Notes: generated by a model from the letters alone, not told the origin. DNA of 64,000 nt from Chloroflexia bacterium (GCA_050998805.1 JBPCPV010000009.1:6699-70698); one strand, 5' to 3'; shown: positions 1 through 64,000, counted from the first letter of the stretch. Numbers and translations: made by a program.

Positions 1-519
1 GGCGGTGGGGCGGTGGGCCTGCTTGACATGCACGGTGTCGGCGCGCCCGAAAGTCTCGACCAGCAGGCGCTCGGCCTCGATGTAGTCGCGGGTCGCCTCG
101 ATCAGAGGGTCGAAGGCCGGGGAGTTGTCGGTGCCGGTCTCCCACGGGTGGAGGCAGAGCGCCAGGTTCTCGTGCCGGGGGTCGCGCTCGCGCAAGAGCC
201 AGTCGTGGTAGGCATCGAGGCCGTCGAGCAGCGCGAGGAAGTCGGCGGAGTGCGCCGCCCGCTCCTCGTCGCTGATCTTGCGGAAGACCACCTCGGCGCA
301 GAGGCCGATGATCGGCGGCTGGGTGATGCCGGAGGTCCGCAGGCGTGTCGGCCCCGCCACCTGCGGCGGCACAGCCCAGTCGTCGGCGTCGGGCCGATAG
401 CCGGCCTGGGCGGGCATGAAGCGGATCTGCGGCAGCATCCCGTTGCGCCACTGGCACGCGAAGATAGCCCGCAGCTCGTTGATCGCCCGCCGAGTGCCGT
501 ATCTGCTCTGCCGAGGCAT
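1..519 (-). CDS. Glycoside hydrolase family 63 (mannosyl/glucosylglycerate hydrolase-like), 5' part; runs off the window
   Basis: Not in the ORF track. Manual translation from ATG 519 (GGAGG upstream) gives MPRQSRYGTRRAINELRAIFACQWRNGMLPQIRF...TSGITQPP...HPWETGTDNSPAFD, the typical MGH/GH63 motifs. Confidence 0.8.
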   Translation of the reverse strand, partial: MPRQSRYGTRRAINELRAIFACQWRNGMLPQIRFMPAQAGYRPDADDWAVPPQVAGPTRLRTSGITQPPIIGLCAEVVFRKISDEERAAHSADFLALLDGLDAYHDWLLRERDPRHENLALCLHPWETGTDNSPAFDPLIEATRDYIEAERLLVETFGRADTVHVKQAHRPTA

Positions 520-551
520 ACCGCCAACCCTCCGACGCCCTGCGCCGGCTG

Positions 552-1433
552 CTAGTAGTGGACTAGGACCGTTGTGCCGTAGCTCGCCCAATCGTAGAGC
601 CAGTTCGCGTTTTGGTCGCTCAGGTTGACGCACCCGTGGGACATCGGCGTGCCGAAGTTGTCGTGCCAGTATGCTCCGTGCAGCGAGTCTCCCGACGACT
701 CGAAGTATTGTATCCAGGGCACGTCCTTGAGCCGGTAGTACTTGGAGCCGTCCAACGCGCCGCCGCCGGCCATATCTTGGAGGAGCAGCCGCCAGTAGAT
801 GTGGTGTTCTCCGACTACGGTCTCGTGGCCCTTCTTGCCGCTCGAAATCTGGCCGAGCATCACAGGCAAGGCGTTCTCATAGGCGAACACGGTCTGCTGA
901 GTCAGGTTCACATCGATCCATCGGCCCGCTCTGAAACTGCTCGGCGTTTGCAGGGGCGCAACATAGTCCACGAGGCTCGAACTGATCCAGAGGTTCGGCT
1001 CAGGGTAGCGTCCCACTTGATACCACGAGGTGCCCGGCGTCGCCCCCGGCACCGTGTTGTAGACCAGAACCCGGCGGCCGTAGTACCAGACACGTTGCAC
1101 GCCGTAAGTGTAGCCCGGCCCGCTGCGGACGTTCGCGGTGCCGCTGAGTTGGCCGAGCCAGACGCCCAAGATGCTCGGCACCGCGGGGTTCACGTAGACG
1201 ACCGGGGTGGGTACGTTGGTCGGGCGTGCGGTGTAGGGACGCGGGGTCGCCGTGGCCGTGGCGGTGGAGTGGTATGGCCGATGCGTCGGGTAGGCCGTCG
1301 CCGTGCCGGTTGCGCCGGGCGTGCCGCTGGGATAGACTTGGGCGGCGGAAGCCGCCGGGGTCAGGTAGACGGACACCAACAGCGCCGCCGCGACCACCGC
1401 AGCGGCCGACAGGATAAAGAACTTTGCGCGCAT
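552..1433 (-). CDS. Secreted L,D-transpeptidase (YkuD family) with SH3-like domain
   Basis: Signal peptide, Pro/Thr linker, ANVRSGPG SH3b motif, catalytic HGAYWH...SHGCVN. Start moved to ATG 1433 (AGAGGAG RBS). Confidence 0.9.
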   Translation of the reverse strand: MRAKFFILSAAAVVAAALLVSVYLTPAASAAQVYPSGTPGATGTATAYPTHRPYHSTATATATPRPYTARPTNVPTPVVYVNPAVPSILGVWLGQLSGTANVRSGPGYTYGVQRVWYYGRRVLVYNTVPGATPGTSWYQVGRYPEPNLWISSSLVDYVAPLQTPSSFRAGRWIDVNLTQQTVFAYENALPVMLGQISSGKKGHETVVGEHHIYWRLLLQDMAGGGALDGSKYYRLKDVPWIQYFESSGDSLHGAYWHDNFGTPMSHGCVNLSDQNANWLYDWASYGTTVLVHY

Positions 1434-1530
1434 TAATAACTCCTCTAGTTTCGTGTAGAAGTTTCGTGCCTGAGCAAGGGAAGATCTCTCGGCGCCCGCC
1501 TCAGAATACAGGACATCATGCTTTTTGTCA

Positions 1531-1546
1531 AGCAAAGCGCGTGCCA
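1531..1546 (-). promoter_or_regulatory. sigma54 (-24/-12) promoter upstream of the L,D-transpeptidase
   Basis: Minus strand TGGCACGCGCTTTGCT matches TGGCACG-N4-TTGCW with exact GG-N10-GC spacing. Confidence 0.7.
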
Positions 1547-1611
1547 TTCCGTCGCCGGATCTGGTATACTTAGGTGGAGGTTGGCGCACTCCTGAAAGCA
1601 GGGCTTTTCTA

Positions 1612-3966
1612 ATGTCGAAACACCATAGCTCATCGCTGACGGTCCACAAGAAGGCGTTCTACCCACCCGGCCTCCTCGTGCTTCTAGTCTTCTTGCTATT
1701 CGTCGGCCAGTTCCAGGCGCTCGCCGCGCCGGTGGGAGCCGTAGCCGAGCACGGACATGGACGCGCGGGCGCAAAGGCCGGCGCGCCCCAGCGCCGCCCG
1801 ACTGCCGCCGATTGGCGCGCCGGCCGCCTGCTCGTCCGCCTCGCCTCCGGCACGAACCTCGCGCTCGACGGAGACGGCGTGGGGCCGATCTGTGCCGCAT
1901 CTCCCGCGCTCTGGGCTGCGCTCGCCGGTTTGGGCCTCGGCCAGGCCGAGGCGCTCGACAAAGATAGCGGGTTATATAGGCTCTACGCCTCCGGTGCTGG
2001 CTTCGATGTCGGCGCGGCGGTGCGGGCGCTCGCCGCGCTCCCCGGCGTGGCCTACGCCGAGCCGGATTTCGAGCTACGGGCCTCGTTCGCGCCGAACGAC
2101 CCGTATTATTCCCAGCAGTGGTATCTCAACAAAATAGCCGTACCCGCCGCCTGGGATGTCACCACCGGCTCGCGCAGCGTGATCGTGGCGATGGCCGACA
2201 CCGGCATCTCCCCCGTCCACCCCGACCTCACGGGGCAGCTTGTCGCTGGCTACAACTTCGTGAGCGACAACACGAACACCAGCGATGACAACGGCCACGG
2301 CACTTATACGGCCGGCCTCGTCGCCGCCCTCCGCAACAACGGCGTCGGCATCGCCGGAGTCGCGCCGGGCGTGCGCCTGATGCCGATCAAGATCCTCGAC
2401 AAGAACGGCGGCGGCAGCGTCGGCGATTTCGTGCGCGGCCTCCACTGGGCGACGGACCACGGCGCGCGAGTGATCAACGTCAGCGCCGGGATCGAATACC
2501 CCGTGACTGCCATGCTGGACGCGGTGCGCTATGCGCGAAACCACGGTGTGTTAGTCGTCGCATCCGCCGGCAACTCGCCCGACGGCAACCCACAATGGCC
2601 GGCAGGCTATGCGGAGGTCGTCGCCGTCTCGGCCACAGACGAGCAGGACCGGATCGCGTCCTTCTCGTCCTACGGCTCGTTCGTCGATCTCTCGGCACCC
2701 GGCACAAATATGATCAGCGACGGCTGGAGTCCGGGCCGCATCGGCTATGAGTCCGCCAGCGGCACCTCGTCCTCCGCGCCTCTCGTGTCGGCTGCCGCCG
2801 CACTCCTGCTTTCCGTGAAGCCGGCGCTCTCGCCGACCGAGCTGCAACGCCTCCTCGAAGACGGGTCGGACGACCTCGGGCGGCCTGGCTGGGATCCCTA
2901 CTTCGGGGCGGGGCGGCTGAACATCGCCCACTCGCTGCTGCTCGCGGGGGCCGTGCCGCCGACGCAGGTCGCCCGCACCCCCACGCCTGCGCCGCCGACG
3001 CCCACGCCCGCGCCTCCCGCCGCCGCCCTCGCGGTCAACCCCGTCCACACCCTGCCGGGCGGCACGGTTTCGCTGACCGGCCACGGATTCGCGCCAGGTG
3101 AGGCCGTGGCCCTCCGTCTGGTGGACGCCGGGGGCCGCAGCCATGACCTCGCCGGCTCGCAGGCCGACCTCCACGGCGGCTTCACGGCGAGCGTGGTGAT
3201 CCCCGCCGGCCTCGGGCCGGGCCTCGCCGGCATCTCGGCGCGCGGGGCAAAAAGCGGCTCTCTCGGAACCTCACAGATAATCCTCGACACACCCCCGCCC
3301 CCCAACGTGCCGACCCCCACGCCTGTCCCCGATGAAGGCGGGCGGATCACTCTCGGCGGGCAACCACTCGTGCCTCTGGCCGATCCCGCCTCCGCCTTCG
3401 CGCCGGTGGGCGATCCCGCACGAGCCGGCGTGATCTATTTCCCGCGCGTGCAGCACAGCCTGTCCGGAATTTTCCTGAACTACTGGCAGAGCCATGGCGG
3501 GCTGCCGATCTTCGGCTACCCGATCTCGGAGGAGTTCGCCGAAGTCTCCACGACCGATGGCCTGCCTTACAACGTGCAGTATTTCCAGCGAAACCGCTTC
3601 GAGTACCACCCCGAAAAGGCCGGCACGCCTTACGAAGTGCTCCTCGGCCTGCTCGGCCGTGACGTGACCTCGGGCCGCAGCTTCGACACCGCCTTCGTGC
3701 AGGTCAGCGACGCCACCCACCTCTACTTCCCCCTCACCGGCCACCTGCTTGGCGGCTCGTTCCTGGTCTACTGGCAAGCCCACGGCGGGCTGCCGATCTT
3801 CGGCTACCCGATCTCCGAGGAGTTCCAGGAGAACGGCTACACGGTGCAGTACTTCGAGCGCAACAGGTTCGAGTACCACCCCGAAAACGCTGGCACCCCG
3901 AACGATGTGCTGCTGGGGCTGCTCGGCGCGGACGTGGCGCGTGCGCTCGGCTTCATGAGCCACTAA
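1612..3966 (+). CDS. Secreted S8 subtilisin-like serine peptidase with C-terminal Chloroflexota surface repeats
   Basis: Catalytic triad motifs ADTG, HGTYTAG, SGTSSSAP; signal peptide; two GGLPIFGYPISE/QYFxRNRFEYHPE repeats. Confidence 0.92.
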   Translation: MSKHHSSSLTVHKKAFYPPGLLVLLVFLLFVGQFQALAAPVGAVAEHGHGRAGAKAGAPQRRPTAADWRAGRLLVRLASGTNLALDGDGVGPICAASPALWAALAGLGLGQAEALDKDSGLYRLYASGAGFDVGAAVRALAALPGVAYAEPDFELRASFAPNDPYYSQQWYLNKIAVPAAWDVTTGSRSVIVAMADTGISPVHPDLTGQLVAGYNFVSDNTNTSDDNGHGTYTAGLVAALRNNGVGIAGVAPGVRLMPIKILDKNGGGSVGDFVRGLHWATDHGARVINVSAGIEYPVTAMLDAVRYARNHGVLVVASAGNSPDGNPQWPAGYAEVVAVSATDEQDRIASFSSYGSFVDLSAPGTNMISDGWSPGRIGYESASGTSSSAPLVSAAAALLLSVKPALSPTELQRLLEDGSDDLGRPGWDPYFGAGRLNIAHSLLLAGAVPPTQVARTPTPAPPTPTPAPPAAALAVNPVHTLPGGTVSLTGHGFAPGEAVALRLVDAGGRSHDLAGSQADLHGGFTASVVIPAGLGPGLAGISARGAKSGSLGTSQIILDTPPPPNVPTPTPVPDEGGRITLGGQPLVPLADPASAFAPVGDPARAGVIYFPRVQHSLSGIFLNYWQSHGGLPIFGYPISEEFAEVSTTDGLPYNVQYFQRNRFEYHPEKAGTPYEVLLGLLGRDVTSGRSFDTAFVQVSDATHLYFPLTGHLLGGSFLVYWQAHGGLPIFGYPISEEFQENGYTVQYFERNRFEYHPENAGTPNDVLLGLLGADVARALGFMSH

Positions 3967-3973
3967 CCACTCG

Positions 3974-5389
3974 TCACGGGGGGAAGCGGGGCGCTAGCCA
4001 CTCTTGGGGAGCGACCGGCGGTCCGGCAACATGCACCTCCCAGTGCAAATGGGGACCGGTCACGTTGCCTGTGTGGCCGGACAGGCCGATGAGGGTGCCG
4101 GGCGCGACTACCTGGCCGACTGTGACGCGGTATGCCGATAGATGGGCGTAGAGGGTGAAGACGCCCGCGCCATGGTCGAGGACTATGGCGTTGCCGCGCA
4201 GGATCAGCCAGCGGGCGAACACCACACGCCCCGCGGCTGGCGCGTAGACAGGGGTGCCCTCGCCAGCCGTCAGATCCCAGCCCCAGTGAACCTCGTAGGG
4301 CGGCTCATCGTTGTAGGCTCGGCGCTCGCCGAAGGGCGCGGTCTCGACCAGGGGGCCGTGGAGAGGAGGCAGGAACGGGCCGTGCCGGAGCGGCGGACCA
4401 CTCCGCCCGGCGAAGACGGCGTCCAGAATGGCGTGTTCGGTCGTCCGCACGTTGGGTGGGGTGCGCGGGCCGTAATAGACATCGCGCCGCGTCGGGAACG
4501 GGTAGGGCACTACCGACAGGTTGCGAGTGACCGTCAGCGGCGTGCCGTCGGCGGCGCGGAGGCTGACCGTCAGGGGCAGGCTGTCGGGCGACTGGTACGG
4601 CTCGGCCCCTGCCACCGCCCAGAGGTAGGCTCGTCCCCCGCCGGGCGCGAGCGGCAGGCAGCAATTGAAGCTGAGCTTGTGGTCGTTGAGAGTGCCGCCG
4701 ATCAGAGTGCCGCCGGGCGGGGACAGCAGCTTGATCAGCACGGTGTGCCCCTCCTGCACAGCCGGAGGCTCCATCACCACGGCCGCTGACGAGGTGGATC
4801 GGAGGGAGGTCGCGCCGAGGGGTGAGGGCAACACGCGATAGCCGAGAGTGGCGAGTTCGGGGTGATGTTCGAGCCTGGCCCGCTCGAAATACTGCACCGT
4901 CAGCCCGTCCTCGGTCAGCTCCTCCGAGATCGGGTAGCCGAAGATCGGCAGCCCGCCCTCCTCGCGCCAGAAGCGCAACAAATCGCCCTGGACGCTGTGG
5001 CCGGTGGCGGCGAAGTAGAGGTGGCCGGGGTTCGGCGGGAAGCTGGCGATGCCGGGGAATGCTCTGCCGGCCTGCTCGGCACCGAGCCGCGCAAGCGTTA
5101 TCTGCTCGCCCGGTGGATAGTCGGGGTGCCATTCAAGCCGGGCGCGCTCGAAATACTGCACGGTCAGCTTGCCCTCGCGCCTCTCCTCGGTGAGCGGCGC
5201 GCCGAAAAGCAACGCGCCATCATGCCCCCGCCAGAAGTCGGCGAAACCGCCCTGCAAGACCGGCCCCGACGCCGAGCGCGCTCCCGGCGTGGCTGCCGGC
5301 CAGAGGCAGAGCGCGAGGAGCAGTGCGAGCGCGGCCATGCGTGGTCGCAGCACGACGAGCCAATCTCTCTTGGGTTTGTTACGAGCCAT
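3974..5389 (-). CDS. M23 family metallopeptidase with N-terminal Chloroflexota surface repeats
   Basis: HWGWD (HxxxD), YAHLS, GPHLHWEV (HxH) motifs. Start moved to ATG 5389 (MARNKPKR..., signal peptide). Confidence 0.88.
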   Translation of the reverse strand: MARNKPKRDWLVVLRPRMAALALLLALCLWPAATPGARSASGPVLQGGFADFWRGHDGALLFGAPLTEERREGKLTVQYFERARLEWHPDYPPGEQITLARLGAEQAGRAFPGIASFPPNPGHLYFAATGHSVQGDLLRFWREEGGLPIFGYPISEELTEDGLTVQYFERARLEHHPELATLGYRVLPSPLGATSLRSTSSAAVVMEPPAVQEGHTVLIKLLSPPGGTLIGGTLNDHKLSFNCCLPLAPGGGRAYLWAVAGAEPYQSPDSLPLTVSLRAADGTPLTVTRNLSVVPYPFPTRRDVYYGPRTPPNVRTTEHAILDAVFAGRSGPPLRHGPFLPPLHGPLVETAPFGERRAYNDEPPYEVHWGWDLTAGEGTPVYAPAAGRVVFARWLILRGNAIVLDHGAGVFTLYAHLSAYRVTVGQVVAPGTLIGLSGHTGNVTGPHLHWEVHVAGPPVAPQEWLAPRFPP

Positions 5390-5453
5390 CCCCTGCCCCT
5401 TCCTGCTCCGACCGATTATAGCATTGATTTCCTGCGGTCGGCAAGGGATGGCC

Positions 5454-5490
5454 TTGACAAACCGCACAGAATAGTTTATACTTAAACCAT
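5454..5490 (+). promoter_or_regulatory. sigma70-type promoter with overlapping palindromic operator for marR-yceI
   Basis: TTGACA(5454)-17 nt-TATACT(5477); inverted repeat GTTTA-TACT-TAAAC overlaps the -10. Confidence 0.7.
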
Positions 5491-5525
5491 CTGGAGGGCG
5501 CGGGCTGAAAACCGCGTGAGGTACT

Positions 5526-5969
5526 ATGTCAGGGATACGACACGCCGGGCTGCTCGCTTGGCTGCATCTCATAAAAGTAAATGACAAGATGCAGCGCATG
5601 GCGACCGCACAGCTTGCCGCATACGGCCTCACGCTCGCGCAGTTCGATGTGCTGGTGCAGCTGCACCTGGCGCCTGGGATAACCCAGCAAGAGTTGGCGG
5701 AGCGGATGCTGGTGAGCAAGGGGAACATCTGCGGGCTGATCGACCGTATAGCCGCGCACGGCTGGGTCGAGCGGGGTTGCCACCCCGAGGACAGGCGTGC
5801 GAACCTGCTTAACCTCACTGCTGCCGGCCGCGAACTCATAGAGGAGGCTCTTCCTGCCCACGAAGAGTTCGTCCAGAGGCAGATGGCTGCTCTCTCAGAC
5901 GGGGATCAGCGTGTCCTGCTCGCGCTCTTGCGCGAACTCGACCGCTCTTTCAGTCGGTGCGAGCATTAG
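5526..5969 (+). CDS. MarR family transcriptional regulator
   Basis: GLTLAQFDVL...ITQQELAERMLVSKGNICGLIDR...DRRANLLNLT winged-helix signature. Confidence 0.93.
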   Translation: MSGIRHAGLLAWLHLIKVNDKMQRMATAQLAAYGLTLAQFDVLVQLHLAPGITQQELAERMLVSKGNICGLIDRIAAHGWVERGCHPEDRRANLLNLTAAGRELIEEALPAHEEFVQRQMAALSDGDQRVLLALLRELDRSFSRCEH

Positions 5970-6037
5970 ACCCAATTTTTTTTGGGACGGCGGTTTACAC
6001 AATTACTATCCACATAGAAACTATCAAGGAGATCCAA

Positions 6038-6595
6038 ATGACAACGACAGACACGCAGCAGACGACCAAGTGGACACTCGACAAGAACCACTCGCAGGTC
6101 GAGTTCTCGGCGAAGCACATGATGTTCACGACCGTCAGAGGCCGGTTCAACAGCGTTGAGGCCGAAGTGGACTGGAACGAGGCCGACCCCACCAAGTCCT
6201 CGGTGGTGGCGACGATCGACGCGAACTCGCTGACGACGTTCAACGACCAGCGCGACACGCATCTCCGATCCGGCGACTTCTTCGAGGTGGAGAAGAACCC
6301 GACGATCACCTTCCGCAGTACCCGCATCGAGGCGGCGGGCAAGAATGAGTTCCGCATCACCGGCGACCTGACGGTGCGTGGCGTGACAAAAGAGGTCGCC
6401 CTGGCGACGACATACGAGGGACGCGGCGTTGACCCATACGGCAACGTACACGCAGCCTTTGCGGCGCACACGACGATCAACCGCAAGGACTGGGGTCTGA
6501 CGTGGAACGTCGCCCTCGAGACCGGCGGCGTGCTCGTCGGCGACACGATCAAGATCGACATCGAGGCGGAACTGCTGGAGCAGAAGGCCGCATAG
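6038..6595 (+). CDS. YceI family lipid/polyisoprenoid-binding protein
   Basis: WTLDKNHSQVEFSAKHMMFTTVRGRF, RDTHLRSGDFF, INRKDWGLTWN; AAGGAG RBS before ATG 6038. Confidence 0.93.
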   Translation: MTTTDTQQTTKWTLDKNHSQVEFSAKHMMFTTVRGRFNSVEAEVDWNEADPTKSSVVATIDANSLTTFNDQRDTHLRSGDFFEVEKNPTITFRSTRIEAAGKNEFRITGDLTVRGVTKEVALATTYEGRGVDPYGNVHAAFAAHTTINRKDWGLTWNVALETGGVLVGDTIKIDIEAELLEQKAA

Positions 6596-6604
6596 GGCCT
6601 CCCG

Positions 6605-6720
6605 TAAGCGGTCAGCTATCAGCTTTCAGCAAACACCAATGTGCCAATCGCGACCCTGCCGGGTGGCGTTTGGCATATGTTTCTTAGCTGATGGCTGATG
6701 GCTGATGGCTGATGGCTGAC
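6605..6720. repeat. Inverted heptamer arrays (TCAGCnn x3 / GCTGATG x4-5) enclosing a GC-rich hairpin; probable terminator
   Basis: TCAGCTA TCAGCTT TCAGC (6612-6630) is complementary to GCTGATG repeats (6687-6720); inner stem ATGTGCCAA..CGCGACCC / GGGTGGCG..TTGGCATAT. Confidence 0.7.
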
Positions 6721-6727
6721 CGCTTCT

Positions 6728-6780
6728 TGCGCGCCGGGGCCGGATTCGGGTATAATTACCTAAGATGGCACATTTGTTCG
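6728..6780 (+). promoter_or_regulatory. sigma70 promoter with putative LexA (Cheo-type) box upstream of the UDG gene
   Basis: TTGCGC-17 nt-TATAAT(6751); 6767-6780 reads CGAAC-AAAT-GTGCC on the minus strand, one mismatch to GAAC-N4-GTTC. Confidence 0.5.
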
Positions 6781-6798
6781 TTAAGCGCGGAGGCGGTT

Positions 6799-7695
6799 GT
6801 GGGTAAGCTGGATAAACTCGACCAGCAGGTGAGGAGCTGCCGGCTCTGTCGGCTCTGCCGCACCCGGCTGAACGGAGTGCCCGGCGACGGCAACCAGGCC
6901 GCCGAGGTGATGTTCATCGGCGAAGGGCCGGGCTTCAACGAGGACCGAGAGGGCAAGCCGTTCGTGGGGCCTGCCGGCACCTTCCTCGACGAGCTGCTCG
7001 GCCTCGCTGGGCTGCTCCGGCCCGATGTCTATATCACGAACGTCGTCAAATGCCGCCCGCCCCAGAACCGCGATCCGCTGCCCGACGAAATAGACGCCTG
7101 CGCGCCTTATTTGGAGCGCCAGATCGCCGTGATTGACCCGCTGCTGATCGTCACGCTGGGCCGCTTCTCGATGGCGCGGTTTTTCCCGAACGATAGGATC
7201 AGCAGCGTCCACGGCGAGGCGCGGCAGATGGACGGGCGGGTCGTGATGACGATGTGGCACCCTGCATACGGCCTGCGGAACGACGACGGCAAGCAGAGCC
7301 TGCGGGAAGATTTCCGCAAGATCCCCTCTGTGATCGAACAGGCCCGCGAACTTCGCGCCGCCCGCCCCGCGCCGCCCTCGCGCCGCCCCGCCGACCTAAG
7401 CGCGCTGGTGGAGCGGGAGCTTTCAGTGGTCAGTGGTCAGTGGTCGGTGGTCAGTAGTCAGGGATCGGGGGTTGGAATTCCGGTGCCTGTGGCTGCTGAG
7501 GGGGCGGCTGTGCCTGTGACTGAAGCGCCTGTGGCCTACGATACTGAGGATGAGGTGCCGGTCGCAGATGTCGCTCCGGCTGAGGCTCCGGCTAACGATG
7601 CCGAGCAAGCCCCGATGTCCACCGAAAAGCCTACGAAGGCTGGCAAGAAGGGCAAGCCCGAATCGGATTTCGAGCAGCTCAGTCTATTTTCGTGA
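6799..7695 (+). CDS. Uracil-DNA glycosylase family 4 (Fe-S) with low-complexity C-terminal extension
   Basis: CRLCRLC, GEGPG, GKPFVG, NVVKCRPPQNRDP, HP motif; GGAGG RBS before GTG 6799. Confidence 0.92.
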   Translation: MGKLDKLDQQVRSCRLCRLCRTRLNGVPGDGNQAAEVMFIGEGPGFNEDREGKPFVGPAGTFLDELLGLAGLLRPDVYITNVVKCRPPQNRDPLPDEIDACAPYLERQIAVIDPLLIVTLGRFSMARFFPNDRISSVHGEARQMDGRVVMTMWHPAYGLRNDDGKQSLREDFRKIPSVIEQARELRAARPAPPSRRPADLSALVERELSVVSGQWSVVSSQGSGVGIPVPVAAEGAAVPVTEAPVAYDTEDEVPVADVAPAEAPANDAEQAPMSTEKPTKAGKKGKPESDFEQLSLFS

Positions 7696-7697
7696 GC

Positions 7698-8243
7698 ATG
7701 ATGGGTGAAGATTTAGCCAACAGCAGCGCGGAACCTGCCCGGACCTACCGGCTCTCGCGCGACGCCCGGCGGACGGTGATCGCCCTGCTGGTCGGCGTCG
7801 CGCTGATCGCCGTGTACGCGCTCTGGAGCCTCGGCGCGCTGATCACCGGCGGGCTGCAAGGCCCCGAATGGGTGAGCGCGGCGCTGATGCTGGCGATACT
7901 CGCGATCAGCCCGGCGGTGGCGTGGAGCCTGCTCGCCGAGTACAACGCGGCGATCCTAACCGACGACCGGGGCTTGACATATCAAACAATCGGCGGGGTC
8001 AACCTGCTCTATGACTGGTCGGAGGTGCATACCGGCGTGCCTACGGCGCATGACGAAGCGTCGGTGCTGCACCTCGGCGTTGACCCGCCTGCGCTGGAGC
8101 GGATCCGGAACCCGCTGGTCCGCCTTCTGCTGGAGCAGGCGCACGGCGGGCGCGTGCCGCTCTACCCCGGCCTGGCGGATCGCGCGGACCTGCTCGCGGC
8201 GATAACGGCGCGGGGGCGAGATTCTTCGCTGCGCTCAGAATGA
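7698..8243 (+). CDS. Hypothetical membrane protein (2 TM plus PH-like C-terminus)
   Basis: Two hydrophobic helices followed by ILTDDRGLTY...YDWSEV; start uncertain (7692-7701). Confidence 0.65.
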   Translation: MMGEDLANSSAEPARTYRLSRDARRTVIALLVGVALIAVYALWSLGALITGGLQGPEWVSAALMLAILAISPAVAWSLLAEYNAAILTDDRGLTYQTIGGVNLLYDWSEVHTGVPTAHDEASVLHLGVDPPALERIRNPLVRLLLEQAHGGRVPLYPGLADRADLLAAITARGRDSSLRSE

Positions 8244-8265
8244 CAGTTCTGCGCTCAGAATGACA
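8218..8265. repeat. REP-like palindromic repeat of the (T/C)GTC-tagged type plus a partial tandem copy
   Basis: GAGATTCTTCGCTGCGCTCAGAATGACA followed by a second CTGCGCTCAGAATGACA; supplies the stop codon of the upstream gene. Confidence 0.65.
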
Positions 8266-8330
8266 ATATAACAACGACAATATAGAACGACAGTATAAGC
8301 TAGTTAGCTGTAGAAAAGAGTACAAATACA

Positions 8331-10031
8331 TTGACGAATAAGAACGAAAAAGTGCGGATCATTCCGCTGGGGGGACTGGGAGAGGTCGGTAAGAACATGA
8401 CCCTCCTCGAATATGGGGAAGACATCATCATCGTAGACATCGGTGTGGCGTTCCCCGAAGCCGAACAGCTCGGCATTGACCTGGTGATCCCCGACATAAC
8501 ATACCTCAAGGGCAAAGAGGACCGCGTGCGGGGGATCTTCATCACCCACGGGCACGAAGACCACATCGGCGCGATCCCCTTCATCTACCCTCATATCCCT
8601 GCGCCGATCTACGCGACGCGGATCACGCTCGGCCTGATCGAGGTCAAGCTCCGCGAACACAACCTGATGGGCATGGCCGACCTCCGCGAGGTGCAGCCGG
8701 GCGACAAGGTGGACCTGGGCGACCTGATCGTGGAATTCTTCCATGTCTGCCACAGTATCCCCGACGCCTGTGGCCTCGGCATACACACGCCGGAAGGCAT
8801 CGTGATCCACACCGGCGACTTCAAGTTCGACCAAACGCCGGTGGACGGCCACCAGACCGACTTCAACGCGCTCTCGCGCCTCGGCAATGAGGGCGTGCTC
8901 TGCCTGCTCTCCGACTGCGTGCATGTCGAAACGCCCGGCTTCACGCCCTCCGAGCGGGAGGTCGCGGTGACGATTGACCGGCTGATCGGCGAAGCGCCGG
9001 GCCGGGTGATCATCTCGACCTTCGCCTCGCTGATCACGCGGGTGCAGCAGATCATGGATGTGGCCTACTACCACCACCGCAAGGTCGCGGTGGCCGGGCG
9101 GAGCCTGGAGAACAACGTGGCGATGGCTACCGAGCTGGGGTATCTCCACCCGCCGCCTGAGACGATGATCTCGGCGGGCGACGTGAAAGCCTACCCGGAT
9201 CGCGATGTCGTGATCATCACGACTGGCGCGCAGGGAGAGCCGATGGCCGCCCTCAGCCGCATCGCCAACGGCGACCATCGCTTCATAAGCATCGTGCCCG
9301 GAGACACGGTTATCCTCTCCGCAACGCCGATACCCGGCAACGAAAACAGCGTGAACAAGGTGATCAACAGCCTGTTCTACCAGGGCGCGAGCGTGATCTA
9401 CCCGCCCGCGTACAAAGTCCACGTTTCGGGGCACGCCAGCCAGGAAGAACTCAAGTTGATGCTCAACCTGACGCACCCCCGCTTTGTGGCCCCCATCCAC
9501 GGCGAGCGCCGCCACCAGGTCCACTACACCCGGCTGGCCGAGCAAATGGGCGTGGAGAGCGAGAACATCTTCCTGCTGGAGAACGGCAGCGTCCTCGAAC
9601 TTACGGCGGACAGCGCGAAAATCACCGGGCAGGTGCCGGCTGGCGATGTGTTCGTGGACGGCCTCAGCGTCGGCGAGATCGGCGAGGTGGTGCTGCGCGA
9701 CCGCCAGTTCCTCGGCCGCGACGGTATGCTGATCGTGGTCGTGACGGTGGACAAGGCGACCGGCGCTGTGCTGGCCGGACCCGACCTCGTGACGCGCGGC
9801 TTCGTCTACGCGCGCGACTCGGAGGCGCTGCTCGAGCGCACCAAGCTGCGCGTGCTCGAAACGCTGAACGGCCACAGCGCCCCCGCCAACGGCCACAACG
9901 CCAACGGCGAACACGCGCACCTGACCGACTGGAGCTTCCTGAACCGCAAGATCAAGCAGGCGGTTAGCGAGTACCTCTACACACAGACGAAGCGGAGGCC
10001 GGTGGTGCTGCCGGTCGTCATGGAGTTATGA
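8331..10031 (+). CDS. rnj: Ribonuclease J
   Basis: PLGGLGEVGKN, THGHEDHIG, HSIPD, HTGDFK, GAQGEP, HVSGHA, PIHGE motifs. Confidence 0.97.
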   Translation: MTNKNEKVRIIPLGGLGEVGKNMTLLEYGEDIIIVDIGVAFPEAEQLGIDLVIPDITYLKGKEDRVRGIFITHGHEDHIGAIPFIYPHIPAPIYATRITLGLIEVKLREHNLMGMADLREVQPGDKVDLGDLIVEFFHVCHSIPDACGLGIHTPEGIVIHTGDFKFDQTPVDGHQTDFNALSRLGNEGVLCLLSDCVHVETPGFTPSEREVAVTIDRLIGEAPGRVIISTFASLITRVQQIMDVAYYHHRKVAVAGRSLENNVAMATELGYLHPPPETMISAGDVKAYPDRDVVIITTGAQGEPMAALSRIANGDHRFISIVPGDTVILSATPIPGNENSVNKVINSLFYQGASVIYPPAYKVHVSGHASQEELKLMLNLTHPRFVAPIHGERRHQVHYTRLAEQMGVESENIFLLENGSVLELTADSAKITGQVPAGDVFVDGLSVGEIGEVVLRDRQFLGRDGMLIVVVTVDKATGAVLAGPDLVTRGFVYARDSEALLERTKLRVLETLNGHSAPANGHNANGEHAHLTDWSFLNRKIKQAVSEYLYTQTKRRPVVLPVVMEL

Positions 10032-10048
10032 GTTAGAAAGACGGTTTA

Positions 10049-12553
10049 ATGCCCGCGAACCCGAGCACGCGATCACCTGGGACGAAGAGCGCACCGAACC
10101 GCAGCCGGAAGGGGACAGGGGCGGCGAAGCGGTCGCCAGCGCTTGCGCGGAAAAGCAGCCGGGGGCGGGGGCAGTCGGGGCCGCACATCAGCATGGCGAT
10201 ACCGCAGGCATTGCAGCGTGAGATACTCGCGGTGGTGGTCCTCCTGTTCGCGGTGCTGACTGCGATCAGCCTGCGCGGAGGGGACTCCGCGGGCATCCTG
10301 AGCGCCTGGGGCGCGGCGCTGACCGCGGTCTTCGGCTGGGCGGCCTGGCTGGCACCGCTCGCCATCGCCGCCGCCGGGGTGATGCTCTTTGTCGCAGGGC
10401 TGCTCAAGATCGACCGCCTCCGCTGGGAGATGCCCCTCGGCATCTGCCTGATCCTCGGCGGGGTCGTCGGCCTGGCCGAGTTATCGCTCACCTCCGGGCA
10501 GTCGGGCGCGGCCCCCCGGCAGACCGGGGGGATGGTCGGCGAGGCCGTGAGTGGGCTGGTGCAGGGCATCGCCGGGCGGTTCGGCGGCGGGGTGATCCTG
10601 CTCGCGCTGATCATCATCGGGGTGATTATGGCGTTCCACCTCTCGATAGGCGACCTGATGCGGCTGCTGGGGCGGGGAGGCGGCGGCCTCATCTCACTAT
10701 TCACCGCGCAGCCGCCGACCACCGCCAAAGCCGCCTCCCCACCTCCGGTCACGGTCATGCCACAAGCCGCCGCGCCGCGCCTCCCCCGCCCTGCCGCCGA
10801 AGACGACGGCCTGCCGCACGACATCCCCCGCATCCTCGGCGGGGCGACTGTTTTTGTGCCTGCCGCGCCTCCGGCTATCGGCGCGCAGGCCAAGCCCGAG
10901 AGAGCCAAGCCGCCCGTCGGCGAACCCGCCCCCGCCGTTCAACTCTCCCTACCGACGCCCGGCACCAACGGCATGGTCTGGCGGCTGCCGGAAGTGACAC
11001 AGCTTGAGAAGGCCGGGGACATCGAGGTGAACGACGGCGACCTGCGGCGCAAGGCGAGCAAGATCGAGGAGGTGCTGGCGACGTTCGGCGTCTCGGCGAA
11101 GGTGCCGGAGATCCACCCCGGCCCTGCGGTCACGCAGTTCGCCGTGGTGCCGGGAGAGGGGGTCCGCGTTGCGAAGATCGCCGCGCTGGCGAACGACCTC
11201 GCGCTCGCGCTCGAAGCCCCGAGCATACGCATCGAGGCCCCGGTGCCCGGCATGGCCTATGTCGGCGTCGAGGTGCCGAACATCACGCCGGGGCTGGTCG
11301 GCCTCCGCAATATCCTCGAAACCGAGAGCTTCAAGCACAACCGCGGCAAGCTGCGAGTTCCCCTCGGCCGCGACACCAACAACCAGCCGGTGATCACCGA
11401 CCTGGCGAAGCTGCCCCACCTGCTGATCGCGGGGGCGACCGGCTCCGGCAAGAGCGTGGCGATCAACTCGCTGATCGTCTCCTTCCTGATGCAGTACACG
11501 CCCGACGAACTACGTATGCTGATGATCGACCCGAAGCGCGTCGAACTAAGCGGCTTCAACGGCATCCCCCACCTGCTCCGCCCGGTCGTCACCGAGATGA
11601 AGTCCGAAAAAGACCCCGCATCGAAAGGCCCCCGCCCGCTGACCGCCATCGAAATCCTCAAGTGGCTGCTCTGGGAGATGGAGCGCCGCTACAAGATGTT
11701 CGCTCATGGCGGCAAAGACAGCGACGGCATCAGCCGCGGCGTTCGCAACATCGAGCAATACCACGCCGCCGCCCACACCGACCCGATGCTCGCCCCGATG
11801 CCCTACATCGTGCTCGTGATTGACGAACTCGCCGACCTCATGCTGAACGCGCCCGAAGATGTCGAGACCTCGATCTGCCGCCTGGCCCAGCTCGCCCGCG
11901 CCACCGGCATCCACCTGATCATTGCCACCCAGCGCCCCTCGGTAGATGTCGTGACCGGGCTGATCAAGGCGAACTTCCCCGCCCGCATCGCCTTCGCGGT
12001 CACCTCGATGATAGACAGCCGGGTGATCCTCGACACCCCCGGTGCCGAAAAACTGCTCGGCAGGGGCGACGCGCTCTACACCGCCTCCGACGAGTCGAAG
12101 CCGATCCGCGTGCAGGGCACGTTTGTTTCGGACAGGGAGACCGAGCGGGTCGTCCAGTTCTGGCGCAAGCAGTTGCCCGAAGCCGCTCACGCCGGGGAGC
12201 AGGACGCCGCCCAGCCAAACGCTTCTCAGCAGGTCGGCGGCATCGCCCTCGCGGCCAAGCCGGTGCAGCTTGGAGCCAACGTGCCGATGCCCGACTGGCT
12301 TGCCGAGGCCGAGGCCGGAGGCGACAGCGTGGACGAGGACGAGATGCTCAAGAAGGCAATCGTGCTCGTGAAGAAGCACCGCTACGCCAGCACGAGCATG
12401 TTGCAGCGCCGCCTCCGCCTCGGCTACAACCGCGCCGAACGCCTGATCGAGAAGATGGAGGAGATGGGCATCGTCGGCCCCCAGGACGGAACCAGCGGGC
12501 GCTCCGTGCTGCTCGGCGAGGACGGGGAGAACGGGGATGGGGCGGACACATGA
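10049..12553 (+). CDS. ftsK: DNA translocase FtsK/SpoIIIE
   Basis: N-terminal TM domain, PHLLIAGATGSGKS, IDELADLM, ATQRPSVDV, C-terminal gamma domain (SMLQRRLRLGYNRA). Confidence 0.97.
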   Translation: MPANPSTRSPGTKSAPNRSRKGTGAAKRSPALARKSSRGRGQSGPHISMAIPQALQREILAVVVLLFAVLTAISLRGGDSAGILSAWGAALTAVFGWAAWLAPLAIAAAGVMLFVAGLLKIDRLRWEMPLGICLILGGVVGLAELSLTSGQSGAAPRQTGGMVGEAVSGLVQGIAGRFGGGVILLALIIIGVIMAFHLSIGDLMRLLGRGGGGLISLFTAQPPTTAKAASPPPVTVMPQAAAPRLPRPAAEDDGLPHDIPRILGGATVFVPAAPPAIGAQAKPERAKPPVGEPAPAVQLSLPTPGTNGMVWRLPEVTQLEKAGDIEVNDGDLRRKASKIEEVLATFGVSAKVPEIHPGPAVTQFAVVPGEGVRVAKIAALANDLALALEAPSIRIEAPVPGMAYVGVEVPNITPGLVGLRNILETESFKHNRGKLRVPLGRDTNNQPVITDLAKLPHLLIAGATGSGKSVAINSLIVSFLMQYTPDELRMLMIDPKRVELSGFNGIPHLLRPVVTEMKSEKDPASKGPRPLTAIEILKWLLWEMERRYKMFAHGGKDSDGISRGVRNIEQYHAAAHTDPMLAPMPYIVLVIDELADLMLNAPEDVETSICRLAQLARATGIHLIIATQRPSVDVVTGLIKANFPARIAFAVTSMIDSRVILDTPGAEKLLGRGDALYTASDESKPIRVQGTFVSDRETERVVQFWRKQLPEAAHAGEQDAAQPNASQQVGGIALAAKPVQLGANVPMPDWLAEAEAGGDSVDEDEMLKKAIVLVKKHRYASTSMLQRRLRLGYNRAERLIEKMEEMGIVGPQDGTSGRSVLLGEDGENGDGADT

Positions 12554-13449
12554 GCCAAACATATGTCGTCGGCGATGTGCATGGCGACTACACTCGACTG
12601 GTGGGGCTGCTGAAGCAGGCCCGGCTGGTGGACGAGAGACTGCGCTGGCTGGGCGGCGACAGCGCCCTCTGGTTCATGGGCGACTTTTTCGACCGCGGCG
12701 AGGACGGCGTGGCAGCGGTGGATCTGGTGATGCGCCTACAGCGAGAAGCCGCGGCAGCTGGCGGTCGTGTGGGCGCGCTCCTGGGGAATCACGAGCCGCT
12801 GATCCTCTCAGCCCTCTGGATGCCTGACGAGCAGACAAGCGGGCTGGCTGGCACCTTCTATGGCGATTGGAAGCTCAACGGCGGCACCGACTCCGACCTA
12901 CAGCGCCTCACCGCCGCCCATACGGAGTGGATCGTCGGCCTGCCCTCCCTCGCCAGAGAAGGTGACTGGCTCCTCATGCACGCCGACAGCACCGACTACA
13001 TCAGGTACGGTCGCTCGATAGAAGAGGTGAACCTCGCGCTCAGAGCATTGCTGCTCCGGCGCGACCCCGCCGAGTACAACCGCTTGTTCGGCGAGTTCGG
13101 GCGCGAGTTCGGAGACCACCGGCCCGATGGGCACCGCAAAGTAGACCTGGTGTTGCATACATTTGGAGCGGCGCGCCTCGTACACGGCCACACACTCATC
13201 AGCAACATGACTCGCCGTCCTCTGCAGAGCGTGACGGAAGCCCTGGTGTACGACGGCGGGCGCTGTGTTGACGTGGACGGTGGGCTAGGAGAGGGCGGCC
13301 AGGGCTTCGTCTACAGGCTCCACTCTACTCCACCGACGGTGTCGTCCGCGCCACGCGAGCCGCTCAATCTGCCGACACTGGATCTCGGCCCGTGGACGGA
13401 GGGGTTGTCTCTGCGACGGGAAGACATGTATGGCGATGACGAGCGTTAG
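12550..13449 (+). CDS. Calcineurin-like metallophosphoesterase (Shewanella-like phosphatase type)
   Basis: GDVHG, GDFFDRG, LGNHE, HGHT motifs; ATGA overlap with ftsK. Confidence 0.88.
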   Translation: MSQTYVVGDVHGDYTRLVGLLKQARLVDERLRWLGGDSALWFMGDFFDRGEDGVAAVDLVMRLQREAAAAGGRVGALLGNHEPLILSALWMPDEQTSGLAGTFYGDWKLNGGTDSDLQRLTAAHTEWIVGLPSLAREGDWLLMHADSTDYIRYGRSIEEVNLALRALLLRRDPAEYNRLFGEFGREFGDHRPDGHRKVDLVLHTFGAARLVHGHTLISNMTRRPLQSVTEALVYDGGRCVDVDGGLGEGGQGFVYRLHSTPPTVSSAPREPLNLPTLDLGPWTEGLSLRREDMYGDDER

Positions 13450-14369
13450 CGCGTCACCGTCCTGAACCAGAACTCGTTGAACGCGCCTCCGTTCACTCGT
13501 GTCACCACTCTTGTCGGCTTCCCACCGGCGTCAACCCTTTGCCGGAGCCATCCGTCCTTGATCTCCACCTTCAAGGGCACTTCAGTGATCTCCACACCTT
13601 CATTCCAGCCTAACGCGACGGCACAAGCCAGCGGATCGTGTTGGGCATTGATGGTGTCTTCCGGCAAACCACTGCACGTTTGACCATACCGCGCTTCGTT
13701 CTTCTCGTCCTCGGCAAACGCCTCAGCTTGTCTTGCGATGAGCCGGGCCAGTTGCCCCGACTGTCTCAGGGTCGGCAGGTAGGCTCTTCTGAGCGAGGTT
13801 TCTGCGGTTATGGAGAGTGGGATGAGCGTGGGGCTTGATCTCTGGAGGACGTATTCTGCCGATTGAACATCAACCTGCACATTGTAGTCCATTTCGTTGA
13901 CCCACTGAGGGAAGCCTTCCCTGGGAGGGAACAGATAACCGCCCATGAGATAAAGCCTTGCATCGCGCAATATACTGGGAGATCGCTTTTCCAACAGGGC
14001 CAGATTCGTGTAGGGTCCAATCGCGGCTATGATCGCGCCTTGCTCGATACTGCGCTCGAGCAGGGAGAGGGCTTGATCGAGCGAGGTCGGGGCTGGCGGT
14101 ATCGCCTCCGGCCAATAGACGCCCTCGTCGGGGAAGCCGGGCCTAGGGCGATAGCAATCAAGCGAGACGTCTGCGCCGGCCGCGACCGGAATCTCTTCTC
14201 GGTCGGCGAGCCTCAAGGCGTACCGGGTATACCCTGCCCGTCTGCCTTGATCGTCGGCGACCGTGGTGACCGCGAGCAGTTCAACATCCGGCCAATTGAG
14301 CACCATCGCCAACGCGCACAGGTCGTCAATATCGCCCCCTAAGTCGGTATCGAGATGCAGCTTCAGCAC
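13446..14369 (-). CDS. Inosine-uridine preferring nucleoside hydrolase family protein
   Basis: LDTDLGGDIDD, IGPYTNLA, LMGG, HDPLA; GGAGG RBS before GTG 14369. The longer 691-aa ORF call is an antisense artefact. Confidence 0.88.
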   Translation of the reverse strand: MLKLHLDTDLGGDIDDLCALAMVLNWPDVELLAVTTVADDQGRRAGYTRYALRLADREEIPVAAGADVSLDCYRPRPGFPDEGVYWPEAIPPAPTSLDQALSLLERSIEQGAIIAAIGPYTNLALLEKRSPSILRDARLYLMGGYLFPPREGFPQWVNEMDYNVQVDVQSAEYVLQRSSPTLIPLSITAETSLRRAYLPTLRQSGQLARLIARQAEAFAEDEKNEARYGQTCSGLPEDTINAQHDPLACAVALGWNEGVEITEVPLKVEIKDGWLRQRVDAGGKPTRVVTRVNGGAFNEFWFRTVTR

Positions 14370-14423
14370 TTCTTTGCCCTCCGTCTCCATTCTACCACAG
14401 AGCCAAAGATTGTATAATACCCC

Positions 14424-15461
14424 ATGCACATCTACGCCGAGGCCATCTCCGGCCTGATCGGCTTCGCGCGCGCCGAGTTGGCCGGCCTGAGCGGGCGGAT
14501 CGAGTTTCTGCCCGAGCAGCAGCCCGATGCGCTCCGCTTCACTTACCGTGGCGACATCCGGTCGCTGCTTGGGCTGCGCTCGGTCGTCGCCGTCTACCTC
14601 GCGGAGACCTTTCCCGTGCCGAGGCCGCGCGGGCTGCTCGGCAACCAGCACTTCGCGGGGCTGTCGGCGATGGTCGAGACGGTGCGCCGCCTCCATCCGC
14701 CGGGCGCGTTCCGCACACTCCGCTTGAGCGCGGCTGGCGAGGGGTCGGCGGTGATGGCCCGCCTGCGCGACGAGCTGGCTGCCAGCACAAAGCTGCGGGC
14801 AATGGGTGAGGAGGCCGACATGCTGCTGCGGCTGAGGCCCGCGCCCGGCGGCTGGGAGGCGCTTGCGCGGATCTCGCCCCGCCCGCTCACCGCGCGGCCC
14901 TGGCGTGTCTGCAACATGCCGGGCGCGCTCAATCCAGTCGTCGCCCACGCGATGGCCGCGATGAGCGCGCCCGCACCCGCAGACCGCTACCTGAACCTCG
15001 GCTGCGGCTCCGGCACGCTGATGATCGAGTGGCTCGCCGTCGGCCCCGCCCAGCTCGTCGTCGGCTGCGACCTCGACCCGTCTGCCCTCGCCTGCGCCCG
15101 CCAAAATCTCGACGCCGCAGGCTGCCCCGGCCTGCCGCTGCTGCGCGCAGACGCCGGGCTGCTCCCCTTCCCTGACGCATCGTTCGACGTGCTGACCGCC
15201 GACCTGCCGTTTGGTCGGCTCGTCGGCACCCACGCCGGCAACGAGCAGCTCTACCCGCGCCTGCTCGCCGAGGCCACAAGGGTTGCCGCGCCGGGCGCGC
15301 GCCTGCTGCTGGTCACCCACGAGGTGCGCCTGCTCGAGCGGCTGCTCGGCTCGCCGCCTCTCTCCGCCGCCTGGGAGACGGTCGCGGTGCTGCGGGTGAA
15401 ACTGCCGTTCGGGGCCGGCGGGCTGAACCCACGGATCTATCACCTGCGGCGGATGCCGTGA
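14424..15461 (+). CDS. SAM-dependent RNA methyltransferase (UPF0020/Trm14-like)
   Basis: GALNPVVAHAM, NLGCGSGTLMIE, DLPFG motifs; TGTATAAT ends 5 nt before ATG (probably leaderless). Confidence 0.8.
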   Translation: MHIYAEAISGLIGFARAELAGLSGRIEFLPEQQPDALRFTYRGDIRSLLGLRSVVAVYLAETFPVPRPRGLLGNQHFAGLSAMVETVRRLHPPGAFRTLRLSAAGEGSAVMARLRDELAASTKLRAMGEEADMLLRLRPAPGGWEALARISPRPLTARPWRVCNMPGALNPVVAHAMAAMSAPAPADRYLNLGCGSGTLMIEWLAVGPAQLVVGCDLDPSALACARQNLDAAGCPGLPLLRADAGLLPFPDASFDVLTADLPFGRLVGTHAGNEQLYPRLLAEATRVAAPGARLLLVTHEVRLLERLLGSPPLSAAWETVAVLRVKLPFGAGGLNPRIYHLRRMP

Positions 15462-15563
15462 TTCCCTGATAGCCAATGGCCGGAGTCCGCGCTGATACCC
15501 CAATGTTTGACATCGGGCCAATCTCTCCTCTATACTTGGGTAATCTACGATGGTGCCTACTTA

Positions 15564-17600
15564 ATGACGACACTCGACACATCTTCCCACAGCCACGCCG
15601 AACCGGCGGACCAGACGCCGAACGCGATAGGTCAGGCGTGGGCCGCGCGCGGGGTCTGGCTCGGCCTGCTCGCGCTCGTTGTCGGGGCCGCCGGCGAACA
15701 GCTGCTGTTCCATGAGGAACTGCGGGGCCTGGGCATGGCCGTGCTGGTGCTTGCCGTGCTGCTCGGCGTGCTTGCATGGAACGGCGCGCCGGTCGCCACA
15801 GGCTTAGACGCCGGCGCAGAACGCCCCTGGCGGCATATCGCCTGGAGGCGGGAGCTGCTGCTACGGCTGGCAGGGATCGCCGGGGCGGTTGGGCTTGCCG
15901 TGGGCAGCATCGCCGCGTACATCGCCGCGCCGAACGAGATTTTCGGGCTGCAAGGCCAGCTTTGGCTGGGGAGCATGGGCCTACTGCTGCTGTCGTGCGC
16001 CCGCTGGTATCCGCGCGCCCGCCCCGAGACAGCCGTCGGCCCGCCCTGGACTCGCGCCGAGATTGTCCTCTTTGTCGGCCTGCTCGCCCTCAGCCTGGTC
16101 ACGCGCCTGGCATACCTCGACGAGATCCCCTGGCGCTTCCACTTCGACGAGGGCTACGCCTTCACCGAGATCATGCGCTACTACACCATCCCGACGCTCC
16201 CGCTGTTCACGACAACCTGGCACCAGACCGGGCTGCCGAGCCTCCTCTTTTACCCCGAGGCCGGGCTGATGCACATCGTCGGCGTGGGGCTGGCGGGGGT
16301 GCGGGTCGGCGTCGCCCTGGTCGGGGCACTGCTGGTGCTGCCGGTCTACGGCATCGCCCGGCTCGCCTGGGGGCGGACCGCTGCGGCGCTTGCCGGCTTC
16401 GGCGTCTGCATATCGGCGGCGGCGGTGCATTACAGCCGGATTTCGATCCTGAACATGACGACCGCGTTCTGGTGGGCGGCCTGCTTCTACTTCCTGCTGC
16501 GCGGCCTGCGCTCGCGGCGGCCCGGCGATTTCGTCTGGGCGGGGTTGGCGGCGGGCACCAGCATGTACACCTACTACGGCACCCGGCTGCTGCCCTACCT
16601 CCTGCTCGCCTTCGCCGCCTACCTCCTGCTGTTCCACTTCCGGGCCACGCGGGAGAGGCTGGGCCACCTGGCGCTTGTCGCGGTAGGCTTCCTGGCCGGC
16701 TTCGGGCCACTCCTGGGATACTTCCAGCAGCACCCCGGCGTCTGGTCAGCTCGCGGCCTAAGCGACCTGAACGTGCCAGCGTCTATCCCGACCACCTGGG
16801 ACGGCATCGTGGCCGACTGGAACGTGCTGGCTCCTCTCGCCTTGAAGAACCTCCTCGGCTTCAGCGTCTTGCCCGGCCAGGATAACGTCTACTTCGCGCC
16901 CCTGCTGCTCGCCCCCGAGGCGGTGCTGCTCACGCTCGGCGTGGGCCTGCTGATCCGGCGCTGGCGGCAGCCTGCCTCCTTCCTGATCTTGCTGACCGGT
17001 TTCGGCGTGCTGTTCGTCGCCACACTGCTCGAGTACCCCACGACCCCGAACTTCGCGCACTGGGCACCGGCCTTCCCGGTCTTCTATCTAACGCTCGCAC
17101 TGCCCCTCGCGCTTCTCCTCGGTGCCTTCCGCAGGCTCGACCGGCGCGTATGGGTCGTCGGCTGCCTGCTGCTCGCCGCCGGCCTCGTCTGGGACGCCGG
17201 GGCGAACGCCTACGGCTATCTTGTCGAGTACCCGCCGAAGGTGCCGCCAGACCACGAATTGGAAGCCGTGCAGGGCCGCTTCATCGAGAGCGTCGGCCCG
17301 AACACCCGCGTCTTCATCATCGGCCCCACATGGCAGGGCCTATACCCCGATGTCGCCGCGATGATGGGGCCGCACACCGAGGCGAACAACCTCTGGGATG
17401 TCGCCGACAGCTTGGGGGTGCCGCCCGACCCCTCGCGCGCCGTCGCCTTCGTCTTCTACAATGACCAGGAGCAGAACATCCCCATCTTCCAGGCCCGCTA
17501 CCCCGGCGGCAAACTCGTCGTCCTGATAACTCCCAGCGGCAGCCAAACCGCAACCGCCTACATCGTTCCCCCCGCACCGGCAAACCCGCCGACGCAGTAA
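15564..17600 (+). CDS. GT-C fold integral membrane glycosyltransferase (ArnT/PMT-like)
   Basis: Multi-TM protein with HFDEG loop, HYSR motif, YTYYGTRL; TTGACA-18 nt-TATACT promoter at 15507-15536. Confidence 0.82.
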   Translation: MTTLDTSSHSHAEPADQTPNAIGQAWAARGVWLGLLALVVGAAGEQLLFHEELRGLGMAVLVLAVLLGVLAWNGAPVATGLDAGAERPWRHIAWRRELLLRLAGIAGAVGLAVGSIAAYIAAPNEIFGLQGQLWLGSMGLLLLSCARWYPRARPETAVGPPWTRAEIVLFVGLLALSLVTRLAYLDEIPWRFHFDEGYAFTEIMRYYTIPTLPLFTTTWHQTGLPSLLFYPEAGLMHIVGVGLAGVRVGVALVGALLVLPVYGIARLAWGRTAAALAGFGVCISAAAVHYSRISILNMTTAFWWAACFYFLLRGLRSRRPGDFVWAGLAAGTSMYTYYGTRLLPYLLLAFAAYLLLFHFRATRERLGHLALVAVGFLAGFGPLLGYFQQHPGVWSARGLSDLNVPASIPTTWDGIVADWNVLAPLALKNLLGFSVLPGQDNVYFAPLLLAPEAVLLTLGVGLLIRRWRQPASFLILLTGFGVLFVATLLEYPTTPNFAHWAPAFPVFYLTLALPLALLLGAFRRLDRRVWVVGCLLLAAGLVWDAGANAYGYLVEYPPKVPPDHELEAVQGRFIESVGPNTRVFIIGPTWQGLYPDVAAMMGPHTEANNLWDVADSLGVPPDPSRAVAFVFYNDQEQNIPIFQARYPGGKLVVLITPSGSQTATAYIVPPAPANPPTQ

Positions 17601-17626
17601 TAAAGTGCTTATCACGCACTCCGCAC

Positions 17627-18811
17627 TCAAAAATAGTTCCGCCCCTTCCAGCCCATGCCGCGCCCGCTCAGGTAGCGCCACGCCGACCAGAGCATCATGC
17701 CGTCGCCGAGCAGCACCGCCAGGGGGTAGGCGAAGCCGTAGAGAGGGCTGATGCCCAGCGAGTGGTCGAGCACGCCCCGCAGAGCCAGCATCGGCACCAC
17801 CTGCGCCAGCGAGTGCTCCAGCCGCCGCCGCGCCGCCCCGTTCCGTGCGCGGGCAAGCGCAAATGCAGCCAGCCCCAGGCGGAGCGGCGGCAGCGACCCG
17901 TACCAGGTCAGGGCCGCCGCCACGAGCGCGACCCGACCCAGGCTGCGGCCCGAAGCCGGGAAGAGCGTCTTGCTGAAGCCGCTCCAGAGTTCGCCGAAGC
18001 CCGCGTAGACCCGCGCCCGCAGTATCTCCCGGCCCTGCGCCATCAGCAGCCGGTAGCCCGCCGCCTTCACCCTGCCCGCCAGCGCCCAGTCCTCGGCGAC
18101 CTCGCCGCGCACCGCCGCCTGCCCGCCCACGCCGTCGTAGGCCGCGCGGCGCACCAGCATGAACTGCCCGTTGGCCGCCGCCGCCCGCCCGCCCGGGTCG
18201 TTCACCTGGGCCATCGTGCCGACGAGCAGGCTGTATAGCTCCCCGGCGTGGGGCACGAGCAGCTTCTCCCAGAAGGAGCCGAGTTCGAGCAGAGGCAGCA
18301 GCGTCAGCAGGTCAGCACCCTGTTGCAGCGCGTAGGCCAGCGCCGAGGCGAGCGCGGCGGGGTCGAGGCGCATGTCGGCGTCGAGCGTCAGCAGCCATTC
18401 GGCGCGTGGGTCGGCGGCCGAGACGCCCTGTTGCAGCGCCCAGTTCTTGCCGGTCCAACCGGTCGGCAACGGCCCACCGCTCACGACACGGAGGCGTGGA
18501 TCTGATGCCGCCGGCCCCGACAGGATCTCGCCCGTGCCGTCGGTCGAGCCGTCGTCAACCGCGATCACCTCGAACGCCGGGTAGCTCTGCGCGAGCAGCC
18601 CCGTGATGCAGCCTGCCGCGTTCGCCGCCTCGTCCCGCATCGGCACCACCACACTGACGAAAGGCGCGGCCACACCCAGAGGCCAGGCCCTCGCCCGCAC
18701 CTCCGGCCCCGCGCGGGCGTTCCGCACCAGGCCCACCGCCACGCCGACCGTCACCCCGTTGACGAAGAGCGTCTGCCAAGCGTCGCGACTGCTTACCTTG
18801 GCGGCCCGCAA
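17627..18811 (-). CDS. Glycosyltransferase family 2 (CrtQ/HpnB-like)
   Basis: VSVVVPMRDEA, DDGSTDGT, GWTGKNWA, LDAD, ANGQFMLVRR, VAED; start codon uncertain (TTG with weak RBS). Confidence 0.85.
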   Translation of the reverse strand: MRAAKVSSRDAWQTLFVNGVTVGVAVGLVRNARAGPEVRARAWPLGVAAPFVSVVVPMRDEAANAAGCITGLLAQSYPAFEVIAVDDGSTDGTGEILSGPAASDPRLRVVSGGPLPTGWTGKNWALQQGVSAADPRAEWLLTLDADMRLDPAALASALAYALQQGADLLTLLPLLELGSFWEKLLVPHAGELYSLLVGTMAQVNDPGGRAAAANGQFMLVRRAAYDGVGGQAAVRGEVAEDWALAGRVKAAGYRLLMAQGREILRARVYAGFGELWSGFSKTLFPASGRSLGRVALVAAALTWYGSLPPLRLGLAAFALARARNGAARRRLEHSLAQVVPMLALRGVLDHSLGISPLYGFAYPLAVLLGDGMMLWSAWRYLSGRGMGWKGRNYF

Positions 18812-21800
18812 CTCGCCGGAGGGTTGACGATGCTCAGGTAGACGATCTTGGAGATCTGCCCCCGCGTCGCGTTGTTGTACGGGCGGAACGTACCGTCCGA
18901 GTAGCCGCTTACGATGCCGTGGCAGACCGCCGTCTCGATCACCGTGTAGAACGTCGAGCCGCGCGGCACATCGGTGAACGTCGGCACGGCCGGGTTGTAG
19001 AGCGCCCAGCCCGCCGCGATCACATCTATCTTCGACAACTGGCCCCGCGTCACGCTGTTATACGGCAGGAAGTAGGGCCGATTTATGCTGTCGCACGGCC
19101 CCGCCGGTGCCGCGCCGCACCGGTAGCCGCTTACGATGCCGTCAGCCGCCGCCGTCTCGACCACCGGGAAGAACGGGTTGCTCGGCGGCACATCGGTGAA
19201 TGTGTGTGCCCCGCCACCCGGCGTTGTGATAGGCTTGTTGAAGCCGAGCACCACGATCTTGACCATCTGTGAGCGTGTAGTCGTGTTGTACGGACGGAAC
19301 GTGCCGTCGTTGTACCCGCTGACCACCCCGTGGCAGTAGAGGTATGTCACCGACGTGTAGAAGTAGTCGCTCGGATGCACGTCGGAGAAGGTGATCACGC
19401 ACACGGTGGCTGTGGCAGTCGGAGTTTCAGTTGGGGCTGGCGGCCTGGTGGCGGTCGGCGTGGGGCCGGGCGGCTGCGTCGGCGTGGCGGTTGCTATCGG
19501 AGGTTGGGTTGGAGTGTCCGTCGGTGTGGTGACGGCCGGCTGGGTTGGAGTCGGCGAGATGCCGGGCGACCGGGTGGCCGTCACGCTCGGCGGCACAACT
19601 GTAGCCGTTGCGCTCGGCAGGACAGTCGCAGGGAGTGGCGTTGCCGTCACGCTCGGCAAGACGGTAGCCGGGAGCGGTGTCACGGTTGCGCTTGGCAGGA
19701 CGGTCGCGGGCGGTTGCGTCACAGTGGGGCTGGGAAGCACCGTCGCGGGGAGCGGCGTGATGGTTGGCGTGGGCAGGACAGTCGCGGGGAGTGGTGTCAC
19801 GGTTGGGCTGGGAAGCACAGTAGCTGGCAGCGGCGTCACGGTTGGGCTGGGAAGCACGGTAGCGGGGAGCGGGGTCGCGCTCGCGGTCATCGTCGCGGTC
19901 GGCGGCACTGCCGTCGCAGTGGCTGTCACGCTCGGAGGCGCTGCTGTCGCCGTCACCGTCACGGTCGGCGGCTGCGGCGTGACCGTGACGGTGGCTGTCG
20001 CTCCCCCCGGAGTGGGGGTCGCGGTGCCGTTGCCGTTGCAGTCGAACACAAGGTCGTCGAAATAGATCGTTGCGGGGTTGCCGTCTGAGGTGTAGAAGAC
20101 GGCTTTATAACGCGCCGAGAGCGTGTTCGCCGGAGCGGTCATGTTCATGGTGACGTATTGCCAGTTCGGGCCGTTGTTGCCGAGGAACATGTCGGCGTTA
20201 GTGCCCGAGCAGGTGCCAGGCGTCGTACATGGATACCATGTGATCCTGATCCGCGCCGACTGTATATTCGTGGCGCTACGCAGCACCGCCGCGCCGACGT
20301 AATAGCTTGCCCCTGCCACAATATTCGTCATGTCTTGCTGGATGCCCTGCGAGCCGCCGTTGCCTGCGGTGAACACGCTGGTCACCGAGATCGCGTACAT
20401 CCCACCGTTCACCGGCGTGGTCACTACCGTGGCCGTGATGCCAGGAGTGGTCGTCGCCCAGGGTGCCATGCTCCCTGTCTCGAAATCGCCGTTGAGCAGG
20501 TAGTTGCATGCCGGAGTCTGGATCGGGGTCGGCGTGACGGTCTGGGTCGGAGTGAAGGTCGGCCCGCCGGGGGTCACGGTCGCTGTGGCCGTCGGCCCGC
20601 CGGGTGTGACCGTGGCGGTCGCTGTGCCGAGCACGGGGGTGAACGTCGGCGTTGCGGTCGTCGTGCATGGACCGACATATCCCACGCTCCAGTCGTAGTC
20701 GAACACATCCTTGAAGTACTGGTAGCCGGCGTTCGACGTGATCTGGAGGCCGATCTCTCGGTTGTTCTTCGATGCGTTCTCCGAGCCGTTGATGCTCGTC
20801 GTATGCACCGTGCCGATGCCGCCGTGCCGCACCAGCACTAACTTGTTGTGGATCTCCCCGCCGGAGGGTGCGCCCATCTTCGCCTGCAAGTTCGCCAGGC
20901 CCATCCCGTTCACGTAGGCCACGGTCGCCACATTGTGCGTCGGGCTGCAATTGTTGTAGTCGAAGAAGGAGTCGAGCATGATCCGCACGTTCGCCCCACG
21001 CCGCGCCGCCGCGATATACGCTTCGAGGCGCGGGTTCGGGCCGACCGTCGGGCTGGTCTGCCAGTACGTCCGCTCATACTGCTGCTCGACCTCCACCTCG
21101 TCTCCTGCCCCCGCCGAGTTCACCAGCCCCAGTAGGCTGTCCTGGTCGCGCAGTTCGTTGTCCGGCGACTGCACGATCTCGATCCGCTCGGTCTCGGTCA
21201 CCACCAGCGGCGTCGGCTTCACAGGCTGATAGGAAGTGTAGTCGGGGCTGTTCAGCGTCGGCGTGAACGTCGGCCCCGGAGTGCCGAAGCCCGGGGCGGT
21301 GTTCCATCGCACCAGGTCCAAATACTTGCCGGGCTGGAAGTCGAAGTTCCGCAGCCGCTTCGCGTAGGCCACCGTCTGGGGCGCGTTCGTGATCACGAAC
21401 GACCCACGGTTGCCGTAGGTGCCGTTCGCCTTCGGATCATTCGGCATCCCGCTCAGGGAGAAGTTCTCCGAGCCGGTAGCCAGCCAGGTGTCGTCCACGA
21501 TCATGAACTTCGCGTGGGTGTTGTTGTAGCGGTACTCGTCGTTGCCGGTGGCCGGGGTGCCGCTGAAGAAGTAAACCGGGATGCCTGCCCCCTCCCACTG
21601 CTGCGCGCTCCATAGCGTCTCATCGTCGGGCAGCTGATTGCAGCAGGGGTTGCCGTCTATCACGATGCTCACGTTCACACCCCGGTTGTGGGCCGCGATG
21701 ATGTCGAAGACAAGCGGCGCGGCGTGCCATTCGTATGTCTCGATCGATATCGACTGCGTGGCTTGGATCAGCAGGTTATGCACCGGGTCGAAGGTGTTGT

Positions 21801-23334
21801 CGGGCGCGACCATGAACTCGGTCGTCACGTTTGCCTCGGTATAGACCTTCGTGAAGAACATGTCCTCGTTCGCTGGGTCGGTCAGCGCCCAGCCGGGCCG
21901 TAGTAGCTTCTTGCCGTTGATGTCGTCGTTTTCGCGGCCCGGCGTCGGCGTGCCGCCCGCCGGGTCGTTATCCTGCGCCCAGTCGTCCTTCGTGTCGGTG
22001 TCGGTCACCGGCCTCTCCGTCGCCTGGTCGAGCTTGCGGTAGAAGATCAGCCCGTCCGCCGTCACCGGGAAGAACGTATAGTACTGCACCGCCTGTCCGC
22101 TCCAGCCGGGCGTGCCTGTGTTGCCGGTGCCGTAGACCAGCGTATCCTGACCGGCGCTCGTGTTGTCGAGCAGTTGGACCGACCCGCCGGTGTTGGCGAA
22201 CGTGTAGCCTGCGGTCGCGCTCGCCTGGGGCACCGCCGGGTCGGTGTCCGCGCCGTACTCATAGTCGGGGTTGAAGCCGAAGTAGGTTCGGAAGCCGCTC
22301 GCCGTGTCCGCGATCCAGATCTTGCCGCCCGCCGGGATTGTCGCGGTCATCGGCAGCGTGATCAGGCCGCCGGTCTCGTTCTGTATCTGCCAGCCGCCGA
22401 CGCTCGCGGTCGCGGTGCCGGTGTTGATCAGCCGCACCGCCTCGTCGGGCTGTGGCGTCGCCGTCGTAAGCCCATATGCATAGAGCATGTACAGCTTGAC
22501 GGTACCGCCCCCCACCGGTGGGGGCGTCGCCGTTGGCGTGCTGGTCGGGCCGCCGGGTGTAACGGTCGCGGTCGCGGTGCTGGTCGGGCCGGCCGGCGTC
22601 GGCGTGCTCACCGTCCCGCAGATGTTCGCCGGAGACGCGCTGTTGCGGGGCGTCGGCGTCGCGGCGGTGAAGTCGGCGGCGTTGTTGTCGGTGTCGGTGC
22701 AGCCGCCGCCGTTGCGGATGTCCGCAGTGGTGTTGCTCGGCGGCGGCGCGGGGCTGAACTCGGAGCAGGTCGCCGAGAGGCCGTAGCCCACGAAATCAAC
22801 AATGTTCGCGCCGCTCGGGCAAGTGCCGGAGAGCTGGATGTTGTTGTTCACCAGCGCGACCTTCCCTGTCGTCGCGCTCATGTTGATGCCGCCGATAACG
22901 TCCGGTGTCGGCAGCGGCTGCCCAACCGCCCCGCCCGACGCCTCTTGCACAAGCAGATACCGCCACGGCTGTATCGTGATCGTGCCGGTCAGCGTAGTCA
23001 CCTGCCAGACATTGCTGGTCGCCGGAGCGTACTGCACCGACCAGTTGTTCATCGTGACCGGCGTGTTGCTCAGGTTGAACACCTCGATGAAGTCGTTCGT
23101 ATACGTCGCGCCACTGTTCCCGCCGCCCCCGTAGACCTGGCTCACCACCAGCGACGTGGACCCGACGTGGGGCGCGGCCCCCGCCCCGCCGCCCTGCCCC
23201 ACCGCATGAGCCGCCGATATAGGCCGCTCCGGCCCCCCCGTCACGATCAGCGCAAGCAGCACTACACACAGCCCCATCACTGCCGCCGGGATGATAAACC
23301 TGCGTTGCTGTTTCGCGGTACCTGTCACGTACAT
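18793..23334 (-). CDS. Large secreted protein: lamin-tail domains, phospholipase D-like domains, CBM-like domain, Pro/Thr repeats and SLH domains
   Basis: VVSQVYGGGG..NDFIEVFN (LTD); HAKFMIVDD and HNKLVLV (HKD-type); LLNGDFETG (CBM4/9-like); GYNDGTFRP/TRGQ SLH motifs. Confidence 0.85.
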   Translation of the reverse strand: MYVTGTAKQQRRFIIPAAVMGLCVVLLALIVTGGPERPISAAHAVGQGGGAGAAPHVGSTSLVVSQVYGGGGNSGATYTNDFIEVFNLSNTPVTMNNWSVQYAPATSNVWQVTTLTGTITIQPWRYLLVQEASGGAVGQPLPTPDVIGGINMSATTGKVALVNNNIQLSGTCPSGANIVDFVGYGLSATCSEFSPAPPPSNTTADIRNGGGCTDTDNNAADFTAATPTPRNSASPANICGTVSTPTPAGPTSTATATVTPGGPTSTPTATPPPVGGGTVKLYMLYAYGLTTATPQPDEAVRLINTGTATASVGGWQIQNETGGLITLPMTATIPAGGKIWIADTASGFRTYFGFNPDYEYGADTDPAVPQASATAGYTFANTGGSVQLLDNTSAGQDTLVYGTGNTGTPGWSGQAVQYYTFFPVTADGLIFYRKLDQATERPVTDTDTKDDWAQDNDPAGGTPTPGRENDDINGKKLLRPGWALTDPANEDMFFTKVYTEANVTTEFMVAPDNTFDPVHNLLIQATQSISIETYEWHAAPLVFDIIAAHNRGVNVSIVIDGNPCCNQLPDDETLWSAQQWEGAGIPVYFFSGTPATGNDEYRYNNTHAKFMIVDDTWLATGSENFSLSGMPNDPKANGTYGNRGSFVITNAPQTVAYAKRLRNFDFQPGKYLDLVRWNTAPGFGTPGPTFTPTLNSPDYTSYQPVKPTPLVVTETERIEIVQSPDNELRDQDSLLGLVNSAGAGDEVEVEQQYERTYWQTSPTVGPNPRLEAYIAAARRGANVRIMLDSFFDYNNCSPTHNVATVAYVNGMGLANLQAKMGAPSGGEIHNKLVLVRHGGIGTVHTTSINGSENASKNNREIGLQITSNAGYQYFKDVFDYDWSVGYVGPCTTTATPTFTPVLGTATATVTPGGPTATATVTPGGPTFTPTQTVTPTPIQTPACNYLLNGDFETGSMAPWATTTPGITATVVTTPVNGGMYAISVTSVFTAGNGGSQGIQQDMTNIVAGASYYVGAAVLRSATNIQSARIRITWYPCTTPGTCSGTNADMFLGNNGPNWQYVTMNMTAPANTLSARYKAVFYTSDGNPATIYFDDLVFDCNGNGTATPTPGGATATVTVTPQPPTVTVTATAAPPSVTATATAVPPTATMTASATPLPATVLPSPTVTPLPATVLPSPTVTPLPATVLPTPTITPLPATVLPSPTVTQPPATVLPSATVTPLPATVLPSVTATPLPATVLPSATATVVPPSVTATRSPGISPTPTQPAVTTPTDTPTQPPIATATPTQPPGPTPTATRPPAPTETPTATATVCVITFSDVHPSDYFYTSVTYLYCHGVVSGYNDGTFRPYNTTTRSQMVKIVVLGFNKPITTPGGGAHTFTDVPPSNPFFPVVETAAADGIVSGYRCGAAPAGPCDSINRPYFLPYNSVTRGQLSKIDVIAAGWALYNPAVPTFTDVPRGSTFYTVIETAVCHGIVSGYSDGTFRPYNNATRGQISKIVYLSIVNPPASCGPPR
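19600..19880 (-). repeat. Intragenic ~39-nt tandem repeat encoding (TPLPATVLPSPTV) about 7 times
   Basis: Visible in the translation of 18793-23334; codons are diverged between units. Confidence 0.85.
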
Positions 23335-23460
23335 GCGCGTTAGCTCCTTCGTTCTTTTCGTGTTTTTTCGTGGATCGGCTTTTTGACCCTATCGACCCCC
23401 AGATTATAGCACAGGAAGTTTAACTGCGTGTTAAGGTTTCGGGCGCATGGGTTCTCCTCT

Positions 23461-24448
23461 TCAACCGGTCAGGAAGGCCCGCAGCCGGTCCAGCCCCGTG
23501 GTGACGATCTGTTGCCAGCGATCCCGCACGTATATGTCGTCTTGCAGGCCGATGTCCCAGACCAGGTTCTGAATGCGCCGCAGTTGGGTGAGTGTGGTCA
23601 GAACGGTTCCGGGGTCTGGCGGCAGGGGCCGGGTGGCCCCGTAGCCGGCCTGCTGGCCGGCTCGCAGCGCGGGAAAGCCTGGGTAATGCTCCACCTCAAA
23701 GGTGGTGACGGCCAGGTCATAGAGGAACGGGGCGTAGCCACAGTCGTCAAAGTCGAGCAGGTGGACCTGCCCGTGATGGAACAGGTAATTCCACTGGTGC
23801 AGGTCCGAGTGGATCAGCCCGTAGGCGTCGGGGCCGTGGCCTAATCCGTCCAGCGTGGCGGCTATGCGGTCCAGAGCGGCTTCGACCAGTGCCACGTCGC
23901 CCGGCGGGCGCACCCCTGCCACCAGCGGCACCACGGCGGCCCGCGGGGCGGGAATGTCGTCAATCCGTGGGCGGGTGAAGCCGGGCGGCGGCTGGAAGCC
24001 CTGCGCGTGGTCCTGCAACTGGGCCGTGAGCCGGCCCACCTGCTCCAGGTGGCGAGGCATCAGCCCGGCCTGCACAAAGCGGCCCGGCACCCAGCGAAAC
24101 AGCGCGCAGATGCGCGGCTCGGGCACGCCGGGCGCGCCGGCCACCGTCAGCAGCGCACCCCGCTGGTGTGTACTGGGTCGGGGACGACCAACTCCGTATC
24201 GCGGTTCAGCGCCACCAGCCAGGCCAGTTCCGACTGCACCTCGGCCACGGTACTCTTGCCCGGCCGCGTGATTCGCAAGGCATAGCGGTTGCCCCGGCGT
24301 CGGTCACCTGGAACGTCGTGTTGAAGGCGTGGACCAGCGGAGCGAGGCGCGCCCCCGGCAGGTCGTACTCGGCCAGGGCTGCTGCGGCGAGCCGTTTCAG
24401 GCGGCCCACCTGCGCCCGGTGGCTCAACCCGGTAAACGATTCCATCAC
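23461..24448 (-). pseudogene. Phosphotransferase enzyme family (APH/homoserine kinase type II-like), split by two frameshifts
   Basis: Three ORF pieces join to ...NTTFQV..RYALRI..ELAWL..VPDPV..IHSDLHQWN..LLDFDD. Both shifts fall in G4 runs (+ strand 24292-24295 and 24158-24161) and may be sequencing errors. Confidence 0.8.
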
Positions 24449-24454
24449 GTTTCG

Positions 24455-25429
24455 TTAACCAAGAAACTCGATCTCCTCCCCCGCGCCCGCCGCCAGCGCC
24501 TTGCGGTAGGCCAGCGCCCCCGCCGCCACGTCTTCGAGGCCGATGCCCAGCGACTTGAACACCGTGATCTCCTCGTCGTCGTTCCGCCCAGCGATCTGCC
24601 CGCAGACTATCTGCCGCAGCTCGACCAGCTTCTCCCAGTAGAGCATCCCCCGCTCCCACGGGCCGATTAGGTCGCTCGCCTCCAGCCGCGCCTGCTCCGC
24701 CGAATCGACCGCGACACGCCCCGCCCGCCGTATGATCTCGTCGTCCAGCTCCCGCCGCATCAGCATGTTCGCGCCCGCCGCGTTGATATGCGTGCCCGAC
24801 GCGATCCACTCCGCCTGTAGCACCGGCTCCCGCGCCGTAGTCGCCGTCACCACTATGTCGGCCCCGCCGGCCGCCTCCTCCGCCGACCCCACCGCCTCCG
24901 CAGCGATGCCGAGCGCCCCGCCGACCTCTGCGGCGAACGCCTCCCGCTTCGCCTGCGTCGGGCTATAGACCCGCAGCCTCCCCACCGGGCGCACCGCGCA
25001 GACCGCTTCGATCTGCGTCCGCGCCTGGAACCCCGCGCCGATGCAGCCGAGCGTGATCGGTGCTGCCGAGCCTCCCGCCCGCGCCATGTAGCGCGTCGCC
25101 ACGCCGCTCGCCGCGCCGGTACGCAACTGCCCCAGCCTGTCCGCCTCGATCAGCGCGAGCAGCCGCCCGTCGTCGCTGCCGTAGAGCGCTACCATGAAGC
25201 GTGTCTTTGGCCGGAAGCCGGTATACGCCTTGAAGCCGAGCACCCCCTGCCCCGGCAGCGCAGCCCCCAGCATGTGCAGCGTTCCGCCGCCGGGCGCGCG
25301 CACCCTCCGACGCGTCTCGTTCGTCGCCTCCCCTGCCCCCTGCTCCCGAAACGCCCCGTCCAGCGCCTCGATCACCTCCTCCATCGTCACAAGCCGCTCA
25401 ACGTCGGCCTCCCGCACTATCAGCGCCAT
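24455..25429 (-). CDS. Ornithine cyclodeaminase/mu-crystallin family protein
   Basis: LRTGAASGVA, IGAGFQARTQ, GTHINAAG, FKSLGIGLEDVA. Confidence 0.92.
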   Translation of the reverse strand: MALIVREADVERLVTMEEVIEALDGAFREQGAGEATNETRRRVRAPGGGTLHMLGAALPGQGVLGFKAYTGFRPKTRFMVALYGSDDGRLLALIEADRLGQLRTGAASGVATRYMARAGGSAAPITLGCIGAGFQARTQIEAVCAVRPVGRLRVYSPTQAKREAFAAEVGGALGIAAEAVGSAEEAAGGADIVVTATTAREPVLQAEWIASGTHINAAGANMLMRRELDDEIIRRAGRVAVDSAEQARLEASDLIGPWERGMLYWEKLVELRQIVCGQIAGRNDDEEITVFKSLGIGLEDVAAGALAYRKALAAGAGEEIEFLG

Positions 25430-25455
25430 GTCGTTCCCCTCCAGTGAGACTGCTT

Positions 25456-25962
25456 CTAGTCTTCTATGCCACGACCAGTAACCACGAAGTGATCTAGAGA
25501 GCCCCTAGTCAACAACCTCCACATTTCAGTTTCTAGAGAGCTGTCCGGGAACACCTCAATTATAAACCCTTGCGTTAGAGCAATACGGATGCTGCCCACG
25601 TCATCTGATTCAACCGACTCGACTACCGGTTGCGACCCCGACCATCCAGCCAGCAAGCCGGCTACTCGTTGATCACGCTGCGTGCTCTCTGCTTCTGCCC
25701 AATCAAAGTTCTCATCCACTACACGTGGGTCGCCGGCGGGATAGTAAAGGTCACCAGAACCTACTATAATGCCTTGGGGTCCAACGATTCGCCACGTACA
25801 CTGGATATGGAGCGCATACTCGCCCCGCTTCCCAGAGCCATATCTACCGCTGACGACTTCAAGCTCGCCGAATTGAAACATCTCCATGTTTACTGCTCGG
25901 TATGCAGCTGATAAGCTAGCCCCGACCAATACCCCAAGTGCGTTTTCGACCTCTGTTTTCAT
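25456..25962 (-). CDS. Hypothetical protein (lower GC than flanks)
   Basis: 168-aa ORF with EYALHIQCTWRI and IEVFPDS..EMWRLL motifs; codon usage differs from neighbours. Confidence 0.7.
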   Translation of the reverse strand: MKTEVENALGVLVGASLSAAYRAVNMEMFQFGELEVVSGRYGSGKRGEYALHIQCTWRIVGPQGIIVGSGDLYYPAGDPRVVDENFDWAEAESTQRDQRVAGLLAGWSGSQPVVESVESDDVGSIRIALTQGFIIEVFPDSSLETEMWRLLTRGSLDHFVVTGRGIED

Positions 25963-26140
25963 GCTTGCAAACCCCCTTCCCCGCGGTCAGCGGTCGGTAG
26001 GCGACCGTTCTCGGGCTAGGGGCAGGTTTCAAACTCGCGACCTTGCACCCACCGCCCCTTCCGTGTATAGTTACCCCAAACAACTCGCCCACCGCCAACT
26101 GTCTATCGCTCGTGGACGGCCCATCCCTTGCCGACAAGCA

Positions 26141-26185
26141 TCGTAATTCATAACTCAAAACTCAAAACTCAAAACTCGTCCGTCC
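26141..26185 (+). repeat. 45-bp dispersed repeat with AAAACTC heptamer array (copy 1)
   Basis: 43/45 identical to the reverse complement of 50122-50166. Confidence 0.85.
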
Positions 26186-26199
26186 ACTGACCACTACGT

Positions 26200-26880
26200 A
26201 TGCAAACCCCCCGCACCCTCATTTACCTCGCCCTGGTGGCCGCGCTCGGTCTCTCTCTGCTCCCGCTTGGCCCCGCCACCCACGGCTCCGGCGCGACCCT
26301 CTACTTCGCCGGCACGAACTACATCGTCACCGGCCGCTTCCGAGACGTCTGGCTCGGCACCCACACCTACTCCGAGGGCATCGCAATCAACGGCCTGCCG
26401 ATCAGCGACCTCCACGACGAGGTGAACCCCGACGACGGCAAGACATATCAAGTCCAGTGGTTCGAGCGCGCCCGCTTCGAGCTTCACCCCGGCGCGAATC
26501 CCCCGAACGATGTGCTCCTCGGCCTCCTCGGCAAGGACGCAGTCTGGGCAACCCGCCGCACTGAGCCGCCATTCCAGCCGGTGCCCCAGCCGCCGGGTGT
26601 CGGCCCCGACCTTGCCTGGGCTTCAAGCACGCACCATACCATCCGCGGGCCGTTCCTACAGTTCTGGACCAAGTACGGCGGCCAGGCGCAGTTCGGCAGC
26701 CCCCTCTCCGAACCCTTCAACGAGACCCTCGAAGGCAAGCCATACCTGGTGCAGTACTTCGAGCGCAGCCGCTTCGAGTTTCACCCCGGCCTCGCCCCCG
26801 AATACGGCGGCGTCATACTCGGCACCCTCGGCAGCCTTCAATACCAGGCACGCTTCGGCACGCCCACGCCGGCACACTAG
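26200..26880 (+). CDS. Secreted protein made only of two Chloroflexota surface repeats
   Basis: Signal peptide; VQWFERARFELHP and VQYFERSRFEFHP repeats. Confidence 0.8.
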   Translation: MQTPRTLIYLALVAALGLSLLPLGPATHGSGATLYFAGTNYIVTGRFRDVWLGTHTYSEGIAINGLPISDLHDEVNPDDGKTYQVQWFERARFELHPGANPPNDVLLGLLGKDAVWATRRTEPPFQPVPQPPGVGPDLAWASSTHHTIRGPFLQFWTKYGGQAQFGSPLSEPFNETLEGKPYLVQYFERSRFEFHPGLAPEYGGVILGTLGSLQYQARFGTPTPAH

Positions 26881-27018
26881 AGCCTCCAACCGCCTCTCAC
26901 AACAAAGCGCCCACTCCCGATGAGTTAGGTGGTGGGTGCGCGGCTCAGGTTAAGCTGGTGTCAGTTGGATCAAACAGCGAGTGCGTAGCTATTTGATCTG
27001 CGAAGCCTGCTCTTTCTA

Positions 27019-28005
27019 TCATGGAGCAGATAGGGGTTCTGGGTTGTCTTCCACACTCTCGGCAAAATACCCGGGTACTGATTTACACCGAAAGCTGAGT
27101 TCAGAGGGTGTAGCAGGGCGACCGAAGACGACCGATAGCACAATTGGAGAAACATTTCCCCTATAAGGACCGACTAGCTGAACTTGGTCGGACAGCAGAT
27201 GGTAGACGAAGATGGTGCACACGGAAGGAGGACAGCCTTGACACCCGAGGGAGCCTCTTTGTGTGTCTGAGATCCAGGAGAAATCGGCAGCGTGGCCGTA
27301 CAGTGGATACCAACCATAGAAATATCCCTGCTTCTGTGCCAATTGCGTACCGAGCAGCCCCAGCAGCACCTCGTATGGAGTGCCTGCGTTCTCAGGGTGC
27401 AGCTCGAAGCGGCTGCGCTCGAAGTACTGCACAGTGTAGCTCTTGCCGTCAGTCGGGTTAGTTTCCTGGATAGGCTCGGTAATAGGGTAGCCGTGTACGA
27501 ACAGACCGCCGTGGCTCTGCCAGAGCTTCTTGAAGCTGCCGCTCAGGGTGTGGCCGGTCGGCTCGAAGTAGAGCGCGGCGGGGTCGGAGGGGCGAGGGGC
27601 AGGTGGGTCGGCAGGGTGGAAGAAGAGGCCGAGCGTGCCGAGCAGCACGGCATAGGGGCCGCCTGCGTTTTCGGGGTGGTACTCGAAGCGGTTGCGCTCG
27701 AAGTATTGGACTTGTAGCTGCTCGTTTTTCCGGTCGCTCGCATCGAAAAACTCCTCGGTGAGGGGGTAGCCGAACTGAGCGAGGCCGCCGTAGCGCGTCC
27801 AGTAGTCGAGGAAGGCACCGCGCAGGGTATGGCCGGTGGCGGGGAACCACTGCACGCCTGGCTGGTGAGGGTCAGGCACCGGGTCGGTCAGCAGGCGCGG
27901 CGGGGTGTCCTGGCGCGGAGGAACGGCGCTAGCGCCCGGAGAGAGTGGGGCGAGTAGCAATAGCAGAAGCAACGCAAGGGCGAGGCGATGTGCGGTGTGA
28001 GCCAT
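27019..28005 (-). CDS. Secreted protein with two Chloroflexota surface repeats and a Cys-containing low-GC C-terminal domain
   Basis: Signal peptide, two repeats, then YGHAADFSW...CQGCPPSVC...; AGGAGG RBS. Confidence 0.8.
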   Translation of the reverse strand: MAHTAHRLALALLLLLLLAPLSPGASAVPPRQDTPPRLLTDPVPDPHQPGVQWFPATGHTLRGAFLDYWTRYGGLAQFGYPLTEEFFDASDRKNEQLQVQYFERNRFEYHPENAGGPYAVLLGTLGLFFHPADPPAPRPSDPAALYFEPTGHTLSGSFKKLWQSHGGLFVHGYPITEPIQETNPTDGKSYTVQYFERSRFELHPENAGTPYEVLLGLLGTQLAQKQGYFYGWYPLYGHAADFSWISDTQRGSLGCQGCPPSVCTIFVYHLLSDQVQLVGPYRGNVSPIVLSVVFGRPATPSELSFRCKSVPGYFAESVEDNPEPLSAP

Positions 28006-28200
28006 CTTTAACAGCCTCCTTTCAAGGCTGTAGGGTAAAATCCATCCGCGATAGCGATATTATACAGCAACACCGAACAAAATGCAGGTAGCAATTTGCC
28101 TCGGATGTGCTATACTGGGGCATGTCTGCAAACAAAGCAGACCGAACGTTTGCATACTAAGACAGGAACAAACAACAGTGGACGCAGACGGAGGCAACTC

Positions 28201-28677
28201 ATGCACGCGCAAGCATACTATCACCACGGCATCATCGCCCACATCGCCGCCGCCCTCGAGGAATACCTCTGGCTCACCTCTCAGGTGCCCGAAGACCGCC
28301 TCGACACCCTCCTGCCGCCCGACGGCCTCAGCCTCCGCGACACCCTGATCAACCTCGGCCGCGACTTCGATATGCTTGCCTACCCACAGATCCTCGCCCT
28401 CCTCGACGGCAATCCACCGCCCCCGCTCCCATCCGACGACGACCTGGCCGCGACCCGCCGCTCCTGGGCCGCTGCCGACCTCATGCTCGCCATGAAGCAG
28501 ATCCGCTACCGCTTCCAGGCCGTCGAGGCCCGCCTCGCCGCCGCCCCGCCCGAAGCCTGGTTCACCGCCGACTCCGGACCCACCCCGCTCGCCCTCGCCT
28601 GTTTCGCGCTCTGGAAAATCTTGCTCTCCCATCTGACAGCTTTAGCAACTGCTATTCTACAGCAAAATACCGACTAA
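28201..28677 (+). CDS. DinB-like helical-bundle protein (tentative)
   Basis: GGAGG RBS, ATG 28201; VPEDRL...LSLRDTLINL...LSHL resembles the DinB superfamily pattern. Confidence 0.55.
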   Translation: MHAQAYYHHGIIAHIAAALEEYLWLTSQVPEDRLDTLLPPDGLSLRDTLINLGRDFDMLAYPQILALLDGNPPPPLPSDDDLAATRRSWAAADLMLAMKQIRYRFQAVEARLAAAPPEAWFTADSGPTPLALACFALWKILLSHLTALATAILQQNTD

Positions 28678-28760
28678 AGCTGAACCCCGCCTACTCCGAA
28701 AGACCGATACGCCTCCGCCTTTAGATGGATCTTTCGCGGAATCCGCTCCCCGAACCCCTG

Positions 28761-28818
28761 AATCTGGCAGTAAATGCCCCTCGAAATGGATATTAAAAGT
28801 GAGAGGGTAAAAATAGCG
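28761..28818 (+). repeat. 58-bp AT-rich conserved element (copy 1)
   Basis: 55/58 identical to the reverse complement of 50319-50376. Confidence 0.9.
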
Positions 28819-28886
28819 GCCGATCCGGCCCGATTCACCCCTCGCGTTTGACGTTTCGAGTTTCGCTCAACCAGGAGGGTAGGACG

Positions 28887-29858
28887 ATGGATGACGCAGC
28901 TTTAGGAATACACGATGAGCCGCAGGGCGGTGAGAGCGCCACGCGGGGGGCCGACGCCGGACCCGACTTCTCCGCCGCGCCGCACGGCTACAACGACTGG
29001 CGCGACAGCCCGCAACTCCCGCGCTCCGGCTTCTACAGCCGCCGCGACCAGCCGGTGAGCCTCCTCGTGGTACACCATACCGCGAGCGACGCCGATGATA
29101 TATTCTTCGACAACCGCTACCACACCCAGATGAAGGACTGGAACGAGCCGCCCAACCGCCCCGGCGTCCCGATGCTCCACGCGCCCCACATCGCCTACCA
29201 CTTCTACATTGACCGCAGCGGCCTACTCACCGCCTGCAACTACCTCTGGGAGAAGTCGTGGCACGTCACCAACGCCAACGACAAGGGCGTCGGCATCGTC
29301 TGCCAGGGCGACTTCCAGTCCGCCCACGGCCCCACCGACGCCCAGCGCGAGACGCTACAGTGGCTGATCGGCAGGCTGATGGCCTTCTTCGGCCTCGACC
29401 GCAACTCCGTCTGGGGCCACGGCGAACTGCGGCAATACGGAAACTCGACCACCTGCCCCGGCAAGAATTTCCTGCCGGCCGTCCAGGCGTTCCGCAACGG
29501 CCAGGACTTCTGGGCCACCCCCGGCGGCGACCCGACGACCATCCGCTGGCAGGTGATCGACTCCATCGGCATAACCGTTGGCCGCTACAACGTCACGAGC
29601 AACGCAGCCGCCTCCGCAGAGCAGTCGAACGGCGTCGGCATCTACACCCCCGAGGGCCGGATCCGCCTCGACTTCCGGGGCGCGCAAAACGCCAACCCCA
29701 ACCCTCCCGCCAAGTGGCGCATCTGCGACCCCGCAGCCAACCACGTCGGCCTCTACAACCAGACCGCCAACGCCGCCGACCACGCCGAGCGCATCAAGGG
29801 CTACGCCCTCTACCTCTACGATAGCCCCGACGGCACCGTCCGTATGGACTTCCGCTAA
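28887..29858 (+). CDS. N-acetylmuramoyl-L-alanine amidase (Amidase_2/PGRP-like) with a duplicated C-terminal domain
   Basis: VVHHTA, IAYHFYI, SWHV, GHGE, TTCPG zinc-ligand motifs; AGGAGG RBS. Confidence 0.88.
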   Translation: MDDAALGIHDEPQGGESATRGADAGPDFSAAPHGYNDWRDSPQLPRSGFYSRRDQPVSLLVVHHTASDADDIFFDNRYHTQMKDWNEPPNRPGVPMLHAPHIAYHFYIDRSGLLTACNYLWEKSWHVTNANDKGVGIVCQGDFQSAHGPTDAQRETLQWLIGRLMAFFGLDRNSVWGHGELRQYGNSTTCPGKNFLPAVQAFRNGQDFWATPGGDPTTIRWQVIDSIGITVGRYNVTSNAAASAEQSNGVGIYTPEGRIRLDFRGAQNANPNPPAKWRICDPAANHVGLYNQTANAADHAERIKGYALYLYDSPDGTVRMDFR

Positions 29859-29985
29859 CCGTTCATCAGTTCGCGCCAGGCACGAAACCTGATAATTTCG
29901 CCCGGCCCTGCCTACAACCGCGTTTCCCTTCATCACCAGATCGCAGGCACGGATTATCAGAAACAGCCGAGCGGGAGGCCCTCGA

Positions 29986-30099
29986 CTGTGGGAGAGTCGC
30001 TCCGCGCTCGATGCACTTACCCCTGTGGGAGAGTCGCTCCGCGCTCGACATACTTGACGCCAGTTGCGACTCATCGAGGGCAGAGCCGCTCTCCCACAG
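29986..30099. repeat. GTGG-tagged REP-like cluster (two direct copies and one inverted copy)
   Basis: CTGTGGGAGAGTCGCTCCGCGCTCGA at 29986 and 30023; degenerate inverted copy at 30074-30099; another inverted copy at 63427-63451. Confidence 0.8.
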
Positions 30100-30175
30100 A
30101 CACTTTTGCCTGACGAGGCTTGACAGCCTCTCACGCCTGTGCTATATATCCTTGAAAATTGATACTACCTGTGAT

Positions 30176-30481
30176 ATGATGGATAAACAAAAGCTGCGGA
30201 AACTAAAGAGGCGACTTGCAGAGTTGCGTAATCGCTCTGCGAGCATCAAGAGTGATGAGCTTGAGAGATTCGCGCAGCAGTTGGGTCCTGAGCGGAGGCG
30301 TCAGCGTACAAATGAGCCAACCTTCATTAGCCTCCTCTTGCCGAATAGTAGACCGATTAGTATCCCCGACCACCCAGGCACCTTGAAAAAGTTTACAGCG
30401 GAAAACATTCTCGATGCATTCGAGCAAGATATCTTTGCCCTTGAGGAAGAACTAGAATATGATAAGGGAACAGATGACTAA
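30176..30481 (+). CDS. HicA-like putative toxin (atypical)
   Basis: About 100 aa, basic N-terminus, PISIPDH motif; overlaps the hicB start; TTGACA-17 nt-TATATA promoter at 30120-30148. Confidence 0.55.
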   Translation: MMDKQKLRKLKRRLAELRNRSASIKSDELERFAQQLGPERRRQRTNEPTFISLLLPNSRPISIPDHPGTLKKFTAENILDAFEQDIFALEEELEYDKGTDD

Positions 30482-30953
30482 GCAAGAACCGAAAGCCTAT
30501 CTGAAGGAACCATATTCCAGGATTCTCGTGCCTAATGAGGATCAGACATTCTCGGCGGAGATCCTGGAGTTCCCAGGCTGTTTCGCGGAAGGCGAAACAG
30601 CCGACGAAGCAATCCGGAATCTGGAGGCAGCTGCCGAAGCCTGGATTGAGGCGTCGCTGGCACAGGGGCTGGAGATCCCCGAACCTGCGATGAATCAAGG
30701 ATACGGTGGAAAGATCGCCCTTCGATTGCCCAGGAGTCTTCACCGTCAAGCCGCCCGGATGGCTGCGCGCGACGGCACTAGCCTAAATCAGTTCCTGGTA
30801 ACTGCGGTAGCGGCAAGGCTGGGTGCGGAAGATCTCTACACCCGCTTGGCAGAAAGGTATGAGCAGCGTTTCGCCGATGCGGTCGGAGTTATGCCTGCTA
30901 CAATCCTTCCAGAGACTGCTATAAGACACGCCCACGCCCGGGGACGCGGCTAG
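30474..30953 (+). CDS. hicB: HicB family antitoxin with ribbon-helix-helix domain
   Basis: EFPGCFAEGETADEAIRN...GLEIPEP; GKIALRLPRSLH...GTSLNQ. Confidence 0.9.
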   Translation: MTKQEPKAYLKEPYSRILVPNEDQTFSAEILEFPGCFAEGETADEAIRNLEAAAEAWIEASLAQGLEIPEPAMNQGYGGKIALRLPRSLHRQAARMAARDGTSLNQFLVTAVAARLGAEDLYTRLAERYEQRFADAVGVMPATILPETAIRHAHARGRG

Positions 30954-30994
30954 GTCAAGTAAGCACAGCTAACCCGTCACCCGGGCCTATACGG

Positions 30995-31171
30995 CACGGC
31001 TCCACCCGCGTACCGCCGCCGTCCAGTCGGCCCATTCCACTGACCACTGACCACCAACTACCAACCACTCGGTAAGACACGGCCCCGCCCGTGGACCTCC
31101 GGAGTGCGGAGTGCGGAGTGCGGAGTGCGGATAGCTGACCGATGTCACTAACAACTAACCACCAACCACTC
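30995..31171. repeat. Composite intergenic repeat cluster (GGCTCCGCCCGTGGACC-type units plus CCACTGA, GAGTGCG and CAACYAA heptamer arrays)
   Basis: The same modules recur at 44668-44770, 48963-48981 and 63229-63507. Confidence 0.75.
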
Positions 31172-33077
31172 GCCAAAGCTGCCTGCCCAGCAGCCCCAGC
31201 AGCAAATCGAACGGCGGCCTGTTCTCCGGGTGCAGCTCGAAGCGTGTGCGCTCGAAGTACTGCACCGTGTACGGCTTGCCGTCCGTCGGGCTGACCTCCG
31301 TGAACGGCTCACTAATCGGGTAGCCGTAGACCGCGATCCCGCCGGTCGTCCGCCAGTATTCGAGGAAGCGCCCGCTCAGGCTGTGGCCTGTCTCCGGCAC
31401 ATAGCGGCGGTCGGGCGTGCCCGCGAAGGCCGCGACGGTCGGGAAGACCCGCCCCGCCGTCACCTGTCGGCCCAGCAGCCCCAGCAGCACGTCGAACGGC
31501 GGCCTGTTCTCCGGGTGCCATTCGAAGCGTGTGCGCTCGAACCACTGCACCACGTAGAACTTGCCGTCGGTCTGGCTGACTTCCAGCCGCTCCCCGGTGA
31601 TCGGGTAGCCGAAGGCCGCCAGCCCGCCGTGCGCCTGCCAGAAGCCGCTGAACCGGCTGCTCACGCGGAAGCCGGTGGGCGAACGCGCGTCGAGCGCCGG
31701 GTCGAGCGCCTCGCCGGTCGCCTCTTTGACCACAAAGACTGGGCTGGACGTGACCCTGACCTGCACATGCCCGCCGGCCGCAACCACTTCGGTGCTGCTG
31801 CCGTCGAGCGACAAGATCCGCGAGTTCGGCGTGCCCACCGTCAGCTCGACCGTCTGCGGCGGCACGCCCTCCGGCGTCCAGAGCACATTCACCGTGCCGC
31901 CGGGCGTCGTGAAGAGCGCCTGGTAGCGGTCGAACTCCGGCTGCCAACGGTTCGGCACCGAGTGCTGGAGCGGGCCGATGCCCGCGTACTGCCCTTCGCC
32001 GAGCAGCCCCGCCATCGTCTTGTAGGCATAGAACGCCGGGCGCGGGCTGAGGTCGTTCCGCAGCACGCTCATGCTGCCCCAGACATTGTCCGGCCCGTTG
32101 TTGAACTTGTCCTTCATCTGGAAGTAGTCGAAGTGCTCCGCGCCGTTCTCTAGCGCCAGCATATACCGCCGCACCAGCCGCGTCGCCTGGGTCGCCTCGT
32201 CGGTGCCGTTGTTGTTACAGGGGTTGCAAACGCTCTGCCCGTCCTCCGTGATCCAGACCGGCATATCGCCCCGCCCGTGCCGCGCCAGCCACGCCCGCGC
32301 CTGCGTGAGCCGCCAGGGCAGGTTCTGCACGACAGTCACCGGCGAGGTGTCCTCGGGCTGCCGGTCGTTCATAAACGTATGTATCCCGAGCATATCGAAG
32401 TTCAGATGCCCGCCGCTCGCCGCGACAACCTTTTCGAGGAAGGCCAGCCCCTCGTTGTTCTGATCATGCACGAAGACCGAGCCGACCATCACCCGCGCAT
32501 CGGGGTCCGCCCGCTTCACCGCGGTGTAGCCCTGGTAGAGCAGCGCCGCATAAGCCGCCGGGTCGGCGTGGGGCAGCCAGGTGCCGTCCTTGTCCGGCTC
32601 GTTCCACAGCTCCCAGACGCCCACCTTGTCGTGCCACCGCCTCACCGCCGCCTCCACGAACGCCCCGTATGTCTTCGGGTCCGTCGGCGGATACCAGTAC
32701 CACCCCGCCTCGCTCTGGCTGTGCCCCGACGCCCAGTCCGGCGTCGTCAGCAACATGCCGACCACCTGTATCCCGGCGTCGTGCAGCATTTGCAGCCGGT
32801 CGTCGTAGCCCTTCCAGCCCTCGACCTTGCCCCCCGGCTGGATATTCGCCCAGCTCAACTCCTCGCGGCTCCATCTGACCCCCGCCTCCCGCGCGCGGTC
32901 CAGCAGAACGGCGCGCTCGGCGTCGCTCCGCTCCAGCCCCGTCAGGTAGAGGTTCATCCCGAACGGCGAAACCGCCCCCGTCGCCCGTACCGCCGGCGTC
33001 CCGCCGGCAGGCTCTAGCCCGACGAGCAGCGCCGCGACCAGCGCGGCAATCGAGATCAGTCGTAAACGCAAATGCAT
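31155..33077 (-). CDS. Secreted clan GH-A glycoside hydrolase (GH39/GH5-like) with C-terminal surface repeats
   Basis: WELWNEPD acid/base motif, VWITEDG nucleophile motif, signal peptide, two repeats. Confidence 0.85.
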   Translation of the reverse strand: MHLRLRLISIAALVAALLVGLEPAGGTPAVRATGAVSPFGMNLYLTGLERSDAERAVLLDRAREAGVRWSREELSWANIQPGGKVEGWKGYDDRLQMLHDAGIQVVGMLLTTPDWASGHSQSEAGWYWYPPTDPKTYGAFVEAAVRRWHDKVGVWELWNEPDKDGTWLPHADPAAYAALLYQGYTAVKRADPDARVMVGSVFVHDQNNEGLAFLEKVVAASGGHLNFDMLGIHTFMNDRQPEDTSPVTVVQNLPWRLTQARAWLARHGRGDMPVWITEDGQSVCNPCNNNGTDEATQATRLVRRYMLALENGAEHFDYFQMKDKFNNGPDNVWGSMSVLRNDLSPRPAFYAYKTMAGLLGEGQYAGIGPLQHSVPNRWQPEFDRYQALFTTPGGTVNVLWTPEGVPPQTVELTVGTPNSRILSLDGSSTEVVAAGGHVQVRVTSSPVFVVKEATGEALDPALDARSPTGFRVSSRFSGFWQAHGGLAAFGYPITGERLEVSQTDGKFYVVQWFERTRFEWHPENRPPFDVLLGLLGRQVTAGRVFPTVAAFAGTPDRRYVPETGHSLSGRFLEYWRTTGGIAVYGYPISEPFTEVSPTDGKPYTVQYFERTRFELHPENRPPFDLLLGLLGRQLWRVVGG

Positions 33078-33109
33078 AGGAGGGTCCTTCTAGCGTAGTA
33101 CAGATGGGC

Positions 33110-36100
33110 CTAAGGGGTTGGGAACGGCACGGGCAAAGGCGTCAACAAGGGCGCGGGAATAGCCGTGGGCAGCTCGCCCCCAAGATAAGTCGCCCGCTCA
33201 AAGGTACTGAGGTCACGGTAAGCCCGTGATGCGGCTAACCGCATGAGGTCGGCGGTAGCCGCCACATACTGCCGTGCCGTGCCGTCGTAGCTTGCCGTGA
33301 CGATGCGGTGCCCGTCCGCGCTCCACGCGGCGGTCTTGACGAACTTCGTGTGTCCGGCCAGCCTGAAGAGGAGTTGCCCGCTCGTTGCGTCCCAGACCTT
33401 TGCGGTGCCGTCCGTACAAGCCGCAACAATCAACGCACCGTCGGGGCTGTAGGCGGCGTCCCACACACCCACGCTATCCTGCAAAACGCGAAGGTACTGC
33501 CCGCTTCCCGCATCCCAGATCGCCGTGCTGTCGCCTGTCCCCGCCCCTGCCACGTACCGCCCATCCGGACTCCAACTCACGGTCTCGAACGCAGACAAGA
33601 GCGAGGTCTGCAATGTACGCAACTCCCGTCCCGTGGCCGCGTCCCAGATCTTGACCGAGCCGGATAGACCGGCTGTAGCGATAAGGTGCCCGTCGGGGCT
33701 GTAGGCTGCGCCGAAGATCGCGTCTTTGTCGCAGCAGAGCGTGAGCAGCTTCTGTCCGCTCGATACGTCCCATACCCTTGCGTTACCGTCGGCGCTGCCG
33801 GCGACGAGGAAGCGGCCGTCGGGGCTATACGCCACGCTGAACACAGCAAAGCTCTTCGCGGCGGCGTCGTTGTGGATACTGAAGCTCTGTAGCTGCCGTC
33901 CAGTCGCCGCATCCCATATTCGGGCGGTCTCGTCCTCCCCGGCGGTGGCGATGGAACGACCATCCGGACTCCAGGCGACGCTGTGTACGAAGCCGTTGTG
34001 CGCCTTGATCGTAAGCACGCCGTTGCCGCTGGCTGCATCCCATATTCGGGCGGTGCCGTCCTGACCGGCTGTGGCGATAAACCGGCCGTCGGGGCTGTAC
34101 GCGGCGGCATTTACGATGTCGGTGTGCCCGAGGAGCGTCGGCAATTCGCTGCCGCTTACCGCATCCCAGACCATGACCGGCTTGCTGGCGGTAAGCAAGA
34201 AGCGTCCGTCGGGGCTGTAGGCAATGCCGATGCCTGTGTACTCCTGGCTCAGGACACGCAGCTCCTGCCCATTAGAGGCATCCCAGATCGCCGTTCCAAC
34301 CGTGCCGATGGCCGCGATAAGACGACTGTTCGGGCTGAACGTTACATCAAACACAGGCTGGTCATCCGAATAGCGCAGAGTGTACAGTTCTTTTCCGGTG
34401 GCTGCGTCCCAGACTTTGGCCGTGCCGTCGTCGCTCGCGGTGGCGATACGGAGGCTGTCGGGACTATAAGTTGCTTTGTGCAGCGACTTGTTGTGGCCGT
34501 CCAACGTGCGGACTGCCTGCCCGGTTGCGGCATCCCATATCTCGGCGTTGCCCTTATCGTCGCCTGTGATCAGGAAGCGGCTGTCGGGGCTGTAGGCCAC
34601 GCTGACGGCCGCGGTGCCCAGCGTGCCCAGGATGTGAAGCTGTTGGCCGCTTGCCGTATCCCACATCTCGGCTGTGCCGTCGCTCTCGGCTGTAGCGATG
34701 AACCGGCCGTCGGGGCTGTAAGCAACGCCGTTCACGAAATTCGCCCCAACCGCGAGGCTATGCAATACCTGCCCGCTAGACACATCCCACAAGGTGGCAG
34801 TGCCGTCGGTCGCACTCGTGGCGATAAATCGTCCGTCGTGGCTCCAAACAGCGTCGGTGATCCGTGTCGAGTTGCCGATAAGGGCGCGCACCAACTGCCC
34901 GGTGCCGGCGTCCCATATCCTGGCCGCCCCGCCACCTTGTCCGGTCACGATAAAACGCCCATCGGGGCTATACTCTGCGCTGTTCACCTCCGTGCTGCTT
35001 TGGTCTCTCAGAACCAAGAGCGGCAGCGGCTGCCCGAGGGCTTGATGCAGCGCATCCACAGCCTGGGGGACAGGCGGTCGGCCCACCTGTAGCGTCGTAG
35101 AGATTGCCTGCATAGCCAGCAGTAGGCTTAACTCGGGATCTCTCGCCCCCTGCGCCACAGAGCCTGCGGCGAGGGCCTGCGCCTTGCTGATCAGCAGCTG
35201 GCGCTCGGTGTCGGCCTGGGCGGTGGCGCGGGCCGCCGCCTCCTGTTGAGCCGCATTACGCTGGCCGTTCGCCTCGACCACGGCGGTGGCGCGGGCGTCC
35301 GACTCCTGCTGCGCGCGCCCCTGTTGAACGAAGGCGAAGACCGCCGCGCTCACCGCCACCAACAGGAACAGGCCCGCCAGCACAAGCAGGCCGCGCAACA
35401 CCCGCGCCCGCCGCGCGGCCTCATCGGCCCTGCGCTTCTGCTCCTCCAACGCGCGCTGTTGTTCGGCCTCCTGCTTTGCGACGCTTCTCCTGAGCAGTTC
35501 CCGCGCGTCCGCATCGCGCAGAGCAATGTCCGAGCGCCTGTCGAGGGCGCGCGCCTCGGCGAGCCGCACGCCCGACAGCAGGTATTCATCCCCCATGTTG
35601 TTGCTCTGCCACTCGCGCACGGCCTGCTCGAAGCGCACCCGCTGCTGTAGCTCGTTGCGCTTCTCCTCGATCACCGCCTGGAGGCGGTCCCAGTTGCGGA
35701 TCAGCGTCTCGTGGATGATATCCACCATCTCCTGCTGCTTCTCAACTCCGGCCTCGGTACGCGCTTCCAGAGACACGCTCAACAGACGTGCGTCGGCAAG
35801 CTCGTCGATCAGCCTCGCCCGGTTCGGGTCGCCGGCAGCCAATTCGAGCTTCGTGCGCTGCCGCCTCACGTCGCGTCGGGTATCGTCGTCGAGCGACACG
35901 TCCACCAGGTCGAGCAAGATGGACATGATCGCGGCCTGTTCAGCCGGAGTGCGGGGTTGTTGCCGTGCGCCCGCATAGTCGGCGTAAGCGTACACCGTCT
36001 CGGCTTGGCGCGCCGTAACGGCGGCAGTGTATGCGTAGACCGCCTCTGCGCGTTCTTTGATGGCGTCGGTGAGCGTGCCGTAGCGGTCCAGGGTGAGGCT

Positions 36101-37942
36101 GCCGCCCGCCCATATCTCCTCCAAAGTTACCTGCAAGAGCGGCAGGTAGGCTGCGTCGGCAGAGGCGTCGCGCGCCAGCTTGTCCACCAGGGCCGGTTCC
36201 CAACGCTTGTCTCCGGTGGGATGTGCTGCCTGTAGCGGGCGTTGGATCGCCTCTTTGAGTTCGTCCGCCGTCATGGCCCGCAGGTCGGTGCCCCTCTTGG
36301 CTATGTCGTAGAGGCCACGGACCTCGAAGAGATCCGCCAGGTAGTCCGAGCGCATCGTCGCCAGCACGCAGGTACGTACCTCGGCGAAGGGGGCGATGCC
36401 CATGAGTATGGCGAAGATGGCTTCGCGCTCTTCGGGATCGGACTGGCTAAAGAGTTCCTCAAACTGGTCGATCACCAGCAGGTTCACCTGTTGAGCCGGA
36501 GTTGTATCGTGAAGGAAGCCGTTGAAGGCAGCCGGACCGCCTATCCCCGCCTGAGGGTCGCCGAGAAGCCTCTGCGCCGGCAGGCCGAGCTGCATCAGGG
36601 CATCGGCGAGAGCCGCGAGCGGTCGGCGCGACGGTCGGAAGACCGCGTGGCGCGCCCCGAGGCCGCGCTGCGCGTAATATGCTTCAAGGGCAGGCAGAAG
36701 ACCCGCCTGCGCGAACGACGACTTGCCGCTGCCGCTCGCGCCCGTTATGAAGAGGAGGGATTGTTGAGCGCCCGGCGTAGTCAGGAAGCGCACGGTCGCC
36801 GCGACGGTGGATGCGCGTCCCGCATAGCTGTCGCGGTCAGCGTAGGTGAAGCTGCACAGGCCGAGGTAGGGGTTCGGTAAGCCGCTTACCCTATACGCTT
36901 GCTCGTCGTAAACCTGGGTGACATGAGCGCCGGGTCCGATGGTGACAAGCGGTCGTTCGCGCACGTCGGCGCTTAACTGCTCCAGTCCGCCCCGCACATC
37001 TTTGACGCCTATGCTGATCTCCGCGACGCTGCCTTTGATCTCCTGGGTGTTCCGTAGCGTCTCCTCGGTCAGGGCCTTTATCTCGTCGAGCCGCTTGCGT
37101 ACAGGCGCAAGCGCGGCGTCGAGCGCGGCCTCTCCGGTGGGGTCGCGCTGCGCGACGGGCGTGGCGTCCAGGCGTTGCGCCCATTGCTTCAACCAGCGCA
37201 GGGTTTCGACGGTCTCAGCGCCGCCCTGCCCCGACTGCTCGACGCTATCCAGCAGGCTCTCTTGCCAGAGCTTTTGGTAGGCGCGCCATGCGCGGTTGCC
37301 CTCTGGGTTGTCTGCCTTCAACGCCTCGCCGAAACGCAGCAGCCACTCATCGGGCAGGTGCGCCTCCACGAAGCCTACGAACTCCTCGTCATAGCCGTAG
37401 AGGTAGCTCTTAATGGCCTCCAAGAGCATCTGTCTGGCTTCTGCTTCGGTATCCGGGCGCACAGGCACCCACTCATCGCTCTGGATGGCGGTTCCGAGCT
37501 GTTCGCTACTCGCCAAGAAGCCCGCAGCGCCATGGCGCAGGCCGTGTAGGGTCTCCAGAGTTCGCGCGGCCTCTTCGGGGTCGCGGGATCTCAGCTTGAG
37601 GTAGGCAGGATCCTTCTGCCAGACAGCCTCCAGCGCGCCGGCTGCGGCTGCAAAAGCCTGCGAGAGCAGAGGCGCGATGTCGCCGCTGAACGCGGTCCCG
37701 CCCTCACGGCTAAACCAGCGCCCGCACCAATGGTCAATTGCCCGCTGCGACAGCCCTGTGACGGCTCCGACGCCCATACCGGCGAGCAGGGCGGTCAGCG
37801 GTCCCGCGCCGGTAATCAGGCCGATAGCCTGCAAGCCGGTCGTGACGATGGCCTCGATAGGTATGGATCTTATACCCTCGTTGAGGCTCTCCTGGCTGAT
37901 GCTCCTAAGAAGCTCGCGGCGCAGCTTGGGGTCGTGAGACAC
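33110..37942 (-). CDS. nSTAND1-type STAND NTPase with unknown N-terminal domain, TM helix and WD40 propellers
   Basis: PNPYLGLCSF, GASGSGKSS, LLVIDQFEELF, LPLLQVTL, HETLIRNW; about 14 SPDG..WD repeats; GAGGAGG RBS before GTG 37942. Confidence 0.9.
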   Translation of the reverse strand: MSHDPKLRRELLRSISQESLNEGIRSIPIEAIVTTGLQAIGLITGAGPLTALLAGMGVGAVTGLSQRAIDHWCGRWFSREGGTAFSGDIAPLLSQAFAAAAGALEAVWQKDPAYLKLRSRDPEEAARTLETLHGLRHGAAGFLASSEQLGTAIQSDEWVPVRPDTEAEARQMLLEAIKSYLYGYDEEFVGFVEAHLPDEWLLRFGEALKADNPEGNRAWRAYQKLWQESLLDSVEQSGQGGAETVETLRWLKQWAQRLDATPVAQRDPTGEAALDAALAPVRKRLDEIKALTEETLRNTQEIKGSVAEISIGVKDVRGGLEQLSADVRERPLVTIGPGAHVTQVYDEQAYRVSGLPNPYLGLCSFTYADRDSYAGRASTVAATVRFLTTPGAQQSLLFITGASGSGKSSFAQAGLLPALEAYYAQRGLGARHAVFRPSRRPLAALADALMQLGLPAQRLLGDPQAGIGGPAAFNGFLHDTTPAQQVNLLVIDQFEELFSQSDPEEREAIFAILMGIAPFAEVRTCVLATMRSDYLADLFEVRGLYDIAKRGTDLRAMTADELKEAIQRPLQAAHPTGDKRWEPALVDKLARDASADAAYLPLLQVTLEEIWAGGSLTLDRYGTLTDAIKERAEAVYAYTAAVTARQAETVYAYADYAGARQQPRTPAEQAAIMSILLDLVDVSLDDDTRRDVRRQRTKLELAAGDPNRARLIDELADARLLSVSLEARTEAGVEKQQEMVDIIHETLIRNWDRLQAVIEEKRNELQQRVRFEQAVREWQSNNMGDEYLLSGVRLAEARALDRRSDIALRDADARELLRRSVAKQEAEQQRALEEQKRRADEAARRARVLRGLLVLAGLFLLVAVSAAVFAFVQQGRAQQESDARATAVVEANGQRNAAQQEAAARATAQADTERQLLISKAQALAAGSVAQGARDPELSLLLAMQAISTTLQVGRPPVPQAVDALHQALGQPLPLLVLRDQSSTEVNSAEYSPDGRFIVTGQGGGAARIWDAGTGQLVRALIGNSTRITDAVWSHDGRFIATSATDGTATLWDVSSGQVLHSLAVGANFVNGVAYSPDGRFIATAESDGTAEMWDTASGQQLHILGTLGTAAVSVAYSPDSRFLITGDDKGNAEIWDAATGQAVRTLDGHNKSLHKATYSPDSLRIATASDDGTAKVWDAATGKELYTLRYSDDQPVFDVTFSPNSRLIAAIGTVGTAIWDASNGQELRVLSQEYTGIGIAYSPDGRFLLTASKPVMVWDAVSGSELPTLLGHTDIVNAAAYSPDGRFIATAGQDGTARIWDAASGNGVLTIKAHNGFVHSVAWSPDGRSIATAGEDETARIWDAATGRQLQSFSIHNDAAAKSFAVFSVAYSPDGRFLVAGSADGNARVWDVSSGQKLLTLCCDKDAIFGAAYSPDGHLIATAGLSGSVKIWDAATGRELRTLQTSLLSAFETVSWSPDGRYVAGAGTGDSTAIWDAGSGQYLRVLQDSVGVWDAAYSPDGALIVAACTDGTAKVWDATSGQLLFRLAGHTKFVKTAAWSADGHRIVTASYDGTARQYVAATADLMRLAASRAYRDLSTFERATYLGGELPTAIPAPLLTPLPVPFPTP

Positions 37943-38054
37943 GTCGTGATCCTCCTCTTCACCTGTGGTATAATACACCCAGCAAGCCTGTCGTGCAAAC
38001 GCCGGAAGCGCCTGGGCACCTACCCCTATTAGATGGGAGCTTGAAGGAGATAGA

Positions 38055-38534
38055 ATGACCTCGGGAGAGCGCGCTCAAAAGATAGAGACCCATGGCAACG
38101 CCTACAACGAACTTGTGGAAGCCCTAAGAGATTTCCCCAAAGAGATGTGGCACTACAAAGCGTCGCCGGACGATTGGAGCGTGCATGAGATAGTAGTTCA
38201 CATCACCGATAGCGAGGCGAACAGCTACATAAGGTGCAGGCGGCTCATCGCCGAGGCGGGCGAGGCGGTTATGGCGTATGACGAGATGGAGTGGGCCAAA
38301 GCTCTGCATTACTCCGAGCAGAGCACCGAGGACGCGCTGGAGCTATTCAAGTGGCTGCGCCTCACTACCAACAAGCTGGTAAGGACGCTACCAGAGCGAG
38401 CATGGTCCAACAAGGTATACCACCCCGAAAACGGCACTATGACGCTCGATGATTGGCTGGATGTGTATGCGAGACATGTAAGCGAGCATGTAGAGCAGAT
38501 GCGTGCAGGCTACAAGGCATGGTGTGAAGAGTAG
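38055..38534 (+). CDS. DinB family protein
   Basis: WSVHEIVVHITDSE, HPENG, HVSEHVEQ. Confidence 0.9.
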   Translation: MTSGERAQKIETHGNAYNELVEALRDFPKEMWHYKASPDDWSVHEIVVHITDSEANSYIRCRRLIAEAGEAVMAYDEMEWAKALHYSEQSTEDALELFKWLRLTTNKLVRTLPERAWSNKVYHPENGTMTLDDWLDVYARHVSEHVEQMRAGYKAWCEE

Positions 38535-38539
38535 GGCAC

Positions 38540-38637
38540 AAAAAAGGGACGCGACGGGCGGTAATCGTGGTGCAACGTATGCTGTGACGATTCGGGATAG
38601 TCGCGTCCCTTCAAGGCCGGGGAGTAAACCCCGACAG
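38540..38637 (-). ncRNA. Putative sigma54-dependent small RNA (~100 nt, two stem-loops, U-tract terminator)
   Basis: Exact sigma54 promoter upstream, no convincing ORF; hairpin GTCGGGG-TTTACT-CCCCGGC, then long stem GGGACGCGAC..GTCGCGTCCC followed by T6. Confidence 0.6.
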
Positions 38638-38647
38638 ATTTGCTTAA

Positions 38648-38664
38648 AGCAAGCCGCGTGCCAA
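38648..38664 (-). promoter_or_regulatory. sigma54 (-24/-12) promoter
   Basis: TTGGCACGCGGCTTGCT is a perfect match to YTGGCACG-N4-TTGCW. Confidence 0.75.
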
Positions 38665-38669
38665 CCCCG

Positions 38670-40403
38670 TCAGAGGTAGCGCAGCACTAGCTTGATGCCG
38701 GGGATACGCATCCCGGCGAAGCGTTCCTTGTCTTCGGGGAGAAGCCCGCCGAGCCGTCGGAACGCCAGCCAGAAAAGCAACATGCCCAGCCCGATCAGCC
38801 CGACATCGGCTCCCACCAGCAGGAACCAGGGACCGCTGAAACGGTTGCGTGCCGGGTCAATCGGCAGCAGGGCCGCCGCCGGCCCGACGAGCAGGGCCAT
38901 CGGCAGCGTGGCGAGGGCGACCTTGCCGAGGAAGCCGGTCGGGAAGCTGAGGCCGAGCCTCCCCAGCCCGAACGCCAGCGCCACGAGCCGTGAGCCCAGC
39001 GTCGCCGTCGCCACCGCGAGCGCGACCCCGACCACCCCGAAACGCGGCTCGAGCAACAGCATCAGTGGGATGCTCACCAAAGTCACGCTCCGGGCCAGCA
39101 GCACGATGCGGTGCTTCTCGTAGACAAGAAGCACCTGCAAGGCGACGCCGATCAGACTCTCGCCGAACAGCCCGACCGCCAGGATCGCGCAGGCCGTCAC
39201 AGCCTCCGGCAGCCGCGCCTCGGTCAGCACGGCGTCGCGCCCGAATTGCAGATAGAGCAGCACCAGCACGTTATGCACAAGCAGGATCGTGCCCACTCCG
39301 GCCGGCACCAGTACTAGGATCAGGAACCGCGTCACGCTCGCGTAGGCCGTCCGCAGCCCATCGATCCGGTTCTGCGCGTAGAGCCGGGCGAACAGCGACG
39401 CCTGCACTCCCGTGAGCGGCACCACGAGCGCCTGCAAGACCTGCCGCACAAGCTGGAAGGCGAGCGTGATCAGCGCCACCTCCTGCCGCTCGCGGGAGCT
39501 GTCGGCCACCAGCACGCTCAACAGCGGCACCACGAACGGCTGGTCCACCAGTGCGGTTGAGAGGTTGATCATATACATGATCGCCGAATACGCCGTGAAC
39601 CGCCGCCAGACCGTGCGCTCCGACGGGCGGAGGGCCGGATCGGCACCCGGCCTCGGCGTCGCCCGCAGCCCCATGCGCTCCTCCGCAAGCGCGTGGAACA
39701 TCAGGCACACCGAAATCGCCACCGAGATGACCGTGCCGATCAGCAGTGCGAGCAGCGCGCCGAAGACGCTGAACAGCCCCACCAGCAGCGCGCGCAGGCC
39801 CGGGATCAGCAGCGCGTTCAGCACGTCGAGGGCGTTGGTCATCTTCTGCCGGAAGTAGGCGTAGAGTACCTGCACCGACACATCCGACGCCGCGCCGAGC
39901 ACCAGCATCAGCGCGACGATGCCGAGCAGCACCGGCACCGGGTTCGCGCCGAGCAACCCGCCCGACAGCTGTCTTTGGTCAGCCGCGCTTAGGTTGAGCA
40001 GGCCGCTGAAAAAGCCGGGGAAGGCGAGCAGCGCCAGCACGAAGGGGAGTATCGTCAGCGCCTTGATCACCACGACGCGGCGCAGCAGCAGGTTGAGTCC
40101 GGCCCGCCCGCCCTCCATCTCGAACTCCGGGATGAAGCGGGGCAGCGCCCGCTCCACGCCGAGGTCGGAGAAGATGCCAAGCAGCGCGAGCAGCGCGCTC
40201 AACTGCGCCAGCACGGTATAGGTATCTATCTTGAGCACGCGGACCACGACGACCGACGCGACCAGCCGCGCCGCCAGCTTGAGCGGCAGGAAGACCGCGT
40301 TCCAGAACGCGCCGAGCGATGCCCGTTCGCCGAGCGCGCCGCCGTGCTTCGAGTCGGGCGCAGGCGGTTCGGGGGGCGGCAGGACGGCCGGTTCGTTGTC
40401 CAC
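38670..40403 (-). CDS. Oligosaccharide flippase-like MOP exporter family protein
   Basis: About 14 TM; SDLGVERALPRFI motif; last gene of the glycan operon. Confidence 0.8.
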   Translation of the reverse strand: MDNEPAVLPPPEPPAPDSKHGGALGERASLGAFWNAVFLPLKLAARLVASVVVVRVLKIDTYTVLAQLSALLALLGIFSDLGVERALPRFIPEFEMEGGRAGLNLLLRRVVVIKALTILPFVLALLAFPGFFSGLLNLSAADQRQLSGGLLGANPVPVLLGIVALMLVLGAASDVSVQVLYAYFRQKMTNALDVLNALLIPGLRALLVGLFSVFGALLALLIGTVISVAISVCLMFHALAEERMGLRATPRPGADPALRPSERTVWRRFTAYSAIMYMINLSTALVDQPFVVPLLSVLVADSSRERQEVALITLAFQLVRQVLQALVVPLTGVQASLFARLYAQNRIDGLRTAYASVTRFLILVLVPAGVGTILLVHNVLVLLYLQFGRDAVLTEARLPEAVTACAILAVGLFGESLIGVALQVLLVYEKHRIVLLARSVTLVSIPLMLLLEPRFGVVGVALAVATATLGSRLVALAFGLGRLGLSFPTGFLGKVALATLPMALLVGPAAALLPIDPARNRFSGPWFLLVGADVGLIGLGMLLFWLAFRRLGGLLPEDKERFAGMRIPGIKLVLRYL

Positions 40404-43393
40404 TAGCGGGCGGGGTCCAGCCGCATTTCGTCAAGTGCGACGCCGAGTACACGCTCGTCCCCGCTCACCTCTGCGGCGGACGGCACCCAGGTGCTCGACG
40501 TGATATGCAGCAGCAGGTAGTGCGGATCCGCCGGGTCGGTCGGCGCGTTCGCCGGCACGCCCATCGTCACGTCCTGGAAGCCCGCACCCGGCTGGAGCGT
40601 CACCTGCGTCAGGGTGAGCACGCTGTTCGCCGAGATCGCCACCTGCGCCGGAGAGGGCAGCATCTTTGCTCCGCTCGGCGCGAGTACGAGGCGGGCCGTT
40701 TGCTCAGGAGTCGGGTGCGCCGGAGCGGGCACGCGGCGCTCCTTCGTCCCCGCGCTCAGGCTCATCGTCAGTGTCGCGCCGCCGGCCTTCGCCGAGTCCG
40801 GCCAGGGCAGCCGCAGGTATGCATCGTGGAAGGTCCACCTCCACTGCGCGGTGTCGGGGTCGGCGGGTGCGGTCTTCTCCTTGCCGCCGAAGCCCGCGAC
40901 GAGGTTCTGGTAGTCCAGTCCGCCGATGTCGAGGCGGTACGGCAAGCTCGGCAGGGTCGTCTGGGTGCGCGAGACTATGTCGTAGAGGCCGAACGGCAGG
41001 CTCGCCGAGATGATGTTCTTCGGCTTCTGGAAGCGCAGTTGCTCTAGCTCCGGCACCTGGTACGTCCACTCCGGCGTGCCGGTCTGGGTGTAGGGCACGA
41101 GCGCGAGGTCCGGCATGAAGAGCTTGCCGCCGTTCGCGCCGAGCAGCGCGTAGACGTGGTAGCCCTGCTTCTGCCAGCGTTCGACCGCGCCCTGCACCAC
41201 GCTGCCCTTCGTGTCGCCGTATGGCCGGTTCAGCGAAAAGCAGTTGAAGCCGTAGATATATTGGAGCGGCGTCGCCACGACATACGGCTCGTCGCGCTCG
41301 TTGCTGAACAGCAGCACCGTCTTTGCGGGGTTGCCGGGGAAGCGATGAGCCAGCGCGGTGAGTTCGTCCACCGCGCCCGCCTCCTCGGTGTGGCCGATGA
41401 TCACCCAGCCGGTCACCAGGAAGAAGACGACCAGCGCCGCCGCCGCAGCCCAGGCCAGGGGACGGACTAGGCGGCGAGGGTGCCACTTTTCTCCCGCCCA
41501 GGCGAGCGCGTAGGCGCCCAGCACAAGCAGCCCCGGTATCGCCACCGGCAGGAAGCGCCGCAGGCTGTAGGGATAGGTCGGCACGGTGTAAGTCTCGCCG
41601 CTGAAGAGCAGGCCGACGACGCCAAAGACCGCGAAGAAGTAGGCCGTGCCCGGGTTGAGCCGCTTCCAGAGCGCGCGCAGCAGCCCGACGAAGCCGAGGA
41701 GCATCCCGAGCGGCGAGAGATACCAGCCGAGCCGCACCAGGATAGCGCTGTTCGTGTTGATCAGCCCCGGCTGGTTGCTTTTGCCCGTCTGCGCGATAGA
41801 TTCGAGCGGCGCGCCGATGTACGGCTCGAGATAGCGTGCGAAGGCGACCGGCCCCTGCTTCAAGGCGTCGAACGCCTCCGACGAAAACAGGATGTGCGGC
41901 TGCCAGATGTAGCGGTATGCCAGGAAGGCCCCGACCGCCAGGCAGAGCGCGCCGAGCAGAGGCTTCCGCCGACGCGACGCCGCCTCCCCGGCTGCGGTCG
42001 CCAACGGTCGCCAACGGTCCCGCGTTCTGTCGAGCAGCAGCAGCACACCGACCGCGAGATATGCCAGAGGCAGCAAGAACGGCCAGTTGCGCCTCTGGTC
42101 GAGCAGCACGTTGTGGTACTGGTCCATCGTGTAGGCAAAGCTGAAAAACACGAAGTGCAGCGTCCACTGCGCGAGCAGCAGGCCGACCGTGACCGCGAAC
42201 CAGGTATGCTCGCGCCGCCATGTGCGCCCCAGCCACCACCAGAGCATGAAGAAGGGCAGCGGCAGCAGGTAGAGCGGGAAGTCCACACGCACCAGGCTGA
42301 TCTCGCCGAGCGCGGCCCCCGCCAATACCGCGAAGAGCCGCGCGTTCCTGACGGACGCGCCCGATTCCAACGCCGCGCTCCCCGCCGGGCCGCCCTCGCG
42401 CCGGGCCGCGGCCTCTAGGCTGTTCAGCCGCCGCGTCTCCTCGGTGAAGCGCAGGAAGGCGTAGAAGAACAGGAAGGCGAGCATCTCGGTCGGCAACTCG
42501 GACACCGGATAGCGGGCGAACCAGATCTGTAGCGGGCACACGACCAGGAAGGCGAGCGCGACCAGGCCGACGCGGGCCGAAAACATCTGCCGCGCGAAGA
42601 AGAAGACCGCCGCGCACGTCAGCAGCGCGAGCAGAGGCGTGATCCAGAGCGCGCCCCAAATCCCGAATAGCCCGTAGCCGACCGCGATCAGCGCCGGGTA
42701 GAAGCTGTAGTGCTGCGGCAGGACTAGACCCGACTTCTTGTCGAGCACATAGAACGCCGGCATACGCAGCCGGTCGAGGCTGTAGCGCTCGAGGTTAAGC
42801 GGCTCCAGGAACTCCTTCGCCTCCTCCAGCGTCACATAGGCCGGCGGGGGGCCGAGATCCCGCAGGTCGCGCATCAGCGGATCGCGTTGCACAATCGCCC
42901 CGCTTCGCGCGATGGCGATCCCGTGGTTGATGTACGCGCCGGCGTCGAGCGCGCCGCGCAGCATCTCGGCGGGCCGCCCGAAGAGCGCAGCCCCGACCAG
43001 CAGCAGCCCGACCAGCACCGCCGTTTCGAGCCGCAGGTTGCGCGCGTCCTGCCGGATGCGGACGCTCCGCCCGCTCGCGATCCGCACGCCGTCAGCCAGG
43101 CTCCGCCCGAGGTCGTCGAGCCAGAGCCGCGCGGTCGCCGGCACGCCCCGCCAGTCGCCGGCGACCACCCGCAAAACCACCGCGCAGCCCGCCAGAACGA
43201 GCAGCACGATCAGCCAGACGGAAAACCAGCCGATCTCGGCCAGCGTGAAGCCGAGCCAGCCGGTCAGCAGCACGCTGATCGCCACGGCGAGGAAGTTCCA
43301 TGCAGGGCCGTCGGTGCGGCGCGGCCCCTCGGTGCCGAAGACCGCCCGCAGCGCGACAGCCCCCGGCAGCCAGAACAGAACCGGCATCGCCAA
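40403..43393 (-). CDS. Large GT-C fold membrane glycosyltransferase with C-terminal extracellular domain
   Basis: DAGAYIN loop, QIWFARYPVSE, RRFLPV, WRWT and DERVLGV motifs; the true start may be ATC 43426. Confidence 0.8.
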   Translation of the reverse strand: MAMPVLFWLPGAVALRAVFGTEGPRRTDGPAWNFLAVAISVLLTGWLGFTLAEIGWFSVWLIVLLVLAGCAVVLRVVAGDWRGVPATARLWLDDLGRSLADGVRIASGRSVRIRQDARNLRLETAVLVGLLLVGAALFGRPAEMLRGALDAGAYINHGIAIARSGAIVQRDPLMRDLRDLGPPPAYVTLEEAKEFLEPLNLERYSLDRLRMPAFYVLDKKSGLVLPQHYSFYPALIAVGYGLFGIWGALWITPLLALLTCAAVFFFARQMFSARVGLVALAFLVVCPLQIWFARYPVSELPTEMLAFLFFYAFLRFTEETRRLNSLEAAARREGGPAGSAALESGASVRNARLFAVLAGAALGEISLVRVDFPLYLLPLPFFMLWWWLGRTWRREHTWFAVTVGLLLAQWTLHFVFFSFAYTMDQYHNVLLDQRRNWPFLLPLAYLAVGVLLLLDRTRDRWRPLATAAGEAASRRRKPLLGALCLAVGAFLAYRYIWQPHILFSSEAFDALKQGPVAFARYLEPYIGAPLESIAQTGKSNQPGLINTNSAILVRLGWYLSPLGMLLGFVGLLRALWKRLNPGTAYFFAVFGVVGLLFSGETYTVPTYPYSLRRFLPVAIPGLLVLGAYALAWAGEKWHPRRLVRPLAWAAAAALVVFFLVTGWVIIGHTEEAGAVDELTALAHRFPGNPAKTVLLFSNERDEPYVVATPLQYIYGFNCFSLNRPYGDTKGSVVQGAVERWQKQGYHVYALLGANGGKLFMPDLALVPYTQTGTPEWTYQVPELEQLRFQKPKNIISASLPFGLYDIVSRTQTTLPSLPYRLDIGGLDYQNLVAGFGGKEKTAPADPDTAQWRWTFHDAYLRLPWPDSAKAGGATLTMSLSAGTKERRVPAPAHPTPEQTARLVLAPSGAKMLPSPAQVAISANSVLTLTQVTLQPGAGFQDVTMGVPANAPTDPADPHYLLLHITSSTWVPSAAEVSGDERVLGVALDEMRLDPAR

Positions 43394-43410
43394 CAGGCCG
43401 AGCAGCCACT

Positions 43411-44652
43411 TTATGATCTCGATGATAGCGTCAGCTCCTCAAACAGGCGCAGTGTCCGCGCCGCTATCTTCTCCCAGGTGAACCGCTCCTCGACGAGCGC
43501 GGCCCCCGCCCTGCCCATCTCAGCCGCAGCCGTGCGGTCGGCCATCAGGCGGGCGATCCCCTCGCCGAGGGCGGGCGCATCGCCGGGCGGCACGAGCAGG
43601 CCCGTCCGCCCCGGCAGCACCTTGTCGGGCAGGCCGCCCGCCCGCGTGCCCACCACCGGCAAGCCGTGGGCCATCGCCTCGAGCGTGACCAGCGAACTCC
43701 CCTCATAGAGCGTCGAAATTGCGAAGGCATCGGCCATCGCGTAGAGGTTGTGCAGGTCGGCGTCGTCCACTGCGCCGGTGAAGACGACCCGCCCGCCGAT
43801 CCCCAGTTCTCCGGCCAGTCCCCGCAGCGCCGCCTCATCGCGTCCGGTGCCGACGACGACCCAGCGCCAGTCGCCGGCGCGGTCGAGCGTTGCTAGCGCG
43901 CGCAGCAGGTAGGGCAGCCCCTTGTTCGCCTCGAGCCGCGCCACGCTGATGCCGAGGAAGCCGCCCTCGCTCAGCGCGTAGCGCGCCCGCAGCTCCGCCT
44001 GCCGCTCCGCCGAGACCAGCGCCGCCCCCGCAGCCGGGTCCACCCCGTTCGGCAGCACGACGACACGCTCCGGCGGCACACGCAGGTAGCGCGACACCTC
44101 GCCGCGCAGCGACTCGTCGGTCGCGATCACCCTGTCCGCCGCCCGCGCGCCCCGCGCATACATTGCCCGGAACGGCGCATAGGCCAGGCGCTTCAAGGGG
44201 TCGCGCACCTTGAAGTCCTCCAGCCCCTGCGGGTTCATCACGAGCGGCGCGACCCCGCGCGGCGTCCGTCTCCGGCCCCGGCTCCGCACGCCCCAGGCGC
44301 AAAGCCCCTGCGCGTAGACCACATCCACCCCGCCTGTCCGTGCCCGCCTCTCCACTTCCCGCCCCATCCTCTCCACGAACAGCGGATAGTTCGTCACCCG
44401 CGCCGCTATCCCGTTCGGCCGCAGCGGCAGCACGGAATAAGGCACGCCGACGTATTGCGTATCGCGTGTTGCGTGTTGCGTATCGTCGTATCCCGCACTC
44501 CGCACTCCGCACTCCGCACTCCGCACTCGGCTGAAGAGCGTCACGTCGGCACCCTGGCGACGAAGCTCGGTGGTGAGTGCGGAGGCGGCTCGCTCAAGCC
44601 CGCCGTAGCCGTGCTCCGGGAAGACCGCGCGCACAAGGTGGGCTACTTGCAC
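43411..44652 (-). CDS. Glycosyltransferase family 4
   Basis: GGLERAA, PNGVD, ARLEANKG, EGSSLVTLEAMAHGLPVV; start GTG 44652. Confidence 0.9.
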   Translation of the reverse strand: MQVAHLVRAVFPEHGYGGLERAASALTTELRRQGADVTLFSRVRSAECGVRSAGYDDTQHATRDTQYVGVPYSVLPLRPNGIAARVTNYPLFVERMGREVERRARTGGVDVVYAQGLCAWGVRSRGRRRTPRGVAPLVMNPQGLEDFKVRDPLKRLAYAPFRAMYARGARAADRVIATDESLRGEVSRYLRVPPERVVVLPNGVDPAAGAALVSAERQAELRARYALSEGGFLGISVARLEANKGLPYLLRALATLDRAGDWRWVVVGTGRDEAALRGLAGELGIGGRVVFTGAVDDADLHNLYAMADAFAISTLYEGSSLVTLEAMAHGLPVVGTRAGGLPDKVLPGRTGLLVPPGDAPALGEGIARLMADRTAAAEMGRAGAALVEERFTWEKIAARTLRLFEELTLSSRS

Positions 44653-44779
44653 GGCAGGCCGCCGTAATGCGGAGTGCGGAGTGACGGGCAAGCCCGCGTA
44701 CCGCCGTCTCGGCAGCCCCGGCCCCTGACCACTGACCACTGACCACTGACCACCGACCATTGACCATTGACGCTCGATC

Positions 44780-46021
44780 TCATAACAGCTTCCTGTAGAG
44801 CTTCTCGACTTGCACCACGACCAGATCCGAGCGGAACTGAGCCTCGGCGGTCGCGCGTGCGCCGGTGGAGAGGCGGGCGCGTTCGGAAGGGGACGCGAGC
44901 AGCTCTCGCAGGGCGGCGGCGAAGGTGTGCATGTCGTCCACCAGGCGACCGTTGCGGCCATCCACAATAATATCCGCCGTGCCGCCAGTGTCAAGGGCCA
45001 GGATCGTCGCTCCGGCCGTGCAGCCTTCGAGCAGCACGCGGCTCAACGGCTCCTCCCAGGCCGAGGGGAAGAGCAGCAGCGTCGAGGCACGCATCAGCCG
45101 CAGCACATCGGCGTTGTCGAGCCAGTCGGCGAAGCGGAAGTCGAGGCCGGCCTCACAAGCCTGACGCTCGAGCAGGGGGCGCAGCGGCCCACTGCCGGCG
45201 ATGACCATCGGCATCTCCCGGCCCACGCCCGCCGCCCGCAGCGCCTCCGGCAGGAGCTGTGCCCCCTTGCTCGGCTCCAGCTTTCCGACGAAGAGCAAGA
45301 ACGGCCGCCCCGGATCGAGGCCGAGCGCGCCAAGCGGCGGCGGCGCGGCCAGGATCTCGTCCACGCGGGCCAGGTCCACCAGGTTCGGCAGCACGCTCAG
45401 CCGTCCCGGCCTCACCGCCCCCGCCTCCGCCAGCTTCCCCGCGACGAACCGGCTGACCGCGATAGTCGCGTCCGCCCTCCGCAGAGCGCCGCGTCGCCTA
45501 GCCACAATGATCCGCCTCACTGGCAGTAGCAACATCCCAACCAGCCACTGAAAGCTGACGGCTGAAAGCTGACGGCTGAAAGCTGACGGCTGCATCGTAC
45601 CGTAGAAGCTGATCGGCCAGTAGTCGCGCACCGTGGCGACGACCGGCACTCGGCGGCCCATATGTGCGGACGCCCAGACTGAGGCTGGCACTGTGAGCGC
45701 GTGCTGTGCGTGGATCAGGTCGGCGCTCATGCGGCGGGCCTCCGAGCGGACTAGGCGGCGGAGCAGGCGCGGCGCGACCCAGTTGCGCGCGAGTAGCGTT
45801 CTCAGCCGCCCATGCCCTGTCGGGACCACTGCCTCGGCCACCGGTAGCCCATCGTACTCGGTGCGGCGCACTCCGGCACGCTTCGCGTCTTCGGCGAAGC
45901 GCGGGCGCACGACCGACGCCGTGTGCCCCCGATCCCGCAGGGCGCGGGCCAGGTAGTAGGCGCTCCACCCGGCACCGCCGCAGCCCGGTGGGAAGACATC
46001 TGTGGCGATCAAGATCTTCAC
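44780..46021 (-). CDS. Glycosyltransferase family 4
   Basis: GGAGWS, DLIHAQH, GKLEPSKG, EEPLSRVLLEG; GTGA overlap with the upstream gene. Confidence 0.9.
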   Translation of the reverse strand: MKILIATDVFPPGCGGAGWSAYYLARALRDRGHTASVVRPRFAEDAKRAGVRRTEYDGLPVAEAVVPTGHGRLRTLLARNWVAPRLLRRLVRSEARRMSADLIHAQHALTVPASVWASAHMGRRVPVVATVRDYWPISFYGTMQPSAFSRQLSAVSFQWLVGMLLLPVRRIIVARRRGALRRADATIAVSRFVAGKLAEAGAVRPGRLSVLPNLVDLARVDEILAAPPPLGALGLDPGRPFLLFVGKLEPSKGAQLLPEALRAAGVGREMPMVIAGSGPLRPLLERQACEAGLDFRFADWLDNADVLRLMRASTLLLFPSAWEEPLSRVLLEGCTAGATILALDTGGTADIIVDGRNGRLVDDMHTFAAALRELLASPSERARLSTGARATAEAQFRSDLVVVQVEKLYRKLL

Positions 46022-47184
46022 CTGATCGCCTCCAGTGCCCGCTCCAACTGCTCGCAGTGGGCGTCCCAACTATAGTGGGCGACCACACGCGCCCGTGCCC
46101 GCGCCCCCATCGCCCGCCGCGCCGATGCGTCGGTCACCAGGCCGGAGACCGCGGCGGCGAGCGCGGCCTCGTCTTCTGCGGGATAGAGCGCCCCCTCCTG
46201 CCCGTCGCGGACGATCTCATCGAGCGGGGGGATCGCCGGGGCCACGACCGGCAGGCCCATTGCCATGTACTCGAAGACCTTTAGCGGCGACCAGTAGAAG
46301 CCGAAGGTCCGCAGGGGCGCGTAGGCCGAGGGCACGAAGGGGGCGACGCCGATGTCGGAGAGCGCCAGCAGCAGCGGCACCTGCTCGTGCGGGTGCGGTC
46401 CGGTGAAGATCATCCGCCGCTCGCCCGCCGCAAGCGCCCGCGCCGCCGCAAGTTCCGGCCCACCGCCAACCGCGATGCAGTAGAGGCGAGGGTGCTGCGC
46501 CAAGAGCGACAGCCCCGCCCGCACGAAGCCGGTCGCCCCGTGCCAGGCGCGGAAGCTGCCGACGAACGTCGCCGTCACCGCGTCGTCCGGCAGTCCCAAC
46601 TCCCGCCGTAGCGCGGCTATCTCCCCCGCCCGCTCCTGCCGCAGTTCTGGGCGGAAGCGGTCCACGTTCGCACCCCAGTTGACCTCCTCGATGCTCGAGC
46701 GGGGCACCGGCGGCGGAACCGTCGCGGCCAGCGGCGTCACGATCCAGCGCGACCAGATCCCCTGGCGCACCGCCCATCGGCGCATCGGCCTGCCCAGCAG
46801 CCGGTCCAGCCTCTCTTTGCGCGAGCCTGGCGGGTCCACCATCGGCGCGTTCACCTCGAGCAGAGCAGGCAGTCCGTGGCGGTGCGCGTAAAGCAGGCCC
46901 GAGCCCGCGAAGTTGTAGTACCGCTCCATGACCACGTCGGGCCGGAAGCCCCTCGCTGCCCCGGCCAGCGCCGGGTAGCCGAGCAGGGCCAGCTTGTCGG
47001 GCAGGGGCAGCAGCGTGGCCCCGATGCCCGGCGTGAACTCCGGAGTTTGCCCCTTGCCTCGGCGGGCGACGATGTGCAGCCGATGCCCGCGCCGCGCCAG
47101 CCCCTCGGCCACCTCGCGGACATGCGTCGCGCCTCCCGATCTGCCCGGCAGGGCTATTGCACCGGCGGCGTAGAGGATGTTCAC
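46018..47184 (-). CDS. Glycosyltransferase family 4
   Basis: GGATHVRE, LEVNAP, GSFRAWHG, SPLKVFEYMAMGLPVV. Confidence 0.92.
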   Translation of the reverse strand: MNILYAAGAIALPGRSGGATHVREVAEGLARRGHRLHIVARRGKGQTPEFTPGIGATLLPLPDKLALLGYPALAGAARGFRPDVVMERYYNFAGSGLLYAHRHGLPALLEVNAPMVDPPGSRKERLDRLLGRPMRRWAVRQGIWSRWIVTPLAATVPPPVPRSSIEEVNWGANVDRFRPELRQERAGEIAALRRELGLPDDAVTATFVGSFRAWHGATGFVRAGLSLLAQHPRLYCIAVGGGPELAAARALAAGERRMIFTGPHPHEQVPLLLALSDIGVAPFVPSAYAPLRTFGFYWSPLKVFEYMAMGLPVVAPAIPPLDEIVRDGQEGALYPAEDEAALAAAVSGLVTDASARRAMGARARARVVAHYSWDAHCEQLERALEAIR

Positions 47185-48299
47185 TCCTCGCGCCTCGGCT
47201 TCCGCAGCAGCACGAAGTACGGCCCGGTGCGGAAGCGCCCGAAGAGCGGGATGTCGAGCCACATCACCTCGGTGAGCGCCCGCAGCAGCAGCAGCATCGG
47301 CCCGCGCCGCCCAATCCGCGCTCGCACGCTGCTCCGCGCCTCCAGCGCGCCCCGGCCCAGCCCGTCCTGGAAGCCGTCCGCGTCCCCGGCGGGCGGCATG
47401 GCGGCGACCTTGCCGAGTCCGCGCAGGCCGACCAGCGCCCGCTCCGCCAGCCGCATCAGCACATTGTCCAAGAAGCTCTGGAAGACGCCGTTCCAGTAGA
47501 CCACACGCCGGATCTCGAAGCCCGCCGCCTCGACCACCGCCTCCACATCCTCCCAGGTTTCGAGCACCTTGAGGTGATCCGACTTGCGGAGCAGGTCGCG
47601 TCGTGGGTCGGTCAGCCCCCGCCGCGCCAGCCAGTTCGCCAGCCTCCGCGACCCGCCGATCAGTAGATCGAACGGCCCGCGCTCCCGCGTGTTCGAGAAG
47701 ATGAACATCCGCCCGCCGGGTGCCAGCACCCGATACGCCTCGCTCAGGTAGCGGGAGATGTCGGCATTGTCGAGATGCTCCATCACGTCAATTGACCAGA
47801 GCTTGCTGAAACTCCGGTCGGGGAAGGGCAGCAGCCGGGCATCGCCCCGCACGAGATCGAGGTCGCGCACCGCGTCGTCGGCGAAGAGCGGGGCGGGGTC
47901 AATGCCGATGCTCTGCCCCACCAGGTCACGGTTCCAGAGCAGGAACTTGCCGTTGCCGCAGCCGAGTTCGAGCACTCGGTCGCGCGGGTTGAGGCGGAGC
48001 ATCCGCCTGAGCAGCCGGTTCCGCACCTCGGCCCCCATCAGGGGTGGCGCGATCTCCCGGTAGTCAAGCCGCTCGGCGAACTCTGCCATGTCGGCCACGT
48101 AGCGCGAGGTGTGCCCCAAGTCGCCGTCGGCGCGGAGCATCAGGTCCGCGTATGCCCCGCCCCCGGCGATTGGGTAGCGGCGGTCGCAACGTGGGCATCG
48201 GAGAGCGGCGCCTTCGTCGGCGAGGAGTGGTGCGGCCCCGCAGGTCTCTGCGGTGCATGTCGGGCAGCGAAGCAGCGCCCTGAGTTGCTGCGAGATCAT
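47181..48299 (-). CDS. Class I SAM-dependent methyltransferase with N-terminal Trm112-like zinc ribbon
   Basis: CPTC..CPRC, VLELGCGNG, GDARLLPF, VMEHL, RVLAPGG; ATGA overlap. The 637-aa ORF call is over-extended. Confidence 0.88.
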   Translation of the reverse strand: MISQQLRALLRCPTCTAETCGAAPLLADEGAALRCPRCDRRYPIAGGGAYADLMLRADGDLGHTSRYVADMAEFAERLDYREIAPPLMGAEVRNRLLRRMLRLNPRDRVLELGCGNGKFLLWNRDLVGQSIGIDPAPLFADDAVRDLDLVRGDARLLPFPDRSFSKLWSIDVMEHLDNADISRYLSEAYRVLAPGGRMFIFSNTRERGPFDLLIGGSRRLANWLARRGLTDPRRDLLRKSDHLKVLETWEDVEAVVEAAGFEIRRVVYWNGVFQSFLDNVLMRLAERALVGLRGLGKVAAMPPAGDADGFQDGLGRGALEARSSVRARIGRRGPMLLLLRALTEVMWLDIPLFGRFRTGPYFVLLRKPRREE

Positions 48300-49750
48300 C
48301 TGCCTGACTCCCCGGAGAAGAACGACTTGCGGTCGAACAGGAAGCGCCGGACTATCCCCGGCAACTGCCCCGGCAGCCCAAGCTGATCGGCGATGACCCC
48401 CGGCCACTCCAGCCCCGCCTGCCGCCGCGCCGAGTTCCAGAGCGCGGAGTACTGCACCGCCAATCCACCCTCCCATGCGACGAAGAGCACGCCGAGCAGG
48501 GCGATCAGCGCACGGGACACGCCGCGCTCCCGAGCCCAGCCGATCACTGACCCCAGGCCGAGCGCGAACAACACTGTGCAGTTCACGAACCGTCGCTGCC
48601 CGAACGAACTCTTGCCCTGCCAAGTCGAGAACGCCCCCGCGATCCAGACCTGGGCAATGAACGCGACCAGCAGCGCCGTTGCCAGCCCCCGGTCGCGCCG
48701 CCAGAGCAGCCCCAGCCCGACCAGCGCGGGCAGCACCACGGGTGCCCACGGCAGCAGCCCATATTGCGGGTCGAGCAGCACCGAGAGCGCGTGCGGACTC
48801 AGCCAGTTCAGCTTCTCCCCCACTGTACTCGACGGCCCCAGCCGCCCGCCGAGCACCTCGTACACGACCAGCTGCGGGATAAACGTGATCGCCGCCGTGA
48901 GCAGCATCAGCGCCCAGCCGGAGGCCCACCTCACCGCCGACCCCTTCCCCTCTGTAAGACGCGGCTCCGCCCGTGGACCGCCCTTCCCCTGGAGCAGCCG
49001 GAGCACGCTTTCGACGGCGGGCAGCGCCAGGAAGAGCGCGTCCTGCTCGCGGACCAGCATCATCAGCCCCGCGCAGAAGCCGAGCAGCGCCCACTCGCGG
49101 AGGCTGCGGCCGGCAGGGCGGCGGGTGCGGAGCCAGACGGTCGTGAAGAGGCTCACCGTGAAGAGGCTCGCCGAGTGGGACCAGGGCGGGGCGATCACCA
49201 TGTAGAAGAAGGCCGAGGTGCCGAGCCAGACCGTCAGCGTCGCCAGCGCCGCCGCGAACTGATCCCAGAAGCGGCGCAGCAGGCCGTAGATCAGCAGCAG
49301 CCCCGCCCAGCCGTAGAGATACGATGCGTAACAGACGGCCGCGATATACGGCTGGCTGTAGCCGTCTGCGGCGACCTTCGCGCCGAGCGCCCGCGCCGCC
49401 AGCACGCCGAGATGCGCCAGCGCGAAGGCCGGTGCCCAGAGGATCGCCGTGCCGATCGGTGCTTCGTTGATCGGCAGGCCGGTCGCCGGATTCGGCTTGA
49501 GCAACGTCTTGAGCAGAGCCGCTCTTTGAATGTCGGGCTTTTTCCCCTGGAGGGCCTGGTCAACCCAGTGCTGGTAGTCGTTCGTGAAGTCGAGATCCCG
49601 GTCGAAGCTCAGGGAATGTAGGTACGCGAAGTACTTGATCTCGTCCGATGCGTAGATGCGGGTGGTGATAAGCGGGAGGCCGAGCAGCATGAGGGCGAGC
49701 AACACCAGCAGCCCCCGGTCCCGGAGCAGGTGGGTCAGGGCAGCGGTCAT
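48296..49750 (-). CDS. GT-C fold membrane glycosyltransferase (GT39-like)
   Basis: SDEIKYFAY..DRDLDF, PIGTAILW, SFGQRRF; multi-TM; first large gene of the operon. Confidence 0.8.
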   Translation of the reverse strand: MTAALTHLLRDRGLLVLLALMLLGLPLITTRIYASDEIKYFAYLHSLSFDRDLDFTNDYQHWVDQALQGKKPDIQRAALLKTLLKPNPATGLPINEAPIGTAILWAPAFALAHLGVLAARALGAKVAADGYSQPYIAAVCYASYLYGWAGLLLIYGLLRRFWDQFAAALATLTVWLGTSAFFYMVIAPPWSHSASLFTVSLFTTVWLRTRRPAGRSLREWALLGFCAGLMMLVREQDALFLALPAVESVLRLLQGKGGPRAEPRLTEGKGSAVRWASGWALMLLTAAITFIPQLVVYEVLGGRLGPSSTVGEKLNWLSPHALSVLLDPQYGLLPWAPVVLPALVGLGLLWRRDRGLATALLVAFIAQVWIAGAFSTWQGKSSFGQRRFVNCTVLFALGLGSVIGWARERGVSRALIALLGVLFVAWEGGLAVQYSALWNSARRQAGLEWPGVIADQLGLPGQLPGIVRRFLFDRKSFFSGESGR

Positions 49751-49840
49751 GGCCTCTGTTTATAGTTGATCACGACCCCGATTTTGGGCATGACGACCGT
49801 TTCCTTCCCCTCTGCCGCTACCGTGCCGAATTGCAACCTG

Positions 49841-49869
49841 ATTATACGGCCCGCCCGTACAGCTGTCAA
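49841..49869 (-). promoter_or_regulatory. Consensus sigma70 promoter of the glycan operon
   Basis: TTGACA-17 nt-TATAAT, perfect consensus. Confidence 0.85.
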
Positions 49870-50121
49870 CCGCCTCTCCGTGAGTTCCGGTCGTAACCGG
49901 GGAGCGCCGGAGGATACGTAGAACTGATAAAAGGTTGCAAGAGTATGCCAAAAAGGGGCCTCTATTGCGCGTTGGGAAGCGGTTCCAGGCACGGCCCTAC
50001 GGTGACCGCCGCCTCCCGGCAGCCGATAATCTCGATAATCCGTGCCTAGCCGTCCATTCGACAGAGGGAAAACGGCGATCTAGGCACGAATCGGGCGGAG
50101 CGTTATCAGTAGGCGGTAGGC

Positions 50122-50166
50122 GGACGCACGAGTTTTGAGTTTTGAGTTTTGAGTTTTGAATTACGA
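50122..50166 (-). repeat. 45-bp dispersed repeat with AAAACTC heptamer array (copy 2)
   Basis: Inverted copy of 26141-26185. Confidence 0.85.
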
Positions 50167-50318
50167 AGGCTGATGGCGCAACTCATGTTTTACCTCCTCA
50201 CCGGCAAAGATACTCCGATCGGAGTATTTTTGGGGAACCGGGCAAAATCGGCTGGCAATCTTCGGGGCGCGGGCGGCGTCACTCCTGTTTTCAGGCACGG
50301 AGTAGGGCGTTTTGGCCG

Positions 50319-50376
50319 CGCTAATTTTACCCTCTCACTTTTAATATCCATTTCAGGGGGCATTTACTGCCAGATT
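50319..50376 (-). repeat. 58-bp AT-rich conserved element (copy 2)
   Basis: Inverted copy of 28761-28818 (3 mismatches). Confidence 0.9.
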
Positions 50377-50430
50377 TTGGGCCTTGAGCTGGGAATCGGG
50401 GCAAAGATACTCCGAAAGAACTAGACTGCA

Positions 50431-51441
50431 TCAGATCTCGACGCCCGGAAAATAGTTGATCCGGATCGCGTCGCGGACCTCGCGCATCGTCTCACGGGCG
50501 ATCGCGCGGGCGCGGCGCGTTCCCGCGATCAGCATCTCGTCCACCCGCTCGGGGTGCTGGGCTGCGGCTTCCCGCCGCTCTCGGATCGGGTCCAAGAACG
50601 CGTTGAGCGCCGACGCCAGTTCCTTCTTCACCTGCACGTCGCCGATCCCGCCCCTTCGATAAAGCTCCTTCATCTCGACCACCCGCGCCGTGTCGGGGTT
50701 GAAGGCGTCGTGGTAGGCGAAGACCGGATTGCCCTCCACATGGCCGGGATCGGTCGCACGCAGCCTCGTCGGGTCGGTGTACATGCTCATCACCCGTTTG
50801 CGGACCGTCTCTGCGTCGTCCGACAGCAGGATCGTGTTGTTCAGGCTCTTGCTCATCTTGCCGATGTTGTCGGTGCCGGGCAGCCGCGAGACCTCGCCGA
50901 TCAGCGCCTCCGGCAACGGGAAGACCGGGCCGTATGTCGCGTTGAACTTGCCCACGATGTCCCGCGTCAGCTCGATATGCGGCACCTGGTCCTCGCCCAC
51001 CGGCACCAGGTCGGCCTTCACGAAGGTGATGTCGGCGGCCTGCGACACCGGGTAGCCGAGGAAGCCGTATGTCACGTTCTCCTCCATGCCCTTCTGCGCC
51101 AACTCGGTCTTGATGGTCGGGTTGCGCTCCAGCCGCGCCACCGTCACCAGGTTCGCGTAGAAGATAGTCAGCTCGGCTATCTCCGGCACCAGCGATTGTA
51201 TGACGATCGTCGCCACCGACGGGTCTATGCCGACCGCGATATAGTCGAGCGCAACCTGCCGCACGCTCTCCCGCACCCTGTCGGGGTTGTCGTAGTTGTC
51301 GGTAAGCGCCTGCATATCCGCGAGCAGGATGTAAGTGTCATACTCGTGCTGCAACCGCACCCGGTTCGCCAGCGAGCCGACATAGTGCCCCAGGTGGAGC
51401 GGGCCGGTCGGCCTGTCGCCCGTCAAAATCCGCTTCTTCAT
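50431..51441 (-). CDS. trpS: Tryptophan--tRNA ligase
   Basis: [34 protein letters not shown]. Confidence 0.97.
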
Positions 51442-51456
51442 CGTGCTTCCCCTCAT

Positions 51457-51715
51457 ACAAAAAGCCCCCGTCCGCGAGGGACGAGGGCCATAGCCTGCTC
51501 GTGATACCACCCTGATTCCGCAGTCGCCCGTGTAGGGTTCGTGCGCTCAAAGCCCCGTATAACGGCGGGGGTGCCCGGCGCAGCCTACTGAGCGGCCTGT
51601 TTGGTGCGCGACTCCCAGATCCATTCGCTGCCCGCGCCGATACCGGCTCCCAGCTTCCCCGGCTCTCTGTGTTCCCGCTCCGGCAGCTACTACTTCTGCT
51701 CACAGTCGTTGTCTA
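51457..51715 (-). promoter_or_regulatory. T-box riboswitch (Trp)
   Basis: AGTA and AGAGAG stem I motifs, specifier GAA-TGG (UGG at 51623-51621), T-box AATCAGGGTGGTATCACG (51517-51500), terminator stem with U tract, TATAAT upstream. Confidence 0.9.
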
Positions 51716-51809
51716 TGCTGTTGCGGCTATTATAGCAGTTAGGGGTGGGGCTGTCAATCGGTCTTTGTGCTGATACTCCATTCCAGCCCGTCGCTTTCGG
51801 TTGGCACGC

Positions 51810-52840
51810 CTACACCACCATCATGTCGCTCAAGCGATAGACACGGAAGCCGTCCGGCCAGGCGATGTCGAGTTTCTCCCAGCTCTGCCCGCCGTCCGGC
51901 AAGCGGTATATCCCGTGGTTCGACCCCGCGTAGAAGACGCCCGGCTCGGCGTCGTTCGAGGTCAGGTGCCAGGCCAGCGTGCCACGCGCGGGCGGCAGCC
52001 CGGCCTCGGACGGTTCCCAGGGGCCGCCCCGGCCCCGCCGGTAGATGAACGACTCGGCTATCTGCGGCTGGTGCGCCGTCTGAGGTCCGGTTGACGCCGA
52101 TATGAGCATCGTGCTCGGCTCCGCCGGATCGACCGCCAGGCCCAGAGATAGTGCTGCCCCAGCCCCACGCCGACGCGCTCCCAGCTCTCGCCACCATCGT
52201 GGCTCTCAGCATAACCGTCGCCCGGTGCCATGAAGCCGTCTCCGCAGGCCGCGCAGACCGTGTTCGGCGCGTTGCGGGGCGCGGACATCGTGTGGGCATC
52301 GTAAGGTCCGGTCGGCTTGCGGTCCTCCCAGGTCAGCCCGCCGTCGAGGCTCCGCATCACCCCGCCCGCCTCGATAGCCACGAAGAGGCGCCCGGCGTCG
52401 TTCGGGTCGGGCGTGATCCAGCGCACATGGTGGGTGTGCGGCCTCGGCGGGAAGCTCCAGGTGGGCCTCGAAGGTATATCGAGCAGAGCCGGACGATCCT
52501 GCCACGTCTGGCCGCCGTCCTCAGAGCGGAAAAGCGCGCTCGGCTCCGTCCCTGCCCAGACTGCTCCGTAATCGCCGATCCGGTCCACCGGGCTGACCGC
52601 GACCGACATCACCATCGGATGAGGGATGCCCTCCCCGGCGGGCCGCCAGGTGGCCCCGGCGTCCGCGCTCCGCCACAGCCCCTTGTCGAACGTACCGCAA
52701 TAGATGCGCTCGCGGTGCAGGGGGTCGCTCGCAAGGCATTGTGTATAGGCTCCGGTCAGCGCCAGGTCCGTCTCCCAGCGCCCTTCGTGGCGGGTGGCGA
52801 CCGCGAGGCCGGCGGGCAGAGCCATGTAGATTTTGGTCAT
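51810..52840 (-). pseudogene. BNR/Asp-box beta-propeller (glycosyl hydrolase-like) protein, one frameshift
   Basis: RSADAGATW, RSEDGGQTW, RSLDGGLTW, SHDGGESW Asp-boxes. Adding one G near 52142 gives HYLWGLAVDPAEPSTMLISAS and joins ORF 51810-52109. Confidence 0.8.
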
Positions 52841-52851
52841 TGGGTGCCTCC

Positions 52852-53901
52852 CTATACGTGTCCGCGCCAATAGTCGAGCAGGTCGGCCATTGTCTGCTCG
52901 AAGGGGATCGTCAGCTCCCAGCCGGTGGCCTGCTTGAAGCGGGTCGCGTCGGCCCAGAGTATAGCCACGTCGCTTGGTCGGAGCCGCGCGGGGTCTTGCT
53001 TGACTTCGATCCTCTGCTTACTCATGCCGCGGAGTGTTTCGAGCATCTCGCCCATCGTCCGCGTGGTGCCCGAGCCGATGTTGTAGACCTCGCCGGGCCG
53101 GCAGCAGTCGAGCAGCAGCCAGTAGGCCCGCACCATATCGCGCACATCGGTGATGTCGCGCTTGCTGTTCAGGTCGCCGACGTAGACGACCGGCTCCAGC
53201 AGCCCCTTTTCGATGCGGGCGATCTGGCGCGCCCAGGTGGACGGAGCGAAATGCTCGCCGCGGCGCGGGCCGTCGTGGTTGAAGCCGCGCGAGATGATGC
53301 TCTTGAGGCCGTAGCTCATCCAGTACTGGTAGGCCAGCTTCTCCTGCGCCACCTTGCTCACCGCGTAGGGAGACAGAGGGCGCAGCGTGTTCTCCTCGGT
53401 CATCGGCACCTCGTGCTCGTAGACCATGCCGTACTCCTCCGACGAGCCTGCGATCTGGAAGAGCGGGTCGAGGACTGCCTCGCCTCGCTCGACAAGCTGG
53501 CTGTTCAGGCTCCGCACCGCCTCGAAGAGGTTGAGCTGGCCCAAGATGTTGGTCTGCAACGTCTCGGCGGGGGCGTTCCAGGAGGTCGGCACGAAGGATT
53601 GCGCCGCGAGGTGGAACACCCGGTCGGGCCGCACCGCGCCGATCAGCTTCTGCGCGCTGAATGGGTCGAGCAGCTCAGTGTTCACCAGGTTGATCTTGCC
53701 GGGCACAAACGCCTCGCGGATCGTCTGTACGCTCGATACCCCGGCCTCGATAAGGTTGAGGTGGGGCAGCAGCGTCTCGAGGTTGTCGAGCCGGCTCCGC
53801 CGCCGATAGGTGCCGAAAACCTCGTGCTCTCCGCGCCCGTGAAGCAACTCGGCCAGGTGGCTGCCGGCGAACCCCGTGATACCCGTAATCAGTACTCTCA
53901 A
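52852..53901 (-). CDS. GDP-mannose 4,6-dehydratase-like NAD-dependent epimerase/dehydratase
   Basis: LITGITGFAG, HLAAQSFV, GSSEEYG, SPYAVSK, FNHDGPRRG. Confidence 0.88.
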   Translation of the reverse strand: MRVLITGITGFAGSHLAELLHGRGEHEVFGTYRRRSRLDNLETLLPHLNLIEAGVSSVQTIREAFVPGKINLVNTELLDPFSAQKLIGAVRPDRVFHLAAQSFVPTSWNAPAETLQTNILGQLNLFEAVRSLNSQLVERGEAVLDPLFQIAGSSEEYGMVYEHEVPMTEENTLRPLSPYAVSKVAQEKLAYQYWMSYGLKSIISRGFNHDGPRRGEHFAPSTWARQIARIEKGLLEPVVYVGDLNSKRDITDVRDMVRAYWLLLDCCRPGEVYNIGSGTTRTMGEMLETLRGMSKQRIEVKQDPARLRPSDVAILWADATRFKQATGWELTIPFEQTMADLLDYWRGHV

Positions 53902-53924
53902 ATCAAAATCTCCTACTCGGTCTC

Positions 53925-54881
53925 CTAGCCGGATACCCGGTTCCGCCAGTCGTTCAGTATGTCGGCCAACGACTCTTCCAGCCCGATCTCCGGCAGCCAG
54001 CCGGTGCGCTCGTGGAACCGCGCCGGGTCGCAGACGATGCGCGGCACATCGCTGGGGCGCAGCCGTGCGGGGTCTCGCTCGACCCGCACATCTGCGCTGC
54101 TCATGCTCAAGAAGGCCGCCAGGATGTCGGAGATCGCGGTCGGCGTGCCCGAACCGATGTTGTAGACCTCCCCCGGCTCGCCCTGTGTCATCGCCAGATG
54201 GTAGGCGCGCACCATGTCGCGCACGTCGGTGAAGTCCCGCTCGGCGTTGAGGTTGCCGACGCGCAAGACCGGCTCCTGCCGGCCTGCCTCGATGGCCGCG
54301 ACCTGCCGCGCGAAGGCTGCGGTCACGAAGTCGTCGCTCTGGCCGGGGCCGATGTGGTTGAACGGGCGCACCCGTATGATCGGCAACTTGTAGGCCAGCC
54401 AGTATTGCAGGCCGAGCATGTCCTGGGCGATTTTGCTCACCGCATACGGGTTGTCGGGCCGGAACGGGGTATCCTCGTCCACCGGCAGATCCTCCGGGCA
54501 GACGCGGCCATACTCCTCGCCGCTGCCGACCAGCAGTACGCGGGCCGGTAGTTCGAGTTCATGCATCGCCCGCAGCACATTCAGTTCGCCGACGATGTTG
54601 TTCATCAGCGTGGCTTGCGGGTCGCGCAACGCCTCCTGAACGATCGACTGCGCCGCCAGGTGGAAGATGTAATCGGGGCGCAGATCGGCCAACAGGCTGC
54701 GTGTGGCCTCCCAGTCCGTCAGGTCGGCCTGCGCGATCCGCAGGCCGTGACGCCCGGCAGACACCGGACCCTCTGGATGAGGTCGCGCGTTGCCCCAGAG
54801 TTCCCAGTCGGTTACCTCGGCCAGGTGCTTCGCAAGATGACGCCCGGCGAAGCCCCCGGCCCCGGTGATCAAGGCGCGCAT
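53925..54881 (-). CDS. GDP-sugar dehydratase/reductase (Rmd-like)
   Basis: LITGAGGFAG, HLAAQS, GSGEEYG, NPYAVSK, RPFNHIGPGQ. Confidence 0.85.
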   Translation of the reverse strand: MRALITGAGGFAGRHLAKHLAEVTDWELWGNARPHPEGPVSAGRHGLRIAQADLTDWEATRSLLADLRPDYIFHLAAQSIVQEALRDPQATLMNNIVGELNVLRAMHELELPARVLLVGSGEEYGRVCPEDLPVDEDTPFRPDNPYAVSKIAQDMLGLQYWLAYKLPIIRVRPFNHIGPGQSDDFVTAAFARQVAAIEAGRQEPVLRVGNLNAERDFTDVRDMVRAYHLAMTQGEPGEVYNIGSGTPTAISDILAAFLSMSSADVRVERDPARLRPSDVPRIVCDPARFHERTGWLPEIGLEESLADILNDWRNRVSG

Positions 54882-54901
54882 AGCCGCCTCCGATTGCGCG
54901 T

Positions 54902-56161
54902 TTAGCCGCGCGCGCCGACTAGTTCGTGGGCTTTCGCGTTCACAACCTGCCCGTCCAGCCCCGACTCGGCCCGCAGGGTCGCGGCCTTGTCGGTCTGCTC
55001 CCAGGGCGCGTCAATGTCGGTTCGCCCGAAGTGGCCGAAGGCAGCCGTCGCCCGGTAGATCGGTCGGCGCAGATTGAGGTCGCGGATGATCGCGCCCGGA
55101 CGGAGGTCGAAGTGCTTCTTGATCAGCTCGACGAGCGTCTCATCGGGGACTTTGCCTGTGTCGAACGTCTCGACGGAGATGCTCAGTGGGTGGGCCACGC
55201 CGATAGCGTAGCTCACCTGTAGCTCGAAGCGGTCGGCCAGCCCCGCCGCGACTATGTTCTTCGCCACGTAGCGCGCCGCGTAAGTAGCCGAGCGGTCAAC
55301 CTTTGTCGGGTCTTTGCCGCTGAACGCGCCGCCGCCGTGTCGTGCAACGCCGCCGTATGTATCCACAATGATCTTCCGCCCGGTTACCCCGGCATCACCC
55401 ATCGGCCCACCGACGACGAAGCGCCCGGTCGGGTTGATGTAGTAGTGGGTCTTCTCGTCGAGCAGGTGCGCTGGGACCACCGGCTTGACCACCTTCTCGA
55501 TGATCTCCCGCTCGATCTCCTCATGGCTCACGTTGGGCGCGTGCTGAGTGGAGACTACCACCGCGTCTACCCGCACCGGCTTGCCGTAGCTGTACTCGAC
55601 CGTGACCTGGCTCTTGCCGTCGGGCCGCAGCCAGGGCAGGGTATTGTTGCGCCGTAACTGCGACAACTGCCGCGTCAGCTTGTTCGCCAGCGAAATCGTC
55701 AGGGGCATCAGCTCCGGCGTCTCGTTGCAGGCGAAGCCGATCATCATGCCCTGGTCGCCCGCGCCGATTGCCTCAACCTCGGCGTCGGTCATCTCGCCGG
55801 TCTTGCTCTCCAGCGCCTCGTCCACGCCCTGCGCGATGTCCTTCGACTGCTCCTTGATCGAAACGATCACGTTGCATGTCTCGGCGTCGAAGCCGTACTT
55901 GGCGCGGGTGTAGCCGATGTCGGTCACCGTGTCGCGCACGATCTTCGGGATGTCGGCCCAGCCCTTCGTAGTGACCTCGCCCATCACCAGCACCATGCCG
56001 GTCGTGGTCGCGGTCTCCACAGCAACCCGGCTCTCCGGGTCTTGGGCGAGCAGCGCGTCGAGGATCGCGTCCGAGATCTGGTCGCAGAGCTTGTCGGGGT
56101 GGCCCTCGGTCACCGACTCCGATGTGAAGAAGAACTGCGGAGATTCCATGAAAGTCGTCAT
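54902..56161 (-). CDS. metK: S-adenosylmethionine synthetase
   Basis: [35 protein letters not shown]. Confidence 0.98.
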
Positions 56162-56201
56162 TATCTACCTCCCAATCGGTCCAACCGGTTATGGTCTAAA
56201 A

Positions 56202-56795
56202 CTACGGTAAAAACGCACTGCCCAGGCCGACGTTGAATGCTATTCCAAGAAAGCAAACAGTGGCGACCAGGGTCAACAGGCTCACGCCCAGGCCAAACCC
56301 GCCTGTCCAGCGGGCCGACGACGGATTGCGCGACTTCGGCGCGTTAACCAGCGCGGCGACCGACATCCCGCAGGCGGCCAGCGCCAACGGCGCGCCGATG
56401 ACGGCCCCGAACCCGCAACAAAAGCTGAACGGCAGCGACACCAGCCCGGTGACCAGCCCGATCAGCCCCAGCGTCTCGGCCAGGGTGCTCGGCCTCGGCT
56501 GCAACACCTCCTCCGTCCACCCCGGCCTAAACGACATCGGCAGCGGCTCCAGCCGTGGGTCTTCCGACCAGTGCCGCTCTCCAGACCTTGCCCCCGGCCC
56601 CTCTCCTGGAGGGAAAGGGGAGGTTTGCTCCCCAATCCCCTCTGGGGCAGGGGGTCGGGGGGTTAGGTCGCCGTTCACATGCTCCGCGCAGTAGACCCGC
56701 CCCTCGCGGAAGTGGACGCAGAGCGCGCAGAGCGGCTTGCTGCACACCCCGCACGCCCCCATCGCTCCCACGTCGGGGTGGTTAACGCAGTTCAA
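56202..56795 (-). CDS. B-box zinc-finger membrane protein (DUF4190-like C-terminus)
   Basis: CVNHP..CGVCSKPLCALC..CAEH; C-terminal TM helices; start codon uncertain. Confidence 0.7.
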   Translation of the reverse strand: MNCVNHPDVGAMGACGVCSKPLCALCVHFREGRVYCAEHVNGDLTPRPPAPEGIGEQTSPFPPGEGPGARSGERHWSEDPRLEPLPMSFRPGWTEEVLQPRPSTLAETLGLIGLVTGLVSLPFSFCCGFGAVIGAPLALAACGMSVAALVNAPKSRNPSSARWTGGFGLGVSLLTLVATVCFLGIAFNVGLGSAFLP

Positions 56796-56798
56796 GGA

Positions 56799-58181
<1,383 letters not shown>

Positions 58182-58229
58182 TTAGTTGTTAGTTGTTGGT
58201 TGCCAGGTGGCCCCGAGCAGGCGTCATGG

Positions 58230-59174
58230 CTAGATCTCGATAGTAGTGCCGAAGTTCTCGGCATAGCGCGCGGCGAACTCGCTGCGCGTGTAGGAGTGGG
58301 ACTGCGTGCCGTAGCACTCAATCGAATAGACGGCGGCGAGCGAAGCCACGCGGCCCGTCTGCTCCATACCCCAACCTTTGGTTAGACCATGCACAAACCC
58401 CGCCGCATATGCGTCCCCCGCTCCGGTCGGGTCAACAACCTCGCCGGGTATCGCGATCGGGATCTGGTATTCGGCGTCGCGGGTGCGGATCAGCGACCCG
58501 CCTTCGCCGAGCGTCGTGACCACGAACTCCGCGTAACGAAGCATATCGTGGGCGGTCAGCCCAGTCTTGTTGTGCATCATCTCATATTCGTAATCATTGG
58601 CGATGATCGCTCGTGCGCCCTCAATGCCGGTCAGCAACTCCTCTGCGCTCAGGCGTATGATCTGCTGTGCGGGCACATAGACGTAGGGCACCTCACCGGC
58701 CCGGCACTCCTGCGTGAAGCGCAGCATCGCGGTAGGCTCGGTGGGAGCTACCACCACGAGGTCCGACCCGCCCAGTTCGAGGGGTGCCAGCGAAAGTTCG
58801 GCGTCGCGGGCCATCGCGCCCGGATAGAACCCGGTGATCTGGTTGTTGTCCCAGTCTGTGGTGATGAAGCAGGTGGCGGTGAACTGCTCTTGGACGCGGT
58901 TCACAGCCTGGGTGTCCACGCCGATCTCCTCCAACTGCTCGGCGTACTCCGCGAAGTCAGGCCCTGCGCTGCTGTATATCACCGGCCTCGAGCCGAGCAA
59001 CGCCAGCGTCCATGCGATATTACCGGCGCACCCGCCGCGCTGCTTCTTGAGGGTATCCACTAGGAAGCTGACGTTGAGCTTGTGTATCTTGTCGGCCAGG
59101 ATGTGCTCGTGGAAATGGCCGGGGAAGTCCATGATGTTATCGAAGGCGATCGACCCGGTGACGACGATGCTCAT
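58230..59174 (-). CDS. PfkB family kinase (adenosine/nucleoside kinase-like)
   Basis: VTGSIAFD, GGCAGNIA, VDPTGAGDAY; context next to ahcY. Confidence 0.88.
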   Translation of the reverse strand: MSIVVTGSIAFDNIMDFPGHFHEHILADKIHKLNVSFLVDTLKKQRGGCAGNIAWTLALLGSRPVIYSSAGPDFAEYAEQLEEIGVDTQAVNRVQEQFTATCFITTDWDNNQITGFYPGAMARDAELSLAPLELGGSDLVVVAPTEPTAMLRFTQECRAGEVPYVYVPAQQIIRLSAEELLTGIEGARAIIANDYEYEMMHNKTGLTAHDMLRYAEFVVTTLGEGGSLIRTRDAEYQIPIAIPGEVVDPTGAGDAYAAGFVHGLTKGWGMEQTGRVASLAAVYSIECYGTQSHSYTRSEFAARYAENFGTTIEI

Positions 59175-59199
59175 TCATACTCCCCAGTTTCGTGTGCAA

Positions 59200-59232
59200 T
59201 AAAAAACTCTCATCGCATGACACAATGAGAGG
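59200..59232 (-). terminator. Intrinsic terminator of the SAM-I expression platform
   Basis: CTCTCAT...ATGAGAG followed by T6; its 5' arm can alternatively pair with the riboswitch 3' GATGAGAG. Confidence 0.75.
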
Positions 59233-59252
59233 CTGGCCTGGCGGGCCGTTCT

Positions 59253-59376
59253 CTCATCTTTCAGCAGCAGACGCCGGAGCTTGCTGACGGATTTGGCACC
59301 CGTGACCGAGTCGCTGACGCGACCCGCACCGGGTTGTCGGGCTTCACAGGGCCGGTCCCTCCACCCTCTCGATGAG
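59253..59376 (-). promoter_or_regulatory. SAM-I (S-box) riboswitch
   Basis: CTCATCGAGAG..GGAGGGACCGGCCCTGTGAAGCCCGACAACC...GGTGCCAAATCC...GAAAGATGAG upstream of pfkB-ahcY-metK. Confidence 0.93.
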
Positions 59377-59437
59377 TACGTGCTATTCAGTTATGCCCGT
59401 GTAGGCGAGCTAATCATAGCAGATCGGCGGCGGGATG

Positions 59438-60817
59438 TCAAGCAGAATCCGCGCCGGGTGCGGGTGCCGCCTTGCGGGGGCTGCGACGCCCGCGTAGGAC
59501 GCTCAGGACGCCGAGGCGTTGCCCGTAGTGGAGGACACCGTTGCGATATAGCCGCGCCGCAAGCCAGAGCATCACGAGGATGGTCACGATCATCAGCCCG
59601 AGTGCCAGAATGATCTCGCCAGGCGAAACTTGTCCAACGCCGATGCGGGCGATCATAAGCGTGGGCGTGAACACCGGCACGAAGGAGAGAACCTTCACCC
59701 AGGTCTCGTTGATCGCCGGCAGCGCCGCGACGCCCAGAATATACCCAGGCAGGAGCAGGATCTGCAACGGCCCCACGGCCTGGTTGACCTCTTCGGGCCG
59801 GCTGACCAGCGATCCCAGCCCGGCGTAGAGCGTGCTGTAGAGCGCGAAGCCGAGCAAGAAGAAGAGCAGCGCGAACAGTAGCAGGCTCACTGAGGAGCCG
59901 GTGATGTTGATCGGGCTGGGGCCGACGGTGCCCTGGAGCGCGGCGCTGATCGGGCCTTGCAGCAAGAAGCCGACTATGGCCGCGCCGATGAAAGCGCCCA
60001 TCTGCGTGAAGGCGGCGGCACCCACGCCGAGGATCTTACCGGCCATCAGCTGCGTCGGGGTGGCCGCGTTGATCATGATCTCCATGATGCGCGAGCTTTT
60101 TTCCTCGACCACGCCTCCGGCGATCCAGCTCCCATACATGACGATCATCGAGTACATCAACACGACCATTACGGTGGTAATGGCATAATCTGCGATGTTT
60201 TCGGCGTCGCTCTTGCCGTTATTGAACGTGTTGTTGCTCGTGCTGGTGATCGTGAAGCGAGCGGGACTAAAGGCTTGCTGCTGCTGCGCCACGGTGAGTC
60301 CGGCGCGCTGTAGCCGGTCGGAGGCCGTCAGCGCATTCAGCGTCTCGCGGACCTGGGCCACCGAAGCACTGTCGGGGTCGCGCTTGGTGGTGTAATGGAA
60401 TGTGAGGTCTCCATTCGCGCCGCGCCCGATCACCAGCAGCGAGTCGAGGTTGTGGTCTTTGACCTGCTGTTCGAGGGCTGCGGCGTCCGTCGTCCCTGCG
60501 GCAGAGACGAGGAAAGCGGGTTTGCTGCCCGGCGTCCCCGCAGTGACACGCGATCCGGTCGCGTTTAACCTCGCGTCCAGGTATCCGACCAGGCCCGCCG
60601 TATCCTGGCCTGCCACAGAGCTAGCCTGGTTGAGCACCACCACTCTCGTCTGGGCGTCGCCCTGTGTGAACGCCTGGATGATCGTCGGCACAAACGGGCC
60701 GATCAGTGCCAGGGCCACCATCACGAGCGTGGCGATCAGGAACGTCCGCTTACGCACCCGCTCCCGGTACTCGCGCCCGATGATCAAGCCTATGTTGCTC
60801 AGGGTATTCGGTGCCAT
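59438..60817 (-). CDS. ABC-2 type transporter permease (YhaP/NatB-like)
   Basis: REYRERVRKRTF, VVEEKSSRIMEI, LMAGKILG. Confidence 0.9.
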   Translation of the reverse strand: MAPNTLSNIGLIIGREYRERVRKRTFLIATLVMVALALIGPFVPTIIQAFTQGDAQTRVVVLNQASSVAGQDTAGLVGYLDARLNATGSRVTAGTPGSKPAFLVSAAGTTDAAALEQQVKDHNLDSLLVIGRGANGDLTFHYTTKRDPDSASVAQVRETLNALTASDRLQRAGLTVAQQQQAFSPARFTITSTSNNTFNNGKSDAENIADYAITTVMVVLMYSMIVMYGSWIAGGVVEEKSSRIMEIMINAATPTQLMAGKILGVGAAAFTQMGAFIGAAIVGFLLQGPISAALQGTVGPSPINITGSSVSLLLFALLFFLLGFALYSTLYAGLGSLVSRPEEVNQAVGPLQILLLPGYILGVAALPAINETWVKVLSFVPVFTPTLMIARIGVGQVSPGEIILALGLMIVTILVMLWLAARLYRNGVLHYGQRLGVLSVLRGRRSPRKAAPAPGADSA

Positions 60818-60840
60818 GCGCGCCCTTCTTTCCTCACGAA

Positions 60841-61797
60841 TCACGCCCTCGCCAACTCGTAGGCGGGGGCGTCGGCGGAGCCGAGGCCCGCAGCTTCCAG
60901 CCCGCCGACGCGCTCGATGAAGATATCGTCGAGCGAGGGATCGGCGATCTGGAACAGAGTGACCTCTCCGCCCCGGCTCAACGCCGCCTGCAAGATCCCG
61001 TCGGGCGTGGCGGGCGCGCTCAGGTGAAGCTCCACATAATCCCGGCCCCGGCGCGTGACGCTCACGCCCGGCATCTGGTCGAGCCAGGCGATCTCGGGGT
61101 CGTTGTCGAGCGCCAACTGCACGACCTTGCGCCCTGCGCTCCGCTTGATCTGCCGCACGCTGCCTGCCACCACGATCCGGCCCCGGTTGATGATCGCGAT
61201 GTCCTCGCAGATCTCCTCGACGGTGCTCATCTCATGGGTGGAGAAGATGATCGTCTTGCCGCGCCGGTGCATCTCCAACAGCGCGTCCTTCAGCACCCGC
61301 TCGTTGACAGGGTCCAGCCCGCTAAAGGGTTCGTCCATGATCAGGATCTCGGGGTCGTGTAAAATCGCGGCGAGGAACTGGATCTTTTGCTGGTTGCCCT
61401 TGCTCAGCTCGTCCACCTTCTTGGTGCGGTTCTGGGTGATCTGCAAACGCTCCAGCCAGTAATCAATGTCGCGCTGAACCTCGGCGCGTGGGCGGCCATA
61501 GAGCCGCGCCAGAAAGAGGAGCTGGTCGGCGACCTGCATCTTGGGGTAGAGGCCGCGCTCTTCGGGCAGGTAGCCCCAGGCTTTGCGCGGCACGTCCGCA
61601 GCCGGTTGCCCCTGCCAGATGATCCGCCCGGCGTCGGGCTGGTAGATGTTGAGGATCATGCGGATCGTCGTCGTCTTGCCCGCGCCGTTGGGTCCGAGGA
61701 AGCCGAAGACTTCGCCCTGCTTCACCTCGAAGCTCACTCCGTCCACGGCCGGGATGCCGTTGAACGCTTTGCTGACCTCTTCTACGACCAGTGCCAT
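60841..61797 (-). CDS. ABC transporter ATP-binding protein (YhaQ-like, DUF4162)
   Basis: GPNGAGKTT, YLPEERGLY, LSKGNQQK, DEPFSGLDP. Confidence 0.95.
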   Translation of the reverse strand: MALVVEEVSKAFNGIPAVDGVSFEVKQGEVFGFLGPNGAGKTTTIRMILNIYQPDAGRIIWQGQPAADVPRKAWGYLPEERGLYPKMQVADQLLFLARLYGRPRAEVQRDIDYWLERLQITQNRTKKVDELSKGNQQKIQFLAAILHDPEILIMDEPFSGLDPVNERVLKDALLEMHRRGKTIIFSTHEMSTVEEICEDIAIINRGRIVVAGSVRQIKRSAGRKVVQLALDNDPEIAWLDQMPGVSVTRRGRDYVELHLSAPATPDGILQAALSRGGEVTLFQIADPSLDDIFIERVGGLEAAGLGSADAPAYELARA

Positions 61798-61857
61798 GCA
61801 GCCCTCCTGTCTCTCATACGGCGTAGTTTACTTTGCAGCAGATCGCTTGTCAAGCCC

Positions 61858-61886
61858 TTGACAAACTTCGTGAAATATGGTACAAA
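61858..61886 (+). promoter_or_regulatory. sigma70-type promoter upstream of the sigma factor gene
   Basis: TTGACA-17 nt-TACAAA with extended TG. Confidence 0.55.
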
Positions 61887-62115
61887 TGTAGCATGTCGTA
61901 TCACGCCGTCGGCCGGGCATGAAACGTTTCGTTCTGTCGGAACGTTATATTAATGAGGGCACACCCGACCGTGGGAAGCTGTGCCTATATGTCATGCGGT
62001 GCCGTTTGGGGCTGGTCGAACTAATCTGAGAAAGGATTGAACCCCGAGTCTGAACCCTGTGGCCGCCGCCCCTTGCGTCGGTTTGCGAACGGGATAGGCA
62101 GGTGCGGACACCGTG

Positions 62116-63231
62116 ATGGAGACCGTGACGCGGTATACTCTATATGATCTCGACGATCTAGACTTCCAGACTTTCGTGGGCGATGAGCCTGGGAGCCTGG
62201 ATCTGGAGCTAGTGGAAGAGGAGCACGCAGTGATGGAATTGAACGAAAGCCCGGATGCGAGCGGCGGAGCAGTCGAGGTCGAGCATCTCTTGCATCTCGA
62301 ACCGATCAGCGGCTTCGATCATAAGAGTGCTGAGGACTCTGTCGGCATGTATCTCCGCGAAATCGGGCGGGTCTCTCTTCTCTCCGCCACAGACGAAATC
62401 TCGTTGGCGATCAGCATGGAACGCGGCAAGATGGCGATGAACCGGCTTGCAGTCGGAAGTCTGACCACCGATGAGCGCCACCGCCTCCGAACAGAGCACG
62501 CACGAGGCGTAGCCTCCCGCCGCCGCTTGATCGAGGCGAACCTCCGCCTTGTGGTCAGCGTCGCCCGCAAATACGCCGGGCGCGGCATCTCCCTGCTCGA
62601 TCTGATCCAGGAGGGTAACTTCGGCCTGCTCCGTGCCGTGGACCGCTTCGACTACCGCAAGGGACACCGTTTCAGCACCTATGCCACCTGGTGGATACGT
62701 CAGGCGATTACCCGCGCCATCGCGGACCAGAGCCGCACGATCCGGCTGCCGGTCCACATGGTCGAGGCAGTCGGCAGGCTGACGCAGGTCTCTCACCGCC
62801 TCCAGCAGGAACTCGGCCGCGAGCCGACCGCCGACGAGATCGCCCTGACGATGCACATCACCGCAGACAAGGTCCGCCAGATCGTCGGCGCGTCCCAGCA
62901 GACCATCTCGCTCGAAATGCCAATCGGCGAAGAGGAAGATGCTGCGCTCGGCGACATCATCGAGGATCGCAACATCATCCCGCCTGCGGAGGCGGCGAGC
63001 CATCAGATCCTCAAGGAGGAGGTCGCCGATATGCTCGGCACGCTCACGCCCCGCGAGCAGCGCGTGATCCAGCTCCGCTACGGCCTCGAGGACGGCTACA
63101 ACCGCACGCTTGCCGAACTCGGCGAGGAGTTGGGCGTCTCCCGTGAGCGCGTCCGCCAGATCGAGGCCGAGGCCCTCACGAAGCTTCGCGCCGCAAAGGA
63201 GACCCGCCGCCTCAAGGAGTACCTCGACTGA
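62116..63231 (+). CDS. RpoD/SigA-like sigma-70 factor (probably a non-primary paralogue)
   Basis: [11 protein letters not shown] (1.2), [32 protein letters not shown]; short acidic N-terminus; no dnaG adjacent. Confidence 0.92.
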
Positions 63232-63514
63232 GTGCGGAGTGCGGAGTACTGAAGGCTGATAACTGACGGCTGTGCGACACGCTCCGCCCGTGGACCGCGC
63301 TGGGCGTACCGCCGCCGTCTCGGCGGCCCCCGCCATACCCCGATCCCGCCGACCTCAGCCGTCAGCGATCAGCCGGGACGGCGGCGGTACGAGCGCGGAG
63401 GCGGCTGATCGCTGACGGCTAACGCATCGAGCGCAGAGCGACTTCCCACAGACGTTCCCTTTGCCCCGACCACGCACTCCGCACTCCGCACTCCGCACTC
63501 CGCACTCGTTCCGG

Positions 63515-63529
63515 TGGCACCGATTTTGC
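63515..63529 (+). promoter_or_regulatory. Putative sigma54 promoter
   Basis: TGGCACCGATTTTGC has GG-N10-GC spacing; predicted +1 about 63541, ATG at 63544. Confidence 0.5.
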
Positions 63530-63543
63530 CCCGCATGTGATCT

Positions 63544-64000
63544 ATGACCACACCTCAGACGCCGCCCGACGACCGCGCCACCCGTGCACTGCACGCCGAC
63601 GAGCAGGGGCAGCCGGTCCCCAGTTGGCTGCAAGAACGCCCGGCCGTCACTCAGCCGGTGGCGTTGACGACGGCGCGCCGTCGGGCATTTCCTGCGATTT
63701 TGCTGTTCGCGGCCCTGGCGCTCGTGCTGGCGGCGGCGCTCTTGGTGAGCCAGTACAGGCCGCGTGCCGTGACGCCGAGCTCCCCGCCGAGTCCGGGCGC
63801 GGAGACCGGCTTCTTCCCGGCGGGCGGAGGGGCGACGCCGGGCACCACGGCGTTGGTGGACACGCCGGAGCAGGCCGACCCGCCTATGCCCTCCTCTCTC
63901 GCGGGCGCGGCCCAGGCCGAGCAGGAAGGGCGCTACGAAGACGCGATAGCCCTCTACCGCGCGGCAACCGTCGCCCAGCCGCCCGGCCCCGCCACGCCCG
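63544..64000 (+). CDS. Membrane-anchored TPR-like protein, 5' part; runs off the window
   Basis: Manual translation MTTPQTPPDD...ARRRAFPAILLFAALALVLAAALLV (TM)...AEQEGRYEDAIALYR (TPR-like). Confidence 0.65.
   Translation, partial: MTTPQTPPDDRATRALHADEQGQPVPSWLQERPAVTQPVALTTARRRAFPAILLFAALALVLAAALLVSQYRPRAVTPSSPPSPGAETGFFPAGGGATPGTTALVDTPEQADPPMPSSLAGAAQAEQEGRYEDAIALYRAATVAQPPGPATP

Follow-up and report, generated by a model that had tools for sequence, protein, structure and literature searches.

A genus-restricted RNA gene behind a sigma-54-type promoter in a Chloroflexia bacterium: a putative small regulatory RNA and its rival readings

What is encoded in the short gap between two converging genes of a Chloroflexia bacterium, where a sigma-54-type promoter is followed by two hairpins and a run of T, is the question raised by the locus described here. 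The window analysed is the whole stretch of 64,000 nucleotides from this organism (GCA_050998805.1, JBPCPV010000009.1:6699-70698; C31:6699-70698 in the contig names used below), and its genome (G000) comprises 3.83 Mb in 56 contigs and is 91% complete. The sequence-only reading had proposed an orphan sigma-54 promoter driving a structured small RNA of about 100 nt, and the elements that it named (box, hairpins, T6 tract and the gene convergent with them) all lie where it had placed them, with the unit on the minus strand. The features are given below, with the basis of the assignment in brackets.

38670..40403, minus strand: upstream gene for a 577-aa protein (no family match)
38672-38670, minus strand: TGA stop codon of the upstream gene (sequence)
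38648..38664, minus strand: sigma-54 -24/-12 promoter TTGGCACG-CGGC-TTGCT (sequence, spacer statistics, invariant hexamers)
38664-38657, 38656-38653 and 38652-38648, minus strand: promoter parts TTGGCACG, CGGC and TTGCT
38662-38661 and 38650-38649, minus strand: promoter dinucleotides GG and GC
~38637, minus strand: predicted transcription start, +1 (12 nt after the C, 38649, of the -12 GC)
38540..38637, minus strand: predicted RNA, about 98 nt (fold and homologue lengths)
38616..38635, minus strand: hairpin 1, 7 bp, at the extreme 5' end of the RNA (fold, helix 1 pair counts)
38635-38629, 38628-38623 and 38622-38616, minus strand: hairpin 1 segments GTCGGGG, loop TTTACT and CCCCGGC
38543..38612, minus strand: long hairpin, 70 nt, doubling as terminator stem (fold, helix 2 pair counts)
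38540..38545, minus strand: U tract (T6), intrinsic terminator (sequence; at least four T in all six genomes)
38055..38534, plus strand: DinB_2 / YfiT-like gene, convergent, context outside the RNA unit (PF12867, 9e-14)

The box at 38664-38648, whose full form is TTGGCACGCGGCTTGCT, matches every specified position of the sigma-54 -24/-12 consensus, and the distance between its GG and GC dinucleotides within TGGCAC-N5-TTGC(W) is exactly 10 nt. When the C of the -12 GC at 38649 is taken as -12, in line with the established geometry of sigma-54 promoters, transcription would start at about 38637. Folded from this position, the RNA has a minimum free energy of -45.4 kcal/mol, compared with -26.7 +/- 2.95 for 200 shuffled sequences, none of which was as good (z -6.3). 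Hairpin 1 and the long hairpin are separated in this fold by a linker of 3 unpaired bases, and the long hairpin is composed of a 13-bp outer stem, a 7x7 C-rich internal loop, an inner stem AATCGT/ACGATT and a small variable apex with CGUUGCA. The unit occupies the 135-nt gap between the converging genes; the promoter box stands 5 nt past the upstream stop codon, the T6 tract is 5 nt from the stop of the DinB-family gene, and the only terminator in the gap after the upstream gene is that of the RNA itself. Because the upstream stop sits 5 nt before the promoter box, the mRNA of the 577-aa protein probably shares the terminator of the RNA. The sequencing datasets found to carry the locus (38000-39400) are three of DNA type from one study, with identical contigs and no variants, and none is recorded as RNA.

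The upstream gene had been labelled a flippase, a name that finds no backing, as the 577-aa protein matches no Pfam or NCBIfam family even at E 0.1. Related proteins occur in 39/40 genomes of the order, and a crude count gives the 577-aa protein about five hydrophobic 19-mers; its gene abuts that of a 996-aa protein (40403-43393, minus strand) with a weak PMT_2 / STT3-like match. Beyond the DinB gene, window positions 33110-37978 (minus strand) encode a protein of 1622 aa that combines an nSTAND1 NTPase domain with many WD40 repeats.

It could be asked whether the unit is a small protein gene, for instance the 34-codon TTG ORF at 38614-38510. An open frame of 34 codons is indeed present; among ORFs of at least 12 codons, just one frame has its start within the RNA, at either of two in-phase TTG codons (giving 34 or 21 aa); neither TTG is preceded by a Shine-Dalgarno (SD) sequence, and the frame reads through the terminator. 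No ORF is common to the six homologues described below or preceded by an SD, the G003 homologue is without any ORF of at least 12 codons, and the stem substitutions are compensatory rather than codon-like. The earlier statement that no convincing ORF is present is borne out, and a coding function is scarcely credible.

Sigma-54 has been recorded in 'some Chloroflexi' in a passage of a survey (PMC3162934), and the search for rpoN that the sequence-only reading had suggested gave two complete genes in G000, each with AID, CBD and DBD domains, plus one NtrC-type activator; at least two rpoN copies are found in 9/9 genomes of the family. The activator, encoded at C42:107370-108827, is a REC-AAA+ (Sigma54_activat)-HTH_8 protein scoring 251.6 bits, the other four PF00158 matches in G000 scoring 24-31 bits; its gene is adjoined by that of a HAMP-HisKA-HATPase kinase and lies on a different contig from the RNA gene. 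The core TGGCAC-N5-TTGC occurs at 29 sites in the 3.83-Mb genome, 17 of them outside crude gene calls (long ORFs with GC3 bias that cover 87% of the genome and miss some genes, including the DinB gene at this locus), while for the same hexamers set at eleven control spacers (0-4 and 6-11) the counts per spacer run from 1 to 11 (mean 5.7) and, for intergenic sites alone, from 0 to 5 (mean 1.1). Because 17 intergenic sites stand against 1.1 for the control spacers, an intergenic N5 site in G000 is very likely a real promoter. The form of the promoter with 13 specified bases has two matches genome-wide, one being the box of the RNA; the identical 17-mer is also found at C28:74770-74786 (minus strand), 56 nt before a TTG-start ORF of 429 aa. 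An SD-preceded ORF of at least 25 codons lies within 260 nt downstream of 23 of the 29 sites, and the six without one are two in-gene sites, C31:70213, C38:3895, C22:8446 and the site of the RNA.

Several of these boxes have features of their own. C22:8446-8460 (plus strand) is a second intergenic core box without an SD-preceded ORF within 260 nt; the box at C31:70213 (window 63515-63529, plus strand) stands 15 nt before an 847-aa crude-call ORF for which no SD was found, and that at window 1532-1546 (minus strand) precedes by 113 nt a YkuD/SH3 L,D-transpeptidase gene, whose SD is good. At C34:9944-9958 (plus strand), a TGGCAC-N5-TTGC box lies 84 nt before the GTG start of the second rpoN gene (C34:9854-11464 by longest ORF), which suggests that one rpoN copy may be expressed in a sigma-54-dependent manner. 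The box at C38:3895-3909 (plus strand) is followed, about 40-100 nt on, by an SD-preceded ORF that reads MATDNAKSAPVVVYSTDT, then an in-frame TGA, then PWC..., after which the frame continues; by eye, it resembles a glutaredoxin-type protein, and because the TGA stands at the position of the first Cys of the CxxC motif, a selenoprotein under sigma-54 control is possible. On C7, about 50-85 nt after the box at 72755-72769 (plus strand), some five tandem 7-base units (GCTGACG/GCTGACC) sit in the leader between the sigma-54 box and a YflT/glycine-zipper gene.

Homologues of the unit were sought with covariance models. The first model, R1, was built from the single G000 sequence with promoter and RNA and was run on 40 genomes of the order; full-length matches were obtained in G002 (55.8 bits), G003 (51.6 bits), G001 (44.3 bits) and G006 (40.8 bits), so that the whole unit is found in 4 of the 6 congeners, with a divergent copy in a fifth (G004), while the remaining matches score at most 22 bits and the element proved absent on inspection. 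A second model, R2, built from five sequences and run on 151 genomes of the class, added only the divergent G004 copy, which keeps the promoter, hairpin 1, CGUUGCAGCC and AUCGUCGCACGUCG and has a remodelled long hairpin; G005, which is 73% complete, gave no match to the RNA models. Family members score 40-56 bits with R1 and 97-131 bits with R2, and promoter-only matches about 20 bits; no promoter-less copy was found by R2 in the 151 genomes, a result to be read with the search model including the promoter and its matches hence being biased toward having one. Weak covariance-model matches (L045-L050, L051-L053 and L059) were rejected as homologues, being the promoter alone or generic hairpins; among them, L053 is a sigma-54 box before an apparent small cysteine-rich ORF. 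The elements are 61-84% identical in pairwise comparison, with 84% for G001 versus G006, and a blastn search of the 201-nt region against 60 related genomes matched nothing beyond a 30-nt stretch in G001, at the end of the upstream gene.

In addition, a pattern scan of a genome contig collection gave 37 loci, of which three strong ones and the weak G004 copy are identical to elements from the model searches; in metagenome contigs, the scan gave more than 120 stretches, and among the 80 scored, one was strong and identical to G002. More family members may exist in metagenomes. Rfam 15 gave no match on the element in the window at E up to 10 and, at the six homologous loci, only sub-threshold chance matches at E up to 1; the gathering threshold of any Rfam 15 family, including Qrr, GlmY/GlmZ, 6C and Chloroflexi-1, was not reached.

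As regards conservation, the hexamer TGGCAC and TTGCTTTA are invariant in the five strong members while the 5-nt spacer between them varies, and each homologue taken alone folds into the two-hairpin shape (z -3.2 to -5.6). In each of the six genomes, the first base of hairpin 1 lies 13-15 nt beyond TTGC, which puts this hairpin at the 5' extremity of the transcript as predicted; the long hairpin is followed by at least four T in 6/6 genomes, its terminator stem being of 12-14 bp, GC-rich and followed by U5-7. Measured from +1 through the last U of the run, the predicted RNAs of five species are 95-102 nt long and that of G004 is 118 nt long. The sequence-only reading had raised the prospect that relatives might retain the terminator hairpin and lose the promoter and hairpin 1; what was found is that promoter, both hairpins and U tract are conserved together.

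The two conserved helices comprise 20 pairs, in which 96% of cells are paired and 11 pairs are changed on both sides, none of 500 column shuffles reaching as high, where it should be noted that these counts rest on alignments fitted to the model and on five or six sequences of one genus, of which G001 and G006 are close (84%). Controls with slid partners gave 1-2 pairs changed on both sides. In helix 1, both sides have changed in 4 of the 7 pairs and 88.6% of cells are paired; in helix 2, both sides have changed in 7 of the 13 pairs and 100% are paired; without G006, a genome flagged as unpublished, 10 pairs remain changed on both sides with 97.5% paired and again 0/500 shuffles as high. RNAalifold, applied to an independent MAFFT alignment, assigned compensatory changes to 9 of 25 pairs. 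Variation within the long hairpin is greatest in its interior, the invariant unpaired motifs in five species being the CCC of the 3' internal loop and the C.U.GC of the apex, and the longest unpaired stretch is 7 nt.

The unit is found in three different neighbourhoods across the six genomes. In G000, it follows the 577-aa protein gene and is convergent with DinB; in G002, it follows an MGH1-like glycoside hydrolase gene, with the promoter box again 5 nt after the upstream stop and the RNA's terminator the only one in the gap, and is convergent with an OmpR-type regulator gene about 25 nt past the U tract. In G001, G003, G004 and G006, the unit is divergent from a DUF3417 alpha-glucan phosphorylase gene and a co-oriented gene follows it: an aldo-keto reductase gene starting 33 nt after the U tract with a good SD in G001 and G006, and a cyanophycin synthetase (cphA) gene starting about 174 nt (G003) and about 125 nt (G004) after it. 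The phosphorylase and cphA genes of G000 are on other contigs, without an RNA copy beside them. In G004 (L055, 1776-1883 onward in oriented coordinates), the cyanophycin-synthetase-like gene meets a stop after 36 codons and resumes in a different frame, through either a frameshift or an assembly error. The RNA was found downstream of none of 29 loci with relatives of the 577-aa protein (one at a contig edge); what follows that gene differs among the relatives and is unrelated to the RNA unit, one of them (L032) having an unrelated sigma-54 box 208 nt downstream.

These neighbourhoods bear on the proposal that the box is a chance sigma-54-like motif between two terminators, hairpin 1 terminating the DinB gene on the plus strand and the long hairpin the upstream gene. 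Hairpin 1 read on the plus strand is followed by AGATTTGCTT, the G000 unit fills the gap between converging genes, and chance alone would yield about 5.7 core matches per genome. Against this, the unit recurs in G001, G003, G004 and G006 outside any gap between converging genes, the hexamers are invariant while the spacer varies, and intergenic N5 sites are enriched over control spacings as given above; since the upstream gene is divergent and the downstream gene co-oriented in four genomes, the comparison of genomes contradicts this explanation, and it is considered very improbable.

A more substantial alternative is that of a cis-acting leader, in which the box would be the promoter of the downstream gene and the hairpins its 5' leader, with a terminator that attenuates or gates read-through, the G000 and G002 copies being displaced remnants or giving antisense read-through onto the convergent gene. 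The co-oriented gene that follows in 4/6 genomes, its closeness in G001 and G006, and its position in G003 and G004 all favour this, and a simple scan of G001 and G003 found no sigma-70-like promoter on the same strand between RNA and downstream gene; because a close co-oriented gene stands there without such a promoter, read-through may express it. However, the units of G000 and G002, which lack a co-oriented downstream gene, are intact and show compensatory differences from each other, yet their next gene is convergent; the downstream genes of the other genomes differ (cphA, aldo-keto reductase); the 12-14-bp GC-rich stem with U5-7 looks constitutive; neither the folds (MFE and centroid) nor the alignment showed an alternative pairing or a conserved aptamer-like core; and the interior of the long hairpin is the part that varies most. 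A leader is regarded as unlikely, though the unit may have such a role in the four genomes where a co-oriented gene follows. Accordingly, 'stand-alone', the term used in the sequence-only reading, is apt for G000 and G002 and does not describe G001, G003, G004 and G006, where a co-oriented gene comes after the terminator.

How the RNA would act was approached through its possible targets and partners. The sequence-only reading had seen an anti-SD segment in the RNA that could pair with the pfkB ribosome-binding site; the pairing at 59178-59187 does exist, but as a target the site ranks only 97th among 2841 start regions, and the best matches for the anti-SD segment in these regions are no better than those of shuffled segments. 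The anti-SD loop of hairpin 1 is also not conserved, reading UUUACU, UAUCC, UUUAU, AGC and CCGG in different species. When four accessible segments were scanned against the 2841 start regions, none rose above shuffled controls, and for rpoN, the activator and the kinase no notable pairing was seen between the RNA and the start region of the gene.

Another alternative is that the RNA is indeed made from the sigma-54 promoter but has a mode of action without base pairing, such as binding a protein or serving as a decoy. Its unpaired stretches are short (7 nt at most), no target stands above background, and the conserved features are mainly structural, with two short motifs in the long hairpin. 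On the other side, the G000 genome, which is 91% complete, yielded no gene for Hfq or CsrA, the RNA was not seen to carry a GGA loop or any other motif known to bind proteins, and no candidate partner emerged; this mode of action is held to be rather improbable.

The genes behind the other sigma-54 boxes give an indication of the regulon to which the RNA may belong. They encode YflT-domain, CsbD-like, DUF2382, PRC-barrel, DUF2383 and DUF1206 proteins, and in addition VIT1, TatA, L,D-transpeptidase, LOG-family, CoA-binding and other proteins (contigs C2, C4, C7, C11, C24, C40, C49 and others; loci L224-L242), with one strong enhancer-binding protein in G000 for the whole set. By analogy, this set resembles general-stress regulons, from which the likely inducing condition can be guessed. 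As for the binding site of the activator, a crude search in G000 found no dyad enriched upstream of 56 relaxed sigma-54 sites, and a similar search found no positionally conserved 9-mer common to the upstream regions of the six RNA genes.

A different unit of about 88 nt, with a sigma-54 box, a hairpin, a terminator and no ORF, was observed in two genomes of a sister genus (G007 and G008; L057:1448-1580 and L058:1448-1580, both minus strand). It follows a gene whose neighbour reads like PurE by translation and converges on another gene. Identity between the two copies is 92%, with compensatory changes in the terminator stem. A model of this RNA, R3, matched 2/2 genomes of that genus and 0/38 others of the order. 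The sister-genus RNA and the window RNA have in common the promoter-proximal TTGCTTTA..AAATCT and the core AUCGU-N10-GUUGCAC; the genes flanking the sister-genus RNA share nothing with the contexts described here except one weak tblastn match (30% identity over 126 aa between a cphA query and L244), which lies away from the element.

Considering the evidence as a whole, what is directly established is the anatomy, the sigma-54 machinery, the motif enrichment, the co-conservation in different neighbourhoods and the absence of an ORF. The proposal of an orphan sigma-54 promoter driving a structured non-coding RNA of about 100 nt gains support at the sequence level from rpoN, the activator and the co-conserved unit, and judged on these data, the locus is a real, genus-restricted sigma-54 RNA gene and represents a new RNA family, whose product is most likely a trans-acting sRNA of a stress-like regulon. 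The full reading, namely a self-contained gene for a ~98-nt non-coding RNA, driven by sigma-54 and an NtrC-type regulator and acting in trans without Hfq within a stress-like regulon, is given a probability of roughly 0.6.

Under this preferred reading, in which transcription, the identity of the activator, trans action, the base-pairing mode and the stress link are inferred, sigma-54 RNA polymerase would bind the -24/-12 box at 38664-38648, and the NtrC-type response regulator, phosphorylated by the neighbouring kinase, would open the promoter; this regulator is the only strong match to a sigma-54 activator domain in the genome. Transcription would start near 38637 and end at the long hairpin and U tract (38612-38540). 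The 5'-terminal GC hairpin is probably protective, and the best-conserved unpaired parts are the C-rich internal loop and CGUUGCA apex of the long hairpin. The RNA would be a small regulator working in trans and independently of Hfq, and would belong to a sigma-54 regulon resembling the general stress response in this organism.

A wider proposition can be put forward tentatively, and as a joint claim it is doubtful: that across the family, sigma-54 and a single NtrC-type system run a general-stress-type regulon (YflT, CsbD, DUF2382, PRC-barrel, DUF2383) with an Hfq-independent sRNA arm, that each genus has one such RNA gene, which shifts relative to its neighbours, and that the core AUCGU-N10-GUUGCAC is the functional seed. 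If true, Chloroflexota, a phylum for which a limited literature search found no regulatory sRNA described, sigma-54-dependent or other, would gain a first regulatory sRNA and a first defined sigma-54 stress circuit. The locus is in any case a well-delimited RNA gene with covariation support, tied by its promoter to one two-component system and stress-type genes, and for a phylum that has been little studied and is mostly uncultured it offers a concrete entry to post-transcriptional regulation and to the biology of sigma-54.

Among known systems, the Qrr RNAs of Vibrio are sRNAs of about 100 nt with a sigma-54 promoter, the NtrC-type regulator LuxO, several hairpins, an intrinsic terminator and no ORF. 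The RNA described here is like them in its length of ~98 nt, its sigma-54 box, the REC-AAA+-HTH regulator in the genome, its hairpins, its terminator and the absence of an ORF; it differs in having neither sequence nor Rfam similarity to Qrr nor a long conserved single-stranded seed, and further in that no Hfq gene was found, the phylum is another and the activator is encoded away from the RNA gene. In the MicL type, sRNAs have their own stress-sigma promoter and share the terminator of the upstream gene, to which G000 and G002 correspond, with the box 5 nt past the upstream stop and the RNA's terminator the sole one in the gap; the four other genomes differ, and because they have no co-oriented upstream gene, a 3'-UTR position is not a trait of the family. 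GlmY acts by protein sequestration within a defined glmS circuit. The sRNA genes GlmY/GlmZ of Enterobacteriaceae, with sigma-54 promoters and a two-component activator, resemble the present gene in these respects, a passage of the survey mentioned above describing glmY expression as sigma-54 dependent (PMC3162934); in contrast, there is no Rfam match here, and nothing comparable to the glmS circuit is shown. Orphan sigma-54 promoters driving non-coding RNAs have been predicted by comparative genomics, and the sigma-54 regulome of Desulfovibrio vulgaris Hildenborough includes 4 non-coding RNAs of unassigned function (Kazakov et al. 2015, PMC4641369). Several of those RNAs adjoin their activator gene and have mapped activator sites, whereas here the activator is on another contig and no activator site was found. 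The Chloroflexia RNA is a member of none of the sequence families of Qrr, GlmY or the Desulfovibrio RNAs. No new principle is involved, since Proteobacteria are already known to have sRNAs driven by sigma-54, and such RNAs have been predicted in Desulfovibrio, and it is to these systems that the Chloroflexia RNA gene most readily compares.
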